Origin: Halorutilales archaeon Cl-col2-1
Lineage (GTDB): Archaea; Halobacteriota; Halobacteria; Halobacteriales; Afararchaeaceae
NCBI GenBank assembly: GCA_041891055.1
Contig: CP169074.1
Coordinates: 160,001 to 224,000 of the forward strand
Direction: 5' to 3'
Length of the DNA stretch: 64,000 nt
How positions within the stretch are numbered: position 1 is the first letter of the stretch; the number at the start of each line of letters is the position of its first letter. The notes under the pieces are model-generated. The model made no database searches and was not told the origin of the DNA. It saw only the letters and a list, made by a program, of their open reading frames with translations. A program made the translations under genes and the position numbers. Positions 1-64,000 of the stretch are shown here, piece after piece.

Positions 1-63
1 GAGTTCATGCGTGTCCAGGAGGCATATGAGAGCCTGATGGAGGAGCGTGAGGCAGAACCGTAA
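1..63 (+). CDS. 3' end of a probable J-domain (DnaJ-like) protein, partial
   Basis: Frame 1 reads EFMRVQEAYESLMEEREAEP*. F-x-x-V-x-EAYE-x-L resembles the end of a J domain. Confidence 0.55.
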   Translation, partial: EFMRVQEAYESLMEEREAEP

Positions 64-89
64 TTAGTCTCTGTCACCAACCATCTCCA

Positions 90-2408
90 ATGCCAGAGTC
101 AGGGACTGCGGACGTAGAATCCGACTACATAAGCCATCCTCTCCTCAACGACTCGACAGTGGAGAGGAGGATGTACCAGCTTGAGCTTTCGAGTGCCGCG
201 CTCTCGTCCCCGTCTCTTGTTGTACTCCCGACCGGAACAGGAAAGACGTCTGTCTCTCTCCTCGTTACCGCGGCACGTCTTAACCGTCTCGGGGGTAAGT
301 CCCTACTTCTCGCACCTACGAAGCCCCTAGTCGAACAGCACGCAGAGTTCTTCCGCGAGGCTCTTGACTTACCTGACTCCGAGATAGTCGTCTTCACGGG
401 CGATACTCCACCCGACGAGAGGAGCGATGTCTGGGAAGACGCACGTGTGGTAATCGCTACGCCTCAGGTCATCGAGAACGACATAATCGGGAGCCGTATA
501 GATCTCTCCGATGTCGTACATCTCACATTCGACGAGTGCCACAGGGCTACCGGCGACTACTCGTACGTCTACATAGCCGAGAGCTACGCGAGAGACGCCG
601 ACTCCCCGCTCGTGACGGGAATGACTGCGTCGCCGGGGTCGAACAAGGAAGAGATACTTGAAGTCTGTGACAACCTCGGGATCGAGAACGTCGAGATAAT
701 GACCGAGGAGGACTCCGACCTCTCGGAGTACACACACGAGACAGACGTAGAGTGGAAACACGTAGACGTCCCTGACGAGATACTCGAAGTCCGTGACCTG
801 ATCGAGGATGTCGTGAAGGACAGGATGGAACGTCTCAAGAGCCTTGGGGTGATCAACACCGCACGCACTGACGTCTCGATGAACAAGCTCCTGAGTGCGA
901 GGGGGAAGATACAGGAGATGATGGACAACGACGAGTCGGCGGGCTACTCGGCGATGTCTATACACGCCGAGGTGATGAAGCTACGCCACGCAGTCGAGAT
1001 AGTCGAGACACAGGGCGTTGACACTCTCGTCTCTTACTTCGATAAGCTCGAGAACGAGGCTCGGTCGTCAGGAGGAAGCAAGGCGGTCAAGAGACTGATG
1101 TCGGAAGACCGCATACAGGAGGCGAGACGCAGAGCCGAGGAGTACGACGGTCTACATCCCAAGATGGAGGTTCTGAGGTCGTACGTCGTAGATATCCTCT
1201 CGGGAGACGACCCGTCACGTGTCATAGTCTTCACGGAGTACCGTGACACGGCGGCGACACTCACTGACTTCTTCGAGTCCCACGACGGAATCGAGCCACA
1301 GAGGTTCGTGGGGCAGTCGAACAAGGACGGCGACCCGGGGATGACACAGACCGACCAGAAGGAAGCCATCGAGGGCTTCAAGTCGGGTGAATCGAACGTC
1401 TTAGTCGCCACCTCGGTCGCCGAGGAGGGTATCGACATACCCGAGGTCGACCTCGTCCTCTTCTACGAGCCCGTGCCGTCGGAGATACGGAGTATACAGA
1501 GGAGAGGACGCACGGGAAGACAGAGACAGGGTAACGTCGTCGTACTCATCGCTGAGGACACGAGAGACGAGGCGTACTTCTGGTCAGCAAAGAGGAAGGA
1601 GAAGAAGATGAAGTCGGAGATGGAGGATCTCAAAGGCGTCGCCGACGAGATCAACGACGAGATAGGTGACGACCAGAGAACTCTCGGCGAGTTCGACGAC
1701 GACAGTGATGACGCCGCCGAGACTGAGACGACCTGTACTGACTCCGACACTGGAACTGATGCCGACGTCGTAGTAGTCGCCGACCAGCGTGAGACGAAGT
1801 CGAGCGTCGTAAAAGAAATTGACCGAAGCGACGACGTCGACGTCCGTCTCGAAACACTCGATGTCGGAGACTACGTCGCCAGCAGCCGGGTGGGTGTTGA
1901 GAGGAAGACGACCGACGACTTCGTGTCGAGTATCACGGGAGAGAGGTCGATCTTCGAACAGGTCAAGAACCTGTCGTCGAACTACTCGTCTCCTATGATG
2001 GTAGTCGAGGGGTCTCCCGAGGAGCTCTACTCGAAGGGAGTCCATCCCAACGCAGTCAGAGGGGCACTCACATCTGTCTCGGTCGACTTCGGCGTCTCGG
2101 TCGTCTTCTCACGCGGAGACGAAGACACAGCCGAGCTTCTGATGGCGGCGGCGAGACGAGAACAGATCGAGAACGACACTGAGGTACAGCTTCACGACGA
2201 CAAGTCGAGCGCGACAGTCTCCGAACAGCAGGAGTACGTGGTTTCGAGCATCGCCGACGTCGGACGCGTGATAGCTCGGAATCTACTTGAGGAGTTCGGG
2301 ACTGTCGAGAACGTCATGACTGCGTCTGTCGAGGATCTCAAGCAGGTCGACAAGGTCGGCGAGAAGACTGCGAGACGTATACGTGAGGTCGTGACTCAGA
2401 AGTACTGA
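90..2408 (+). CDS. hef: Hef helicase/nuclease (FANCM-like DEAH helicase plus ERCC4 nuclease and HhH)
   Basis: LPTGTGKT Walker A, DECH box, QRRGRTGR motif VI, C-terminal GDY..VERKT ERCC4 motif and HhH. Confidence 0.95.
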   Translation: MPESGTADVESDYISHPLLNDSTVERRMYQLELSSAALSSPSLVVLPTGTGKTSVSLLVTAARLNRLGGKSLLLAPTKPLVEQHAEFFREALDLPDSEIVVFTGDTPPDERSDVWEDARVVIATPQVIENDIIGSRIDLSDVVHLTFDECHRATGDYSYVYIAESYARDADSPLVTGMTASPGSNKEEILEVCDNLGIENVEIMTEEDSDLSEYTHETDVEWKHVDVPDEILEVRDLIEDVVKDRMERLKSLGVINTARTDVSMNKLLSARGKIQEMMDNDESAGYSAMSIHAEVMKLRHAVEIVETQGVDTLVSYFDKLENEARSSGGSKAVKRLMSEDRIQEARRRAEEYDGLHPKMEVLRSYVVDILSGDDPSRVIVFTEYRDTAATLTDFFESHDGIEPQRFVGQSNKDGDPGMTQTDQKEAIEGFKSGESNVLVATSVAEEGIDIPEVDLVLFYEPVPSEIRSIQRRGRTGRQRQGNVVVLIAEDTRDEAYFWSAKRKEKKMKSEMEDLKGVADEINDEIGDDQRTLGEFDDDSDDAAETETTCTDSDTGTDADVVVVADQRETKSSVVKEIDRSDDVDVRLETLDVGDYVASSRVGVERKTTDDFVSSITGERSIFEQVKNLSSNYSSPMMVVEGSPEELYSKGVHPNAVRGALTSVSVDFGVSVVFSRGDEDTAELLMAAARREQIENDTEVQLHDDKSSATVSEQQEYVVSSIADVGRVIARNLLEEFGTVENVMTASVEDLKQVDKVGEKTARRIREVVTQKY

Positions 2409-2442
2409 TGCGCTCCTCCGAAGACCCCCAACTCGAACCGAC

Positions 2443-3777
2443 TCAGTCCCAGTCCTCGTCGGTCTCGATGTGTGTGAACTCCTTCGTGTCGTCTCCTGTG
2501 TAGTCGTCGACTATCTGTCCGTCACCTTCTATGTAGTACTTGTAGGTCGTGAGTCCGTCGAGACCCACGGGACCCCTCGCGTGGATCTTGCCCGTGCTGA
2601 TACCGACCTCGGCGCCTAATCCGTACCTGTATCCGTCGCTGAACCGTGTCGAGGCGTTGTGGTAGACACTCGCGGAGTCGACCGACGTCATGAAGTCGTG
2701 TGCTGTCTCGTCGTTCTCGGTCACGACGGAGTCTGTGTGCTTCGATCCGTATGTGTTGACGTGGTCTATCGCCTCGTCAGACGACCCTACGACCTTGACC
2801 GAGATTATGAGGTCGCCGTACTCAGTCGACCAGTCTTCGTCAGTTGCCTCCTCGGCGTCGATGACCTCGCGGGTTGCGTCGTCTCCTCTGACCTCGACGC
2901 CGGTCTCCTCGTACCTCTCGGCTATACGTGGCAGGAACTCTTCGGCGACGTCGCCGTGGACGAGGAGTGTCTCGGCTGCGTTACACGCCGCAGGGTACTG
3001 TACCTTCGAGTCGTAGGCGATATTTACGGCGTCGTCGAGATCGGCTTCGTCGTCGACGTAGACGTGGCAGATGCCCTCGGTATGTCCTAAGACGGGTATC
3101 TTGGTGTTGTCCTGTATCATCTCGACGAACTCGGTGCTTCCCCTCGGCATTACGAGGTCTATCGAGTCGTTCATTCCGAGTATCGTCTCGACGTCCTCGC
3201 GTGCCTCGATTAGCTGTGCCCAGCCGTCGGGGACTAGATCTGCATCCACATTCTCAGTAGCGTCTCTTATGGCGTCGAAGAGTACCCTGTTCGACTCCTT
3301 CGCCTCGCTTCCTCCCTTGAGTATCACCGAGTTACCCGAACGGAGACACAGAGACGCGATCTGGGGAAGTGCGTCGGGTCTCGACTCGAAGACAGAGCCG
3401 ACGACTCCTATAGGAACTGTGACCTCGTAGAGGTCGAGATCTTCGTCGAGCTCTCTCGCGGAGGTCGTCTCGCCGAGAGGGTCTTCCTGTTCGGCGACGC
3501 TTCTCACCATCTCGGCTATCTCCTCGACCTTAGTCTCCGAGAGCTTGAGACGGTCGACGAGAACCTGACTGTACTCGCCCTTTTCGAGCATCTCCTCCGC
3601 CTCCTCGACGTCGACGGCGTTGGCTTCGAGTATCTCGTCTGTCCTCGCCTCTATCTCGTCGGCTATCGCTCTCAGAGCCTCTGCCCTGTCCTCGTCGGAA
3701 GTCCTCGCGATCCTGAGTGCGGCTTCCTCGGCTTCCTCGACCTTCTTTTCGGTAGGTACCTGTTGGCGTACTGTCAT
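2443..3777 (-). CDS. proA: gamma-glutamyl phosphate reductase
   Basis: FESRPD, CNAAETLL, NASTRFSDG and GISTGKIHARGP motifs. Confidence 0.97.
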   Translation of the reverse strand: MTVRQQVPTEKKVEEAEEAALRIARTSDEDRAEALRAIADEIEARTDEILEANAVDVEEAEEMLEKGEYSQVLVDRLKLSETKVEEIAEMVRSVAEQEDPLGETTSARELDEDLDLYEVTVPIGVVGSVFESRPDALPQIASLCLRSGNSVILKGGSEAKESNRVLFDAIRDATENVDADLVPDGWAQLIEAREDVETILGMNDSIDLVMPRGSTEFVEMIQDNTKIPVLGHTEGICHVYVDDEADLDDAVNIAYDSKVQYPAACNAAETLLVHGDVAEEFLPRIAERYEETGVEVRGDDATREVIDAEEATDEDWSTEYGDLIISVKVVGSSDEAIDHVNTYGSKHTDSVVTENDETAHDFMTSVDSASVYHNASTRFSDGYRYGLGAEVGISTGKIHARGPVGLDGLTTYKYYIEGDGQIVDDYTGDDTKEFTHIETDEDWD

Positions 3778-3829
3778 TGTTGTGTATTAGCTCTCTACCT
3801 GTGTATCCTTTTCCCTCTCATACCGATAT

Positions 3830-4708
3830 CTACTCGTCATTACCATCTTCCTCGTCTCGGTTCACGGGAAGGAAGAGAGTCCCTACTACGTCGCCCTCGG
3901 CTATCCGTTCGAGGACGTCTTCTTCGGCTGACCCCGCTATCACGGCGGGAATACCTCTCTCGTTGACCTTCCTCGCGCCGTCGACCTTCGTCTCTATGCC
4001 TCCGAATCCACCGCTCGAGGTCTCGTCTACGAGTTCACGTATCTCGTCGAAGTCCTCGCCGACCTCCCTGACTATCTCGGCGTCTGGGTTCTCCTTCGGG
4101 TTCTCGGTGTAGACTCCACCTACATCTGTGAGTGTGACGAGTAGGTCGGCATCGACTCCCGTGGCGATAGACGACGAGATTATGTCGTTGTCGCCTATCT
4201 TGATCTCCTCGACAGCTATCGCGTCGTTCTCATTTATGATTGGTACGACGCCCCAGTCGAAGAGTGTCTCTACCGTATTTCTGAAGTTGGTGAACCTGTC
4301 GGTGTCGTTGAGATCCTCGTGAGTGATGAGTACCTGTGCGACCTCGACGCCGTACCTCTCGAAGCTCTCGGAGTACCGTCTCATGAGACGGCTCTGTCCT
4401 ATCGTCGAGGCAGCCTGTATGTCCTCTATCGAGTCGGTGGGATGGTCGACACGTCCCTTTCCCGCGCCGACTGCGCCCGACGATACGAGTATGACCTCCT
4501 TTCCGCGTTCGACGAGATCCATGAGGTCGTCGACGAGCTTGTCGAGCTTCGAGTCATCGAGGTTAGAGTCTTCGTCTGTGAGCGAGTTGGTTCCCGCCTT
4601 GACGACGACCCTGCCGGCGTCGGCTGCGATACGTCTCGCCTCGTCGCCTCTCACGTGGAACTCTCCTCCGTCTGTACTCCTCGTTTTTTGTATATCGTTG
4701 TCTTGCAT
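3830..4708 (-). CDS. proB: glutamate 5-kinase (no PUA domain)
   Basis: [24 protein letters not shown] and GDNDIIS motifs; lies between proC and proA. Confidence 0.95.
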
Positions 4709-4714
4709 CTTATC

Positions 4715-5503
4715 TCACCCGTTCTGAATCTCGTCTGATATCTCGACGGATCGTTCCTCGGCTGCCTCTACGGCTTCCCCGACCTTCTGACTCACGTCGC
4801 TGTCGCGCAGAACCTTCATTCCCTCGATAGTTGTGCCCCCGGGGGAACAGACCGCGTCTATGAGGTCTTCGAGGTCTCCGTCGTGTCTCATCACCGTCTC
4901 GGCGGCTCCCTTGAATGTCTGTGCGGCGAGTCTCTCGGCGTCTTCGTCTTCGAAGCCCGACTCGACACCCGCCTCTGCCATCGCCTTTATGAGGTAGAAG
5001 ACGAAAGCAGGCCCGCTTCCGTTGATCGCAGTCGCGGCGTCCATCAGGCTCTCGTCAACCTCTACAAAGCTACCGAGGTCTTCGAGTATATGTCGGAGTT
5101 CGGGGGTCATACCGACGTTCGAGGCGACTGCCGCAGCCATCTCACGGTTCTCGGCTGCGAGGTTGGGCATCACCCTGTAGACCTTCGCGTCGGTTCTGTC
5201 TTCGAGGAAGTCGAGACGCACTCCCGCGGCGAAAGAGACTAGAGACTGGTCGGACGACAGGTCGATTTCATCGAGGACACCGCCGATGTCGCCGGGCTTT
5301 ACCGAGAGGACGACTACCTTCGAGTCGCCCGCCTCGGAAGTCTCTGTCGTAGTCGTCGACGCGTAAGCCTCGGCGTCTTCTAGCTTCGGTGGGTTCCTGT
5401 CACAGACCGTAATCGAGTAGCCACCGGATTCGTGGAGTCCTTTTACGACTGCACTTCCCTGGTTCCCGTATCCTATGACGCTGACGCTAATATCTGAGGT
5501 CAT
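4715..5503 (-). CDS. proC: pyrroline-5-carboxylate reductase
   Basis: IGYGNQG, RVMPN, GSGPAF and VCSPGGTT motifs. Confidence 0.96.
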   Translation of the reverse strand: MTSDISVSVIGYGNQGSAVVKGLHESGGYSITVCDRNPPKLEDAEAYASTTTTETSEAGDSKVVVLSVKPGDIGGVLDEIDLSSDQSLVSFAAGVRLDFLEDRTDAKVYRVMPNLAAENREMAAAVASNVGMTPELRHILEDLGSFVEVDESLMDAATAINGSGPAFVFYLIKAMAEAGVESGFEDEDAERLAAQTFKGAAETVMRHDGDLEDLIDAVCSPGGTTIEGMKVLRDSDVSQKVGEAVEAAEERSVEISDEIQNG

Positions 5504-5542
5504 GTTTGGATTAGTTTAGTTAGGTTAGATTCGGAATCTCGC

Positions 5543-5671
5543 CTACCGAGGAAGACTGGATATTGGTAGGATGGAGGACTCGGAAGAAAGAGGAGGAACA
5601 CGGCTCAGGAAAAGCGAGACCGTTCGTCTAACTGTCTGTTTCCATATCGCCGTGTCCGTCTGAGTCTGCAT
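5543..5671 (-). CDS. putative 42-aa leader peptide (uORF) of the proCBA operon
   Basis: ATG lies about 27 nt downstream of a BRE/TATA. Product is MQTQTDTAIWKQTVRRTVSLFLSRVPPLSSESSILPISSLPR*. The stop is 39 nt before the proC ATG. Not in the ORF track. Confidence 0.45.
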   Translation of the reverse strand: MQTQTDTAIWKQTVRRTVSLFLSRVPPLSSESSILPISSLPR

Positions 5672-5695
5672 TTGACTCAGAGACGGCTGCTTGAG

Positions 5696-5710
5696 TTATA
5701 AGCCTTTTCG
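5696..5710 (-). promoter_or_regulatory. BRE-TATA promoter of the uORF-proCBA transcript
   Basis: Minus strand CGAAAAGGCTTATAA: purine-rich BRE followed by TTATAA, with canonical spacing to ATG 5671. Confidence 0.6.
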
Positions 5711-5770
5711 GTTCTCGGCTGTATCGAAGCCTAGTCTCCCCCGAAGTCAGGTGTCGGTGTCGAGTCTGTG

Positions 5771-5950
5771 TCAGAGGCGGTCGTCGAGGTCGACGGGCTC
5801 CTCTGTTCTTATCCATGCGAGCGGGTTCTGTGTCTCGTAGAACATCGTGTCACCCGACTCGGTCTCGTAAGACTCGACCTCTCTTTCACTGTCGGAGCTG
5901 TCACTCGAATCAGAGCTATCGCGGTTATCGTTAAATCCCCCTACGGACAT
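5771..5950 (-). CDS. small conserved haloarchaeal protein (59 aa, DUF7331-like)
   Basis: MSVGGFNDNRDSSDSSDSSDSEREVESYETESGDTMFYETQNPLAWIRTEEPVDLDDRL*. The ESYET..FY...NPLAW pattern is recalled from haloarchaeal small proteins. Below the ORF-track cutoff; TATA at 5988-5994. Confidence 0.7.
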   Translation of the reverse strand: MSVGGFNDNRDSSDSSDSSDSEREVESYETESGDTMFYETQNPLAWIRTEEPVDLDDRL

Positions 5951-6015
5951 TCTTGTGATTCCCCCACGTCATAGATGGGCACGCCCCTATATAATCCTTG
6001 TGAACAGTTATCAGA

Positions 6016-6240
6016 TCACTTGTACATCTTCTCGTCGAGTTCTGGGAAGTCGACGTTCGAGTCGGCGAAGGCTCCTCTGACACGGCTCTCGTAGAGGAGC
6101 ATTCCGAGGTCGAGGACTGCCTGAGGGGGAACCCTGACGTCGTCATCGAACGACGACTCGCTCCAGGAGTTGTACTCCTCGACCACGTCCATTGCGTCCT
6201 TGAGACTCCTGAGCATCAGTGACTTGTATCTGTCTTTCAT
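6016..6240 (-). CDS. hypothetical protein (74 aa)
   Basis: Acidic ORF with host-like codon usage filling the gap before pheS. Confidence 0.7.
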   Translation of the reverse strand: MKDRYKSLMLRSLKDAMDVVEEYNSWSESSFDDDVRVPPQAVLDLGMLLYESRVRGAFADSNVDFPELDEKMYK

Positions 6241-6356
6241 TGGATGGGCTTAGTCGTCGGGAGCATAGATAACTGTCGAATGCTTACCCAACACGGACGT
6301 GACGACAGGACTAAGGGCGACGTTCTCCTCGGTAAGAGTAGGGACAGAGTGGTAAG

Positions 6357-7853
6357 ATGGAAACGGATCTAACAGACAGTCAGACGAAGGTTCTCGAAGC
6401 CGTGTCTGAAGCCGAATCCGAAGCCGAGGAGACTACGGCCACAGTCACGGTAGACGACCTCGCCGACGAGACGGGTCTCGGAAGAGGCCCTGTCGAACAG
6501 GCGGTCTTCGACCTACAGGAGTTGGGACTCGTTGAGGTCGACGAGGAGACCGAGGTCAGGTACGAACTCACCGACGAGGGGGAGGAGTACGCCGAAAACG
6601 AGCTTCCCGAGAGACGTCTCCACAGCTACCTCGTCGAGAACGACGGCGCCGAGATGTCGGAGTTACAGGAAATCGACGGCTTCAACGTCGGAATAGGACA
6701 TCTCAGGAGTAAGGGCTGGGCGGAGATAGAAGACGGCTTCGTAGAGCCAAAAGACGCACCCGAGAGCGACGATGAGAGAGGACTTGAGACTCTATCCTCG
6801 GGCGGGGAGATAGACGAGGAAATGGGCGAGGAGCTGGAGAGACGTGGTCTAGTCTCGGATAAGACGGTACGGACTGTCACAGTCGGTCTCACACGTGAGG
6901 GTGAGGAGGCTCTGAGCATGAGCGAGGTGGATTCGGGAGCCGAGAAGGTCGGAGAGCTGACACACGAGATGCTCGCGACGGGAGACTGGAGGGACAGGGA
7001 GTTCGCGTCGTACAACGTCGAGGCGGAGCCTCCGGAAGAGTTCGGAGGGCGCGAGCACATACTCAGACAGCTCGCAAACCGTGTCAAGGAGGTTCTGACG
7101 AGCATGGGGTTCAAGGAGATGGAAGGACCCCACGTCGACTCGGAGTTCTACATAAACGACTGTCTCTTCATGCCCCAGGATCACCCCGCGAGGACACACT
7201 GGGACAAGTTCAACATAGAAGATCCGAGCCACGCCAACGACCTTCCGGAGTTTGCCGACGACGTCGAGAGGATGCACCACGAGGGAGCCGAGGGAGGCGA
7301 GGGCTACCACTCCGACTGGGAGAGAGACGTCGCTCGGCGTCTCAACCTGAGGGGACACACGACTTCTCTGACGGTACGTTACCTCGCACAGGATCTCGAA
7401 CCCCCACAGAGATTCTTCAGCGTCGACAAGGTCTACAGGAACGACACACTCGACCCGACTCATCTTCTCGAGTTCTACCAGATAGAGGGCTGGGTGATGG
7501 CACGTGACCTCTCAGTGCGTGACCTGATGGGAACCTTCGAGGAGTTCTACAACAGGTTCGGAATAGAGGAGATAGAGTTCAAGCCGCATTACAACCCCTA
7601 TACGGAGCCGAGCTTCGAGATATTCGGCGAACATCCCGAGACAGGGGACCTCATAGAGATAGGGAACTCGGGAATGTTCAGACGTGAGATACTCGAACCC
7701 CACGGTATAGACGACGACGTCGAGGTCATCGCGTGGGGACTCGCGCTCGAACGTCTTCTGATGCTTATCTACGGATTCGAGGACATACGTGACGTACACG
7801 GAACACTCGCTGACCTGGAGCTTCTGAGGGAGGTGCCCGTACTATGGCAGTAA
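6357..7853 (+). CDS. pheS: phenylalanyl-tRNA synthetase alpha subunit
   Basis: PQDHPAR, VYRNDTLDPTHLLEFYQIEG, YNPYTEPS and WGLALERL motifs. Confidence 0.97.
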   Translation: METDLTDSQTKVLEAVSEAESEAEETTATVTVDDLADETGLGRGPVEQAVFDLQELGLVEVDEETEVRYELTDEGEEYAENELPERRLHSYLVENDGAEMSELQEIDGFNVGIGHLRSKGWAEIEDGFVEPKDAPESDDERGLETLSSGGEIDEEMGEELERRGLVSDKTVRTVTVGLTREGEEALSMSEVDSGAEKVGELTHEMLATGDWRDREFASYNVEAEPPEEFGGREHILRQLANRVKEVLTSMGFKEMEGPHVDSEFYINDCLFMPQDHPARTHWDKFNIEDPSHANDLPEFADDVERMHHEGAEGGEGYHSDWERDVARRLNLRGHTTSLTVRYLAQDLEPPQRFFSVDKVYRNDTLDPTHLLEFYQIEGWVMARDLSVRDLMGTFEEFYNRFGIEEIEFKPHYNPYTEPSFEIFGEHPETGDLIEIGNSGMFRREILEPHGIDDDVEVIAWGLALERLLMLIYGFEDIRDVHGTLADLELLREVPVLWQ

Positions 7854-9544
7854 TAGAGATAGAGATAGACGAACTGAGGAGACTTGTAGGGAGGGAGCTA
7901 TCGAAAGACGAGTTCATAGATGACCTCTTCGAGCTGGGTGTAGAGTTCGAGTACGAGGAAGACGGCACTCTCGGATTCGAGGTAGTCCCCGACAGACCCG
8001 ACCGTCTGAGCGTCGAGGGTCTCGCACGGTCGCTGAGGTACGACTACGGGATAGACAAGGGTGTTTACGTCCCCGAGACGACCGAGGGCGACCTGACGGT
8101 ACGTGTCGACGACTCCGTCTCGGAGGTACGTCCCTACGTTACCGCCGCGGTCGTTAGAGACGTCGATCTGAGTGGCGGCGTCTTGGACTCGATCATACAG
8201 CTTCAGGAGAAGCTACATTCGACAGTCGGAAGGAGACGCAACAAGGGTGCGATAGGAGTCCACGACCTCTCGATGATAAAGGGGAACGAGATACTCTATA
8301 AGGGGGTCGACCCCGACGACGAGAGCTTCGTGCCTCTCGACATAGGCGAAGACGACTCCGAAGAGAAGAACCTGAGAGAGATGACCCCTAAGGAGGTCAT
8401 GGAAGACCATCCCGTAGGACGTGAGTACGCCTCTATACTCGAAGGACACGACCGCGTCCCCGCTATCTACGACAGCATAGGTCTCTTCTCGTTCCCACCC
8501 GTCATAAACGGACAGAGGACACGCGTGACTGAGAGGACACGTGACCTCCTCATAGAGCTCACGGGAACCTACGAGTGGACTGTCGACAAGATGCTCAACA
8601 TACTCCTCTACGCGCTCGACGCGAGAGGTGGTCAGATAGAGGAAGTCGAGGTCGTCTACGAGAACCAGCCGCGGCGTCTCAAGCCCGACCTCTCTACGAA
8701 GACGAAGTCGGTGACACACGACCGCATAGAGTCGGTTCTCGGAACAGAGTTCTCGGAGGACGAGGTCGTCGAGTACCTCGAAAGGTCGGGTATGGAGGCG
8801 ACTCCGAGAGACGACGGCTATGATGTCAGAATCCCGCCGTACAGAACCGACATCAAGCATCCCCTCGACGTCATAGACGACATAGGACGCGCCTACGGAT
8901 TCAACTCGATGGAGCCGAGGTACCCCGACGTCTCGACGGTCGGTGAGCTATCCGACTCAACACGTATGGAGAACGCCGTCAGGAAGCAGTTAGTCGGGCT
9001 CGGCTTCCAGGATCTACTCAACTTCGTCCTCACGAGTCCCGAGTCGAACTACGACGGCATGCGTACCTCCGAAGGCGACGACGAGGTAGGGTTCGAGGAC
9101 GGTATACGGATAGAGAACCCCTACAGCGAGGACTACTCGATGATGAGGACGTGGCTGCTGCCGTCTGTCATCGAGGTTCTGTCGAACAACACTCACCGTG
9201 AGTATCCCCAGAACCTCTCTGAGATAGGAACAGTAGCCGAGAAGGACGGGACCGGCGAGACAGGTGTCCGTGAGACCAAACACGTCTCTGCGGTCGTCTG
9301 TGGAACAGAGGCGGGTTACGAGGCTGCGAAGGCTCGTCTCAACTCGCTCGTCGACGACTTCGGCTCCGACCTCGAAACCCCCGCGACTCACCATCCCTCG
9401 TTCATAGACGGTAGATCCGCGAGCGTCATAATCGACGGTGACGACGTAGGTGTGATAGGCGAGATACATCCCGAGATACTCGCCGAGAACGAGATTACGA
9501 TGCCGGTCGCTGGCTTCGAGTTCGAGTTAGACGCTCTGCGTTGA
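7844..9544 (+). CDS. pheT: phenylalanyl-tRNA synthetase beta subunit
   Basis: DRPDRLSVEG, QEKLH, PPYRTDIKHPLDVIDD; overlaps the end of pheS. Confidence 0.96.
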   Translation: MAVIEIEIDELRRLVGRELSKDEFIDDLFELGVEFEYEEDGTLGFEVVPDRPDRLSVEGLARSLRYDYGIDKGVYVPETTEGDLTVRVDDSVSEVRPYVTAAVVRDVDLSGGVLDSIIQLQEKLHSTVGRRRNKGAIGVHDLSMIKGNEILYKGVDPDDESFVPLDIGEDDSEEKNLREMTPKEVMEDHPVGREYASILEGHDRVPAIYDSIGLFSFPPVINGQRTRVTERTRDLLIELTGTYEWTVDKMLNILLYALDARGGQIEEVEVVYENQPRRLKPDLSTKTKSVTHDRIESVLGTEFSEDEVVEYLERSGMEATPRDDGYDVRIPPYRTDIKHPLDVIDDIGRAYGFNSMEPRYPDVSTVGELSDSTRMENAVRKQLVGLGFQDLLNFVLTSPESNYDGMRTSEGDDEVGFEDGIRIENPYSEDYSMMRTWLLPSVIEVLSNNTHREYPQNLSEIGTVAEKDGTGETGVRETKHVSAVVCGTEAGYEAAKARLNSLVDDFGSDLETPATHHPSFIDGRSASVIIDGDDVGVIGEIHPEILAENEITMPVAGFEFELDALR

Positions 9545-9583
9545 TCGGTACTAACTAATACGCTCGACTCCGTCTTTGTCCTA

Positions 9584-10489
9584 ATGAAAGTAGATGTAGC
9601 GGGAGTCGAGTTCGACAACCCGGTTCTTCTCGCGTCGGGTATACTCGGCTCCACGGGAGAGTCACTCAACCGTGTCCTGAGAGAGGGCGCGGGGGGTGTA
9701 GTGACCAAGAGCGTCGGCACCGAGGTGCGTAAGGGACATCCCGGACCCAACGTCTTCGCCGACGACTCGGGCGAGTACGCTCTCAACGCCGTCGGTCTCT
9801 CGAATCCCTCTAAGGAGTTCGACGACGAGGTCGAGAAGGTCGAAGGAACCACAGTCGTGAGCATATTCGGAGGCACAGCCGAGGAGTTCGCTGACCTGGC
9901 GTCACATTTCGAGGAGTACGCCGACTGCCTCGAACTCAACGTCTCGTGTCCCCACGCAGAGGGCTACGGTACTGACATAGGCGCCGACCCCGATCTGACA
10001 CGCGATGTGACGGAGGCTGTCGTCGAGACGGTCGATGTTCCCGTCTGGGTCAAGCTCACCCCGAATGTCACTGACATAGCCGAGATAGGTCTAGCCGCCG
10101 AGGAAGCGGGTGCCGACGCAGTCGTCGCTATAAACACAGTGGGAGCGATGGCGATAGACACTCAAACCGCGTACCCAATACTCGGAAACGGAGAGGGGGG
10201 AATGAGCGGCTCGGCTGTCAAGCCTATCGCTGTGAGATCTGTCTACGAGCTCTACGAGGCTCTCGATATTCCCATCGTGGGAGTCGGCGGGGTGTCGTCG
10301 CCCGAAGACGCGATAGAGATGATGCTCGCGGGAGCGTCACTCGTAGAGGTCGGGACAGCCGTTAAAGACGACATCGGAGTCTTCGACGAGATAAGCCGAG
10401 GCATAGACGAGTACTCCGACGAGAAGGGCTGGAGCCACGACGAGATCGTCGGAAAGACACACGAGGTAGTCAAGGAGGCTGAGGAATGA
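9584..10489 (+). CDS. pyrD: dihydroorotate dehydrogenase class 1B, catalytic subunit
   Basis: [16 protein letters not shown] (catalytic Cys), [18 protein letters not shown]. Confidence 0.95.
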
Positions 10490-11265
10490 GACCCATAAAT
10501 CTCGAAGTCACCGAAGTTATCGAGGAGGGAGACGGAATAGTTACGCTGAGATTCGACAGGGAGTTCGACGTCTCGGCGGGGAACTACGGGATGTTCTGGG
10601 TCAGAGGAGTCGACGAGGTTCCGATGAGCTTCTCGTACCCCGACGGTATCACGGTTAGGGCGATAGGAGAGACGACCCAAGCTATGACAGAGATGGAGGT
10701 CGGCGACTCTCTCGGCGTGAGAGGACCCTTCGGAGGGAGCTTCGACCTTCCCGACTCGGACTCAGGAGAGGTCGTGGTAGTCGGAGGCGGAACCGGAATG
10801 GCTCCAGTGGCTCTACTCACCGAGGAGGCGGCTCGTAAGGGTCTCGACGTCACGACTCTCATAGGCGCAGCGACTGCCGACGAAGTAGTCTTCGAACAGC
10901 GTCTCTCGTCGCTCGACGGCGTCGATGTCAGGGTAGCGACAGACGACGGAACGAAGGGGCACGAGGGATATGTGACTGAGCTTCTCGACGGCTACGACGC
11001 CGACGACGTAGATATGGTCGCGTCGTGTGGTCCCGAGCCGATGATGGCGAAGGTTCTCGAAAGGTACGACGAGGAAGACGTCGAAGTTCGGTTCAGCCTC
11101 GAAAGGTACATGAAATGCGGGATAGGGATCTGTGGCTCGTGCTGTATCGACGACACGGGATCACGCGTCTGTGCTGACGGTCCAGTCTACGACGGAGACA
11201 GCCTGAGAGGCGGCGAGTTCGGAGTCTACCACCGTGATGCCGCGGGAAGGAAAGAAGAGTTTTGA
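10486..11265 (+). CDS. pyrK: dihydroorotate dehydrogenase electron-transfer subunit
   Basis: RGPFG, GGGTGMAP, CGPEPMM and the ERYMKCGIGICGSC..VCADGPV 2Fe-2S motif; ATGA overlap with pyrD. Confidence 0.93.
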   Translation: MRPINLEVTEVIEEGDGIVTLRFDREFDVSAGNYGMFWVRGVDEVPMSFSYPDGITVRAIGETTQAMTEMEVGDSLGVRGPFGGSFDLPDSDSGEVVVVGGGTGMAPVALLTEEAARKGLDVTTLIGAATADEVVFEQRLSSLDGVDVRVATDDGTKGHEGYVTELLDGYDADDVDMVASCGPEPMMAKVLERYDEEDVEVRFSLERYMKCGIGICGSCCIDDTGSRVCADGPVYDGDSLRGGEFGVYHRDAAGRKEEF

Positions 11266-12005
11266 GCATAGAGACGACAAGGCAGAGTATGTTAGAAGCA
11301 CGTTTCGAGTTCGACGGCGAGGTGTACGAGGGTGTCGTAGTCCAGGACGAGATTCTGACCGAGGACACCGAGTTTCCGATAGAAGAGGTGGATATACTTC
11401 CGCCGTCTACTCCCTCGAAGGTCGTCGCCGTCGGAATGAACTACGCCGAACACGCCGAGGAGCTCGGATCAGAGGTTCCCGACTTCCCGCTTCTCTTCTT
11501 CAAACCCCCGAACTCTGTCATCGGACACGGCGAGGTAGTCGAGTATCCTGAAACTACCGACAGGCTAGAGTACGAGGGCGAGATAGGCGTCGTGATCGAC
11601 TCACACTGCAAGGATGTCTCTGTCGACGAGGCTCCCGAGTACATACGGGGATATACGTGTGTTAATGACATCACGGCGCGTGACTGGCAGGAGAAAGAGA
11701 GCCAGTGGGCGCGCGCTAAGGGCATGGACGGTTTCTGCCCAGTCGGACCCTTCGTACAGACTGACCTCTCCGACTCTATCGGCGTAGAGACAGTAGTCAA
11801 CGGCGAGGTGCGCCAGTCGGCAAACACCGAGGACACCGTCTTCTCGATACCCGAGATAGTCTCAGAGATCTCGCGGTTTATGACACTCGAAGAGGGTGAC
11901 GTCATAGCCACGGGAACACCCGAGGGCGTCGGAGAGATAGAGAGTGGAGACACCGTCGAGGTCGAAGTCGAGGACGTCGGTACACTCTCAAACGAGGTGG
12001 TCTGA
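11262..12005 (+). CDS. fumarylacetoacetate hydrolase family protein (alternative start ATG 11289)
   Basis: GMNYAEH, FFKPPNS, YEGEIG, NDITARD and TGTPEGVG motifs. Confidence 0.92.
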
Positions 12006-12007
12006 GG

Positions 12008-12445
12008 GTGGCGAATCCGCAAGGAAGAAAGGGGGCGTCACGTGAGCGTGAACTCGTCGATATGCTCTGGGAGGAGGGCTTCGGCGTGATAAGAGCCCCC
12101 GCGTCGGGTAGCGCGACTCAGAGGGCGCTTCCCGACATACTCGCGGGCGACGGATCGACCTATGTTGCCGTAGAGGCGAAAGCGAGTGCGAAGGACACCG
12201 TCTACGTCGACGGCGACGAGATAGACTCGCTCCGTGAGTTCTCCGACAGGTTCGGCGCACGTATGCGTGTGGGTGTGAGGTTCAACAACGAGAACTGGTA
12301 CTTCTTCCACCCCGCCGACCTACACGTCACCGACGGCGGCAACTACCGGGTCAAGAGAGAGACAGCCCTGAGAGAGGGCGAGGACTTCGACGAACTCGTA
12401 GGAAAGACGAGACAGATGCGTCTCGGAGAAACCGACGACAAATAA
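12008..12445 (+). CDS. hjc: Holliday junction resolvase Hjc
   Basis: [26 protein letters not shown] (PD-D/ExK). Confidence 0.95.
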
Positions 12446-12479
12446 AAACAAACGGCAAACGGATAGTATACGTATACCA

Positions 12480-13418
12480 TCACCTCTCGGAGTCTTCCTT
12501 ATCCTTACCGCCCGACATCTTTACGGTGTGAGCCTCACACGGTTCGAGGTCGTCGAGCTTCGTCTCGTGGTAGTCACAGTACGGCGACGACGTACCTCCG
12601 TCCTCGATGTATTCGAGATATATACAGTTGCCGCAGTACCTGTCTCCCGTGAACCCCGAGTCTGTCGGGACGTTGTCGAGCGAACGCGGCTCCTGAGTAG
12701 GCGACTCGAACTCGGAGTCGGAGTCGGTCTCGGAGGTGTCGTTCCCGAGTATCTCGGCGTCAGTTCCGCCTCCACCACCTCCTCCACCCGAGGTGGACGA
12801 AGAGAGAGAGGTCGAAGACGAGACTGCTACGGAACCGAAGCTTCCGGTTCCGGTTTCGGAGTCCTCCGAAGTCGACTGCGATTGCGACTGCGAAGACGTC
12901 GTATCCTCCTCGTCGTTCCGGTCAGCGTAGCCGACCGAGATAGGTGTTCCCGGCGACGAGAGCTCTATCCGAAGTTCAAGGTCGAGTATCGACTTGAAGA
13001 GGGCGAGGAACTCGATAACAGAGCCGCTGCCGTATGTGACGACGACAGTCCATGTCAGGTCGGTTGGGTCTCCGTGCCACATATGCGGATAGACGTAGGT
13101 GAAGATGAGTATTCCGAGGAAAGAAGTTCCTACACCCACGAGAGCAATTCTGGTGTCCTCCCACGATGCCGGAAGAACTGCGAATATCCCGAGGAAGGTC
13201 AAGGGCACGCCTATTCCCGCGAGTATTCCTCCCGTCCCCCACTGCTCGGTCGGGTTCGACGTGCCGAGGAGACCGCCGACTGTCTCGGAGATGCTGACTA
13301 TGCCACCGAGTAAGACGAGAAAGACACCCAGCCCCACGAGTCCCAAGCCGATGTACAGGCGCCTCTCGGTCTCTATCTCGCCCAGCCTACGTCTGTACTT
13401 CTCCCGGATGCCCGCCAT
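12480..13418 (-). CDS. haloarchaeal 4-TM membrane protein with S/T/G-rich linker and C-terminal Cys cluster (DUF7139 / possibly CdpA-like)
   Basis: Four hydrophobic segments, low-complexity linker, DRYCGNC..PYCDYH..LEPC tail. Start taken at ATG 13418. Confidence 0.7.
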   Translation of the reverse strand: MAGIREKYRRRLGEIETERRLYIGLGLVGLGVFLVLLGGIVSISETVGGLLGTSNPTEQWGTGGILAGIGVPLTFLGIFAVLPASWEDTRIALVGVGTSFLGILIFTYVYPHMWHGDPTDLTWTVVVTYGSGSVIEFLALFKSILDLELRIELSSPGTPISVGYADRNDEEDTTSSQSQSQSTSEDSETGTGSFGSVAVSSSTSLSSSTSGGGGGGGGTDAEILGNDTSETDSDSEFESPTQEPRSLDNVPTDSGFTGDRYCGNCIYLEYIEDGGTSSPYCDYHETKLDDLEPCEAHTVKMSGGKDKEDSER

Positions 13419-13521
13419 GTGACTCAGTAGTATACGAAGAATAATAGTCTTTCGCTCGTTTGACTGAAACAGCCGTTTGAGCCTGAGCAAATGCTTTCAA
13501 GCCTCGGGAGTATCTAAGGAC

Positions 13522-13977
13522 ATGAGACGCAGAGAGCTACTCGGAGCCATAGGAACCGTAGCAGTTGCGGGATGTACGTCACTAGACGGCGGAGGCGAAG
13601 ATGACTCCCGAACGCGTTATGTGTCCGGTTCGTTCTCAGCCACGGGTGGTAACTGTGGAACACAGACCGACGAGGAGCCCGAGGTCGAGTTCGACGAGGA
13701 GGATCTCACTGTTTCAGTCGCGGGAGTCCTCAACGGAAGAGACACGTGTGAGACTGCTGAGATCAGGTCTGCGGAGTACTCGTCCGACGACGACAGCTTC
13801 ACGGTCGAGATCGAGACTATCAAACTCGACACCGACAAGATGTGCGCCCAGTGTATCACAGAGATAGAGTACTCCGCCGAGTTCGGCTTCGAGGGAGGTC
13901 TGCCGTCGGAGGTCACCGTGGTGGAGTCAGACACCAACGGAAGCGAGTCGACGACAGTTCCGCGGTCAGGCTCGTAA
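13522..13977 (+). CDS. Tat-exported lipoprotein
   Basis: MRRRELL twin-arginine motif, VAGC lipobox, further Cys residues (CAQC). Confidence 0.85.
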   Translation: MRRRELLGAIGTVAVAGCTSLDGGGEDDSRTRYVSGSFSATGGNCGTQTDEEPEVEFDEEDLTVSVAGVLNGRDTCETAEIRSAEYSSDDDSFTVEIETIKLDTDKMCAQCITEIEYSAEFGFEGGLPSEVTVVESDTNGSESTTVPRSGS

Positions 13978-14008
13978 GCCTCTAAAGAGTCGGCGTCCAA
14001 CCTCGTGT

Positions 14009-14218
14009 ATGGAGATAACTGCCGAGGTCATGAACGGCGACACCTACGAGGTCGATGTCGAGGACGACGCCGTCTATGCCGAGATACTCGACGAGGTCGG
14101 CTTAAACCCCGAGGGAGCCGTTGTCGTTGTCGACGGCAGACCAGTACCCGAGGACGGACGCGTCTCCGACGATGTCGACAGAGTCAAGATCATGAGAACA
14201 GTCTCAGGCGGTGTGTAG
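14009..14218 (+). CDS. samp2: ubiquitin-like small archaeal modifier SAMP2
   Basis: VDGRPVPED and DRVKIMRTVSGG closely resemble Haloferax SAMP2. One extra Val follows the GG. Confidence 0.88.
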   Translation: MEITAEVMNGDTYEVDVEDDAVYAEILDEVGLNPEGAVVVVDGRPVPEDGRVSDDVDRVKIMRTVSGGV

Positions 14219-15250
14219 CTCTTCGAGTGCTTCGAGTAAGACGTCGTTCTCCTCCGGTGTTCTGATGGCAACTCTCACTGTGTCTTCGAGACCCTCAAAG
14301 CTCGAACAGTCTCTTACGAGGACGCCGTGTTCGTGTCCGAGTAGCTCCTCGACTGCCTCCTCCGAAGACAGAGGGGAGACGTCGACGAGGACGAAGTTGG
14401 TCGCCGACTCGGTGACTATCCTTTCTCCGAGTCTCTCGACGATCCTCTCGCGTTCGGACTCGATGGCTTCGGCCGACTCCTCAACGTAGTCGGTGTGTCT
14501 CACCGCCTCCTTTCCGACCTCCGCCGCAGCTGTGTTGACGTTCCACGCGGGTCTCGCGGCTTCAAGGGCTTCGAGTATCTCGCCGTGTGCGACAACGTAG
14601 CCGAGACGTAGACCCGGAATACGGAAAGACTTCGTGAGACTGTGGACTGCGACGGCGTTGTCGGGTAGTTCGGGCGCAACAGAGTCGCCGCGTGACAGGT
14701 CGATGAACGCCTCGTCGACTACGAGGTACGAGCCGCGGTCGGAGAGGTACTCGGCTGTCTCGAGAACTTCATCCCGGTCGAGTAGCTCCCCAGTCGGGTT
14801 GTTGGGGTTACAGACGAAGACGACATCGGGCACGGAGTCGAGAGACGCGACCGAGTCGCGCTTCACGCGAGTCTCAATCTCCACGACGTCGGCTCCGTGT
14901 AGACGTGCTTCCCTCGCGTACTCCGCAAAGCCGGGTGAGGGCACAGCTACGGTATCACCTTCGTCCACGACAACCGACGAGACAAGACGCAGTGCCTCCG
15001 CGGCGCCGTTAGTCGGTACGACTCTGTCCCGTGAAACCCCACACAGACGCGACAGCGACTCCCTCAGGTCGGAGTAGGAGTCGTCGGGGTACTCGTCGAC
15101 CGAGTCGTACGCCGACTCGTAGGCTTCTCGGAGTGCCTCGGGCGGAGGATACGGATTTATGTTGGCACTGAAGTCGATCACGTCTCCGTGGTGGCTCTTC
15201 CGTCCGCCGTGGAAGGCTCTCCCTTCGTCTATCAGGTCTTCGATTTTCAT
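14204..15250 (-). CDS. cobD: L-threonine-O-3-phosphate decarboxylase
   Basis: HGG..DFSANINP, NPNNPTG, DEAFID, SLTKSFRIPGLRLGY; in the cobalamin cluster. Start at ATG 15250. Confidence 0.88.
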   Translation of the reverse strand: MKIEDLIDEGRAFHGGRKSHHGDVIDFSANINPYPPPEALREAYESAYDSVDEYPDDSYSDLRESLSRLCGVSRDRVVPTNGAAEALRLVSSVVVDEGDTVAVPSPGFAEYAREARLHGADVVEIETRVKRDSVASLDSVPDVVFVCNPNNPTGELLDRDEVLETAEYLSDRGSYLVVDEAFIDLSRGDSVAPELPDNAVAVHSLTKSFRIPGLRLGYVVAHGEILEALEAARPAWNVNTAAAEVGKEAVRHTDYVEESAEAIESERERIVERLGERIVTESATNFVLVDVSPLSSEEAVEELLGHEHGVLVRDCSSFEGLEDTVRVAIRTPEENDVLLEALEELHTA

Positions 15251-15251
15251 G

Positions 15252-15830
15252 TTAGTCAGTCTTACTCTCACTCTTTCTTTCGAGTATCTGTCTCGCTATC
15301 TCGGCATCGTTTGCGGTGTTTACGTTGACTGCGAGATCTTCGTCGTCGACGATGATACGTTTCTCGCCGCCGTCCTCTCCGACTATGTTGAGGCCCGTAG
15401 GAACCGTGCCGTCGTATACCTTAGAGTCGTCTACGTTGACCCCGACCGACTCACGCAGTCTGAGAGACGTAGCTACTGTCAACGATCTTCCGTCGTACTC
15501 GTCGAGTACGGCGTCGACGAGGTCGGGCTGAATAAGGGGGGTGTCGCTCGTCGCCGTCAGAACCGGTGCTCCTATCTCCTCGATACAGTAGCCGAGATCC
15601 TCTACGTAGCCGTCCCCGGATGTCTGTATGAGACTCACTCGGTCGTCGGATTCGAGGTAGCTCTGTGTCTCAGGGGTATGGGACGAGACTGCGACATAGA
15701 CCGTGTCGAGACTCGATCCTTCGAGAGCCTCGACGACGTGGTCGACCATCGGCTTTCCGCACAGTCTTAGAAGGGGCTTCTCGACGTGTATGCCCGAACG
15801 CCGGAGACGGGTTCCTCTTCCGCCTGCCAT
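15252..15830 (-). CDS. cobY: adenosylcobinamide-phosphate guanylyltransferase (NTP transferase)
   Basis: MAGGRGTRL..EKPLL and NVNT motifs; ATG overlaps the cobS TGA. Confidence 0.88.
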   Translation of the reverse strand: MAGGRGTRLRRSGIHVEKPLLRLCGKPMVDHVVEALEGSSLDTVYVAVSSHTPETQSYLESDDRVSLIQTSGDGYVEDLGYCIEEIGAPVLTATSDTPLIQPDLVDAVLDEYDGRSLTVATSLRLRESVGVNVDDSKVYDGTVPTGLNIVGEDGGEKRIIVDDEDLAVNVNTANDAEIARQILERKSESKTD

Positions 15831-16552
15831 CACAAGACCGTCGATACTAACACCCCCGCGACGAGAGACGTGAGACGGACTACCTCGTTCGTCGCTCCGA
15901 AGACGTCGCCTGAGACTCCGCCGAAGTTCTGTCTCGATACCCTTATGAGTAGAACCGCCGTGGCTACTCCAAACCCGAGTATGGTGATACCGACCACTTG
16001 TTCGGGCAGAACCGCGACGAGCCCAAACGCGAGGAATAGAGAGACTAGAAAGTGCCACTGGGGGGTCGACTCTATGTGGCGCGATCCGTGGCCCTCGTGG
16101 GAAGCTTTTCCGAGACAGACTTCGAGTGATATTCCCGTCTTAGCCGCGATCTCGGAGACGAAAACTACCGTGACAGCGAGGGTCGGGCTGAGAGACATCA
16201 GAGACGATGAGGTGGCGTATAGACCCAAAACGGCGACTCCGACCGCGACAGTTCCTCCTATACCCGTGTTTAGATCCTTCATCGCATCACGTCTCTCGTC
16301 CTCGGAGCCGTGTGCGGCTAATCCGTCGGCGAAGTCGGCGAGACCGTCGGAGTGGTTTATCCCCTGTACTCCGATGAGAGCCGCGACATAGACGAAGCCG
16401 CCGACATCGGGTGGTACGCCGAGACGAACCAGTCCGAGGACGATCAGTGACATTACGCCTCCGACGACGCCACCTATCAGGGGGAAGACGTATCCGTTCG
16501 ACGAGAACGCCTCGAAAGACCTCTTAGACCTTCCGACGGGGACACGTGTCAT
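15830..16552 (-). CDS. cobS: adenosylcobinamide-GDP ribazoletransferase (true start probably further upstream)
   Basis: HSDGLADFADG, AMKD and FGGVSGDVFGA motifs; multi-TM. Confidence 0.92.
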   Translation of the reverse strand: MTRVPVGRSKRSFEAFSSNGYVFPLIGGVVGGVMSLIVLGLVRLGVPPDVGGFVYVAALIGVQGINHSDGLADFADGLAAHGSEDERRDAMKDLNTGIGGTVAVGVAVLGLYATSSSLMSLSPTLAVTVVFVSEIAAKTGISLEVCLGKASHEGHGSRHIESTPQWHFLVSLFLAFGLVAVLPEQVVGITILGFGVATAVLLIRVSRQNFGGVSGDVFGATNEVVRLTSLVAGVLVSTVL

Positions 16553-16605
16553 CCAGCCGAGACCTCCTAAGAAGGCTCTCCAGACATCGAGAAGTCCTGC
16601 GAGTC

Positions 16606-17520
16606 TCAGATTACCACGCTCCTCGGTAGATATAGGAACACGACTGCTACGGTACCGAGAACAACGAGAGACGCTATCCAGACAGTTCTGATTCCCCTCC
16701 CGATGTCGTCGACCGACGGATAGCCGGCGTCCTCGACTCCCAGTATGTAATGATCCTTCTTTTCGAGACGTACGCCGAGAGCCGCTCCGAGTGACGACAT
16801 CGGTAGTCCCGAGTTGGGTGACGAGACGCGCGACGACTGTCTCACCGGAGCGGTGACCGCATCAACCGAGACCGACGAGAGACCAAGCACGACGACCGAG
16901 AGACGCGCAGGGATGTACGAGGCTAAGTCGTCGGTACGCGCACTCGCGTACCCCGCTCTGCCCTCGGAGACGTATCCCACCATCGAGTCAGCCGTGTTGA
17001 TAACTCTGTATCCGACTGCGGCTCCGACGCCGTACTCGACCCCCGCTAAGGAGAAGACGCCGAAGTAGAAGACTGGAGCGAGGAAGCCGTCGACGAAGTT
17101 CTCTGAGAGGCTCTCTACGACAGCACTCCTGACCTCTTCCGCCGAGAGCTGAGAGGCGTCCCTTCCAGCGAGTCCACGGAGTTGGTGGCGTGCGTCTTCG
17201 ATGTTTTCGTCGGTGAGCCGTGCGACCTCTCCCGCTGTCTCGACGAACTCCGTAAGAGAGAAGGTAGTGCTCAGGAGGTACGCGCCCAAGACGACGGTCG
17301 CCATTCTCGGGAGTACTGTGAGAGCCGATACTGTCACCGAGACAGAGACACCGACGGGTACCAGAACCGTGGGAAGACCATAAACCGACTCGAAGCCCCT
17401 CCGGCTCAGACGGTCTATGAGTCCTCCGACCCAGACCACGGGATGGAACTTCGGACGCGGCTCTCCGAAGAGGATGTCGAGAGACACCGCGCCTACGAGA
17501 ACCCAAAGCGGTAAGTTCAT
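16606..17520 (-). CDS. cbiB: adenosylcobinamide-phosphate synthase
   Basis: GEP..HPVVW, ESLSENFVDG, INTADSMVGY and SPNSG motifs. Confidence 0.93.
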   Translation of the reverse strand: MNLPLWVLVGAVSLDILFGEPRPKFHPVVWVGGLIDRLSRRGFESVYGLPTVLVPVGVSVSVTVSALTVLPRMATVVLGAYLLSTTFSLTEFVETAGEVARLTDENIEDARHQLRGLAGRDASQLSAEEVRSAVVESLSENFVDGFLAPVFYFGVFSLAGVEYGVGAAVGYRVINTADSMVGYVSEGRAGYASARTDDLASYIPARLSVVVLGLSSVSVDAVTAPVRQSSRVSSPNSGLPMSSLGAALGVRLEKKDHYILGVEDAGYPSVDDIGRGIRTVWIASLVVLGTVAVVFLYLPRSVVI

Positions 17521-18224
17521 CTTCTCAGTACCTCTGTTACCTCGGATATGTCTGTAACCACGTAGTCGGGGTTCGCCTTTTCTCGTGCCATGTCGCTTTT
17601 CGCGTTCGCGTACTCGTCGTCATCGTCATCGTCGGCGTCGACAAGACACGTTTTAAAGCCTGCCTTGTTTCCACCCTCAATGTCGACGAGGCTGTCACCC
17701 ACATGTACGACGTCGTGACGGACTTCCTCTGTGTCAACCCCGAGCTGTCTCAGAGCCTCGTCGAACGGCTCGGTACTCGGCTTCCTGTGTCCGACATCGA
17801 CGCTCGAAACTACGGCGTCGAACTCATCACGGAGTCCCGCCTCGGAAAGCGCGGTATCGACGAGACCCTCGACGCTCGTGTTCGAGACCACTGCGGTCAA
17901 CGTGTCATCGGAGGACGAAACCTTTTCTACTACCTCTTCCGCTCCGTCTACACGGCGTATTTCGGCGTCGAAGAAGATGTCTTCGACTCTCCGCCGAACC
18001 TCTTCCTTTTCGACCTCACAGCCGAGCCTCGCGAGTGTTTCGGAGACGTGATCCGTGAGAGGGATCTCGACCTCGTGACTCCTTTCCTCGTATACGGTAA
18101 CGTACTCGGTCTTGAAATCGTTAGACCCGACGCCGAGAGATGCCACAGCCTCGGTGATCTCGTCGAAGGGATCGACATCGACAGTCACGAGAGTGCCGAA
18201 GAGGTCGAAGAAACGGAGTCGCAT
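17517..18224 (-). CDS. HAD-family hydrolase heading the cobalamin operon
   Basis: FDLFGTL, VSN, RKP and HVGDS..D HAD motifs. Confidence 0.85.
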   Translation of the reverse strand: MRLRFFDLFGTLVTVDVDPFDEITEAVASLGVGSNDFKTEYVTVYEERSHEVEIPLTDHVSETLARLGCEVEKEEVRRRVEDIFFDAEIRRVDGAEEVVEKVSSSDDTLTAVVSNTSVEGLVDTALSEAGLRDEFDAVVSSVDVGHRKPSTEPFDEALRQLGVDTEEVRHDVVHVGDSLVDIEGGNKAGFKTCLVDADDDDDDEYANAKSDMAREKANPDYVVTDISEVTEVLRR

Positions 18225-18289
18225 CTGACGGATAGTCGTGTCTTCGTGTCTTAACTCTTTTACTCTGAGACCGACAGCTATATATCTTT

Positions 18290-18303
18290 TTAGGACGACC
18301 TAA
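18290..18303. promoter_or_regulatory. DtxR/SirR/TroR-type metal-repressor box
   Basis: Palindrome TTAGG-ACGA-CCTAA just downstream of TATATAT and upstream of iron-type ABC genes. Confidence 0.65.
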
Positions 18304-18330
18304 CTAGTAGAATCTCGGATCTCGGGTACT

Positions 18331-18450
18331 GAACTGATACCCACGGGGTTCAAGAGCCTGGCGACATATGTATCGACTGTGCAGGTTCAGGGGTACTACG
18401 GACACGCCGTCTCGGTGCTCATACTCGTCGTCTCGGGAATCTCGGTGTAA
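18331..18450 (+). pseudogene. 3' remnant of an Fe3+ ABC permease (FbpB-like)
   Basis: Reads ELIPTGFKSLATYVSTVQVQGYYGHAVSVLILVVSGISV*, resembling the permease C-terminal PTGF..L.TY..VQ..GYYG.A motif. An in-frame stop at 18301 is followed by no ATG. Confidence 0.65.
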
Positions 18451-18475
18451 GTAACGGTATCACAGGAGGGATACG

Positions 18476-19702
18476 ATGTCGAATAAAGGAATCACGAGTG
18501 ACAGTAACGGTACGGACACACGAGGGGGTCGGGAGGATACAGACACCGACTCGATAGAGATAGGTAAGACAGTATTAGAACTTGACGGCGTCCACAAAGA
18601 GTACGGGGACACAGTAGCCGTCGACAGCCTGACTCTCTCGGTACACGAGGGCGAACTCCTCACACTCGTGGGACCGAGTGGCGGAGGAAAGACGACCACA
18701 CTGCGTCTCATAGCAGGCTTAGAGGAGCCAGACTCGGGCGAGGTGCGTGCGGGCGGCGAGGTCGTAGCCAATCCCGTGAAAGGTATCTTCGCGGAGCCCG
18801 ACGAGAGAGAGGTTGGGATAGTTTTCCAGGACTTCGCCCTCTTCCCACACATGACAGCGGAAGAGAACATAGAGTTCGGTCTAGATGGATTCTCCGACGA
18901 CGAGAAGAAGGAGAAAGTCGACAGAATGCTCGAACTCGTGGGTCTCGAAGACGAGAGACACAGTACCCCGGACGAGCTATCGGGAGGTCAGAAACAACGT
19001 ATCGCACTCGCAAGGTCGCTTGCCCCCGAGCCCGACATACTCCTCCTAGACGAACCCTTCTCGAACCTTGACGTCGGACTCAGGGTCGAGATGCGTGAGG
19101 AGGTCAGGAGGATTCTGAAGGAGGCGGGCGTCACGGGGATATCGGTGACACACGACCAGGAAGAGGCACTCTCGATAAGCGACAGGATAGGCGTGATGGA
19201 GGAAGGAGACATAGCACAGGTCGGACGTCCTGAGGAGGTCTTCCAGAATCCCGAGTCGAGGTTCGTCGCGGGGTTTTTAGGACACGCTAGCTTCGTCTCC
19301 GGGACTGTCGGGAAGGAGGCGGTATCGACACAGATAGGCGAGATAGACTTAGACGTGATAGAGGGTCTGACCTCGGAGTACGAGGGAGCCGAGGTCGATG
19401 TCCTCGTACGTCCCGACGACGTGATGGCGGTCAAACCCGACTCGGATACGGACACCGACTCTGACAAGAGTCCCCACGGGGAGGTAGTATACAGACAGTA
19501 CAACGGCCCTACCTTTATATATAGGGTCGAACTCGAAAACGGAGACAAGATACGGTGTATGCACAACCACGCCGACGACTTCGACCTCGGAAGTGAGGTC
19601 GACATAAAGCTGATCTCCGACCATCCCCTGACGTGGTATCCGCAGGACGAAGACGGTGACGGAGACCGGGACGACTCCTGGAGAGATACCAACCCTAAAT
19701 AG
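18476..19702 (+). CDS. ABC transporter ATP-binding protein (FbpC/PotA family, TOBE domain)
   Basis: GPSGGGKTT, VFQDFALFPH, LSGGQKQR, LLLDEPFSNLD, THDQEEA; GGAGG upstream. Confidence 0.93.
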   Translation: MSNKGITSDSNGTDTRGGREDTDTDSIEIGKTVLELDGVHKEYGDTVAVDSLTLSVHEGELLTLVGPSGGGKTTTLRLIAGLEEPDSGEVRAGGEVVANPVKGIFAEPDEREVGIVFQDFALFPHMTAEENIEFGLDGFSDDEKKEKVDRMLELVGLEDERHSTPDELSGGQKQRIALARSLAPEPDILLLDEPFSNLDVGLRVEMREEVRRILKEAGVTGISVTHDQEEALSISDRIGVMEEGDIAQVGRPEEVFQNPESRFVAGFLGHASFVSGTVGKEAVSTQIGEIDLDVIEGLTSEYEGAEVDVLVRPDDVMAVKPDSDTDTDSDKSPHGEVVYRQYNGPTFIYRVELENGDKIRCMHNHADDFDLGSEVDIKLISDHPLTWYPQDEDGDGDRDDSWRDTNPK

Positions 19703-19771
19703 ACAGGGCAGAAAGTATATCAGTCCTCCGGAACTAATATAACGTAGTTAAGGTGTTTTAAGGAGATAACT

Positions 19772-21748
19772 ATGAGCGACACTTATCACGATGAAGGAGA
19801 TGAAGGAGGTGGAAACGAGACCGAGGTGGTCGAGACTCCCGACTCAGTTGACGAGGACGGGTCTGATGACGACCTCCTCGGGGGTCTCGACATAGATACC
19901 ACCGAGGACATAGAAGTCCCTGACAGCCTCATAGAACAGGTCATAGGACAGGATCACGCCGTCGAGGTCGTAAAGAAGGCGGCTGAACAGAAGAGACATG
20001 TGATGATGATCGGGTCGCCGGGTACGGGTAAGAGTATGCTCGCGAAGGCGATGACCGAAATTCTCCCGAAGGAAGACCTCCAGGACGTTCTCGTCTACCA
20101 GAATCCCGAGGACGAGAACAACCCCAAGATAAGGACTGTCCCTGCCGGAAAGGGCAAGGAGATAGTCGAGGCTCACCAGGAGGAGGCGAACAAGCGTGAT
20201 CAGATGAAGACGATACTGATGTGGATTATACTCATCGGTGTCGTCGGCTACTCGCTCCTCGCGGGACAGATACTCCTCGGGATACTCGCCGCGGGTGTGA
20301 TATTCCTCGCCTTCCGTTACGGACAGCGCGACTCCGACGCCGTAATACCCGAGCTTCTCGTCGACAACTCCGAGAGAGCGAAGGCTCCCTTCGAGGACGC
20401 AACGGGAGCACACGCTGGTGCCCTCCTCGGAGACGTCAGACACGACCCGTTCCAGAGCGGTGGACTCGGAACTCCCGCACACAACCGTGTCGAGGCGGGC
20501 GCGATACACGAGTCGAACAAGGGCGTCCTCTTCATAGACGAGATCAACACACTCGACGTCCGTAACCAGCAGAAGCTGATGACCGCGATACAGGAGGGCG
20601 AGTTCTCGATCACGGGACAGAGCGAACGCTCAAGCGGTGCTATGGTTCAGACCGACCCCGTGCCGTGTGACTTCGTGATGGTCGCGGCGGGTAACATGGA
20701 CGCGATGGAGAACATGCATCCCGCTCTCCGCTCACGTATCAAGGGATACGGATACGAGGTTCACATGGAGGACACCATAGAGGACACACACGAGATGCGC
20801 CGCAAGTTCGCGCGTTTCGTCGCTCAGGAGGTCGACAAGGACGGCGAGATACCCGACTTCGAGAGGGAAGCCGTCGAGGAGATTGTCAGAGAGGCACAGA
20901 GACGCGCGGGGCGTAAGGATCACCTCACTCTCAAGCTAAGGGATCTCGGAGGTCTCGTCCGTGCGGCGGGGGACATAGCCAACGAGGAAGGCGCAGAACT
21001 CGTGACGACCGACCACGTCCTCGAAGCCAAGAAGAGGGCGAGGTCGATAGAACAGCAGGTCTCCGACCAGTACATAGAGAGGAAGAAGGATTACGAGATG
21101 ACCGTGAGTGAGGGCGATATGGTCGGACGTGTCAACGGACTCGCAGTCATGGGAGATGACTCGGGAATAGTCAAGCCCATAATGGCGGAAGTCACCCAGG
21201 GACAGGGTGAGGTCATCGCAACCGGTAAGCTCCAGGAGATCGCACAGGAGAGTGTCCAGAACGTGAGCGCTATAATCAAGAAGTTCACGGGGAAGGACAT
21301 CAGTCAGATGGACGTCCACATACAGTTCGTCCAGTCGTACCAGGGGGTCGAGGGCGACTCAGCGAGTGTGACAGTCGCCACCGCCGTCATAAGCGCGCTC
21401 GAAGACGTTGAGGTCGACCAGAACGTCGCTATGACGGGTTCACTCAGCGTCCGTGGAGACGTCTTACCCGTCGGAGGAGTGACCTACAAGATAGAGGCGG
21501 CGGCGAAAGCCGGAATCGAGAAGGTTCTGATACCCAAGGCGAACGAACAGGACGTCATGATAGAGGACGAGTACAAGGACATGGTTGAGATAGTCCCCGT
21601 CGAGAACCTGTCGGAGGTGCTCGACCACGCACTCGTAGAGAAGGACGGCAGAAAGAAGAGCCTCCTCGACAAGCTCAAGTCGATTGCGACCGACGCGAGC
21701 GAGACCCTCGAAAACCAGAAGGGTCAGGGACAGCCCAGTCCTCAGTAA
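19772..21748 (+). CDS. lonB: membrane-anchored ATP-dependent protease LonB
   Basis: GSPGTGKS, TM insert, HDPFQSGG, EGDSAS catalytic Ser, PVGGVTYK. Confidence 0.97.
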   Translation: MSDTYHDEGDEGGGNETEVVETPDSVDEDGSDDDLLGGLDIDTTEDIEVPDSLIEQVIGQDHAVEVVKKAAEQKRHVMMIGSPGTGKSMLAKAMTEILPKEDLQDVLVYQNPEDENNPKIRTVPAGKGKEIVEAHQEEANKRDQMKTILMWIILIGVVGYSLLAGQILLGILAAGVIFLAFRYGQRDSDAVIPELLVDNSERAKAPFEDATGAHAGALLGDVRHDPFQSGGLGTPAHNRVEAGAIHESNKGVLFIDEINTLDVRNQQKLMTAIQEGEFSITGQSERSSGAMVQTDPVPCDFVMVAAGNMDAMENMHPALRSRIKGYGYEVHMEDTIEDTHEMRRKFARFVAQEVDKDGEIPDFEREAVEEIVREAQRRAGRKDHLTLKLRDLGGLVRAAGDIANEEGAELVTTDHVLEAKKRARSIEQQVSDQYIERKKDYEMTVSEGDMVGRVNGLAVMGDDSGIVKPIMAEVTQGQGEVIATGKLQEIAQESVQNVSAIIKKFTGKDISQMDVHIQFVQSYQGVEGDSASVTVATAVISALEDVEVDQNVAMTGSLSVRGDVLPVGGVTYKIEAAAKAGIEKVLIPKANEQDVMIEDEYKDMVEIVPVENLSEVLDHALVEKDGRKKSLLDKLKSIATDASETLENQKGQGQPSPQ

Positions 21749-21783
21749 AGTAGAGTAAGGTCTTCTTTTCGTCTTTCTTCTAT

Positions 21784-22044
21784 CTAGTATCCGTGTTCTT
21801 CCTGTAGATGGTTGAGAAGTCTGTCGACTGCCATCATCCTCATCTCGTTGTCGAACTTCTGAGCCTCCTCCTCGCCACCGAGACCTCCGGGCTCTATGAC
21901 GGCGGTCTCGCCACAGTCTGGACAGTCAAACTCGTATCCACCGCCGTCGTCTCCTGCCCTCTCCGAGAGGAAATCGTGCTCTTCTAAGAGATGTCTGTGT
22001 ACCCTCATACGTATGGCTTCGAGGTCACAGTAAGGACATTCCAT
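21784..22044 (-). CDS. small double zinc-finger-like protein
   Basis: CPYC..HLLEEH and CPDC..HLQEEH motifs. Confidence 0.75.
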   Translation of the reverse strand: MECPYCDLEAIRMRVHRHLLEEHDFLSERAGDDGGGYEFDCPDCGETAVIEPGGLGGEEEAQKFDNEMRMMAVDRLLNHLQEEHGY

Positions 22045-22115
22045 AAATCGGAATAGTCGGCGAGGCTTAAGTCACCATCGCATCTCCGGAGTCTATACTA
22101 TGTTGACTGTTTGAG

Positions 22116-22192
22116 TGTCCGCAAAACCGAAGGTTTTGGGCCGTTCGCAAATCTTCGATTTACGAGTCCGCAAAATCAGAGATTTTGGGCCG
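22116..22192 (-). repeat. hairpin cluster at the tRNA-Pro 3' end: two 27-bp imperfect direct repeats around a GAA-loop hairpin
   Basis: CGGCCCAAAA..TTTTGCGGAC occurs twice, 49 bp apart. The central 22141-22166 matches 59447-59472 at 25/26 nt. Confidence 0.8.
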
Positions 22193-22258
22193 GCGCGGAT
22201 TCGAACCGCGGTCTATGCCACCCGAAGGCACAAGGATGCCAAGCTACCCTACCGGCCC
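22186..22258 (-). tRNA. tRNA-Pro(CGG)
   Basis: GGGCCGG/CCGGCCC acceptor stem, anticodon arm GTGCC-TTCGGGT-GGCAT, GGTTCGAATCC T arm; no encoded CCA. Confidence 0.96.
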
Positions 22259-22278
22259 GCGTACTTAGATAGGAGAGG

Positions 22279-22887
22279 CTACAAGTCAGTCTTTCGGTAT
22301 GCTAAGCTGACGCCGTAGAGTGCTATGCCGCCGGCTACGACTGCGACGACCCCGACTAAGGCTCCCGAGACAGGGTCGAGAAGGGCTGAGACCGCATAGG
22401 AGACGACAGCCGCGACTAAAAGTATGACAACACCTATTCCGGCTAGGAGGCTCCTGAGACGGTAGCCGTCTTCGGGCTTATCTTGCCTGCGTGGCTCTGT
22501 GTCGTCCGCCTCGACTTCGGGCTGTGGCTGTGAGAGCGACTCGTCGACGTCGACAGTGTTCTCGTCCTCCTCTGGTTCGATCGAGACGGGGACATATGTC
22601 GTCTCCGAGCCGTACCCCGTAGTTATCTCTAGTTCGCCACGTACGTCGGGGGTCTCTGGGTCGCAGTCGACGACAGCCTCAAACTCCTGGGAGTCCTCGA
22701 CGTAGAGGTTGGGGTTACCTATCGAGACATACGGAGCGAGACTGTCGTCGGTGTTTATGTAGACGTGGGACGGTGACCCCTCGTTCTGTATACGTATCAC
22801 GAAGTTACCGTCAACTGTGAGGCTCCTCGGATCGACATCTACCGTGTTAACTCCGTTTGCGTTTAGTATGACTCTGAGGGTCTTCAC
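22279..22887 (-). CDS. conserved haloarchaeal protein with C-terminal TM pair (DUF7524-like)
   Basis: N.G.PSHV, GELEITTGYG and VDESL motifs; two C-terminal TM helices. Confidence 0.7.
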   Translation of the reverse strand: MKTLRVILNANGVNTVDVDPRSLTVDGNFVIRIQNEGSPSHVYINTDDSLAPYVSIGNPNLYVEDSQEFEAVVDCDPETPDVRGELEITTGYGSETTYVPVSIEPEEDENTVDVDESLSQPQPEVEADDTEPRRQDKPEDGYRLRSLLAGIGVVILLVAAVVSYAVSALLDPVSGALVGVVAVVAGGIALYGVSLAYRKTDL

Positions 22888-22934
22888 TGTATTGAGTTAA
22901 GACGAGCCCAGTATTAAATTAAGGTTTCGGGGAG

Positions 22935-23984
22935 TCACCGCATCTTGTATCTCAAGAGAGCCGCGACTCCTCCGAGGTTGTCGAGTCGCTTTCCGGGCTC
23001 GAACTCACTTGAAAAGACGGTTACATCACCGCCTTTCTGTTCGGTCTGTCTTATGAGAGGGTCGATCTCTTCCCTCCTGTGTCTCAGAACATCGTCGACA
23101 ACCAGGAGTGTCTCGACAGCACCGTAGTCGATCGCCTTCTTAACCTCATCTAAGCCGTACGCCGCGGCTCCGTCGGTCGATACGCGCTCCATGAGTTCGT
23201 CTATGAGACGTGACTCGCGGGATATACGCGCCTCCTCTGCGACCTTCTCGACGGTGCCCCTCTTGAGTACCTCATGTACACCGCGCGCACCGACGCTCGC
23301 GACGTCCTCTGTGACTATCTTCTCGGCTATCTCGGGATCGTTCTCCTCAATATAGTCGAGTGCGTCCTTCTTGGTGAATCCGGGACCTGCGAGTATCACG
23401 GCGTCCGCCTCCGCCGCAGTCGTCTTGAGAGCCGAGAGTAGCTCGCCGAAGAGCTCCTGTCGCGGACGTGCGTCCTCGCCCTTACCTGTCGTCGAGGTTA
23501 CAGTCGCACGCTCCTCTATGCCGTACTCCTCGACGGTGTGTATGTGTGCCTCGCCCTCCTCGACAGTGACGACGACGACGTCCGACTCGACAGTCTCCTC
23601 TGCCTCTTCGAGACGCTGAAGCTGGTCGGGCTTCCACGTCTTAGTTATCTCCATCTCCTTGTTTATCTCGACGTTGAGTGTATGGTGACTCCCTATCTCC
23701 CTCTCCTTCGGACACGACTCTATCACGCCCGATACGCGGAGACGGTTCGAGAAACGGTGGAACTCGACGTCCTCAACCTTGAGGTCGACGTGCATAGTCT
23801 CTCTTGTCCCCGTGTCGGCACGTGTCGTCTCGTCAATGCGTTCGATACGTCTCTCGGTCAGACCCGAGACAGTGTCGCCGTCCTCGACTATGTACTTTAG
23901 GTGCCACAGGTCGTCGACCGTCTCGGGCACGAGAGTCACAGTGCCGTAGCCGTCGTCTCCGATATTCCTCTCCTGTACGTTCAT
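22935..23984 (-). CDS. pelA: mRNA surveillance / ribosome rescue factor Pelota
   Basis: DDLWHL, RLRVSG, HHTLNV, AGPGFTK and LGGVAALLRY motifs. Confidence 0.96.
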   Translation of the reverse strand: MNVQERNIGDDGYGTVTLVPETVDDLWHLKYIVEDGDTVSGLTERRIERIDETTRADTGTRETMHVDLKVEDVEFHRFSNRLRVSGVIESCPKEREIGSHHTLNVEINKEMEITKTWKPDQLQRLEEAEETVESDVVVVTVEEGEAHIHTVEEYGIEERATVTSTTGKGEDARPRQELFGELLSALKTTAAEADAVILAGPGFTKKDALDYIEENDPEIAEKIVTEDVASVGARGVHEVLKRGTVEKVAEEARISRESRLIDELMERVSTDGAAAYGLDEVKKAIDYGAVETLLVVDDVLRHRREEIDPLIRQTEQKGGDVTVFSSEFEPGKRLDNLGGVAALLRYKMR

Positions 23985-23996
23985 CTCCCGGCTACT

Positions 23997-24461
23997 CTAG
24001 TTTATCCCGACTACTTCTACCTCGAAGACTAGGTCCTCGCCCGCTAGCTCGTGGTTGAAGTCGACCACGACAGTGTCGTCGTCGACCTCTATGACGTCTC
24101 CGTGTGCTCCGCCCTGAGCGTGGACGTGCATTCCGACTTCAGGCTCTGCGCCGTCAAGCATCTCCTGGAAGTCTTCGTAGTCGTACTCGACTACCATCTC
24201 GTCGTCGTACTCTCCGTATCCCTTCTCGGGCGGTACGTCTATCTCCTTCGTCTCTCCTTCCTCCATTCCGACGACACCCTCGTCGAATCCCTGTATCATC
24301 TCGTCGGCTCCAACCTCGAACTCGAGAGGCTCGTAGTCACGTCTCTCGTCGAAGACTCCGTTGTCCCTCGCGGTCTCCTCGTCGGAGGTGTCGAATACCT
24401 CTCCGTCTGTCTTTCTTCCCGTGTACTCGACTCTGATCGTGTCTCCTGCTTCAACTGCCAT
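23997..24461 (-). CDS. FKBP-type peptidyl-prolyl isomerase (SlyD-like)
   Basis: GEVFDTS, MIQGFDEG, PPEKGYG and DFNHELAG motifs. Confidence 0.94.
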   Translation of the reverse strand: MAVEAGDTIRVEYTGRKTDGEVFDTSDEETARDNGVFDERRDYEPLEFEVGADEMIQGFDEGVVGMEEGETKEIDVPPEKGYGEYDDEMVVEYDYEDFQEMLDGAEPEVGMHVHAQGGAHGDVIEVDDDTVVVDFNHELAGEDLVFEVEVVGIN

Positions 24462-24533
24462 GTTACGTCTTTGGGACGCTACGTGTAAAAGCCACCGAAG
24501 GTTTATGCCGAGAAAGACACCCTATATATCCGC

Positions 24534-26219
24534 ATGAAAAAGATAAGGAGCCAGGAAGTCACCGAGGGAGCTGAGAGAGCGCCTCACCGCGCTATGTTCC
24601 ACGCGATGGGGTACACCGACGAGGATCTCGAAGAGCCACTGATAGGCGTCGCGAATCCCGCGGCGGAGGTCACGCCGTGTAACGTACATCTCGACGAGAT
24701 ATCCCAGTACGCTAAGGACGGTATTGAGGAAGCCGAAGGAACACCGATAGAGTTCGGGACGATCACCGTGAGCGACGCTATCTCGATGGGTACTGAGGGG
24801 ATGAAGGCGTCCCTCATATCTCGTGAGGTCATCGCCGACTCGGTCGAACTCGTGACGTTCGCCGAGAGACTCGACGGACTCGTGACTGTCGCAGGCTGTG
24901 ACAAGAACCTCCCGGGTATGATGATGGCGGCGGCGCGTCTCGACCTCCCGACTGTCTTCGTCTACGGCGGCACTATTCTCCCGGGCAAGTACCACGGTGA
25001 GGACGTGACTATACAGGACGTCTTCGAGGGCGTCGGCGAGTACTCCGAGGGCGACATAACCGAGGAAGAGCTCGAGGAGTTAGAGGACGTCGCGTGTCCC
25101 GGACCCGGATCGTGCGCGGGTATGTATACCGCAAACACGATGGCTTCGATAAGCGAGGCACTCGGACTCGCTCTCCCTGGCTCCGCTACGCCGCCCGCCG
25201 AGACAGACGAGAGGGAAGACACAGCCTTCGACTCGGGCGAAGCAGTCATGAGGGTTTTAGAGGAAGACATACGTCCCTCCGACCTCCTGACACGCAAGGC
25301 GTTCGAGAACGCGATAGCTCTACAGGCAGCGATAGGCGGGTCGACGAACGCCGTCCTCCATATCTTAGCGATAGCCGAGGAGGCAGGCGTAGACCTCGAG
25401 ATAGACGACTTCGACAGGATATCGCGGAGGGTTCCACATATCTGTAACCTCAAGCCCGGCGGCAGCCACGTCATGGCTGACCTCCACAGAAACGGCGGAA
25501 TACCCGTCGTCCTCAAACGTCTCCTCGATGACGGTCTGATACACGGCGACGTCATGACTGTCACGGGACAGACTCTCGAAGAGAACTTAGAGGAGATGGA
25601 TCTCCCCGATCCGAGTCCGAGCGTCGTGCGTCCGCTCGACGACCCGATACACGACGAGGGCGCGATAGTCATACTCAAGGGCAACATAGCTCCCGAGGGT
25701 GCGGTGCTCAAGGTCACGGGAGACGACGACTTCGTATTCGAGGGTACAGCGAGGGTCTTCGACCACGAGGAGGAGGCGTTCTACGCGGTCGAGAACGGCG
25801 AGATAGACTCGGGCGACGTAATTCTCATAAGGTACGAGGGGCCAAAGGGAGGACCCGGAATGAGGGAGATGCTGGGTGTGACCGCCGCAGTCGTCGGACA
25901 GGGTCACGAGGACGACGTCGCATTACTCACCGACGGACGTTTCTCGGGTGCTACACGTGGACCCATGATAGGACACATAGCTCCCGAGGCTTACGTCGGC
26001 GGTCCACTCGCCGCGGTACGTGACGGCGACACGGTGGAGATCGACATACCCGAGAGAAGGCTCGACGTCGACCTCTCGGACGACGAGATAGAAGACAGAC
26101 TCGAAGACTGGGAACAGCCCGATCCCAACTACACCTCGGGCGTCTTAGCGAAGTACGGCGACTCCTTCAGTTCGGCGGCACTCGGTGCTGTGACGAATCC
26201 GGGAGTCCGCGACGATTAA
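24534..26219 (+). CDS. ilvD: dihydroxy-acid dehydratase
   Basis: [31 protein letters not shown] and TDGRFSG motifs. Confidence 0.97.
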
Positions 26220-26279
26220 TCCTTCTCAGACTCAGTTTATTCCGGACACGGTTTAAACACCTTTCACGTAACCTACTGT

Positions 26280-28028
26280 ATGTTCACCCAGTTCAGGAAA
26301 CAGGTCGAGGAGTCTCTCTCCGAATCCCTCGACTCAGCGGGCTACTCGACCGAAGATCTGAGTCTCGAAAAGCCACCAGAGGATGTCGACGCGGGACTCG
26401 CCTCCGCAGTCGCTTTCTCTCTCGCTGGCGACGAGAATCCCGCCGAGGTCGCACACGAGATCGCGGCGAACCTACATATAGGCGAGTACGGTCTGATAGG
26501 CGGCGCGTCGGTAAAAGGACCTTACATCAACTTCTCCGTCAGCGACGACTACCTCGAAAGGACGGTCGAAGAGGCGACCTCCGACGACTACCCGGCTCTC
26601 CCCGACAAGGACGAGAAGATCATACTCGAACACACCTCGGCGAACCCCACAGGACCTCTCCACGTCGGAAGGGCGCGTAATCCCATAATCGGAGACTCGA
26701 TAGCGCGTCTCTTACGGAAGGCGGGCTACGACTTAGACGTCGAGTACTACGTCAACGACATGGGAAGACAGGTCGCGACGATAGCGTGGGCTTACGACAG
26801 GATAGACGAGTCAGAGCTTCCCGAGAAGGAACGTGACAAGCCCGACCACGACATAGTGAGGTACTACCGGAAGGCAAACGAGATACTTGAAGCCGAAGCC
26901 GAGGGCGAAGTAGAGTACAATCCCAACGGCGAGACGACCGCCGAGGACGAGATAGACGAACTCCTCTCAGAGCTCGAAAACGGCAACGAGGACGCCCTCG
27001 AACTCGTTGAGGAGGCTGTCGAGTACTGCTTGGAAGGACAGAGACAGAGCCTCGAACGTATAGGGGCGTCGTACGACAGATTCGTCCACGAGAGTCAGTT
27101 TGTCCTTGAGGGCGATGTCGACGACGTGAGCAAGAGGCTCAAGGAAGACGAGAGGAGCTACGAGGAGGAAGACGCACGTAAGATCGACCTCTCCGACTTC
27201 GACATAGACAAGGAGCTCGTCTTCGAGAGGAGTGACGGCACATCGCTCTACACGACACGTGACATCGCATACCACATCGACAAGTTCGAGAGATCCGACG
27301 ACGCCGTCAACGTTCTCGGTGAGGATCACAAGCTCCAGGCGGAACAGCTCGGAGCGGCGTTAGAGATACTCGGCGAGGACAGGAAGCCGAGAAACGTCTT
27401 CTACTCGTACGTCAGTCTCCCCGAGGGCAAGATGAGCACACGTGAGGGTACAGTCGTCAACATGGACGACCTCCTCGACGAGGCGGTCGAACGCGCCAAG
27501 GACGAGATACAGGAGAGATCCGACGAGAGGAGACGTGACGTCAAGGAGCTCGACGAGACCGCCGAGAAGATCGGCATAGGCGCGGTGCGTTTCGACATAG
27601 TCGGACGTCAGGCTCAGAAGCCGATCACCTTCAGATGGGAGGACGCTCTCAACTTCGAGGGTCAGCACGCTCCTTACATACAGTACGTCCACGCGAGGGC
27701 GTCGGGGATACTCGAACAGGCAGACGCCGATCCCGAGGTAGACCTGGACGTCGATCTCCTCGAAGACGACGAGGAACGCGCACTCATAGAGAAGATAGGA
27801 GAGCTATCCGACGTCGTCGAGAACTCCGCCGAGAGCCTCGAGCCACACAGGATAGCGACCTACTCGCGCGAGTTAGCCGAAGCCTTCAACGAGTTCTACC
27901 GAGAGTGCCGTGTCTTAGACGTCGAAGACGACCTCAAGAAGGCGCGCCTGGGTCTCGTCCTCGCCTCGAAGAACGCGATAAGTAACTCGCTCGATCTCAT
28001 AGGAGTCGAGGCACCGGAGGCGATGTGA
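26280..28028 (+). CDS. argS: arginyl-tRNA synthetase
   Basis: EHTSANPTGPLHVGRARN, KMSTREG, YIQYVHAR, C-terminal PEAM. Confidence 0.97.
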   Translation: MFTQFRKQVEESLSESLDSAGYSTEDLSLEKPPEDVDAGLASAVAFSLAGDENPAEVAHEIAANLHIGEYGLIGGASVKGPYINFSVSDDYLERTVEEATSDDYPALPDKDEKIILEHTSANPTGPLHVGRARNPIIGDSIARLLRKAGYDLDVEYYVNDMGRQVATIAWAYDRIDESELPEKERDKPDHDIVRYYRKANEILEAEAEGEVEYNPNGETTAEDEIDELLSELENGNEDALELVEEAVEYCLEGQRQSLERIGASYDRFVHESQFVLEGDVDDVSKRLKEDERSYEEEDARKIDLSDFDIDKELVFERSDGTSLYTTRDIAYHIDKFERSDDAVNVLGEDHKLQAEQLGAALEILGEDRKPRNVFYSYVSLPEGKMSTREGTVVNMDDLLDEAVERAKDEIQERSDERRRDVKELDETAEKIGIGAVRFDIVGRQAQKPITFRWEDALNFEGQHAPYIQYVHARASGILEQADADPEVDLDVDLLEDDEERALIEKIGELSDVVENSAESLEPHRIATYSRELAEAFNEFYRECRVLDVEDDLKKARLGLVLASKNAISNSLDLIGVEAPEAM

Positions 28029-29785
28029 TGAGAGAGGAAGTCAGGAAGGTCACCCTCGGTGACGAGGACGCAGACCTTGTACTCAGAGGCGGCACCGTAG
28101 TCTCGACGCCTGACAGGGAGACACGAGAAGTCGACGTCGCGGTCAAGAACGGACGTGTAGCTTCTCTCAGAGACGACGCGACCGACGTCGTAGGCGATGA
28201 GACCGAGGTCATCGATGTCTCGGGTAAGTACGTCTCCCCGGGCTTCATAGACGTACACACACATCTCGATCTCCACCAGAACGTCGAGAAGTCGTACCAC
28301 AGAGCCTTAGAGGGCGGCACTACCGCGGCTGTCTCCGAGGTCGCCGCTCTGGGTCCGACCTTCGGCTCTGAGGGGGTCGAGGAGTTCCTGAAGGCGACCT
28401 CAGGAATAGAGTTCGACGTCTACGCGACTGTGCCGCCACAGCCTCTCTTCGACGCATTCGAGCCGCGGCGTGCCGACAACGACGAGGCTGAGAGACTCGT
28501 CGATCTTCTCTCACATCCGCGTGTCGTGGGGGTCGGAGAGACGTCTTGGATACGCTTAGTCGGACGTGACACGCCCGCCGAGATCCTCTATGAAGCCGCG
28601 AAAGAAGAACGAAAACGCGTCACGGGACACGGAGCCGGCTGTTCCGACGAGAACTACGAGGCGTTCGCGTCGGTCATAGACGACGACCACGAGGCTATCT
28701 CGGGAGACGGACTCCTCGAACGCGTCGAGAACGGCGTCCACGCTGTCGGACGGTACGGCTCTATACGTGACGACATCCGCGCCGTCGGGGACGCCTACGA
28801 CGAGGTCGGCTTCAGCCCCGAGATATCGCTCTCGACCGACGGGATGTGGCCTCGGGAGCTAGTCGACGAGGGCTACATGGACGTCGTCGTGAGGAAGGCG
28901 ATAGAAGAAGGGGTCGATCCCATAGACGCGGTAAGTATGGCGACGTATGTCCCCGCGCGTTACTACGGTCTCGAAGACGTTGGAAGTCTGACCCCCGGAA
29001 AGACTGCGAATATCGCGGTTCTCGACAGCCTTGAGGAGGTCGAAGTATCGACAGTTCTCTACGAGGGCGAGGTGGTATACGACTCCGAGTCAGGGAAGGC
29101 TCCGTCCCCGGAAGACGGAGACAGAGAAGGACACGACTACCCCGACCGCTTCTACGACTACATAGACGTCACGACCGACGTAGACGACCTGAGAGTCGAC
29201 TCGGATGTCGCTGTCGACGGAGAGGTACGTGGAATAGAGTACTCGGGAGGTCTCCTGTCGGGAGAGACGGCTGTCGAGCCGCGCGAGGAAGACGGCGAGT
29301 TACTCTCCGATCCCGAGAACGATGTTCTCAAGATATCTCTCTTAGACAGACATCCCGACTCCGACGGCACCGGATTCACGGGGTTTGTCACGGGATTCGG
29401 CATAGATGAGGGGGCGGTCGCGACTACACTCACGTGGGAGACGCCGGGCGTCCTAGCCGTAGGAGCCGACGACGATGAGACCGTGAGGGCGGTCGAGAGG
29501 ATAAACGAGATCAACGGAGGCTGGGCAGTCGTACGTGACGGCGAGGTGATCGCGGAGCTTCCGGCTAAGCTGGGAGGGGTCTGTTCCGACATGAGGGTTG
29601 AGGAGACCGCGAGACTTTACGACGAGGTTGAGGACGCGATAGAGTGCCTCGGTAGCGATGTCGACCGTCCTATGCTCGGACTCCAGACGCTCGCCTTCTT
29701 CGGGGTTCCGTCTCTCAAGATGTCTTTCTCGGGATACGCAGACGTCCTATCGCGTGAGGTCGTGGGTCTCAATCTCGACGGGTAG
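28025..29785 (+). CDS. ade: adenine deaminase (amidohydrolase)
   Basis: PGFIDVHTH, GH, DHE and STDG motifs; C-terminal adenine deaminase domain. Confidence 0.88.
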   Translation: MMREEVRKVTLGDEDADLVLRGGTVVSTPDRETREVDVAVKNGRVASLRDDATDVVGDETEVIDVSGKYVSPGFIDVHTHLDLHQNVEKSYHRALEGGTTAAVSEVAALGPTFGSEGVEEFLKATSGIEFDVYATVPPQPLFDAFEPRRADNDEAERLVDLLSHPRVVGVGETSWIRLVGRDTPAEILYEAAKEERKRVTGHGAGCSDENYEAFASVIDDDHEAISGDGLLERVENGVHAVGRYGSIRDDIRAVGDAYDEVGFSPEISLSTDGMWPRELVDEGYMDVVVRKAIEEGVDPIDAVSMATYVPARYYGLEDVGSLTPGKTANIAVLDSLEEVEVSTVLYEGEVVYDSESGKAPSPEDGDREGHDYPDRFYDYIDVTTDVDDLRVDSDVAVDGEVRGIEYSGGLLSGETAVEPREEDGELLSDPENDVLKISLLDRHPDSDGTGFTGFVTGFGIDEGAVATTLTWETPGVLAVGADDDETVRAVERINEINGGWAVVRDGEVIAELPAKLGGVCSDMRVEETARLYDEVEDAIECLGSDVDRPMLGLQTLAFFGVPSLKMSFSGYADVLSREVVGLNLDG

Positions 29786-29856
29786 AGTAACACTCCGAAA
29801 CGTCGGCTTCCTGATATGTAAGCTTAAGAGTACCGAGGAACTAACCAAGCTAAGTA

Positions 29857-30327
29857 ATGAAGCCCAAGAAGGTTCTCACGGTTGCAGTCCTCGTTCTGGG
29901 CATCTCAGTTGCCTACTACTCGATGAACGCGGCTCCGGTAGCGAGCGACCAGACCTACTCTTACCATGGGGGTACAGCGTGGCACTCTAACTACACCGAA
30001 GCTACACAGATAGCACAGGAGGAAGACAAGCCGATGTTACTCTACTTCTGGGCTACGTGGTGTACCTACTGTGAGGACTACAACCAGAAGGTGTATACCG
30101 ACGAGGAGGTGCGTGATGAACTCGACGACTACGTCTTAGTGGGGGTCAACATGGACAGGAACGATGAGGTCACGGAACGTCTCAAACGTGAGTACGACGC
30201 CAACTACCCGCCACAGCACGTCGTACTGAGTCCCGAGGGCGAGGTCGTGAGGGAGATAAACGGATACGCCGACAAGGAGACATTCCTGAATATACTCGAA
30301 GCCTCACAGGCGAAGGGGGGTGTCTGA
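29857..30327 (+). CDS. membrane-anchored thioredoxin-fold protein (CcmG-like role)
   Basis: N-terminal TM, WATWCTYC and cis-Pro YPP; directly upstream of ccmF. Confidence 0.85.
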   Translation: MKPKKVLTVAVLVLGISVAYYSMNAAPVASDQTYSYHGGTAWHSNYTEATQIAQEEDKPMLLYFWATWCTYCEDYNQKVYTDEEVRDELDDYVLVGVNMDRNDEVTERLKREYDANYPPQHVVLSPEGEVVREINGYADKETFLNILEASQAKGGV

Positions 30328-32704
30328 TATGGAGACAGGGAACATACTCATAATCGCGTCCGCAGTCGCGGGTCTTGTGGCGACTCTCCTCCTCGTCTAT
30401 GACTACGTGCGTGATACCGACAGGTTCACACGTGCCGTCTCGGCTCTGATACCCGTGGCGTCGCTGGGTCTAGTCTCGTCTCTCGTCTACCTCACCTACC
30501 AGTTCGTAGTCGGAGACTACACCAACGCCTACGTATTCGAGAACTCCGCCGACTACCTGCCACTTCTCTACAAGATCACGGGAGTATACGCGTCGAACCA
30601 GGGATCTGTTCTCCTCTGGGGTGCTATCGCGTCGGTCGTAGCCGTCTGGGCACTCATCACACGTGGTCTACAGGGCAAACACAACAAGCTCGTACAGGCT
30701 ATCTCGGTCGGAATCGTGACCTACTTCGCGGGAATGCTCCTCACCGAGAGTCCGTTCTCACCCATATCCGAGGAGTTCCCCGACGCGCCTCAGGGCTTCG
30801 TTCCGCCTGACGGCAACGGTCTCAATCCTCTACTCATAGACCCGTTCATGGCTATACATCCTCCCCTGATGTTCATAGCCTACTCACTCCTCATAGTACC
30901 ATTCGGCATAGGGACGACACATTTCATCTCGAAGCTGAGGGGCGAGGAAGGTATCTTCGACGACTGGATGGGAAGCGTGATGAGATGGCTACGTGTGTCG
31001 TGGCTCTTTCTCACAGTAGCTATAGCCCTCGGAGGCGTCTGGTCGTACCGCGTACTCGGATGGGGTGGCTTCTGGGCATGGGATCCAGTCGAGACGGCTA
31101 TACTCGTGCCGTGGCTCTTCCTGACCGCGTCGGTACATTCGGTGACTAACTACCGAGGCGGGACGGAGTACAGCATTCTCGCACCTGCGTCGATAGCCGT
31201 CGGCTTCCCTCTCACGGTCTACACCACATCCGTCGTGAGAAGCGACGTCTTCAGGAGCGTCCACTCGTTCGCGTCGGGTGGCATAGGAACGTCGATCCTT
31301 ATCCTACTCGGTATCAGCACCTTCCTCGGAGTCGTCCTACCCGCTGGATACTGGTTCATGAAGGATGGCGAGCCGAACGGTGGCGGGGAAACAGGATGGA
31401 TAACCAGGTCGAACCTCCTCCATGCGGGTGTTCTCCTACTCGGACTCCTGACTTTCGTCTCTTTCTGGGGACTCTCATTTCCTCTGATAAGGAACACAGC
31501 AACCGGAGTCGAGGTCAGCGTTGAGAACAACTACTACAATCTCTGGAGCTACCCTCTCGTCGTAGCCACGGTTCTGTTATCGGGTTTCTACATGGACTAC
31601 GACGTCGAAGGGAAGAAGAAGAGCCTGATGGGTCTGGGTCTCTTCTCGGTCGCCACGGTCGCCGCGGCGTTTATATCGCCGTCGGCGGAGTGGCACCTAG
31701 CTGAGACCGCCGCGAGCGACCAGATAGCCTACCGCGTGATAGGCAGTGTGAGCGTCCTCTCAGCCGTGCCTCCCGCGGTCTACCTCTCGATGTCGGTCGT
31801 CAAACGTCTCTACTCAAGAGTCTCGACGTCGGCGGGACGTAACCGGAAGCTCAAGGAGACGGGGATTACGGTGATACATGTCGGAGTCGCAGTTCTCCTC
31901 GTCTCTATCTCTTTCACGTATCTCTTCACAGTCCAGTCGTCGGTTATAGTAGACGATGTTAACAACGTCGGGGATGAAGGAGAGATGTACAACGTCCCCG
32001 ACTCCGATTACTCGATAAACGTCCTCGGCTACGAGGAGACGCGCGAGCCGTCGATAGACGAGGCGGTGTCTTCTCCTCAGGAGGTTCTGTCGGCTTCGGG
32101 CAACATAACCACGGTCTCGGGGAGTATTACGGAAACCCGGGAGACAGGCAACCTCTCGATGGGACGTCTCGACGGGAGTAACGTCTGGGTAGCGATGAGG
32201 TCGCAGGGAGTCATACGTGAAGGCGACGAGGCAATAGCTCAGGGAAGGATTCTGAGGGACATACTGCCACAAGTCGAGGCGGTCGTATTCACGAGTGCCG
32301 ACAGCTATGGAACCATGGCGAATCCCCCTGAGGGAATCGCACAGCCACGTGTGAGGTCTAACGTCGTGAACCTCGAAGTCTATGAGAACGGTGAGTTCGT
32401 GACAGCCGGAGACGTGAGTCAGAACAGCTATACGAGGACGAGGATGACCACGAATCAGGTTCTGATTGACAGGGGTCTCACGAAGGACATCTATGTCATA
32501 GGCTCTATCGACGACGGCTCGGCGTCTATCACTGTCAAGACTATTCCCCTGACGAACCAGGTCTGGTTCGGCGTGGGTCTCCTCCTCTTAGGGATGTCGC
32601 TCGTCGTAGTCTTCGACCCGAGACACGGCTTGATTCCAGCGTTTAGAAGGAGGAAAGACAAGACCCCGAGCGGGGACAAGAAGGCACGTGCTACCGACGA
32701 CTGA
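30320..32704 (+). CDS. ccmF: cytochrome c heme lyase CcmF
   Basis: GLNPLL, IHPP, WGGFWAWDPVE (WWD domain), SVHS, SVHSF and IHVG conserved His motifs; many TM segments. Confidence 0.92.
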   Translation: MSDMETGNILIIASAVAGLVATLLLVYDYVRDTDRFTRAVSALIPVASLGLVSSLVYLTYQFVVGDYTNAYVFENSADYLPLLYKITGVYASNQGSVLLWGAIASVVAVWALITRGLQGKHNKLVQAISVGIVTYFAGMLLTESPFSPISEEFPDAPQGFVPPDGNGLNPLLIDPFMAIHPPLMFIAYSLLIVPFGIGTTHFISKLRGEEGIFDDWMGSVMRWLRVSWLFLTVAIALGGVWSYRVLGWGGFWAWDPVETAILVPWLFLTASVHSVTNYRGGTEYSILAPASIAVGFPLTVYTTSVVRSDVFRSVHSFASGGIGTSILILLGISTFLGVVLPAGYWFMKDGEPNGGGETGWITRSNLLHAGVLLLGLLTFVSFWGLSFPLIRNTATGVEVSVENNYYNLWSYPLVVATVLLSGFYMDYDVEGKKKSLMGLGLFSVATVAAAFISPSAEWHLAETAASDQIAYRVIGSVSVLSAVPPAVYLSMSVVKRLYSRVSTSAGRNRKLKETGITVIHVGVAVLLVSISFTYLFTVQSSVIVDDVNNVGDEGEMYNVPDSDYSINVLGYEETREPSIDEAVSSPQEVLSASGNITTVSGSITETRETGNLSMGRLDGSNVWVAMRSQGVIREGDEAIAQGRILRDILPQVEAVVFTSADSYGTMANPPEGIAQPRVRSNVVNLEVYENGEFVTAGDVSQNSYTRTRMTTNQVLIDRGLTKDIYVIGSIDDGSASITVKTIPLTNQVWFGVGLLLLGMSLVVVFDPRHGLIPAFRRRKDKTPSGDKKARATDD

Positions 32705-32754
32705 CAGCTACGGCTGGACTAGACTGATAGAATAGAGTCGAATCGGGCTTTTCC

Positions 32755-33435
32755 TCACTCCTCTAAGACGTAGCCGAAGGTCATCAAGCCCGCTAGGAAG
32801 ACTATTCCGTCGTAGGCGGCGAGAGTTCTTAGCCATCCGGCGTAGCTTCCACCTTCTGTGACTACCCTTGTGAGCTCTATTCCCGAGAGGAGTACGGGTA
32901 TCATCAGAGGTATCAGAAGTATCGGTAGAACTGTCTCACTCAGGTTCGACTTCGAGCTGAGTATCGACATCAGGACACCCACCGACGAGAAGCCGAGAGA
33001 TGCGACGACTACGACCCCGATGACGAGAGGTGACTCGGCGATCCCTATGGGGTAGTCGAGAAATATAGTCACGAGTACGAGAGACAGGCTTCCTACGAGG
33101 CTCACGAAGAGCGATGTACTCAGAACCTTACCGACGTAGATTGCCGACCTGTCTACCGGGACGAGCATCAGACCCTCTATCGCCGAGTCGGACTCCTCGA
33201 CTGACGCCGAACGCGTCATTCCGACGGTTCCCGAGAAGACGAATGCGATCCAGAGCGCGCCTCTTCCGACGCCTCCGAGGTTCTCGAAACGTCTCACGAA
33301 CGCAAACGAGAAGACGACGACTATCAGCGACGCGAAGACGACAGACGAGTTTATAGTACTCTTGGTTCGTGACTCCAAGAGAACGTCCTTGCGTGCGACC
33401 TCGTAGACCACCCTCAAGAACTCTTTCGCGGTCAC
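32755..33435 (-). CDS. ccmB: heme exporter protein CcmB
   Basis: RKDVLLESR, IEGLML.P.DRSAIYVGK and LPILLIPL motifs; coupled to ccmA. Confidence 0.9.
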   Translation of the reverse strand: MTAKEFLRVVYEVARKDVLLESRTKSTINSSVVFASLIVVVFSFAFVRRFENLGGVGRGALWIAFVFSGTVGMTRSASVEESDSAIEGLMLVPVDRSAIYVGKVLSTSLFVSLVGSLSLVLVTIFLDYPIGIAESPLVIGVVVVASLGFSSVGVLMSILSSKSNLSETVLPILLIPLMIPVLLSGIELTRVVTEGGSYAGWLRTLAAYDGIVFLAGLMTFGYVLEE

Positions 33436-34145
33436 TCCAGACCCCCCTTCTGTATTCCGACTGACGAATGGTAGATCGACTCGAGCTCGTCTAAGCTGTC
33501 GAACTCCGACCTGTCGACGTCACGTTTCACCCTGCCCTGATCCAGAAACACGAGCCTGTCACAGTGGTTGTAGCCCTCTTCCAGGCTATGTGTGGTCATA
33601 ACCACTGTTCTGTCGGTGAAGTCGTCGAGTATTCCCCTCAGGGTCTCCGAAGATTTCTGGTCGAGTCCGGCGTAGGGCTCGTCTAATAGGAGTATCTCGG
33701 GGTCGTGGAGAAGAGCACGCGCGAGCGAGAGACGTTTTCTCATACCGTGGGAGAAGCCCGAGACTACGTCGCCCCCTCTCGACGACAGACCCACGTCCTC
33801 GAGCCTCCGTCGAACCTCGTCAGAGTCGACACCGTGGAGACGTGCGTGGAGACGCAGGTTCTCGCGTGCCGTGAATCCGTCGTAGAGCATTGAGTCGTGG
33901 GAGACGACACCGAGCCTGCTACGTATCTCGGGCTTGTCACCCCTGACCTCTTCGCCGTCTATGTAGACGCTCCCGTCTGTCGGCACCGAGAGCGTAGCTA
34001 CCATACGTAGAAGGCTCGTCTTTCCCGCACCGTTGGGACCGAAAAGCCCCACCGACTCGCCTTCCTCGATCCCGAGATCGACCTTGTGGACAGCCTCGAA
34101 CCTCCCGTACCTCTTCGTCACCTTGTCGATCTCTATCAGAGACAT
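33432..34145 (-). CDS. ccmA: heme ABC exporter ATPase CcmA
   Basis: GPNGAGKT, SHDSMLY, FSHGMRKR, LLLDEPYAGLD; adjacent to ccmB. Confidence 0.88.
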   Translation of the reverse strand: MSLIEIDKVTKRYGRFEAVHKVDLGIEEGESVGLFGPNGAGKTSLLRMVATLSVPTDGSVYIDGEEVRGDKPEIRSRLGVVSHDSMLYDGFTARENLRLHARLHGVDSDEVRRRLEDVGLSSRGGDVVSGFSHGMRKRLSLARALLHDPEILLLDEPYAGLDQKSSETLRGILDDFTDRTVVMTTHSLEEGYNHCDRLVFLDQGRVKRDVDRSEFDSLDELESIYHSSVGIQKGGLE

Positions 34146-34228
34146 CTATGTAGTGGTACTTCCGGAGATCCACACATAAGTGTGTCTCTGTCGGATAGTA
34201 TAAGTGATTAAGCCGCGTAGAGCCTCCG

Positions 34229-34909
34229 ATGGCTGCAACTCTACCCGGACTTACCGCGGTATTCGTTGCGGGTCTACTCACGGTTCTGACACCGTGCTGT
34301 ATTCCGATGATACCTCCACTCCTTTCGGGAAGCGTGGGACACCGTCTCCGTCCTGTTTCGATAGTCTCGGGGAGCGTGATCACGTTCACGGCACTCGGCG
34401 TAGCGAGCGGAACTCTGGGCTCTCTGAGTCCCGAGGCTCTACGTCTCCCGTCGATGGTTCTCATAATCGCGTTCGGTGCTGTGATGGCTGACGACGACTT
34501 CTATGCGGTCTACTCGAAGTACTCGTCACGTGTCTCGTCTTCGGCGTCACGTGCGGTCGACTCTTTCGACTCCGACGAGCATCCGCTCGCGTCGGCGTTT
34601 TTCCTCGGTCTCTTACTGGGAGCTATCTGGCTCCCGTGTGTCGGACCCGTCTTAGGAGCCGTACTCGCCTACGTCGGCACGACAGGCGACGTCGTAACTA
34701 GCGGATCGCTCCTCTTCGTCTACGGGGTCGGCTTCTCAGTACCGCTTCTGGGGATAGCCTACGGAGGCAAGACCGGAGGAAAGGCTCTCATGGAGAAACT
34801 CAGTCTCGAAAGGACTGAGAAGATACGTCAGGCGGCGGGCTACCTACTCATCGCCACGGGTGTCGGAATACTCTTCGAGGTCGACAGGCTACTGATGTCA
34901 GTCATGTGA
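34229..34909 (+). CDS. ccdA: cytochrome c biogenesis protein CcdA (DsbD beta domain)
   Basis: LTPCCIP and WLPCVGP motifs; about six TM segments. Confidence 0.9.
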   Translation: MAATLPGLTAVFVAGLLTVLTPCCIPMIPPLLSGSVGHRLRPVSIVSGSVITFTALGVASGTLGSLSPEALRLPSMVLIIAFGAVMADDDFYAVYSKYSSRVSSSASRAVDSFDSDEHPLASAFFLGLLLGAIWLPCVGPVLGAVLAYVGTTGDVVTSGSLLFVYGVGFSVPLLGIAYGGKTGGKALMEKLSLERTEKIRQAAGYLLIATGVGILFEVDRLLMSVM

Positions 34910-34964
34910 CGTCTCTTCGGAGTCCTTAAGTAGTTATGTTAGATACGACAGTTAGAGACAGAGA

Positions 34965-35711
34965 ATGGTATCGTCGTCATACATACTCAGCAGACTCGTG
35001 AGACTCACGAGGCTCGTGATGTGGAGCAGAGCCGTCAAGTGGGGTGCTCTGGTCGCAGGCGTGGCGTCGCTGGGTCTCGTTTTCGGCTACGCCTCGAAGA
35101 CGATGTACGGCATCGAACACGGGGTCAACCTGATCGCCTACTGGCACATAGCGATGGCATGGACAGCCGCGGTCGCTCTCTCGGTGACATTCGTGGGTAG
35201 CGTTCTCTACCTGCGTTACGGCGGGCGTTTCTGGAACAACCTAGCCCACTCGGCGGGAGAGATAGGCTTCATGTTCGCTACTCTGACACTTATCACGGGA
35301 AGTATCTGGGGACGTATAATCTGGAACTCGTGGTGGGAGTGGAGTGACGTACGTCTAGTGACCTTCCTCATAGTCTGGTTCATATACGCGGGATACCTCA
35401 TAGTCTACTCCGCGAGCGAGAAGAGGAGGGGAGGCGACGGGAAGTACGCCGCGGTCTACGGTATAGTCGGCTTCGTGACCGTCCCGATATCGTACATATC
35501 CACTTCGCTGTGGACTCCGACATTTCACGAGAAGACACTCCAGAACCCCGACGTGAGTGCCAACATAGACCCGACGACACTCATGGTCTCTCTCGTCGCG
35601 GTGAGCCTCCTGTATGCCTACCTCATGACGGTACGTATAGACATACATGAGCTTGAGGACAGGGTCATACTCGAAAGAGAAACGAAGAAGGTAAGATCAG
35701 ACACGAGGTAG
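34965..35711 (+). CDS. ccmC: heme exporter CcmC
   Basis: YWH, TGSIWG..WNSWWEWSDVRL WWD domain, second His in TFH. Confidence 0.9.
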   Translation: MVSSSYILSRLVRLTRLVMWSRAVKWGALVAGVASLGLVFGYASKTMYGIEHGVNLIAYWHIAMAWTAAVALSVTFVGSVLYLRYGGRFWNNLAHSAGEIGFMFATLTLITGSIWGRIIWNSWWEWSDVRLVTFLIVWFIYAGYLIVYSASEKRRGGDGKYAAVYGIVGFVTVPISYISTSLWTPTFHEKTLQNPDVSANIDPTTLMVSLVAVSLLYAYLMTVRIDIHELEDRVILERETKKVRSDTR

Positions 35712-35718
35712 ATAAAGT

Positions 35719-35844
35719 ATGGAGCCACTTCTACTAGTCGGATACAGCCTAATCTTCATAGGCATATTCATTTACACCCTCTTCATGAGGAGACGCATAA
35801 AACGTCTGGAGCAGAGAGTCGCCGACCTACGTGACGACTCTTAG
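35719..35844 (+). CDS. ccmD: CcmD-like small membrane protein (41 aa)
   Basis: MEPLLLVGYSLIFIGIFIYTLFMRRRIKRLEQRVADLRDDS*: one TM with Tyr, then a basic coiled tail, 7 nt after ccmC. Missing from the ORF track. Confidence 0.75.
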   Translation: MEPLLLVGYSLIFIGIFIYTLFMRRRIKRLEQRVADLRDDS

Positions 35845-35847
35845 GTG

Positions 35848-36141
35848 TTAGCTGTCGGGGACTAAGCTGTACATCACAAAGAGGAATCCGACCGTTGTAA
35901 TCAGATTATTGACGGTTAGGAGCGACTGTGTGCGTGAGAAGTCGACGAGAAAAGCACTCACAGCCGTTCCGATCGAGGCAGCCACGATGAGTACGAAGCC
36001 GACTGACAGGTATACCATATCCGTCCTCTGTGTTCTCATATGAGCACGTACCGAGACGGCTACGAGGGACATACCCGCGGCTGCGACGGTGAAGCTGAAG
36101 ACCGCGTATAGCATCTCCAGTGTCTGCATCTTTAAGCTCAT
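35848..36141 (-). CDS. small 3-TM membrane protein (DUF7521-like)
   Basis: Three TM segments, YLSVGF and YSL motifs; downstream of the wHTH gene. Confidence 0.75.
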   Translation of the reverse strand: MSLKMQTLEMLYAVFSFTVAAAGMSLVAVSVRAHMRTQRTDMVYLSVGFVLIVAASIGTAVSAFLVDFSRTQSLLTVNNLITTVGFLFVMYSLVPDS

Positions 36142-36193
36142 ATTATACGTGTCTTCTACGCAAGAAAACCCTGTCGATAGTTAAAAGTCTGAC

Positions 36194-36224
36194 CTCCCGG
36201 TTATCAGATGAGATAACTCGGGAG
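36194..36224. promoter_or_regulatory. imperfect inverted repeat (operator or terminator)
   Basis: CTCCCG-GTTATC-agatga-GATAAC-t-CGGGAG between the wHTH stop and the TATA of the next gene. Confidence 0.45.
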
Positions 36225-36229
36225 TGGTG

Positions 36230-36577
36230 TCACTGACGTTTGAGGTCGTCCCAGATGTCGACTAGCTTCTCCTCTGAGTCGGTTATCTCGTCCATCTCGA
36301 TCCTCGGGGTTCCGTTCCCCTCAAAGAGTATACGTATCTCGTTGACCTGTGTCCTGTAGACCTTAGTACGCCTTCCCTCGTCGGAGAGTACCTTGTCTTC
36401 GAGTTCGAGAAGACCTGTGTCCTGTAGCTCCTCTATCCTGCGGTAACACGTGGCTATGGGTATGTCGAGTTCGTCGCTGAGCTCCTGGGCGGACTTGGGT
36501 CTGCGTGCGGAGTCGAGAATCTCGGGGTTGTACTTGTTCCCGAGAGTCTCCAGAACCTCAGACTCAGACGAGTCCAT
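36230..36577 (-). CDS. winged-helix (ArsR-like) transcription regulator
   Basis: PKSAQELSDELDIPIATCYRRIEEL HTH and EGRRTKVY wing. Confidence 0.9.
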   Translation of the reverse strand: MDSSESEVLETLGNKYNPEILDSARRPKSAQELSDELDIPIATCYRRIEELQDTGLLELEDKVLSDEGRRTKVYRTQVNEIRILFEGNGTPRIEMDEITDSEEKLVDIWDDLKRQ

Positions 36578-36614
36578 TGGGTTTAGATACGTCCATATAT
36601 TTAAAACCGTGTTG

Positions 36615-36932
36615 CTATTTGTCCTCTCCGTCTCCGTAGGGGTACCTCGTCGTCTCGGAGCAGTTCTGACACGTCACAGCCACACGTCCGTCGTCGACAC
36701 GCACACGTGAGTTGTCGCCGTAGACGAGGAAGCTTCCGCAGCCGGAACACACACGTCTCTTGAGTCTCCGTGGAAGTGAGACACGCGCCTTCATACCTAT
36801 CTCACGCGCCCTCTTGGCGTACTTATCGGCGTACTCGCTCGCCTCGTCGCAGTCGGAGTGGTAGATTTCGTCGGCGAGTCGAAAGAGCCGACGTATTCTT
36901 TCCTCTGCGATTTCCTCTTCCGTCTTTGTCAC
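36615..36932 (-). CDS. rnp4: RNase P protein component 4 (Rpp21)
   Basis: IAEERIRRL, KRRVCSGC, CQNC..RYPY; GTG start 36932. Confidence 0.92.
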   Translation of the reverse strand: MTKTEEEIAEERIRRLFRLADEIYHSDCDEASEYADKYAKRAREIGMKARVSLPRRLKRRVCSGCGSFLVYGDNSRVRVDDGRVAVTCQNCSETTRYPYGDGEDK

Positions 36933-36987
36933 GTAGGAATCTAATGTCGCGGGAGTTATATCTGTAGCGGGACAGTTCGAATGTAGT

Positions 36988-37524
36988 ATGCTCTTCGTAA
37001 CCGGCAACGAGGGGAAGGCGAGAGAGGCACAGGAGATACTCGGCGACGAAGTAGAAGTCGACAGGCTAGAGTACGACTACGCCGAGATACAGTCGGACTC
37101 CCTAGAGGAGATCGCTGTGAGAGGGGTCAAGGAGTGTTACGACGAGTTCGGTGAGGAGGTCTTCGTCGACGACTCGGGTCTCTTCGTAGAAGGTCTCGGA
37201 GGCTTCCCCGGACCTTACTCGTCGTACGTCTACTCGACACTCGGGAACGACGGAGTCCTGAAGGCGGTGGAGTCAGCAGAAGACAGGTCGGCGAGTTTTA
37301 GATGTGTGGTCGCCTACACCGACGGAGACGAAGTACGTACCTTCGAAGGACGTGTCGAGGGACGTATAACCCACGAGAAACGCGGAGACGGCGGCTTCGG
37401 ATTCGACCCGATATTCGAACACGACGCCAAGACCTTTGCCGAGATGTCGTCCGAGGAGAAGAACGAGGTCTCCCACCGCAGGAGGGCGTTCGAGAGGCTC
37501 GCTGACTGGTACCGCCAAGCTTAA
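36988..37524 (+). CDS. non-canonical purine NTP pyrophosphatase (Ham1/RdgB)
   Basis: TGNEGK, DDSGL, FPGPYS, GFGFDPIF and SHR motifs. Confidence 0.96.
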   Translation: MLFVTGNEGKAREAQEILGDEVEVDRLEYDYAEIQSDSLEEIAVRGVKECYDEFGEEVFVDDSGLFVEGLGGFPGPYSSYVYSTLGNDGVLKAVESAEDRSASFRCVVAYTDGDEVRTFEGRVEGRITHEKRGDGGFGFDPIFEHDAKTFAEMSSEEKNEVSHRRRAFERLADWYRQA

Positions 37525-37549
37525 AGCCCGAGAACGGCTCTCTTGAAAC

Positions 37550-38020
37550 ATGGCTAGAATGCACACGAGGAAGAGAGGACAGAGCTCTTCCGACAAACCC
37601 GTAGTCGACGAGGCTCCCGACTGGAGTGCTCAGGACGCCGACGCAGTCGAGGAACGCGTTGTCGAACTCGCCGAACAGGGTCTTTCGAGCGCCGAGATAG
37701 GAGTCCGTCTCAGGGACGAGGGCGTCAAGGGCAAGCCAGTCCCCGACGTCAAGCTCGTAACGGGGAAGAAGATCTCCGAGATAATGGAGGAAAACGACGC
37801 CGACCCCGAGTACCCCGAGGATCTCACCAACCTGATGGCTAAGGCTGTCGGAGTTCGTGACCAGCTCGACGGCAACCCCAACGACGCCTCGAACAAGAGG
37901 GCACTCCAGAACGTCGAGAGCAAGATACACAGGCTCATCGACTACTACCAGGGCGACGAGATCCCCGAGGACTTCAAGTACAGTCCCGATAAGGCTCGTG
38001 AGATAGTCGGAGAAGAGTAG
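37550..38020 (+). CDS. rps15: 30S ribosomal protein S15 (uS15)
   Basis: MARMHTRKRGQSSS, PEDL, ESKIHRL..YY. Confidence 0.98.
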   Translation: MARMHTRKRGQSSSDKPVVDEAPDWSAQDADAVEERVVELAEQGLSSAEIGVRLRDEGVKGKPVPDVKLVTGKKISEIMEENDADPEYPEDLTNLMAKAVGVRDQLDGNPNDASNKRALQNVESKIHRLIDYYQGDEIPEDFKYSPDKAREIVGEE

Positions 38021-38049
38021 CTCCGGTTCTCTTCTGTTATAGGATAGCC

Positions 38050-39309
38050 GTGTCTCCTTCGCTTCTCCGAGAGAACGCACGTAAGGCAGCCGGTCTGCTT
38101 CGGTGCGAGGAGTTCGTCGAGGTCGTCTCCCACAACGACGCCGACGGTCTCTCGACGGCGGGTATCGTCTGTGATCTACTCTCGCGCTGGGAGACGAGGT
38201 ACCACTTCAGATGTGTCGACGACCCTGGTAGGGTCGGTTCCCACGTCTCGAAGGACGTCACGACGGTAGCGTGTGACCTCGGAGCGAGCTATCTCGACCG
38301 TCTCCCCCCCAACACCGTCGTGGTCGACCACCATCCCTCGGAGGGACGCGGTGGGTTCGGAGGAATCTTAGTCACACCGAGAGACGAGGGAGACGCCGAC
38401 GACGAGGCGAGTTCGAGCTGTGGCGCACATATAGTTGCGAAGGAATCAGGGTCGGGAGCTAAGACAGCCGACACGGCTCTCCTCGGAGTCATAGGTGACG
38501 ACGTCTTGGACTCGGGGTCGGATCTAGTCGAGGAAGTCATAGACGACGGCGTCGAGTCGGGTGTCATAGACGAGACAGTCGGAGCGCGCCTCGTGGGCGA
38601 GAGGGTCGACGAGGCACTAGCTTACTCGACAGATCCCTACACCGAGTACACGGGAGACGTCGAGGCGGCACGTGGCTACGTCGAAGAGCTGGGTCTTCCT
38701 ATATCTGTCACGGATATGGACGACGACGAGACCACGCGTTTCTCGACTGCGGTCTTCCTCTTAGCTCTCAGAGAGGCGTCGAACCCCGAGACAGCAGCCG
38801 AGACAGTCGGTGAGAGATACCTACTCTCCGATGCCGACGGTTACGATGCCCACACCTTTGCGGCGTACGTCGAGGCGTGTGGCAAGACGGGGAACCCCGG
38901 CTTGGGTCTCTCTCTGTGTCTCGGAGACGCGACGGGTGACGTGAAGAAGGCACGTAAGCTCTACCGCTCATTCGAGTCGAGTCTCATAGACGAGGTCGAA
39001 AACGCCGATGTCGAGGAAGAAGACGGCTCGGGACTGTGCACCGTCAGAATTTCGGGCGGATTCGACACGGGATCGGTCGCCGACGTCTTCCACAGATGGA
39101 TCTCCGACTCCGAAGTAGTTCTCGTCGTCAACCCCGACGGGGAGATGAGCCTTAGGTCGGGGTCGGAGGTCGACGCAGGCAGGACACTCAGGGACTGCGC
39201 GTCAAGAGTCGGCGGCGAGGGCGGAGGACATCCCGAGAGAGGAGGGAGCGTAGTGCCGAGCGAGACGAAAGACGAGTTCATAGACTGTGTAAAGGAGGCG
39301 GTAGAGTGA
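38050..39309 (+). CDS. RecJ-like DHH-family phosphoesterase
   Basis: HNDADG, DLG, DHH and GGGH motifs; conserved rps15-recJ-pcc1-rps3ae context. Confidence 0.88.
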   Translation: MSPSLLRENARKAAGLLRCEEFVEVVSHNDADGLSTAGIVCDLLSRWETRYHFRCVDDPGRVGSHVSKDVTTVACDLGASYLDRLPPNTVVVDHHPSEGRGGFGGILVTPRDEGDADDEASSSCGAHIVAKESGSGAKTADTALLGVIGDDVLDSGSDLVEEVIDDGVESGVIDETVGARLVGERVDEALAYSTDPYTEYTGDVEAARGYVEELGLPISVTDMDDDETTRFSTAVFLLALREASNPETAAETVGERYLLSDADGYDAHTFAAYVEACGKTGNPGLGLSLCLGDATGDVKKARKLYRSFESSLIDEVENADVEEEDGSGLCTVRISGGFDTGSVADVFHRWISDSEVVLVVNPDGEMSLRSGSEVDAGRTLRDCASRVGGEGGGHPERGGSVVPSETKDEFIDCVKEAVE

Positions 39310-39572
39310 AATCTAAGGTAGAGTTCGAGACTCACCATGACAGTCCCGAGAAGGTCGCTCTTTCGGTGTCCCCCGACAACACAGATGAGATGGAGACCGA
39401 GGTCAACGGCTCGAAGATCGTCACACGTATAGAACGCGACAGCTTAGGCTCTCTTCTCTCGACCGCCGACGACTACATCACGAACCTCGAAGTCGCAGCG
39501 GAGATAGTCGACCGAGACGAAGACACAGACGCAAGCCGTGACTGTGACGATGACGACAGCGACAACAACTGA
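39306..39572 (+). CDS. pcc1: KEOPS complex subunit Pcc1
   Basis: SPDNT..RIERDS.GSL.STADDY..NL; conserved context. Confidence 0.88.
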   Translation: MKSKVEFETHHDSPEKVALSVSPDNTDEMETEVNGSKIVTRIERDSLGSLLSTADDYITNLEVAAEIVDRDEDTDASRDCDDDDSDNN

Positions 39573-39631
39573 TTCTCCCGCCGGATATAATTCGAGGATT
39601 TATATGTGTGCGTCCCGAGTTTCGAGTAAAG

Positions 39632-40240
39632 ATGTCAAGCAGACAGGTCTCTAAGTCAGGAAGGGGCAAGAAATGGTACGACGTACTTGCCTCCGAGGAG
39701 TTCGACAGGGAGAAGCTCGGCGAGACTCCCGCCGACGAGCCCGAGAAGATAATGGGACGTAAGGTCGAGACGACCAAGGGAGAGCTCACCGACGACATGT
39801 CGGAGAACAACACGAAGCTCAAGTTCCAGATCACCGACATAGGCGGCGACTCGGCTTACACGAGCTTCATAGGACACGAGCTCACGCGTGACTACGTGAG
39901 ATCGCTCGTCCGCCGCGGCTCCTCGAAGATACAGGACAACATAGTCATACGTACAGAGGACGACTACCGCGTACGTGTCCAGCCCGTCGCGTTCACTGCG
40001 ATGGACGCCGACGAGTCACAGGAGAAGGCTATACGTAGCGACATGAGAGAAATAGTAGTCGAGAGCGGTGAGAACCACACCTTCGACGAGTTCATAGACG
40101 CGATAGTATCGGGACGTCTGAGCTCCGCAGTCTACAACGAGTGTAAGAAGATATATCCCCTGAGACGTGCCGAGATAATGAAGAGCAGCGTCGAAGCAAC
40201 ACCCGAGGAAGTCTACGCCGAAGAAGAGCAGTCGGCTTAA
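39632..40240 (+). CDS. rps3ae: 30S ribosomal protein S3ae (eS1)
   Basis: KKWYDV, GHELTRDYVRSLVRRG, IYPLRRAEI. Confidence 0.97.
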   Translation: MSSRQVSKSGRGKKWYDVLASEEFDREKLGETPADEPEKIMGRKVETTKGELTDDMSENNTKLKFQITDIGGDSAYTSFIGHELTRDYVRSLVRRGSSKIQDNIVIRTEDDYRVRVQPVAFTAMDADESQEKAIRSDMREIVVESGENHTFDEFIDAIVSGRLSSAVYNECKKIYPLRRAEIMKSSVEATPEEVYAEEEQSA

Positions 40241-40265
40241 TCGGTCTTTCCCTTACTCCACTCTG

Positions 40266-40856
40266 ATGACGACTTCTGACGACGGGAGAAAGATAGGCGA
40301 CGTGCGCCATTTCGACTTCTTCTCACGTGTTTACGACGTCTTAGTTCCATCTGCGGACACGGATACGTTGGAGAGAGGAATCGACGAGGCAGAGAGGGGA
40401 GTCGAGAGGGTACTCGACCTCGCGGGAGGAACCGGACGTGTCGGAAGGGCTATCGTCGGCGTCGGACGAGAGGTGGTCGTCGTCGACGCTTCGAGCGGCA
40501 TGGTGAGACAGTCGAGTCTCCCCTCGGTCGAGGGCGACGCGTCACTTCTCCCTTTCAAGGACGAGAGCTTCGACGCAGTCGTATGTGGCGACGCGTTACA
40601 CCATATCACCGACGTCAAGGCTGTCTTCGACGAGGTCGGTAGGGTACTACGTAAGGGAGGCGTCTTTGTCGTCTCGGAGTTCGACCCCTCGACCCTCAGG
40701 GGACGTCTCCTCAGCCTCTCAGAAAGTCTCGTCGGCTTTGACTCCGTCTTCTACACCCCTGACGAGTTAGAGACGATGACCGAAGACGCCGGCATGTCGA
40801 CGAGACGGATCGAGGACGGGTTCAAGTACACCTTGTCCGGGGTAACCAAACCGTAA
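40266..40856 (+). CDS. class I SAM-dependent methyltransferase
   Basis: VLDLAGGTG, GDASLLPFKDESFD, RVLRKGG. Confidence 0.9.
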   Translation: MTTSDDGRKIGDVRHFDFFSRVYDVLVPSADTDTLERGIDEAERGVERVLDLAGGTGRVGRAIVGVGREVVVVDASSGMVRQSSLPSVEGDASLLPFKDESFDAVVCGDALHHITDVKAVFDEVGRVLRKGGVFVVSEFDPSTLRGRLLSLSESLVGFDSVFYTPDELETMTEDAGMSTRRIEDGFKYTLSGVTKP

Positions 40857-40889
40857 GAGATAATAAGATACCCTATAACACGTCGTGCT

Positions 40890-41660
40890 ATGCAGATAGA
40901 TGAGGACATCGTCGGGGATCTTCAGGAGTTCGATCTGACTAAGTACGGCGCGAGAGTCTACTACGTCCTTCTCTCCGAGGGAATATCGACCGCTGGAAGC
41001 CTGTCAAAGCTCTCTGACGTCCCCCAGTCGCGTATATATGACGTCCTGTCGACTCTCGAAAGAAAAGGTCTGATACAGGTCAAGCCTTCAAGCCCGAAGA
41101 AGTACGAGCCTCTCCCAGTGAAGACGGGTCTCGACAACCGTATACGTCAGATAGAGGCGGAGTACGAGGCGAGGATACAGGAGCTCAGGGAGATGGTCGA
41201 AGAGATAGCCGACGAGTTCCCCGAGAAGGAGACACAGCCGTCGGTTTCGGGATCTGGAGTACGTATAGTCGAAGGAGAAGACGCGATAGAGGACAGGATA
41301 CTTGAGATGCTCAAGTCGGCGAACGACGAGGTCAAGCTCGCTGGCGAGAGACCCCTATTCACTCTCAACTGTAAGGGGATGCTCCAGGAAGTCCTATCCG
41401 ACTCAGTCGAACTCATGGCACTCGGAACCTTCGAGGAAGTCTGTAAGTCGGAGATAAGTGCTGTCGGGGGCAAGATACGTCACACCGACTTCTACTACCA
41501 CTATCTCCTCATAATCGACGACAAGAAGATGCTCATAATCTCGTTCGACGATGACGGTCTTCCGTTCGGTCTATACACCGAGAACCCAGACCTAATACAG
41601 ACCCATATACACCACTACCTCGCGCTTTGGGACGAGGCAGAGGCAGAGTCGAGCGAGTAA
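40890..41660 (+). CDS. TrmB-family transcription regulator
   Basis: LTKYGARVY, SDVPQSRIYDVL HTH, C-terminal effector-like domain. Confidence 0.9.
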   Translation: MQIDEDIVGDLQEFDLTKYGARVYYVLLSEGISTAGSLSKLSDVPQSRIYDVLSTLERKGLIQVKPSSPKKYEPLPVKTGLDNRIRQIEAEYEARIQELREMVEEIADEFPEKETQPSVSGSGVRIVEGEDAIEDRILEMLKSANDEVKLAGERPLFTLNCKGMLQEVLSDSVELMALGTFEEVCKSEISAVGGKIRHTDFYYHYLLIIDDKKMLIISFDDDGLPFGLYTENPDLIQTHIHHYLALWDEAEAESSE

Positions 41661-42397
41661 TGACCTTTCTCGCCGTCGATGTAGACGTCTGAGCCGTCTC
41701 TCTCGACACGTCCGTCGGCGATAAGCTCGACGGCTTTTGCGAGGGCAGGACCGTCGCCCTCCCATTTCATCCATTCCTGGTGTGACTCGCAGTAGCTCTG
41801 GACTGCGTCGTCGGAGGCGTTCTCCATGAGACTGTCGACGAGTTCTCTGTGCACCTCGAAACGTTTGGAGAGAGTGAGAAGAGGACCCTCGTCGACGTCT
41901 TGTGTCACGAAATGAACCGACGAACGTGTGTACTCCTCGCCCGAGACTACGGCGTCGTAGACGGGGTCGAATCCCGTGTAGACGCGTTCGCCGTCGTCTC
42001 TCACCGTGAGGTCGGCGGGATGGACATTTATGATAGGGTACGACGAGACTACGGGGGACGTTAGTATACGCATGTACCCCGAGAGTAGGAGGAGGTCGGC
42101 GTTGAAATCCTCGATGGTCTCGGCTGTGTGTCTGTCGTACTCTTCTCTGACCTCGAGATTGCGGGTGTCGGCGTCCCTCTCGGCGTAGAACTCCTCTAGG
42201 TCGTTCGTCTTTAGAGGAATACCTTCGTCACGGACGAACTCTGTGCCTGGAGCGTCGGGGGAGTCGGTAAATGCTCCGACGACCTCGTACTTGTCGCCGT
42301 AGTTGGGGTCGTGTCGCGCGAGATACCGGAGACCGCTCGCACCACCCGAGAAGAAGACCACGACGCGCAGACTCCTGTCTAGATCGAAGAGCGACAT
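41615..42397 (-). CDS. purN: phosphoribosylglycinamide formyltransferase-like protein
   Basis: FSGGASG, LSGYMRIL, NVHP, SVHFVT..VDEGP. Confidence 0.82.
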   Translation of the reverse strand: MSLFDLDRSLRVVVFFSGGASGLRYLARHDPNYGDKYEVVGAFTDSPDAPGTEFVRDEGIPLKTNDLEEFYAERDADTRNLEVREEYDRHTAETIEDFNADLLLLSGYMRILTSPVVSSYPIINVHPADLTVRDDGERVYTGFDPVYDAVVSGEEYTRSSVHFVTQDVDEGPLLTLSKRFEVHRELVDSLMENASDDAVQSYCESHQEWMKWEGDGPALAKAVELIADGRVERDGSDVYIDGEKGHYSLDSASASSQSAR

Positions 42398-42440
42398 TAA
42401 GACCAGAAAAGACGTCCTCGTCCATATGTCTACCGTTAGT

Positions 42441-43406
42441 CTATCCGTGGAGACCCATGACTTCCATCTGTTCTTGGTAACGGTTACGTATGGTGACCTC
42501 GGTGACGTTGGCGACCTCGGCGACCTCCCTCTGTGTCCTCTTCTCGTTACACAGGAGAGACGCGGCGTATATAGCGGCGGCGGCGAATCCAGTAGGCGAC
42601 TTGCCGCTCAGGAGACCTTCCTCCGACGTCGTGTCTATTATGTCGTTAGCCCTCGACTGGACTTCCTCCGGAAGCTCTAACTCAGAACAGAAACGCGGTA
42701 CGTACTTCTTCGGATCGACGGGCTCCATCTCTAAGCCGAGCTCCTGCGAGATATAACGGTACGTGCGTCCGATCTCTTTCCTGTCTACACGTGATACCTG
42801 TGAGATCTCTTCGAGTGAACGTGGAATACCCTCCTTTCTGCAAGCCGCGTAGAGAGCACTCGTGGCTACTCCCTCTATCGAACGTCCACGTATGAGATCC
42901 TCGTTGAGAGCGCGTCTGTATATGACAGAGGCGACCTCCCTCACCGACCTCGGGACTCCGAGAGCACTCGCCATCCTGTCGACCTCTGAGAGAGCGAACT
43001 GGAGATTACGTTCGGAGGCGTCCTTCGTACGTATGCGCTCCTGCCACTTCCTCAGACGGTGCATCTGGCTTCTCTTCTCCGACGAGATAGACCTACCGTA
43101 GGCGTCCTTGTTCTTCCAGTCTATCGTCGTCGTGAGACCCTTGTCGTGCATCGTCTTCGTCGTAGGCGCACCCACCCTCGACTTCTCCTGACGTTCCTTG
43201 TGATCGAAGGCACGCCACTCGGGACCCGGGTCTATCTTCTCCTCCTCGACGACGAGACCACAGTCGTTACATACGACCTCGGCACGTTCTGAGTTAGAGG
43301 TAAGTTCGTCGGAGCCGCATTCGGGACACTGCTCCCCCTCGATCTGATCCTCCTCAGTCTCCTCGGATACTTTCTCCTGAGTCCTCTGCCTTGTTGAGTT
43401 AGCCAT
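42441..43406 (-). CDS. tfb: transcription initiation factor IIB
   Basis: CPEC..CNDCG zinc ribbon, GPEWRAF, two cyclin repeats, [10 protein letters not shown]. Confidence 0.98.
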
Positions 43407-43534
43407 ACAAAATCATATATACAGAATAAATTAACCTACTTAAGGCTTAGGTTATCCTCGTCTAAGCAGTACGGGACAACAGGGTTGAGAGAGGTTCCGA
43501 ACTCCATTTATATACGAGCACCTATACTGAGGAA

Positions 43535-44122
43535 ATGGGACATATACTCGAAATCCCTCCTGACGAGGCACGCGAGAGCCTAGAGGAGATGGGAGCCGAG
43601 TTCACGGACGCGAAGGAAGACGAACTCTGGAGGGCGAGACACGGCGGGAGCGTCGTTGCCGCACACGAAAACGGCGTGGTGGTCTACGGCGACGGTTCGG
43701 TACGTGAAGTACTCGGAGAGGGAGGTGGAAAAGCGGTAGTCGAGTTCGACGGTGCGTCAAGGGGGAACCCCGGACCTGCGTCGGCGGCGTACGTCATCAG
43801 GGACTCCGACTCGGGCATACTCACCGAGAACGGAGAACGTATAGGAAGGGCGACCAACAACGAAGCCGAGTACACAGCGCTACTCGGGGGTCTGAGAGAG
43901 GCTAGCGAGAGAGGCTTCGACGAGGTCGAGGCGGTCGGCGACTCACAGCTCATAGTCAAACAGGTAAGAGGCGACTGGGACTGCAACTCGGAGAATCTCA
44001 AGCCTCTCTACTACGAGGTTAGGGAGTTAGCCGACTCGTTCGACTCGTTCGAGATACGCCACGTCCCACGTGAGACAAACGAGAGGGCGGATAGGATAGC
44101 CAATGAGGTGTTCGAGACTTGA
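43535..44122 (+). CDS. rnhA: ribonuclease HI
   Basis: FDGASRGNPG, TNNEAEY, GDSQL, HVPRETNERAD. Confidence 0.95.
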   Translation: MGHILEIPPDEARESLEEMGAEFTDAKEDELWRARHGGSVVAAHENGVVVYGDGSVREVLGEGGGKAVVEFDGASRGNPGPASAAYVIRDSDSGILTENGERIGRATNNEAEYTALLGGLREASERGFDEVEAVGDSQLIVKQVRGDWDCNSENLKPLYYEVRELADSFDSFEIRHVPRETNERADRIANEVFET

Positions 44123-44748
44123 CCGACGACAGCCACAGCCGCAAGGGGAAAGACAGAGACGGAAGCGAGGGAGAGGACGAAGAAGAGAGCGAACGCGAGG
44201 ACTGGGTCGACGAAGCAGTCCGCCTCACTAAGATGTCTCTGACGAGTCCGAGCCCTGTCTACGAGGATAGGCTCGACGAACTCGCCGCCGAGAACGGCTT
44301 CGTGGCGCGTCTCAGAGACGACGAGACTCTCGTCCTCTATCCCGATGACTGGGTTGTGGACGGTGAGGTCGACGTCGAGAGAATAGAAGATACCGACAGA
44401 GCACACGAGATACCTCTGTCGGAGAAGGGAGAAAGCTGGGAGGACGTCCACTCGTACAACTCAGACGTGATCGAAGAGCTCAGCGAGATGGAGGAAGTAA
44501 CCGAGACCGAAGTCTCGAACGCCGAGTACTTCGTAGAGTTTCTCGAGAACCACTACATCCTGCCGGTCGACGAAGTGTCACAGAAACACGTGCGTGAGTT
44601 CCTCGAAGACTACTACCCGAGAAACGTCTGGTCGAGCCCCAATGAAGAAGAGACCGTAAAAAAGTCGGTGAGAAAGCTACTCGAAGCCGCGGGACTCAGC
44701 CCAGACGAGACTGAAGAGTATCTCCGAGACTCAGAACCAGAAAGCTGA
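44119..44748 (+). CDS. conserved haloarchaeal rnhA-operon protein (DUF7108-like)
   Basis: TLVLYPDDW, DTDRA and EDYYPRNVW motifs; overlaps rnhA. Confidence 0.8.
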   Translation: MTDDSHSRKGKDRDGSEGEDEEESEREDWVDEAVRLTKMSLTSPSPVYEDRLDELAAENGFVARLRDDETLVLYPDDWVVDGEVDVERIEDTDRAHEIPLSEKGESWEDVHSYNSDVIEELSEMEEVTETEVSNAEYFVEFLENHYILPVDEVSQKHVREFLEDYYPRNVWSSPNEEETVKKSVRKLLEAAGLSPDETEEYLRDSEPES

Positions 44749-45196
44749 CACCCATTCCGAGCGCGCCGCCGACTACAACGTCGGAAACGTGGTGTAGACT
44801 GAGGTAGACACGAGAGTAGGCTACGAGGGCAGCAAAGCCACAGAGCGCAACAGTAAGACGACGACTCCGGTAAGCGGAGTGGAAGATACCCACCGGTGCG
44901 AACGCCGTCATCGCGTGCATTGATGGGAACGAGGCATAATCGTCGTCGTAGACACGGAATGGGATATGGCTCTTCTCGGCGACTTCTATTCCCTGTTTGA
45001 CATACGGACGGGGTGCGTGAACCGCGGTCTTGAGGCTGACCGCAATAGCACCTACGAGAGCCATGGCTACCAGGAAGTAGGCTGTGTGTCTCCACCGACG
45101 TGTCACTGCCAGAGTCAGGGCGCCTAAGAACGACACCGTGGGATAGAACGGAAACGAGTTGAGAAGAGTCATCAGAGAGTCGAGGTACGAGACCAT
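44696..45196 (-). CDS. PAP2-family membrane phosphatase
   Basis: K...PRP, SFPSMHA and SRVYLSLHHVSDV motifs. Confidence 0.9.
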   Translation of the reverse strand: MVSYLDSLMTLLNSFPFYPTVSFLGALTLAVTRRWRHTAYFLVAMALVGAIAVSLKTAVHAPRPYVKQGIEVAEKSHIPFRVYDDDYASFPSMHAMTAFAPVGIFHSAYRSRRLTVALCGFAALVAYSRVYLSLHHVSDVVVGGALGMGVSFLVLSLGDTLQSRLG

Positions 45197-45234
45197 GCCG
45201 ACTCTTCGTCGCCACTGAAGTAAAAGAAGTCGGT

Positions 45235-45609
45235 TTACTTCTTCCCGAACCTGATCTCTAAGACGCCGTTACTGTAACTCTCGTCGGGATTGGTGACGTC
45301 TACACCCGACGGAACCCCGATAGACTCCGAGTAAGAGCCGTGGACGTTCTCGGCTCGTACCTTGAGTCTCTCGCCGTCGATCTCATAATCTATCTTGTCC
45401 TCGTCGAAGCCGAGTAGCTCCGCGGCGACTACAAAGTCACCGTCGTAATCGCGTGACTCTACGCGCGCACGTGGGATCTCATACTCGTCCTCGGCGTCGG
45501 CACCAGCATCTCGTCTATTCTCGTTAGTCCGAGGCTCGGCTCCGTCGAGTATCTCACGGAAGAGATCGTTTATGTCTCTGATGTCGTCTGAGGAGTTTCT
45601 TCTGTTCAT
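45235..45609 (-). CDS. Hsp20/alpha-crystallin family protein
   Basis: VAAELLG..IDYEI, YSNGVLEIRF; start at ATG 45609. Confidence 0.85.
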   Translation of the reverse strand: MNRRNSSDDIRDINDLFREILDGAEPRTNENRRDAGADAEDEYEIPRARVESRDYDGDFVVAAELLGFDEDKIDYEIDGERLKVRAENVHGSYSESIGVPSGVDVTNPDESYSNGVLEIRFGKK

Positions 45610-45709
45610 TTTGCTTAACCTTAGGTAAGCAGTCCTAGTATATAAACCTTCTCCCGAAAATATCTCAACCGCCGGAAGCTTGATGCGGGAAGAGTACTGT
45701 TTTGAGGAC

Positions 45710-45874
45710 ATGGTACGCGTTGACAAGGAACACCACCGATGCAACATCTGTGGAGAGGACTTCGACAACGAGGCAGAGCTAGAGCGTCACATAGACAGAC
45801 GTCATCCCGAGGAGGACGTCCACTGGTGGGTTGTCGCCGAGAACCCCGAGGATCTCCCTTTCGAGTCGAGTTAA
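45710..45874 (+). CDS. small C2H2 zinc-finger protein (54 aa)
   Basis: CNICGEDF..ELERHIDRRH; GAGGA before ATG 45710. Confidence 0.8.
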   Translation: MVRVDKEHHRCNICGEDFDNEAELERHIDRRHPEEDVHWWVVAENPEDLPFESS

Positions 45875-45914
45875 ATCTAAAGATACATCAAAGGAGACCT
45901 CCTATATCCGTTAG

Positions 45915-45988
45915 GGGTTCGTGGTCTAGTCGGTTATGACACCGCCCTTACAAGGCGGAGGTCCCCGGTTCGATCCCGGGCGAACCCA
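45915..45988 (+). tRNA. tRNA-Val(TAC)
   Basis: GGGTTCG/CGAACCC acceptor stem, CCGCC-CTTACAA-GGCGG anticodon arm, GGTTCGATCCC T arm. Confidence 0.96.
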
Positions 45989-46071
45989 CTGGGCGAACTT
46001 TTGTGAGCGAAGTGGTGTGGTATGTACGAGAGGTTCAGTTCTGAGTCTGTGTCTTAGAGTAATTTGGTAGG

Positions 46072-46929
46072 CTACTCCGTCGCAGATCTAACTGATGTGT
46101 CGTCTCCGTCATCGACCACGACGACGACTTTTGGCTCGTCGACCTCGTCGGGACAGTCCTCGGAGACTTCAAGGGGTACTGTCTCACGGTCGGCGAAGGC
46201 GTCCTCGATCTCACCCGTGTCGCGGTCAAGGAAAGCCTCTTGTCTAAGTGTGATGTTGTACCTCCTTGTCTCGCCCCCACTGAGAAGGAGGTCGAAGGGT
46301 GCGTTGTCTCTCACGGGCGCGGGTCTGTACTCCGACTCGGAGATGTAGACACAGCCGTTGACAGACGGTACTTCGGCAGTACGTGACAGAGCGAACGGAT
46401 TCTCGACCGTCACTGTTCCGACTACGTCTTCATTCGTGGGTCTGAATCCCTCAGGAAGCTCGACCTCGTCGTCGAAGTCGTACTCGTAGGTCGTCTGTGC
46501 CCCCGTGACGTCGAACCCGAGGAGGACGAAGGCAACGACTAAGACACCGACAATCCCTGCCGCGGCTGTACGTCGGTCGACGTCGAGGTATCCTCTGCTC
46601 GAGACGTAGCCGAGGACGACGAAGAGTGCCGAGGAGCCAGCGAGGAGGAGGAAGACACCGCCGTCACCGAGGTCGAAGACTGAGAGCGTGTACGCGACGA
46701 AGACGAGGTAGGAGCCAGCTGAGAGGGCGTAGAAGACAGTATCGAGTGTCTCGGTGTCGACGTAGACTCCGGCGAGGAAGAAGGCGGCGAAGCCTAAGAC
46801 GAGAGCCGCGGAGGTCGTCGTCGGCGATAGGTCTTCGAGTAGCTGGAATCCGAAGTAGAAAGCCGCTGCTACACCGAGTACGACACCGACGACGTAGAGT
46901 ATCTTGACCCGGTCAATTTTCGTCTCCAT
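46072..46929 (-). CDS. membrane protein (5 TM plus external domain)
   Basis: Hydrophobic N-terminal half and acidic C-terminal domain with two Cys. Confidence 0.8.
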   Translation of the reverse strand: METKIDRVKILYVVGVVLGVAAAFYFGFQLLEDLSPTTTSAALVLGFAAFFLAGVYVDTETLDTVFYALSAGSYLVFVAYTLSVFDLGDGGVFLLLAGSSALFVVLGYVSSRGYLDVDRRTAAAGIVGVLVVAFVLLGFDVTGAQTTYEYDFDDEVELPEGFRPTNEDVVGTVTVENPFALSRTAEVPSVNGCVYISESEYRPAPVRDNAPFDLLLSGGETRRYNITLRQEAFLDRDTGEIEDAFADRETVPLEVSEDCPDEVDEPKVVVVVDDGDDTSVRSATE

Positions 46930-47016
46930 GTCCCAGAATCGGACTCGTCGTACTTATTAGTGGGCACATGGAAACTGACTTAACCGGGTTCTCCGAAGTA
47001 TAGACACACCACAGGA

Positions 47017-47325
47017 ATGTCAGACGATACCGACACCGAGTTACGTTTACGTAGTATAAGCGGCTCACTCAGGTACGCCTTCCGTGTGAGTGATTCCCTT
47101 CTCCTCAAGATATACGGCGTCGTCTTCGTCGGCGTCGGTGCCTTCGTCACGGTTCTCTGGCTTCTCACGATGGTGACGTGGCTCGGACGGCTGAGCGGAG
47201 TGGCTCCGGTATCGGAGATCTGGGGATTTCTTCCGTTTCTGGTCTTCGTCTATCTCGTCGTAATGGGCGTACTTATTCTGCCTCTATACATTCCCATGAG
47301 AAGGTACAGAGAGACTTCGAGTTAG
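47017..47325 (+). CDS. small 2-TM membrane protein
   Basis: YAFRVSDSLL followed by two TM segments. Confidence 0.7.
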   Translation: MSDDTDTELRLRSISGSLRYAFRVSDSLLLKIYGVVFVGVGAFVTVLWLLTMVTWLGRLSGVAPVSEIWGFLPFLVFVYLVVMGVLILPLYIPMRRYRETSS

Positions 47326-47906
47326 TCCATTCCGCGCCACGTCATAACGAACCTCTGTACTGCGGTCAGATTTCCGACGACCGCGAATAGTATCAGAACC
47401 CATCTCAGTACGCCTCCGAACGCGGCGTGGGCGAGACCTCCGGCTACTATCAGAGACATCCTGTCGGCGCGTCCGAGCGCGCCGCCGTACTCCCTTCCTG
47501 CGCCGACTGCCTGTGCCTGTGTTCCCATGTACGACGTCATGAAGACGCCCGTGAGAGCTAAGAGTCCAAACATCCACTCGCCGGTGCCCGCCGAGATCCC
47601 GACCACGAAGACCGCGTCTGAGTACCTGTCGAGGACGTGGTCGAGGAAGTCGCCCTTCTTACTCTCTGACCCCGACTCGCGGGCGAGTTCCCCATCTACG
47701 AGGTCGAGGAAGCCGTTGAGAACCACGAGGAGTGACCCACCAACGTAGCCGTAGAAGCTTCCGACCGAGAAAGATACGCCCGAGGCGACCGCTACGACGA
47801 GCGAGACGACAGAGACCTGGTTAGGTGTCATTCCGAGACTCCGGGCGGCTCTCACTCCCGGCTTCACAGCCTTGTATCCGAGCGGCTTGAGGCTGTCAAG
47901 TGTCAC
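47322..47906 (-). CDS. CDP-alcohol phosphatidyltransferase
   Basis: TPNQVS and the DLVDGELAR..G..LDHVLDRYSD signature. Confidence 0.95.
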   Translation of the reverse strand: MTLDSLKPLGYKAVKPGVRAARSLGMTPNQVSVVSLVVAVASGVSFSVGSFYGYVGGSLLVVLNGFLDLVDGELARESGSESKKGDFLDHVLDRYSDAVFVVGISAGTGEWMFGLLALTGVFMTSYMGTQAQAVGAGREYGGALGRADRMSLIVAGGLAHAAFGGVLRWVLILFAVVGNLTAVQRFVMTWRGMD

Positions 47907-48469
47907 TGAGGGTCACCTCCAGTCCAACTTCCAGTCGCGTCTGAGCCATCGGTGGAGATGTACTCTATCCAGTCGGCGTCTGCTACTCCTGTCCTCGACT
48001 CATGTTTCTCGACTGCCTCGGCTGCTTCTTCGACAGTCTCCCCCACAGTCTTGTCTGTCGTATCTATCTCATAGACGTTTTCGTCCCCCTGTTTCTCGAC
48101 AGCCTCAGCGAGAACGACGTCGAGAGCCTCCGACTCGGCGTTCTCACGTACCTTGTCGTCGTCGTACCCCCTTTCAGAGAGACGGTCTTCGAGGACGTCG
48201 GGTCTGCATCTCAGGACTACGGTGTGGCCGACGTCCACGAGATGCGAGAGATGTCCCTCGATGAGGATGTCGTCCTCCGAGTCGAGTTCGTCGCGTACAG
48301 CATCTATGTCGACCTCGGGAACACCGTACTCGTCGTCGTAGCCCTCTGTGAAGACCGACTCCTCCGCGAGACGGCTGAGATCCACGACTTCTAAGCCAAG
48401 TCTCTCTGCGAGGTGTTCGGCGACTGTCGTCTTGCCGGTTCCGGGTGTCCCGGTGAGGGCTACGCGCAT
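47903..48469 (-). CDS. adenylate kinase AK6/Fap7 family
   Basis: TGTPGTGKTT, EGHLSH, RGY..KVRENAESE. Confidence 0.92.
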   Translation of the reverse strand: MRVALTGTPGTGKTTVAEHLAERLGLEVVDLSRLAEESVFTEGYDDEYGVPEVDIDAVRDELDSEDDILIEGHLSHLVDVGHTVVLRCRPDVLEDRLSERGYDDDKVRENAESEALDVVLAEAVEKQGDENVYEIDTTDKTVGETVEEAAEAVEKHESRTGVADADWIEYISTDGSDATGSWTGGDPQ

Positions 48470-49542
48470 ACTGCGTTTATCTGTCTGACGGCACGTCTTG
48501 TCTCGTCCTCTGTCCCGACAGAGACACGTATACAGCCCGGGAGTCCGAAGCTCGTTGTGTCTCTCACGATTATACCTCTCTTCTCAAGCTCCTCAGCGAC
48601 CTCTGACGCCGACATACCCGACGGTTCAACGTCGACGAGTACGAAGTTAGCCTCCGACTCGAACGTGGGGAGATCGATCTCAGACGAGAGGTGATCACGT
48701 CCCCAGTCTACGAGTTCGAGAGTCTCGTCTAGGTGATCGTCGTCATCGAGAGCACCTAGTGCGCCGTGTAGCGACAGGTTGCCGACCGAGAAAGGTGTCT
48801 TGACCTTCCTGTACGCAGTGGCGAGCCAGTCGGGTACTACGCCGTATCCGACACGGAGTCCTGCGAGTCCGAACGCCTTCGAGAAGGTGCGTGCGACTGC
48901 TACGTCGTCCCTCTTGACAGCCTCAGGCGCGAAAGACGGTGAATCGGAGAACTCACCGTAAGCCTCGTCGACGAAGACGAGTCCATCGACTTCATCTGCT
49001 ATCTCGACGATATCGTCGTTACTCAGGGTTGTCCCCGTCGGGTTGTTGGGCGTCGTGAGATAGACTATCTTCTCGTCCGAGTAGGCGTCGAGAACAGTCT
49101 CGGGGGTCATCTCGAAGCCGTCTTTCTTCGAGAGAGAGAAACTCGACTCGTTGCCTCCGAGATACCTCGCTGACATTCCGTAGTAGGAGAATCCGGGCGA
49201 CGGCGTGAGTACGGAGTCGCCGTCCTCTATGACCGCACGTCCCACGGTGTCGAAGACTCCGTCAGCACCCGCTCCCAAGACTACGTTGCCCTCGGGGACT
49301 CCGACGTAGTCGGCGACTCTTTCTCTCAAGGTCTCGTTGAGTGCCGTGGGGTAGATATTCGCGCCGTCGAGGTTCTGTTGTATCCTCTCGACAGCTGCAT
49401 CAGGGGGACCTAAGGGATTCTCGTTCGAGGCTAGCTTAGCCATCTCGTCGGGCGATAGACCGTGTTCGAAGGCGACCTCGTCTATCCCTTTCCCCGGGAC
49501 GTACTCGTCGAATCCGGAAAGATCCTTCAGAAGATCGCTCAT
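48460..49542 (-). CDS. hisC: histidinol-phosphate aminotransferase
   Basis: KLASNENPLG, PNNPTG, DEAYGEF, RTFSKAFGLAGLRVGY. Confidence 0.94.
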   Translation of the reverse strand: MSDLLKDLSGFDEYVPGKGIDEVAFEHGLSPDEMAKLASNENPLGPPDAAVERIQQNLDGANIYPTALNETLRERVADYVGVPEGNVVLGAGADGVFDTVGRAVIEDGDSVLTPSPGFSYYGMSARYLGGNESSFSLSKKDGFEMTPETVLDAYSDEKIVYLTTPNNPTGTTLSNDDIVEIADEVDGLVFVDEAYGEFSDSPSFAPEAVKRDDVAVARTFSKAFGLAGLRVGYGVVPDWLATAYRKVKTPFSVGNLSLHGALGALDDDDHLDETLELVDWGRDHLSSEIDLPTFESEANFVLVDVEPSGMSASEVAEELEKRGIIVRDTTSFGLPGCIRVSVGTEDETRRAVRQINAVCA

Positions 49543-49644
49543 TACTCGACTGTATCCGCGTAACGTAATGAAGCTACCGCTCCCGAGTCGGGTTTTCGGT
49601 TCCCCATCAAAACCGTAATTAAGCAGTATGACGAAGTAAGCGTG

Positions 49645-50472
49645 ATGGCAGATGGAATAGCTAATCTAAACCAGGATCAGATCGACCGTTACTCACGTCA
49701 CATAATACTCGATCAGGTGGGCGCGGAGGGACAGGCGAAGCTCCTCAACTCACGCGTCCTCGTGATCGGTGCGGGAGGTCTCGGCGCTCCCGTGATACAG
49801 TACCTCGCCGCCGTCGGCGTCGGAACCATAGGTATAGTCGACGACGACGAGGTCGAGAGGTCGAATCTCCAGAGACAGGTTATACACGGCGACGACGACG
49901 TCGGTAGGCCCAAGGTCGACTCGGCAGAGGACTTCGTAGCGCGTCTCAACCCCGACGTCGAGGTCGAGAAGTACGAGACGAGGATAGACGAGAACAACAT
50001 AGACAACATAATAGAGAGCTTCGACTTCGTCATAGACGCCACCGACAACTTCGCGACGCGTTACCTCGTCAACGACGCGTGTACACTCGCAGACAAGCCC
50101 TTCTCACACGGCGCTATATTCAAGTTCGAGGGTCAGGTCACCTCGTTTACCGACCCTGAGGGACCGTGTTACAGATGCATGTTCCCAGAAGCGCCTCCCC
50201 CAGGCATGATGCCCAACTGCGCCGAGGCGGGAGTCATAGGTGTTCTTCCCGGGATCATAGGCGTCGTACAGGCGACAGAGGCTGTGAAGTACCTCCTCGA
50301 CATAGGGGACAGCCTCGACGGACGTATGATGTTCTACGACTCGACAGACATGTCGTTCGACGAGGTTGAGATACACAAGGATCCCAACTGTCCCGTCTGT
50401 TCGGAGTCACCCGATATAACAAGCGTGAAGGACGAGGAAGTAGAGTACAGTCACGCGTGCTCGATAAACTAA
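49645..50472 (+). CDS. ubaA: SAMP-activating E1-like enzyme (MoeB/ThiF family)
   Basis: RYSRH, GAGGLG, SNLQRQ, DATDNFATR, CYRC, C..AGVIG, CPVC. Confidence 0.93.
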   Translation: MADGIANLNQDQIDRYSRHIILDQVGAEGQAKLLNSRVLVIGAGGLGAPVIQYLAAVGVGTIGIVDDDEVERSNLQRQVIHGDDDVGRPKVDSAEDFVARLNPDVEVEKYETRIDENNIDNIIESFDFVIDATDNFATRYLVNDACTLADKPFSHGAIFKFEGQVTSFTDPEGPCYRCMFPEAPPPGMMPNCAEAGVIGVLPGIIGVVQATEAVKYLLDIGDSLDGRMMFYDSTDMSFDEVEIHKDPNCPVCSESPDITSVKDEEVEYSHACSIN

Positions 50473-50491
50473 AACTAAACGGTGAAGAAAC

Positions 50492-50752
50492 ATGGCTATA
50501 ACTGAACCCGACGACGGACGTTCGTACGGAATGGCAAAGGTGACCCACTGGGTCGACGAGGAAGATTTCCCGATCACCAAGGACGACTTGGAAGAACATG
50601 CCGACGAGGATCTGATGCTGAGCTACGAGGAGTCAGTCAGATTCGGCGACGTCCTCGAACGTGTCGACCAGACCGAGTTCGACGGCATCGTGGATATGTG
50701 GCAGTCGCTCGGAGACGTACTCAGACAGATAGATCCTGACAGAGTCGCGTAA
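50492..50752 (+). CDS. small acidic protein (DUF5789-like)
   Basis: FPITKDDL..H.D..L and DVLE pattern. Confidence 0.7.
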   Translation: MAITEPDDGRSYGMAKVTHWVDEEDFPITKDDLEEHADEDLMLSYEESVRFGDVLERVDQTEFDGIVDMWQSLGDVLRQIDPDRVA

Positions 50753-50756
50753 TCCA

Positions 50757-51332
50757 ATGGCTTCTGCTAAGAAGCACGGGAGTCTCGAAAGAAAGGCGTG
50801 GGGAGTCTCGTTAGTCGTATCTGTGGTCGCTGTCACCCTAATCGCGCTGTCGTCGCGGAGTATGCTTCCCGAGCCTCTCGTCCCGCCTGCGTCTGACTGG
50901 CTTGTCTCAACTATCCCGCACATAAATGCCGTACTCGTTCTCACCGCATTCGTGACCGTCGTACTCGGATACAGAGCTATCCAGGACGGACGTGTCTCCG
51001 ACCACGCGAGGTACATGATGGTCACGACGGTACTCTTCTTCGTATTCCTCGCCTTCTACCTCGTGCGTCTCGCCAACATTGGGACGACGGAGTTCGGCGG
51101 CTCGGAGTTCGTATACTCGTACGTATATCTGCCTTTCCTCGGTATACATATGCTCCTCGCTATAATCTGTATACCTCTCGTCCTCTACGCCGCAATAATC
51201 GGAGTCTCGCTCGATGTCTCCGAGATAAGGAAGACAGCACATCCCAGAGTCGGCAGGGTAGCCACTCCACTCTGGGCGGTAAGCTTCCTCTTCGGCTTCG
51301 TCGTCTACCTCATGCTACACCACATATTCTGA
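50757..51332 (+). CDS. DUF420 (CtaM-like) membrane protein
   Basis: PHINA, HARYM, FLAFY, IHMLLA, HPRVGR..W and VVYLM motifs. Confidence 0.88.
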   Translation: MASAKKHGSLERKAWGVSLVVSVVAVTLIALSSRSMLPEPLVPPASDWLVSTIPHINAVLVLTAFVTVVLGYRAIQDGRVSDHARYMMVTTVLFFVFLAFYLVRLANIGTTEFGGSEFVYSYVYLPFLGIHMLLAIICIPLVLYAAIIGVSLDVSEIRKTAHPRVGRVATPLWAVSFLFGFVVYLMLHHIF

Positions 51333-51475
51333 TCGCTGTCTCTCTGGGTTGGAAGAAGCGGTATCCTTAAGTCGGTTACAGCCCTATTTAACTTAGAGTA
51401 ATTCGAGACACGGCGTCGGATTCGTGCGAAAACAACTCAGTTGTTCAACTTAACAAAAAAGAGGGTTCTATATAG

Positions 51476-53389
<1,914 letters not shown>

Positions 53390-53397
53390 AGAAAAAC

Positions 53398-55923
53398 ATG
53401 TCAGAGACAGCACCAACAGAGTACGACTACCCTGAAGTAGACGCATCCGAGATAAAGAACGTTCCCGCTGAGAGGGAGATGGAACAGTCGTACATCGACT
53501 ACGCGATGTCGGTGATAGCGGGACGTGCTCTACCCGACGTACGTGACGGTCTCAAGCCCGTCCACCGCAGAATACTCTATGCGATGCACGGCGAGGGTAT
53601 CACGAGCCGTTCGGGTCACAGAAAGTCGTCGTCAGTAGTCGGAGAGACTATGGGTAACTTCCATCCCCACGGCGACTCGGCGATATACGACACACTCGTG
53701 AGGATGGCACAGGACTTCTCGATGCGTTACCCTCTCGTCGACGGACAGGGTAACTTCGGCTCGGTTGACGGAGACCCAGCCGCGGCGATGCGTTACACTG
53801 AGGCGAGGATGGCTCCGATAGCCGAGGAGCTACTGACTGACATAGACAAGGACACGGTCGACTGGGAGTCGAACTACGACGACAGATTAGAGGAGCCCGA
53901 GGTTCTCCCCGCGGCGTTCCCCAACCTACTCGTCAACGGCTCGTCGGGAATCGCAGTCGGTATGTCGACCAACATACCCCCCCACAACTTGGGCGAGATA
54001 GTCGACGCGACCGTCGAGCTAATAGACAATCCCGAGGCGTCGGTCGAGGATCTGATGGAACACGTCAGAGGTCCCGACTTCCCGACAGGGGGTAAGATAG
54101 TCGGCAAGTCGCCGATACGTTCGGCGTACAAGACAGGCAGGGGAAAGGTACGTCTCCGCGGCGAGATAGAGGTCGACGACGACGAACGCCGTATCGTTAT
54201 CACCGAGATACCGTACCAGGTCGACAAGTCGGATCTCGTCGAGAAGATAGCAGAGCTCGCCGATGAGGGGCGTATAGAGGGCGTCTCGGCTCTTAGAGAT
54301 GAGTCCGACAGGGACGGTATACGTGTAGTCGTCGACCTCAAGAGGAACGCAGTCGCCGAGGTCGTCAAGAACCAGCTTCTCGACAACACGCGTCTCGAAA
54401 CCACCTTCGGCATCATAAACCTCGCACTCGTCGACGGACAGCCACGTGTACTCGACCTCAAACAGACACTCGAAGAGTACATAGATCACAGGAAGGAGGT
54501 CGTGAGAAGACGATCTGAACACGACTTGGAGGAGGCGAAAGACCGCGCGCATATACTCGAAGGACGTCTCAGGGCGGTCGAGAACGCCGACGAGATCGTC
54601 GAGACTATACGTAACTCCGAGGACAGGGACGAGGCGAAGAACGAGATCGTCGAGAGAGGCTTCTCGGAGGAACAGGCAGACCACGTCGTACGTATGCAGT
54701 TAGGAAGCCTGACGTCGCTCGAAGCCGACGAGATAGAGTCGGAGTACTCCGGCGTACAGGACGACATAGACAGGCTCGAAGCCGTCCTCGCCGACGAGTC
54801 GGAGCTTATGAGCCTGATAAAGGAGGAGCTACTTGATATTAAGCGCGAGTACGCCGACGAGCGCAAGACACGTATAGAGACGGGGGAGGACGAGGTCACC
54901 GACGAGGATCTCATACCCGAGAGGGACGTATTCGTAGTTCTTACACGCGACGGATACGTCAAACGTATGAGTCCCGACGAGTTCGACACACAGAGAAGGG
55001 GAGGAAAGGGTATCATAGGCGCGAAGGTCAAGGAAGACGACGGGGTGGTTGAGGCGTTCACTGCGAACACACACGACTACCTCCTCGTCTTCACCGACTT
55101 AGGAAACGTCCACTGGCTCAAGACCTACCAGATACCCGAGATGAGCCGAACCGCGAGAGGTCGGAGCATAGTCAACCTTCTCGAACTCGAAGACGGAGAG
55201 AACGTCACAGCGGTTGAGTCGGTCGAGGTCTTCGAAGACGACGACGCGAGTCTGTGTACTGTCACGCGTCAGGGACGTATAAAGAGGACGTCGCTCGAAG
55301 CCTTCTCTAACCCCCGCACGGGAGGCATAATAGCCGCCGACCTCGAAGGAGGCGACGTCGTAGTCGATACCTGTGTGACTGACCCCGACGTCGACGAGAG
55401 GATCGTCGTCGAGACTAGAGACGGAATGGTGATCTGTTTCGACGAGGAGGAAGTCAGAGAAATGGGCAGGAACGCACGCGGAGTTAAAGCTGTAGATCTA
55501 CAGGACGGCGACGAGGTCGTGGCGGTCTTCACGTCGGAGACCGACTGGGACGACGAGATACTCACGGTTACGACCGACGGATACGCCAAACGCACGCCAC
55601 AGCCCGAGTACCGGTGTCAGAGCCGAGGTGGAAAAGGGCTCATAGACATAGATATAGACGTAGACGCAGACGACGATGCCGATGACGGTGAAGCGCGGAA
55701 AGGGGTCACCGCGTCGTACAAGATCAAGGGCAACGAGGGGGTGGTAGCCGTCTCGGAAGAGGGTCAGGTTCTACGTACCACAGCTGAGGAGGTCTCCGAG
55801 GTCGGGAGGAACACACAGGGAGTCATACTCATGCGTCTCGAAGACGACGACCAGGTCGCTTCAGTCTGTCTCATAGAGGACGAAGATAACGAGGACAATG
55901 ACGCCGCAGAAATAGACGGCTGA
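53398..55923 (+). CDS. gyrA: DNA gyrase subunit A
   Basis: [26 protein letters not shown], GyrA box QRRGGKG; start at ATG 53398. Confidence 0.98.
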
Positions 55924-55934
55924 GACAAGACATA

Positions 55935-56348
55935 ATGGATTCCGAAGGAGTCGGAAAGACAGCTACTTACCTAAGTCTCGTAGTCCCGTGGGTCTACTAC
56001 TCGTACGGGACAGGCTACGCCGTTGTCTTCTCGTTCTTCTCGACCAACTCCTTCCGGAACTTCACCGACATATATAGCTACACGTTCGAGTACACGCACG
56101 GTAGCTTCTCGTCAGGATTCCTCTTCTGGCACGTTTCACTCATCCTCGCAGTCGCGTCCGCAGTCTCGGTGTCGAGACGGAGATACAGGATAGGTAGCGT
56201 ACTCATGGTGCTCGGCGGCGTCTCTGTCTTCCGCTTCAGCCTCGCATTCGCCGACTCGGTCTCGTACGTCGTTCCCTTCGGATCAGTCTGGATGTTCGTG
56301 ACTGGTGTTCTCCTTCGTCAGATCAGACGTACGAGTAAGCCGTCCTGA
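55935..56348 (+). CDS. membrane protein
   Basis: Several TM segments; 11 nt after gyrA. Confidence 0.7.
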   Translation: MDSEGVGKTATYLSLVVPWVYYSYGTGYAVVFSFFSTNSFRNFTDIYSYTFEYTHGSFSSGFLFWHVSLILAVASAVSVSRRRYRIGSVLMVLGGVSVFRFSLAFADSVSYVVPFGSVWMFVTGVLLRQIRRTSKPS

Positions 56349-56550
56349 CAGCCTGCCGGTACGCCGTCGAACTCTCGACGAGTGAGAGGGCTCTTCTGAG
56401 ATACGGCTCCGCAGAAGCGAAGACTGCGACCGCTAGGAGGACAAGTCCGACAAAGAAGAGAGCCCCTACTATGCCCAAGACGATGGATCTGAGAGCCCTA
56501 CTCAGGTCTATGTCCGCGCTCGGTCTCAGGCGGTCTGTGTTGAGTGCCAT
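56323..56550 (-). CDS. small membrane protein
   Basis: Single long TM followed by EPYLRR. Confidence 0.55.
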   Translation of the reverse strand: MALNTDRLRPSADIDLSRALRSIVLGIVGALFFVGLVLLAVAVFASAEPYLRRALSLVESSTAYRQAVRTAYSYV

Positions 56551-56651
56551 AAAGGGAGTTACCGTCCGAGTCTCAAGTAACTATCTGTGACACACGTCAT
56601 ACGCACAGAGAAAGATACATTTAAGTAGTATGTCAACACTCATCACGCAGT

Positions 56652-57092
56652 ATGGGACTCGTAGTAGCACAGGCACAGATGCTTCCGGTGGGAGCCGACA
56701 CGTTTAAGATAGGTCTCCTCGTCCTCGCGCTCCTGTCTACTGTGACGGGACTTTTCGGATTCTGGAGGCTGGAGAGTGAGTACGAGGAGTCGGGTGAGGT
56801 GTCACGCCAACCCCTCCATATACTCTTCAATATCCTCACCGTTGTGGGGGGAGTACTCCTGATAGTCAACCATCCGTCGACCGACGCGGGATGGATATTC
56901 ACGATGTTCGCCACGGCGGCTTTCGTGAGTGGTATATTCACGTACAGGTCGATGCAGATACAGATGGACAGGGGGGACGACGAGATAGACAAGCCCTCGA
57001 TGCATCTCGCAGCGGGGCTTTTCCTCGTGATGTACGCCGCGTACATGTCGCTCTGGCACATGGTGGGAATAGGCGGTCTGATCTTTGGTTAG
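56652..57092 (+). CDS. 4-TM membrane protein with internal two-fold repeat and His residues
   Basis: Four TM segments; QPLH and KPSMH at equivalent positions; TTTAAG TATA upstream. Confidence 0.75.
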   Translation: MGLVVAQAQMLPVGADTFKIGLLVLALLSTVTGLFGFWRLESEYEESGEVSRQPLHILFNILTVVGGVLLIVNHPSTDAGWIFTMFATAAFVSGIFTYRSMQIQMDRGDDEIDKPSMHLAAGLFLVMYAAYMSLWHMVGIGGLIFG

Positions 57093-57142
57093 CCGAACCC
57101 GCGCCCCTCTTTTTAATAAGCTGTACGGAGTAGTAGTCGAGG

Positions 57143-58006
57143 ATGTCAGGATCAGAGTACACTATCGAGAGAGCCAATGAGTCGGGTCTGAGAGAGGTTG
57201 TACGTCTCCGTCCTCATCTTCTCGGAGACACTGCTTATGTCAGATGGGAGACTAAGGAAGACTCGGGTCAGCGAGCCAGCCTCGACTTCGGGAGGAACCA
57301 CGTCGTCCTCCGCGAGCCAGCCTCGGTTCTAGGACACGAAGACGTGGTGAGGATCGAGGTTGACGAAGATACGGCGACACGGCTTAGGGACGAGATCGAC
57401 TCGATCGAAGACGAAGCCGAGCCAACTTCGTCAGACAGCCTGAAGTTCGAGGTCGCCGTACACGACTACACCGTAGACGGTGTCGTGACGCGGAAGAAGG
57501 TTCTGGAGCCCCTCGATGTCCCTGAGACCGAGGACGAACATGACACGATAGAGGTATTACGTGAGGTAGTCGGCTGTCACGGCGAGCCGTGTAACACCCC
57601 TGACTGTTTCTTAGACGCCGAGGTTGGCGAGATACTCAGCATCGATGAGGTCTGGGACGCTTTCGAGAACGACTACCCAGACGACATAAAGAGAGCGAGG
57701 AGGAGACTAGAGAAGGAGAGAAGACGTGAGGAGAGGAAACGTCTGAGGGAGTCGATGTCGATGGAGGTCAAGGACAAAGGAGACAGAGGAGAGGGTGACC
57801 GACACTCGTTCTACGCCGTGATACACGTAACCGACGACGAGACGGGAGAGGAGGGCGAGTTCGAGGCTGTCAACACGGTTGACGTCGGCTACTCGGTCGA
57901 GACACTTGACGACGTCTCCGAGGAGTTCGAGGAGAAGGCGACCGAGTACATAGAGGAGTTCTCGCCGGTTCCGACACATTTCCGTATGTCACAGGGCGAG
58001 TCTTAG
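57143..58006 (+). CDS. hypothetical acidic protein (287 aa)
   Basis: Long ORF with host codon usage, a CH..C..C cluster and a charged helix. Confidence 0.8.
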   Translation: MSGSEYTIERANESGLREVVRLRPHLLGDTAYVRWETKEDSGQRASLDFGRNHVVLREPASVLGHEDVVRIEVDEDTATRLRDEIDSIEDEAEPTSSDSLKFEVAVHDYTVDGVVTRKKVLEPLDVPETEDEHDTIEVLREVVGCHGEPCNTPDCFLDAEVGEILSIDEVWDAFENDYPDDIKRARRRLEKERRREERKRLRESMSMEVKDKGDRGEGDRHSFYAVIHVTDDETGEEGEFEAVNTVDVGYSVETLDDVSEEFEEKATEYIEEFSPVPTHFRMSQGES

Positions 58007-58061
58007 ACTCTTAGAGTCTTAGGCTCGCAAAAGTTAAACTAGTGTCAGACGTAGTCGTCGT

Positions 58062-58769
58062 ATGGACGTGATTCCCGCGGTAGACATGAAGGACGGAGAC
58101 TGTGTCCAGCTAGTCCAGGGTGAGGAGGGAACCGAGAAGACCTACGGCGACCCCGTCGAGGCGGCTCAGACTTGGGTTGACGCGGGAGCCGAGACTCTCC
58201 ACATAGTCGATCTCGACGGTGCGATACACGGCGAGAGGAAGAACGCCGAGAAGGTCGGACGTATAATAGACGAGACCTCCGTCGAAGTACAGGTCGGCGG
58301 AGGAATCCGGAGCGTCGACGACGCTAAGTCCTTCTTCGATGCGGGGGCAGAACGCGTCATAATGGGGACGGCGGCGGTCGAGAATCCCAGGATAGTCGAG
58401 GACGTGAGCCAGCACGGCGACGTCATGGTATCTCTCGACTCGAAGAATGACGAGGTCGTAGTCGAGGGGTGGCAGGAGGGCTCGGGTCTGAGTCCCGTCG
58501 ACCTTGCGTCAAAGTTCGAGGAGACCGGCGCCGAGTCGATACTCTACACCGACGTCGACAGGGAGGGTCTATTAGACGGGGTTGAGACATCCACAGTGTC
58601 GCGGATCGTCGAGGAGGTGTCTATACCCGTCGTGGCGAGCGGCGGCGTTTCGAGCCCCGAGGACGTCGAAGCAGTCAGGGACGCGGGTGCTGACGGCGTC
58701 GTTATAGGAACCGCGCTCTACGAGGGACGTATGAGTCTTCAGGAAGCGAAGGAGGCAGCGAGACAGTAA
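58062..58769 (+). CDS. hisA: ProFAR isomerase HisA
   Basis: IPAVD, VDLDGA, QVGGGIRS, YTDVDREG, ASGGV. Confidence 0.97.
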   Translation: MDVIPAVDMKDGDCVQLVQGEEGTEKTYGDPVEAAQTWVDAGAETLHIVDLDGAIHGERKNAEKVGRIIDETSVEVQVGGGIRSVDDAKSFFDAGAERVIMGTAAVENPRIVEDVSQHGDVMVSLDSKNDEVVVEGWQEGSGLSPVDLASKFEETGAESILYTDVDREGLLDGVETSTVSRIVEEVSIPVVASGGVSSPEDVEAVRDAGADGVVIGTALYEGRMSLQEAKEAARQ

Positions 58770-58915
58770 GCTACCACGCCCTAAAGGGCGTGGCATTCAA
58801 CGTGGACTCCGGCTCTAACCTGTAGCGGTAGGTGAATATTCACCGTTCGCCTTCAACGTCCCGTTGTTCAAGCGCATGCCTACGGGTGCGCCTCCGCCGG
58901 TCGCTTTCTTGCTCC
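58746..58915 (-). ncRNA. predicted omegaRNA/sotRNA of element #1 (5' limit approximate); guide is antisense to the hisA 3' end
   Basis: 3' region conserved with element #2 (GTTGAA..GCGAACGG..CCTACC..GGAGTCCAC, then hairpin). Established TnpB architecture places the guide just beyond the right end. Confidence 0.65.
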
Positions 58916-60047
58916 GGCGGAGATACTTCATACCGACGTTCTTCGCCGCGTTGTAGTCTGCATGGTTCTCATACCCGCACTTCCGGCACTTGAACTTAGA
59001 ACCACTCCTGTTCTGCGGATGGGTGAACCCACACTTAGAACAACGCTGTGACGTATGCTCTGGGTTCTCTTGGGTAACTCGGACTCCGCGTTCCTCGGCT
59101 TTGTACTCTACATACTGATACAGACGGCGATACGCCCAGTCGTGCCAACGGTTCAGGTCATCACGTATCCGCTCTAAGTCTTCCATAGCTATAATGCTAC
59201 AGCCGTTCTCGACGGCTTCCTCAACTATCTCTTTAGCTACTCGGTGGAGGTGGTTCTTGAACCGTCCAGATTCCTTCTCACCGACACATTGGATGTTTTC
59301 GTGGGCGTAACGAGAACCATGTTCCTGCAACGACTTACGGCGTTTCTCGTACTCTCTCCGCCAATGGTTTAAGTACTCTATGCTCCAGTACGCTCCTGTC
59401 GAAGAGACGGCGAGACTACCCCGTGTGTTTAGGTCAACACCGAGAACCGTTCGCAAATCTTCGATTTGCGAGCCATCGAAGCTCCCGCTTCGAGACGTTC
59501 CGTTCTCGGTTTCCTCCGACTCTATCTCTTTTTTGACGCCTATATGGAGGTAGTATCTCCCGTCGCGGTAATGGAGCGTGGCACTCGTTTTCTCCCAGTC
59601 GTCCTGTAGGTACTCTGTCTGAGGATTGTCGTCACCGTCAGGTAAGACGTACTCGGCTTCCACACGACAGTTTACCGTAGAGAGGGTACACGAACCGTCC
59701 TTGTAGGTTACAGTCCGTGCGTCGTAACGGACGACATTCGACGTGAACTGTGGCTTACTCGTCCTCTCTCCGTTCTTCAACCGTTCCACGCAACCTTTCA
59801 ACGCTTCAGCCGCGAGGTTACGTGCCGCTTGTACGTGGTTCGCCGGTAGGTCTGTGGAAGCTCTTACGTCTTCGTAGGTCAGTTCGTGGAGTTGAGACTT
59901 AGACGTAACCACGTATTCGTCGGCGTGCCACGCTACGTCGGCTACGTACTGGCACGCCTTTTTGAACTGGTAGAACGTCTCCTTGAGGTCTTCGTGACGT
60001 TCTTCGGGTACGTCTAACTTTACCTGTACGGTGCGACGTATCTCCAC
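58815..60047 (-). CDS. tnpB: RNA-guided endonuclease TnpB
   Basis: RuvC GVDL, MEDL and HADYNAAKN motifs intact; CSKC/CRKC zinc ribbon. Confidence 0.95.
   Translation of the reverse strand: MEIRRTVQVKLDVPEERHEDLKETFYQFKKACQYVADVAWHADEYVVTSKSQLHELTYEDVRASTDLPANHVQAARNLAAEALKGCVERLKNGERTSKPQFTSNVVRYDARTVTYKDGSCTLSTVNCRVEAEYVLPDGDDNPQTEYLQDDWEKTSATLHYRDGRYYLHIGVKKEIESEETENGTSRSGSFDGSQIEDLRTVLGVDLNTRGSLAVSSTGAYWSIEYLNHWRREYEKRRKSLQEHGSRYAHENIQCVGEKESGRFKNHLHRVAKEIVEEAVENGCSIIAMEDLERIRDDLNRWHDWAYRRLYQYVEYKAEERGVRVTQENPEHTSQRCSKCGFTHPQNRSGSKFKCRKCGYENHADYNAAKNVGMKYLRRSKKATGGGAPVGMRLNNGTLKANGEYSPTATG
59448..59495 (-). repeat. 48-bp twin-hairpin insertion, in frame within tnpB
   Basis: Minus strand TCTCGAAGC-GGGA-GCTTCGA-TGG-CTCGCAAATC-GAA-GATTTGCG-AACG with GAACG duplicated; adds SRSGSFDGSQIEDLRT. 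Confidence 0.8.
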
Positions 60048-60148
60048 AGTTCATATATAGGGGTATATATTTATATGCTTAGTGGTTAGAGTTAAGTTGA
60101 CGAGAGTCCAAGACGGTCTATGGAACAAGTTAGCTCAGTAGCACGACG

Positions 60149-60196
60149 TTGTGGAGCTTTGCTCCACAGCCCTCGAAAACGAAGTTTTCGAGAACG
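60149..60196 (+). repeat. 48-bp twin-hairpin insertion in the left-end region of element #1
   Basis: TTGTGGAGC-TTT-GCTCCACA-GCC-CTCGAAAAC-GAA-GTTTTCGAG-AACG with ACG duplicated; absent at the equivalent site of element #2. Confidence 0.72.
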
Positions 60197-60241
60197 CATT
60201 CCTCCCGCACCTAAAGGTGCGGGTATCCTGCTGTGGTACCT

Positions 60242-60847
60242 ATGACTCAGCAAGACACAGACAGAACAGGCGAGTTCGAGAGACAGACACGAGAGACTAG
60301 TATCGAGGTCGAGATAGACGTCGACGGTGTCGGAGACTCCGACGTAGACACGGGCATCGATTTCTTTGACCACATGCTCGAAGGCTTCTCGAAACACGGT
60401 CTCTTCGACCTTAAGGTCAAGGCGGACGGTGACTTAGAGACCGGAGACCACCACACTGTCGAGGATGTCGGCATCTGTTTAGGCAGGGCTTTAGAAAACG
60501 CCCTCGGAGACAAGGAAGGAGTCAGAAGGTTCGGAGACGCCTCGGCTCCCTTGGACGAGTCAGTCTCGACGGTCGTCGTCGACATCAGCGGACGTCCCTA
60601 CTTCGTCGAGGACGTCTCCGACGAGTTAGAGCGTGAGAAGATAGCCGACCTCTCGACTCAGATGGTGACGCATTTCTTCAGGTCACTCGCCACGAACGCG
60701 AGTCTGACACTCCACGTCGAGTCCAAGGGAGACAACGACCACCACGTGGTTGAGTCTCTCTTCAAGGCTTTCGGGCTCGCCTTAGACGAGGCTACACGTA
60801 TAGACGAGAGAAAGAGAGGAGTTCCGAGTACGAAGGGAAAACTCTAA
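60242..60847 (+). CDS. hisB: imidazoleglycerol-phosphate dehydratase
   Basis: [31 protein letters not shown]. Confidence 0.97.
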
Positions 60848-60996
60848 GCCGAAGTATTTCTCTGCTTGTTCTTCGGACGTAGCTTCTTGTAGCCACACTT
60901 TCTGCACTGTTCGGCACCCTGTGGGTTCCGAGCGTCACATCTCATGCATATGTCGACGTCGAGAAGACGTCTCTCTGCTTCGGGAAAGTCAGCCAT
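60844..60996 (-). CDS. rpl40e: 50S ribosomal protein L40e (50 aa)
   Basis: [50 protein letters not shown]; missing from the ORF track. Confidence 0.95.
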
Positions 60997-61026
60997 ACCT
61001 CGTATTTCGAGGCGCGGAAGTTAACC

Positions 61027-61536
61027 TTAACGTTTCGCATTAAGATACTCGTCCTGAACCTCAACGACTTCAGAGCTGTCTTCACAGTCGGAGTATCTTT
61101 CGAGAGGCTCACGGTTGAGGCTCAGGAAGGTCTCTCCCCAAGCGAAGTTCGACACGAGACGTCGTGCCTCGTCGTCGTAGCCGAGTATGTAGAGAGCGCC
61201 GGCGACAGCCTCTGCGGTGTTGAGACGGAACGCCTTTCCGTAGTTCACGGGGTTCGCAGCTACGAGGAATGGCAGACTTCTGGAGTTGTAACCCCGGGCG
61301 GAGTCGAATATCTCCTCGGCTGACTCCCACGACGCGTCGACCGCGACAACGGGCTTCGAGTCGGAGGGGGAGAGGGCGGTCTCTGCGTAGGGGTCGAGCA
61401 ATGTTCCTCTCGGAACCGTCTCGAATCTCGTGTGTAGCTCCGCCTGCCCCTCCTTTTCGAGACGTCTCGCCGTACATTTCGCGGGATCGTCGTCGCCCTC
61501 GTAGTAGATATGTACTCCTTTGAGAGTCGGGTTCAC
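61027..61536 (-). CDS. tsr3: 16S rRNA aminocarboxypropyltransferase Tsr3 (DUF367)
   Basis: DDPAKCTA, RSLPFLVAANPVNYG, FAWGETFLSLN. Confidence 0.93.
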   Translation of the reverse strand: MNPTLKGVHIYYEGDDDPAKCTARRLEKEGQAELHTRFETVPRGTLLDPYAETALSPSDSKPVVAVDASWESAEEIFDSARGYNSRSLPFLVAANPVNYGKAFRLNTAEAVAGALYILGYDDEARRLVSNFAWGETFLSLNREPLERYSDCEDSSEVVEVQDEYLNAKR

Positions 61537-61575
61537 TGGCTGAATGTAGAGATCCGAGAACCATATACGTACCGC

Positions 61576-61735
61576 GTCTTGGATTATTATCTATAGTCAG
61601 GTACCCACCGCTAAAGCGGTGGGCTTGTCAGTGGACTCCCGCTCTGGCCACGAGACGTGGTAGGCGCAAACTCGCCGTTCGCGTTCAACATCCCTGACTT
61701 CAGGGCAACCTGACAGTCCGCCCGTCCAGCACCAG
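61576..61735 (-). ncRNA. predicted omegaRNA/sotRNA of element #2 (5' limit approximate)
   Basis: Scaffold conserved with element #1. The guide would be the flank TATAGATAATAATCCAAGAC. Confidence 0.62.
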
Positions 61736-63008
61736 ACTTGAGCCAGTGCTGAACAAGACGCCACCCGATGTTCCGAGCGGCGTTGTAATCCGCGTGGAGT
61801 TCTTTTCCACACTTTAGGCACTCGAACTCGTCACCATCGCGGTTATCCTCGTGCGTGAACCCACACTCCGAGTGGCTGCACCGTTGTGACGTGTATTGTG
61901 GCTTCACGTCATCAACGAGGATACCGTACTCTTCGGCCTTGTACTCCGTGAGTTCTTGGAGCTTATTGAACGCCCACTGCTGGAACTTAGAGGCGTTCGA
62001 TATACGCTCTCTGATGTGTTCCAAGTTCTCGAACGCAATTGCATCGCAGTCGTGTCGGCGCGCTTCGAGAACCAGTGTGAGTGCGACGCGATGCAAGTAG
62101 TCCTCGCTCCAATTTGAGAACCGATTGCCGATGGAGTTCAGCGTCAAGTGGGCGCTCCGCGTGCCTGTCTGCTGTAACTTTCCACGACGCCGTTCGTACT
62201 CTGCACGCTTGTGGTTGAGGTAATCTGCGTTGCCGAGGAACGCGCCAGTCGAGGTGACGGCGAGGTAACCGTCAACGTTGAGGTCTACGCCGAGTACCGC
62301 TCCGTACTCGGAGGTGGACGCCTCGTCTTCGTCGCGTTCCTTTTTCATCGACACGTGCAAGTAGTATGTACCGTCGCGCTTATGTAGCGTGGCCTCACCG
62401 CGCTCCCACTCGGGATTATCCCAGTATTCTTCAAATGGCGTTCCGCGAGTGTCTTCGGGTACGATGTATTCCGCGGTGACGCGGTCTTCGACGGTGGAAA
62501 GCGTGCAGTGGTCGTCGTTGTACGTGATAGTTCGATCATCGTAGACGATCACGGTACCGCGGAACTCAGATTTGCTAGCTTTCTCACCGTCTTCGAGGAT
62601 GCGGTCTTTGCAGTTGCCGAGTGCCTTTGCGGCGAGGCTGCGTGCGGCTTGGACGTGGTTTGCAGTGAGGTCTGTCTTTTCACGTACGTCGGAGTATGTG
62701 GCGTCGTGGAGTTTCGACTTGCTTTTGATTATCTGAGTGGGGTCGTCAGACCAGCCGTAGTCCACGGCGTGTTGCGCGGCTTGACGGAATTGCTCGAACG
62801 TCTCATCGAGAACGCTATGTGCGTTCTTATCAACGCCGAGCTTGATTTCGAGGTTTCTGACGACCGTCACAGTTCAAATATTGGAGTTATATTATTTAAT
62901 GGCTGTATTTTAGGTTGGGGAGTCAGCCGTGGCTAGATGCGTGGTTTGATTCAGAAGTGACGCGCTTCCTCCCACGGCTAAAGCAGTGGGTTTCCGCGCT
63001 GCCTCTGT
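61596..63008 (-). mobile_element. IS1341-type element #2 (tnpB only, 1413 bp)
   Basis: Hairpins at 61604-61623 and 62971-62990; TCAT target; right end TGAC. Confidence 0.9.
61611..62870 (-). CDS. tnpB: RNA-guided endonuclease TnpB
   Basis: GVDL, FENL and HADYNAARN RuvC motifs; CSHSEC/CLKC zinc ribbon. Confidence 0.95.
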   Translation of the reverse strand: MTVVRNLEIKLGVDKNAHSVLDETFEQFRQAAQHAVDYGWSDDPTQIIKSKSKLHDATYSDVREKTDLTANHVQAARSLAAKALGNCKDRILEDGEKASKSEFRGTVIVYDDRTITYNDDHCTLSTVEDRVTAEYIVPEDTRGTPFEEYWDNPEWERGEATLHKRDGTYYLHVSMKKERDEDEASTSEYGAVLGVDLNVDGYLAVTSTGAFLGNADYLNHKRAEYERRRGKLQQTGTRSAHLTLNSIGNRFSNWSEDYLHRVALTLVLEARRHDCDAIAFENLEHIRERISNASKFQQWAFNKLQELTEYKAEEYGILVDDVKPQYTSQRCSHSECGFTHEDNRDGDEFECLKCGKELHADYNAARNIGWRLVQHWLKSGAGRADCQVALKSGMLNANGEFAPTTSRGQSGSPLTSPPL

Positions 63009-63074
63009 ATGATTATCTTAAACTAAGTCAAGGCAGCCAGTACAGACTTATACGACGAAGCCCTAACACGAGCC

Positions 63075-64000
63075 ATGAAGGCTTCAGATCTACTCGTGGA
63101 ATGTCTTGAGGTCGAGGGCGTAGAACACGTCTTCGGTCTCCCGGGGGAAGAGACCGAGGACTTGCTTTTCTCTCTACGTGACTCCGACATAGAGTTCATA
63201 CCCGTCCGCCACGAACAGGGTGCTGCGTTCATGGCAGACGTACACGGACGTCTCACGGGAGACGCAGGCGTCTGTCTCTCGACACTCGGACCCGGCGCGA
63301 CCAACCTTATAACGGGAGTCGCCGACGCACATCTCGACAAGAGTCCCACGGTGGCTATAACTAGTCAGGCTGGAAGGGAACGTCTCCACAAGGAGAGTCA
63401 CCAGGCACTCGACATAGTCGAGATGTTCGAGCCCGTCACGAAGTGGAACGCTCAGATCAACGACCCGTCCATTATAAACGAGTCTGTGAGGAAGGCGTTC
63501 AAGCTCGCCGAGTTCGAGAAGCCGGGTGCGACACATATAGAGTTCCCAGAGGACGTCGCCTCTGAGGAGGTCGGGGAGCGTCCGATGGAGCCGAGACAGC
63601 GTGTGAGACGTCCCGACCCCGACATGGCTTCAGTAGAGAGAGCCAAAAACCTCCTCGAAGACGCTGAAAGACCCCTCATAATCGCGGGAAACGGCGCTGT
63701 CAGAACCGACGCCTCGGAGCGCCTCAGAACCCTTGTCGACACGACGTGTATTCCGGTCGCTGCGACCTACATGGGTAAGGGTGCGGTCTCCGACACGAAC
63801 TCGTGTTCGCTCTTCACACTCGACTCGGGAGATCACGAGGAGGCTTCCGACGCCATAGCCAAGTCGGACGTCCTGATCACAGTCGGATTCGACATAGCCG
63901 AACACGACCCGGGAGACTGGAAGATAGACGACGACACCTCTATCATACACATAGACTACGAGCCCGCCGAGGTCTACGACGCATACAACCCGGAGGTCGA
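63075..64000 (+). CDS. ilvB: acetolactate synthase large subunit family (ThDP enzyme), partial
   Basis: MKASDLLVECLEVEGVEHVFGLPGEE, RHEQGAAFMAD, TLGPGATNL; runs off the window. Confidence 0.9.
   Translation, partial: MKASDLLVECLEVEGVEHVFGLPGEETEDLLFSLRDSDIEFIPVRHEQGAAFMADVHGRLTGDAGVCLSTLGPGATNLITGVADAHLDKSPTVAITSQAGRERLHKESHQALDIVEMFEPVTKWNAQINDPSIINESVRKAFKLAEFEKPGATHIEFPEDVASEEVGERPMEPRQRVRRPDPDMASVERAKNLLEDAERPLIIAGNGAVRTDASERLRTLVDTTCIPVAATYMGKGAVSDTNSCSLFTLDSGDHEEASDAIAKSDVLITVGFDIAEHDPGDWKIDDDTSIIHIDYEPAEVYDAYNPEV

Follow-up and report, generated by a model that had tools for sequence, protein, structure and literature searches.

The window, by which we mean the whole 64-kb stretch of DNA analysed here, holds three short units that each fold as two hairpins (Table 1). 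Two of them lie in an IS605-type insertion sequence (IS) that carries tnpB only and is situated between hisA and hisB; the sister species has no IS at this site, and its hisA stop overlaps the hisB start. Unit 1 is a 48-nt insertion, in frame within tnpB, whose reading frame is still intact with the unit inside. Its layout is CG/TC-TCGAAGC ggga GCTTCGA-TGGC-TCGCAAATC gaa GATTTGCGA-ACG, it encodes the peptide SRSGSFDGSQIEDLRT, and it occupies the loop of a tnpB hairpin that predates it, where empty paralogs read accgagaacggagtgGTTCTCGG. Unit 2 is flanked within the IS by the left-end hairpin on one side and the tnpB start on the other, and reads CG/TT-CTCGAAAAC ttc GTTTTCGAG-GGC-TGTGGAGC aaa GCTCCACA-ACG on the minus strand. 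Unit 3 is part of a three-hairpin array and overlaps the encoded CCA of a tRNA-Pro gene, a 9-nt repeat making its borders ambiguous. The third hairpin of this array is nearly a copy of the hairpin adjacent to tRNA-Pro, with one compensatory change, and a single hairpin immediately 3' of tRNA-Pro is kept in both species. With DNA energy parameters and 10-nt flanks, units 1, 2 and 3 fold as two hairpins at -17.9, -16.1 and -12.9 kcal/mol, respectively.

Table 1. Positions in the window of the twin-hairpin units and of the features around them.
Feature	Coordinates	Strand	Evidence or sequence
Twin-hairpin unit 1 with flanking CG	59448..59497	-	covariance model R1, 60.5 bits
tnpB hairpin predating unit 1	59440..59509	.	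CCGAGAAC (59440-59447) pairs with GTTCTCGG (59502-59509)
Twin-hairpin unit 2	60147..60196	-	R1, 36.4 bits on (-), 21.2 on (+)
Twin-hairpin unit 3	22142..22192	-	R1, 52.5 bits; overlaps CCA end of tRNA-Pro
Third hairpin of tRNA-Pro array	22122..22138	.	CAAAACC gaa GGTTTTG
tRNA-Pro (CGG) gene	22186..22258	-	ARAGORN
IS605-type insertion sequence, tnpB only	58770..60243, approximate borders	-	between hisA and hisB
tnpB ORF, 410 aa	58815..60047	-	Pfam Cas12f1-like_TNB, E 1.2e-21
IS left-end palindrome, near-terminal	60204..60223	.	CCCGCACC taaa GGTGCGGG
IS right-end palindrome, near-terminal	58774..58793	.	CCACGCCC taaa GGGCGTGG

The covariance model R1 derives from 36 other or identical-family copies at further places in the genome. 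A search of the entire window with this model, filters off, returned exactly the three units that the earlier note had described, with the sequences given there, and the next-best match reached 15.4 bits. The note had assigned units 1 and 3 to the minus strand, which stands, and unit 2 to the plus strand, where R1 scores it lower than on the minus strand (Table 1). Because unit 2 fits the plan better on the minus strand, the covariation that the note saw between its CTCGAAAAC hairpin and hairpin 2 of the other units is probably a result of mis-orientation, equating the wrong hairpins. An Rfam search found no family on the units; over 58700-60400 it gave only a weak HgcC match (E 0.14), on the IS right-end hairpin.

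The units share the plan CG/TC-hairpin 1-(T)GGC-hairpin 2-AACG/ and measure 47-51 nt, rarely up to 59 nt. The 2.06-Mb genome contains 58 perfect copies, all with CG on either side. Their CG-to-CG periods are 46 nt (1 copy), 47 (3), 48 (15), 49 (27), 51 (4) and 54-57 nt (8); 42 of the 58 thus have a period of 48 or 49 nt, and 48 have the ends CGTC...AACG. The scan with a covariance model that had been proposed in the note yielded 138 R1 matches in this genome at E<=0.01, of which about 75 exceed 40 bits and are full length. Hairpins, hairpin pairs and pattern matches are all far more abundant than expected by chance. On contig C1 there are 240 perfect triloop hairpins with a stem of at least 8 bp, against 59 in a third-order Markov control, and 95 clusters of at least two hairpins, against 3 in the control; adjacent perfect hairpin pairs number 180 in the whole genome and 0 in the Markov control. 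The pattern GCTCNNNAATCNNNGATTNNNGAACG, which is blind to pairing, has 39 matches, its reversed control none. A perfect first hairpin lies just 5' of 36 of these 39 matches, and by a by-eye count their three free stem positions are paired in about 34.

The family conserves structure and not sequence: stems vary, and their pairing is kept. Among 48 canonical units, the tag 5' of hairpin 1 is CGTC, CGTCC or CGTCA in 36, CGT in 10 and CGTAT in 2, and the outer end of hairpin 2 is (A)ACG, that is CGT(T), in all 48. Stems are 7-9 bp long, with TCG, CGA, ACA or CTC at the foot and ..ATC/GAT.. at the loop end. There are 23 stem types for hairpin 1 and 19 for hairpin 2, giving 38 combinations among the 48 units, and within each of the 38 listed combinations hairpin 1 differs from hairpin 2. 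Loops of 3 nt are found in 40 of the 48 first hairpins and 43 of the second; they vary widely in sequence, so the C-GAA-G or GNA triloop singled out in the earlier note is not a defining feature. First loops are pyrimidine-rich and second loops purine-rich, which points to a head-to-head dimer. The hairpins conform to NNNNNATC-nnn-GATNNNNN, unlike the end palindromes of the host IS (CCCGCACC-taaa and CCACGCCC-taaa). For alignment A1, the covariation count is inflated because its units were picked as perfect hairpins. Two otherwise identical paralogous arrays, at C1:35557 and C1:1208170, differ by a flipped loop (ttc versus gaa) and a compensatory A:T to T:A change.

Nine comparisons of filled and empty sites revealed precise inserts of 48-54 nt, with CG flanking the insert on both sides and occurring once in the empty site. 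They bear out two proposals of the note, namely that the element is tiny and non-autonomous, going in as a single unit, and that its terminal (A)CG repeats the preceding bases. Three filled/empty pairs come from paralogous IS ends. The first tnpB site (unit 1) is filled in four paralogs and empty in two others, as well as in an 89%-identical IS copy of the sister species; two tnpB paralogs share unit 1 at 100% identity, compared with about 70% in their flanks. At a second tnpB site, the sister-species copy and one paralog both carry a different 51-nt unit, and the window copy is without it. Unit 2 occurs in the sister-species IS copy with one substitution and is missing, by a by-eye comparison, from the related IS end at C1:335395-335485. 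The tRNA-Pro flank (unit 3) is 49 nt shorter in the sister species, and metagenome contigs carry shorter and longer versions of this array that differ between populations in 49-nt steps. In one metagenome population the array has grown by a tandem 49-nt repeat, which suggests slippage and not transposition.

Two of the inserts lie in unique genes. SAM synthetase carries a 54-nt insert (+18 aa) in both species of the genus that is absent from the five other genera aligned (5/5), and an M24 peptidase carries a 48-nt insert (+16 aa) in this species only, the orthologs being 96% identical. Together with the 16 aa added to TnpB, these inserts confirm the suggestion that units can add peptides in frame. 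A unit in a gene survives where its length is a multiple of three, and copies within genes decay uncompensated: the SAM synthetase copy of the sister species has three stem-breaking substitutions without compensation.

The unit inserts whole at a CG dinucleotide, often inside (A)ACG or CGTC. At five of the nine junctions CG alone is shared; at the other four, 4-9 nt are shared, with which template switching would also fit. The longer repeats are GAACG at the first tnpB site, AACG in pair C and 9 nt at tRNA-Pro, and SAM synthetase and the M24 peptidase show the junction repeat GACG/CGTC.

Insertion places comprise IS end hairpins, tnpB genes, SAM synthetase and the M24 peptidase. The preferred targets are in or beside existing hairpins, above all IS200/IS605-type end palindromes and genes, in agreement with the preference for structured DNA that the earlier note had supposed. 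Among the 58 perfect units, 29 have a tnpB or tnpA match no more than 1 kb away, as do 4.8% of 5000 random positions, and reconstructed empty sites fold at -6.7 kcal/mol, random CG sites at -4.6 (p=2e-6). In three genomes, units occupy end hairpins next to tnpA genes, and the left-end palindrome type of the IS in the window is the target of a unit in a paralog (pair A). Two more specific rules were rejected. Units do not generally occupy hairpin loops, junction pairing at empty sites being 0.33 against 0.45 at random CG sites; nor is hairpin 1 copied from the target hairpin, since unrelated sites contain identical hairpin-1 types and no resemblance is seen in pair A.

Units pile into arrays because every unit ends in a fresh ACG target. 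Their orientations form blocks along the chromosome that follow neither cumulative GC skew nor the single orc1/cdc6 (C1:1,519,494). Of the units flanking tnpB, 17 of 18 are opposite to the gene strand, these copies being non-independent, and units in coding sequences occur in both orientations. Many units are found 3' of genes.

The same plan, as R1 matches, is present in 125 of 151 sampled Halobacteria genomes. A strict second-hairpin pattern has matches in only 6 of 41 relatives and 4 of 401 class genomes; this pattern is narrow, so the wide spread becomes visible only with a structure-aware model. In a species collection the strict pattern gave 33 loci, of which 24 were in Halobacteriales or Euryarchaeota and nine were single matches elsewhere, the latter at about chance level.

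The presence of units does not follow that of a candidate enzyme. In the 151 genomes, R1 matches and Y1 TnpA (PF01797) occur together in 86, matches only in 39, TnpA only in 16 and neither in 10, so that no association was detected (odds ratio 1.38, p=0.50, uncorrected for relatedness). The co-occurrence with an HUH transposase put forward in the note was therefore not borne out, 39 of the 125 carriers having no IS200-type TnpA. TnpA is missing from two near-complete genomes that have 19 and 13 matches. The genome studied here has one Y1 gene, an IS200-type tnpA at C1:979038-979397, beside a tnpB. No Resolvase domain was matched in this genome, which is 99.5% complete, or in the carriers G059 and G076; one match each was found in G001 and G034.

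The reading that we favour, with a confidence only a little above even, is that the unit is a tiny non-coding, non-autonomous mobile repeat, a head-to-head dimer of tagged hairpins that is moved as single-stranded DNA by a hairpin-specific enzyme acting in trans at CG. The dimer consists of CGTC-stem-loop-stem, a short GGC linker and stem-loop-stem-AACG. In single-stranded form, its two hairpins would be recognised by shape, not sequence, and the trans-acting enzyme would cut and rejoin at CG. The diverse yet paired stems and the flipped loops may stem from selection for foldable copies plus template switching inside the palindrome. The leading candidate for the enzyme would be the HUH-Y1 transposase of a resident IS200/IS605 element, to which the data give no tie. 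Against this candidate, the cut sites would fall just 2-4 nt from the hairpin feet; in IS608 they are much farther away. Against the model as a whole speak the lack of TnpA tracking, hairpins that are unlike the IS ends, the long repeats at four of nine junctions, slippage at tRNA-Pro and decay in genes. A broader reading, which is possible but which we hold to be rather doubtful, is that these elements of about 50 nt spread class-wide with neither a transposase of their own nor any dependence on IS200-type TnpA, through template switching at hairpin-stalled forks or an unrecognised hairpin-specific host enzyme, parasitising TnpB insertion sequences at their ends and in their genes and sometimes adding peptides to essential proteins. 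If this were true, they would be among the smallest mobile DNA units known.

Somewhat less likely still is that no dedicated enzyme exists and that units spread through replication copy-choice: a nascent strand stalled by a hairpin and ending in ...(A)CG would re-anneal at the (A)CG preceding another unit, copy that unit to its terminal ACG and return. Such switching inside one palindrome would keep stems perfect and flip loops, as the arrays at C1:35557 and C1:1208170 illustrate, and slippage between units would expand arrays, which accords with the 49-nt steps among populations at tRNA-Pro and the tandem repeat that goes back 49. Junction repeats that often exceed CG, the missing association with TnpA and the lack of a resolvase in this genome also fit. 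However, the ends and periods of the perfect units are very regular, five of nine junctions share CG alone, and whole units in unique genes far from donors would need an ectopic switch of exactly one unit. A double-stranded cut-and-paste MITE with inverted ends of 3-4 bp (CGTC/CGTT), a 2-bp CG duplication and a DDE transposase from elsewhere would account for the quasi-symmetric ends and for the CG that flanks every insert on either side and is single in empty sites. We consider it improbable, because stems that vary freely with pairing kept argue for one-strand folding and not for recognition of duplex sequence, and the inverted repeat is only 3-4 bp; no transposase family is known to make a CG-specific 2-bp duplication.

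That the hairpins are selected by the host as transcript ends, RNA stabilisers or protein-binding sites, and are not selfish DNA, would agree with the hairpin directly after tRNA-Pro common to both species and with the many units 3' of genes. This is very improbable given units inside coding sequences in either orientation, presence and absence that differ between close relatives, stems that decay in place (the SAM synthetase copy) and no Rfam family matching the units. We give the least credence to an IS607-kind serine recombinase that would join the circular unit junction (AA-CG-TC) to CG-containing targets with crossover at the dinucleotide. Crossover at two bases would account for CG on both sides, and the targets do resemble either half of AACGTC, the junction between tandem units; yet the Resolvase domain has no match in this genome, G059 or G076 and a single match each in G001 and G034, and this genome has a species-specific insertion (in the M24 peptidase) despite having no such match.

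The units are a real mobile element whose plan closely parallels bacterial CGTC REP dimers and RPEs and whose behaviour parallels the SMR-A and terminal-only PATEs of Haloquadratum. The earlier note's term of an undescribed system was therefore too strong; a literature search made largely outside subscription journals found no twin-hairpin element of about 50 nt described in haloarchaea. In bacteria, RPE-4 and RPE-6 of Rickettsia and dRS3 of Neisseria belong to the CGTC-tagged REP superfamily (Di Nocera, De Gregorio and Rocco 2013, PMC3733652). In the accessible portions of that survey, members of the superfamily likewise carry CGTC as an unpaired tag, placed at the outer end of a perfect, short stem-loop whose stem is about 8-9 bp long (7-9 bp here). 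Most form head-to-head dimers in which the tags face outwards and the two hairpins, as a rule different ones, are separated by 1-5 bp. Some families are inserted in other palindromes, in-frame gene copies add 20-30 aa, and no dedicated transposase is known (PMC3733652). The units differ in that their loops are mostly of 3 nt (4-5 nt in the bacterial repeats), and their second tag is CGTT. Judged from text descriptions, the stems may differ as well, those of the units having TCG, CGA, ACA or CTC at the foot and those of the bacterial repeats complementary A/T at positions 1-2 (PMC3733652). The hosts of the units are archaeal, only bacterial phyla being named in those portions, and the units are concentrated at the ends and in the genes of IS200/IS605 elements; the bacterial repeats are described as not beside transposase genes (PMC3733652).

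The small mobile repeats of Haloquadratum walsbyi, SMR-A (HqIRS42, 43 and 55) and SMR-B (HqIRS40 and 41), are also haloarchaeal and transposase-free, with inverted ends and no evident target duplication, according to the available text of their description (Dyall-Smith et al. 2011, PMC3119063). There they are said to prefer strongly the near-terminal palindromes of PATEs and IS605-type transposons, and their mode of mobilisation is called enigmatic (PMC3119063). Targeting like that of SMR-A is seen in pairs A and B and unit 2, which lie in or beside IS end hairpins with only an ambiguous CG repeated. By description, not sequence, the units are set apart by their size of 47-59 nt, against about 110 bp for SMR-A and 80 bp for the shortest SMR-B; in place of the prominent inverted terminal repeats given for SMR-A, they have just CGTC/CGTT and two hairpins (PMC3119063). 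The terminal-only PATE of 52 bp (HqIRS46, a derivative of ISHwa23) is similar in being about 50 bp, non-coding, apparently mobile and IS605-linked, but in the same available text it arises by deletion between IS/PATE end palindromes and retains one IS-type palindrome; the units, again set apart by description, consist of two hairpins unlike the end palindromes of the host IS (PMC3119063). The REP, BIME and REPIN sequences of Proteobacteria, which are moved by RAYT (TnpA-REP), share, in the parts of the source drawn on here, inverted palindrome doublets as the unit of spread, mosaic arrays with alternating linkers and in-frame copies in transposase genes themselves (PMC6006769). In contrast, REPINs are about twice as long (PMC6006769), the units have the tags CGTC/CGTT and no GTAG tag, and the only Y1 gene in this genome is the IS200-type one beside tnpB, no RAYT-type gene having been identified.

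The question of how palindromic repeats without a transposase move, be they bacterial CGTC-type REPs and RPEs or haloarchaeal SMRs, dates back to their first description. The genus provides a clean system of study, with about 75-100 copies in 2 Mb, one candidate HUH transposase and no serine recombinase, and it offers a sister species, assembled in 120 contigs, through which filled and empty sites of unique genes can be dated, as well as natural populations that differ by whole units. Both the guide-RNA-bearing ends and the genes of TnpB elements contain units, which may therefore modulate those nucleases. Essential enzymes such as SAM synthetase tolerate loops encoded by repeats, and the units will confuse haloarchaeal gene calling and repeat annotation. 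Among viral contigs, there was one pattern match (L118).

An earlier note, made from the sequence alone, had flagged three twin-hairpin units of ~50 nt in the window, and the sequence at all three (units 1 to 3 in the table) is as it described. Folding with DNA parameters gives two hairpins in each (-17.9, -16.1 and -12.9 kcal/mol for units 1, 2 and 3). A covariance model built from a 36-unit alignment (R1) and applied to the window without filters recovered exactly these three, the next best match reaching 15.4 bits. Two of them scored 60.5 and 52.5 bits, and unit 2 scored 36.4 bits on the minus strand versus 21.2 on the plus strand; the note therefore had every copy in the window, and its plus-strand reading of unit 2 is probably wrong. 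The host genome (2.06 Mb, 4 contigs, 99.5% complete) encodes acidic, halophile-like proteins.

Positions of the units, subfamily members and arrays (units 1 to 3 in window coordinates; C1 and C2 are contigs of the Cl-col2-1 genome, the window being C1:160001-224000)
Feature	Position	Strand	Context
Unit 1	59448-59495	minus	in frame within intact 410-aa tnpB gene (58815-60047)
Unit 2	60149-60196	R1 better on minus	between tnpB start and left-end palindrome of same insertion sequence
Unit 3	22142-22190		adjoins and overlaps CCA end of tRNA-Pro
58-59-nt subfamily	C1:518038-518096
58-59-nt subfamily	C1:1827060-1827118
58-59-nt subfamily	C1:130702-130759
58-59-nt subfamily	C2:58120-58178
Six-hairpin array	C1:533469-533608
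Six-hairpin array	C1:979447-979586
Six-hairpin array	C2:51551-51690

The tnpB insertion sequence (IS; 58770-60243) lies at the precise spot of the hisA/hisB overlap (ATGA) in the sister species of the same genus, G001. Here hisA has a new stop and the HisB N-terminus is changed (12 residues versus MNPSNQTETETPRAGSF), and both genes are still open. ARAGORN places a tRNA-Pro(CGG) at 22186-22258, and Rfam, searched over the entire window at the gathering threshold, returned only a tRNA-Val (45915-45988).

Nine comparisons of filled with empty sites show that a unit enters as a whole. CG flanks the insert on both sides and occurs once in the empty site in every comparison, and such precise insertion supports the mobile element proposed in the note. 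Three comparisons are paralogous IS-end pairs differing in length by exactly 51, 49 and 49 nt; in two of the three, the insert lies within an arm of the end hairpin (CACCCG^CC-taaa-GGCGGGTG and GCCTCGGGG-tcaag-CCCCG^AGGC). The tnpB site of unit 1 is filled in four paralogs, with proteins 49-84% identical to the window copy, and two of the four share a 100% identical insert despite flanks ~70% identical. The same site is empty in two more paralogs and in the 89%-identical G001 copy of the window IS (ACC GAG AAC GGA ATG ATT CTC). In that G001 copy and in one Cl-col2-1 paralog, a different unit of 51 nt lies ~55 nt further upstream and points the other way; the window copy is without it. A related IS end is without unit 2, and the tRNA-Pro locus has one hairpin in the sister species versus three in Cl-col2-1, a difference of 49 nt whose exact limits are uncertain by 9 nt.

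The other two comparisons fall within genes and, with unit 1, which turns TENGT-VLGVDLN of the TnpB protein into TENGT-SRSGSFDGSQIEDLRT-VLGVDLN, they bear out the idea that units add peptides in frame. The archaeal SAM synthetase (C1:43751-45094) contains, between NTADDY and DEGT, a unit of 54 nt that encodes DVRESEDSRAHEDSKSPR. Both species of the genus have it and the five other genera aligned do not; matches in the remaining six genera searched are also ~18 aa shorter, judged by match lengths. This essential enzyme tolerates an 18-aa repeat-encoded loop, a selfish-DNA insert. A 48-nt unit lies in an M24 peptidase (C1:1620737-1622023) but not in the 96%-identical ortholog of G001 (CAC GAC G[...]GA GAG versus CAC GAA GAA GAG), and a tyrosine-recombinase gene, seen only as the filled copy, holds two in-frame units. 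Units within long open frames always have a length divisible by three; because this is true of only 25 of 58 units overall, we attribute it to survivorship and not to a property of the element.

The units form a large, non-random family. Triloop hairpins with a perfect stem of 8 bp or longer number 240 on contig C1 versus 59 in a third-order Markov control, and clusters of two or more number 95 versus 3; across the whole genome, adjacent perfect hairpin pairs number 180 versus 0. The second-hairpin pattern GCTCNNNAATCNNNGATTNNNGAACG, which leaves three stem positions per arm free, has 39 matches versus 0 for its reversed control. These free positions pair in ~34 of the 39 (judged by eye), and a perfect first hairpin lies directly upstream in 36. 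In the 36-unit alignment, 107 cells are changed on both sides versus 27.6 after shuffling, a value reached by 0 of 500 shuffles; as the aligned units were picked as perfect hairpins, the evidence free of this bias is the pattern count. R1 finds 138 matches in the genome at E<=0.01, of which ~75 are full length and score above 40 bits.

Fifty-eight perfect hairpin pairs have CG on both sides, with a CG-to-CG period of 48 nt (15), 49 (27), 47 (3), 51 (4), 46 (1) or 54-57 (8). One strand reads CGTC...AACG in 48 of them, following the plan CG|TC-hairpin1-(T)GGC-hairpin2-A-ACG|. These 48 canonical units comprise 38 combinations drawn from 23 first-hairpin and 19 second-hairpin stems, one first hairpin combining with as many as four second hairpins. 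First-hairpin loops are pyrimidine-rich (TCC 8, TTT 8, TTC 6, TAC 6) and second-hairpin loops purine-rich (GAA 9, AGA 7, AAA 6), yet with TTC 8, a bias expected if two tagged hairpins of one kind are joined head to head. A longer 58-59-nt subfamily, CGTCC-CCAGAACGC..-TGTGCGA-ACGAGACGC..-CAACG, combines GC-rich stems with a 7-nt linker. Six-hairpin arrays, whose units end in AAAG and not AACG, occur in three copies, each within the loop of a palindrome at an IS end and one directly after the only tnpA of the genome; a shorter two-hairpin version is found at C2:69963-70006.

A tnpB or tnpA match lies within 1 kb of 29 of the 58 perfect units versus 4.8% of random positions, and end hairpins beside tnpA genes hold units in Cl-col2-1 and two other genomes. 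Reconstructed empty sites fold more stably than random CG sites (-6.7 versus -4.6 kcal/mol, p=2e-6), and pairing across the junction is no more frequent in them. The left flank is very often a hairpin followed by (G/A)ACG, resembling the right end of a unit, which accounts for tandem arrays with AACGTC junctions. Among tnpB-flanking units, 17 of 18 are opposite to the gene strand, these 18 not being independent because many share one site of related ISs. Orientation is also clustered along the chromosome, with C1 blocks at 78-372 kb (minus), 466-840 (plus), 915-1018 (minus), 1080-1262 (plus) and 1621-1930 kb (mostly plus), or ~9 runs versus ~16 expected by a rough count. Neither the single orc1/cdc6 gene (1,519,494) nor the GC-skew extremes (~130 kb, ~1,500 kb) account for this pattern.

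Insertion is precise at CG and prefers hairpin-rich IS ends, arrays grow, and shape is kept rather than sequence. We lean towards a general picture in which a single-stranded unit would be recognized by its hairpins, then cut and joined at CG, the leading candidate enzyme being an HUH-Y1 transposase acting in trans. The link to HUH enzymes made in the note is favored by the one IS200-type tnpA of Cl-col2-1 and by the units in IS end hairpins, but the expected co-occurrence failed to appear: among 151 genomes of the class, 86 have both R1 matches and TnpA, 39 matches only, 16 TnpA only and 10 neither, so that presence does not track TnpA (p=0.50, uncorrected for relatedness). No Resolvase-domain gene was found in the 99.5% complete genome. 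Enzyme-free spread by copy-choice would fit the junction repeats longer than CG, seen in four of the nine comparisons (GAACG, GACG twice, or CGTC on the other strand, and AACG) with 9 nt at tRNA-Pro, as well as the 49-nt tandem step there; we consider it rather unlikely.

By analogy, the units may be classed as REP/BIME-like and SMR-like palindromic mobile repeats, the SMR/PATE likeness being judged by description. In the parts of the study consulted, bacterial CGTC-tagged REPs form head-to-head heterodimers (Di Nocera et al., 2013; PMC3733652) that share with our units the CGTC tag, 8-9 bp stems, outside tags, partners a few bases apart, location of some families within palindromes and lack of a dedicated transposase, and RPE-4 and RPE-6 likewise have in-frame intragenic copies. 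The units differ in their 3-nt loops, CGTT second tag, archaeal hosts and tight IS200/IS605 link. Their behavior is also that of the Haloquadratum SMR-A repeats and 52-bp terminal-only PATEs, as far as these are described in the sections consulted (Dyall-Smith et al., 2011; PMC3119063) and compared by description, not sequence; SMR-A is, however, ~110 bp and PATEs retain IS-type palindromes. Our literature search returned no description of a ~50-nt twin-hairpin element in haloarchaea; given these two close classes, the note's claim of an undescribed system is only partly supported.

The family is far broader than the window could reveal. The strict second-hairpin pattern is nearly restricted to this genus (39 and 36 matches) and two other genera, and species-collection records carrying it include Halorutilus salinus and several Halobacteriales MAGs. 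Full-length R1 matches (38-52 bits) occur in 125 of the 151 sampled class genomes and 52 of 57 genera. Ten other-genus examples inspected all read CGT(C/T)-hairpin-linker-hairpin-AACG (one ATCG) over 52-59 nt, six with a TTGGC linker. At four loci from as many other genera (L109, L111, L112, L114), one 53-nt unit type has near-identical flanks (..ggaataccagtNagtcgt | unit | ctggcagagggtt..), and it therefore rides in, or repeatedly strikes, a conserved mobile element. A 14-kb IMG/VR viral contig (L118) has a single exact match to the second-hairpin pattern.

Copies both change and decay. Paralogous arrays match except for a flipped loop (ttc versus gaa) and a compensatory A:T to T:A change, and the G001 SAM synthetase unit has three stem-breaking substitutions without compensation. 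Metagenome contigs covering tRNA-Pro (22100-22192) suggest that natural populations differ in the length of the hairpin array, with at least four variants, copy numbers being tentative because the contigs are assembled. Across four runs, X2 and X3 have the short sister-like form and X5 a third variant, and the contig of X1, the run nearest Cl-col2-1, goes back 49 nt, giving an extra tandem 49-nt unit.
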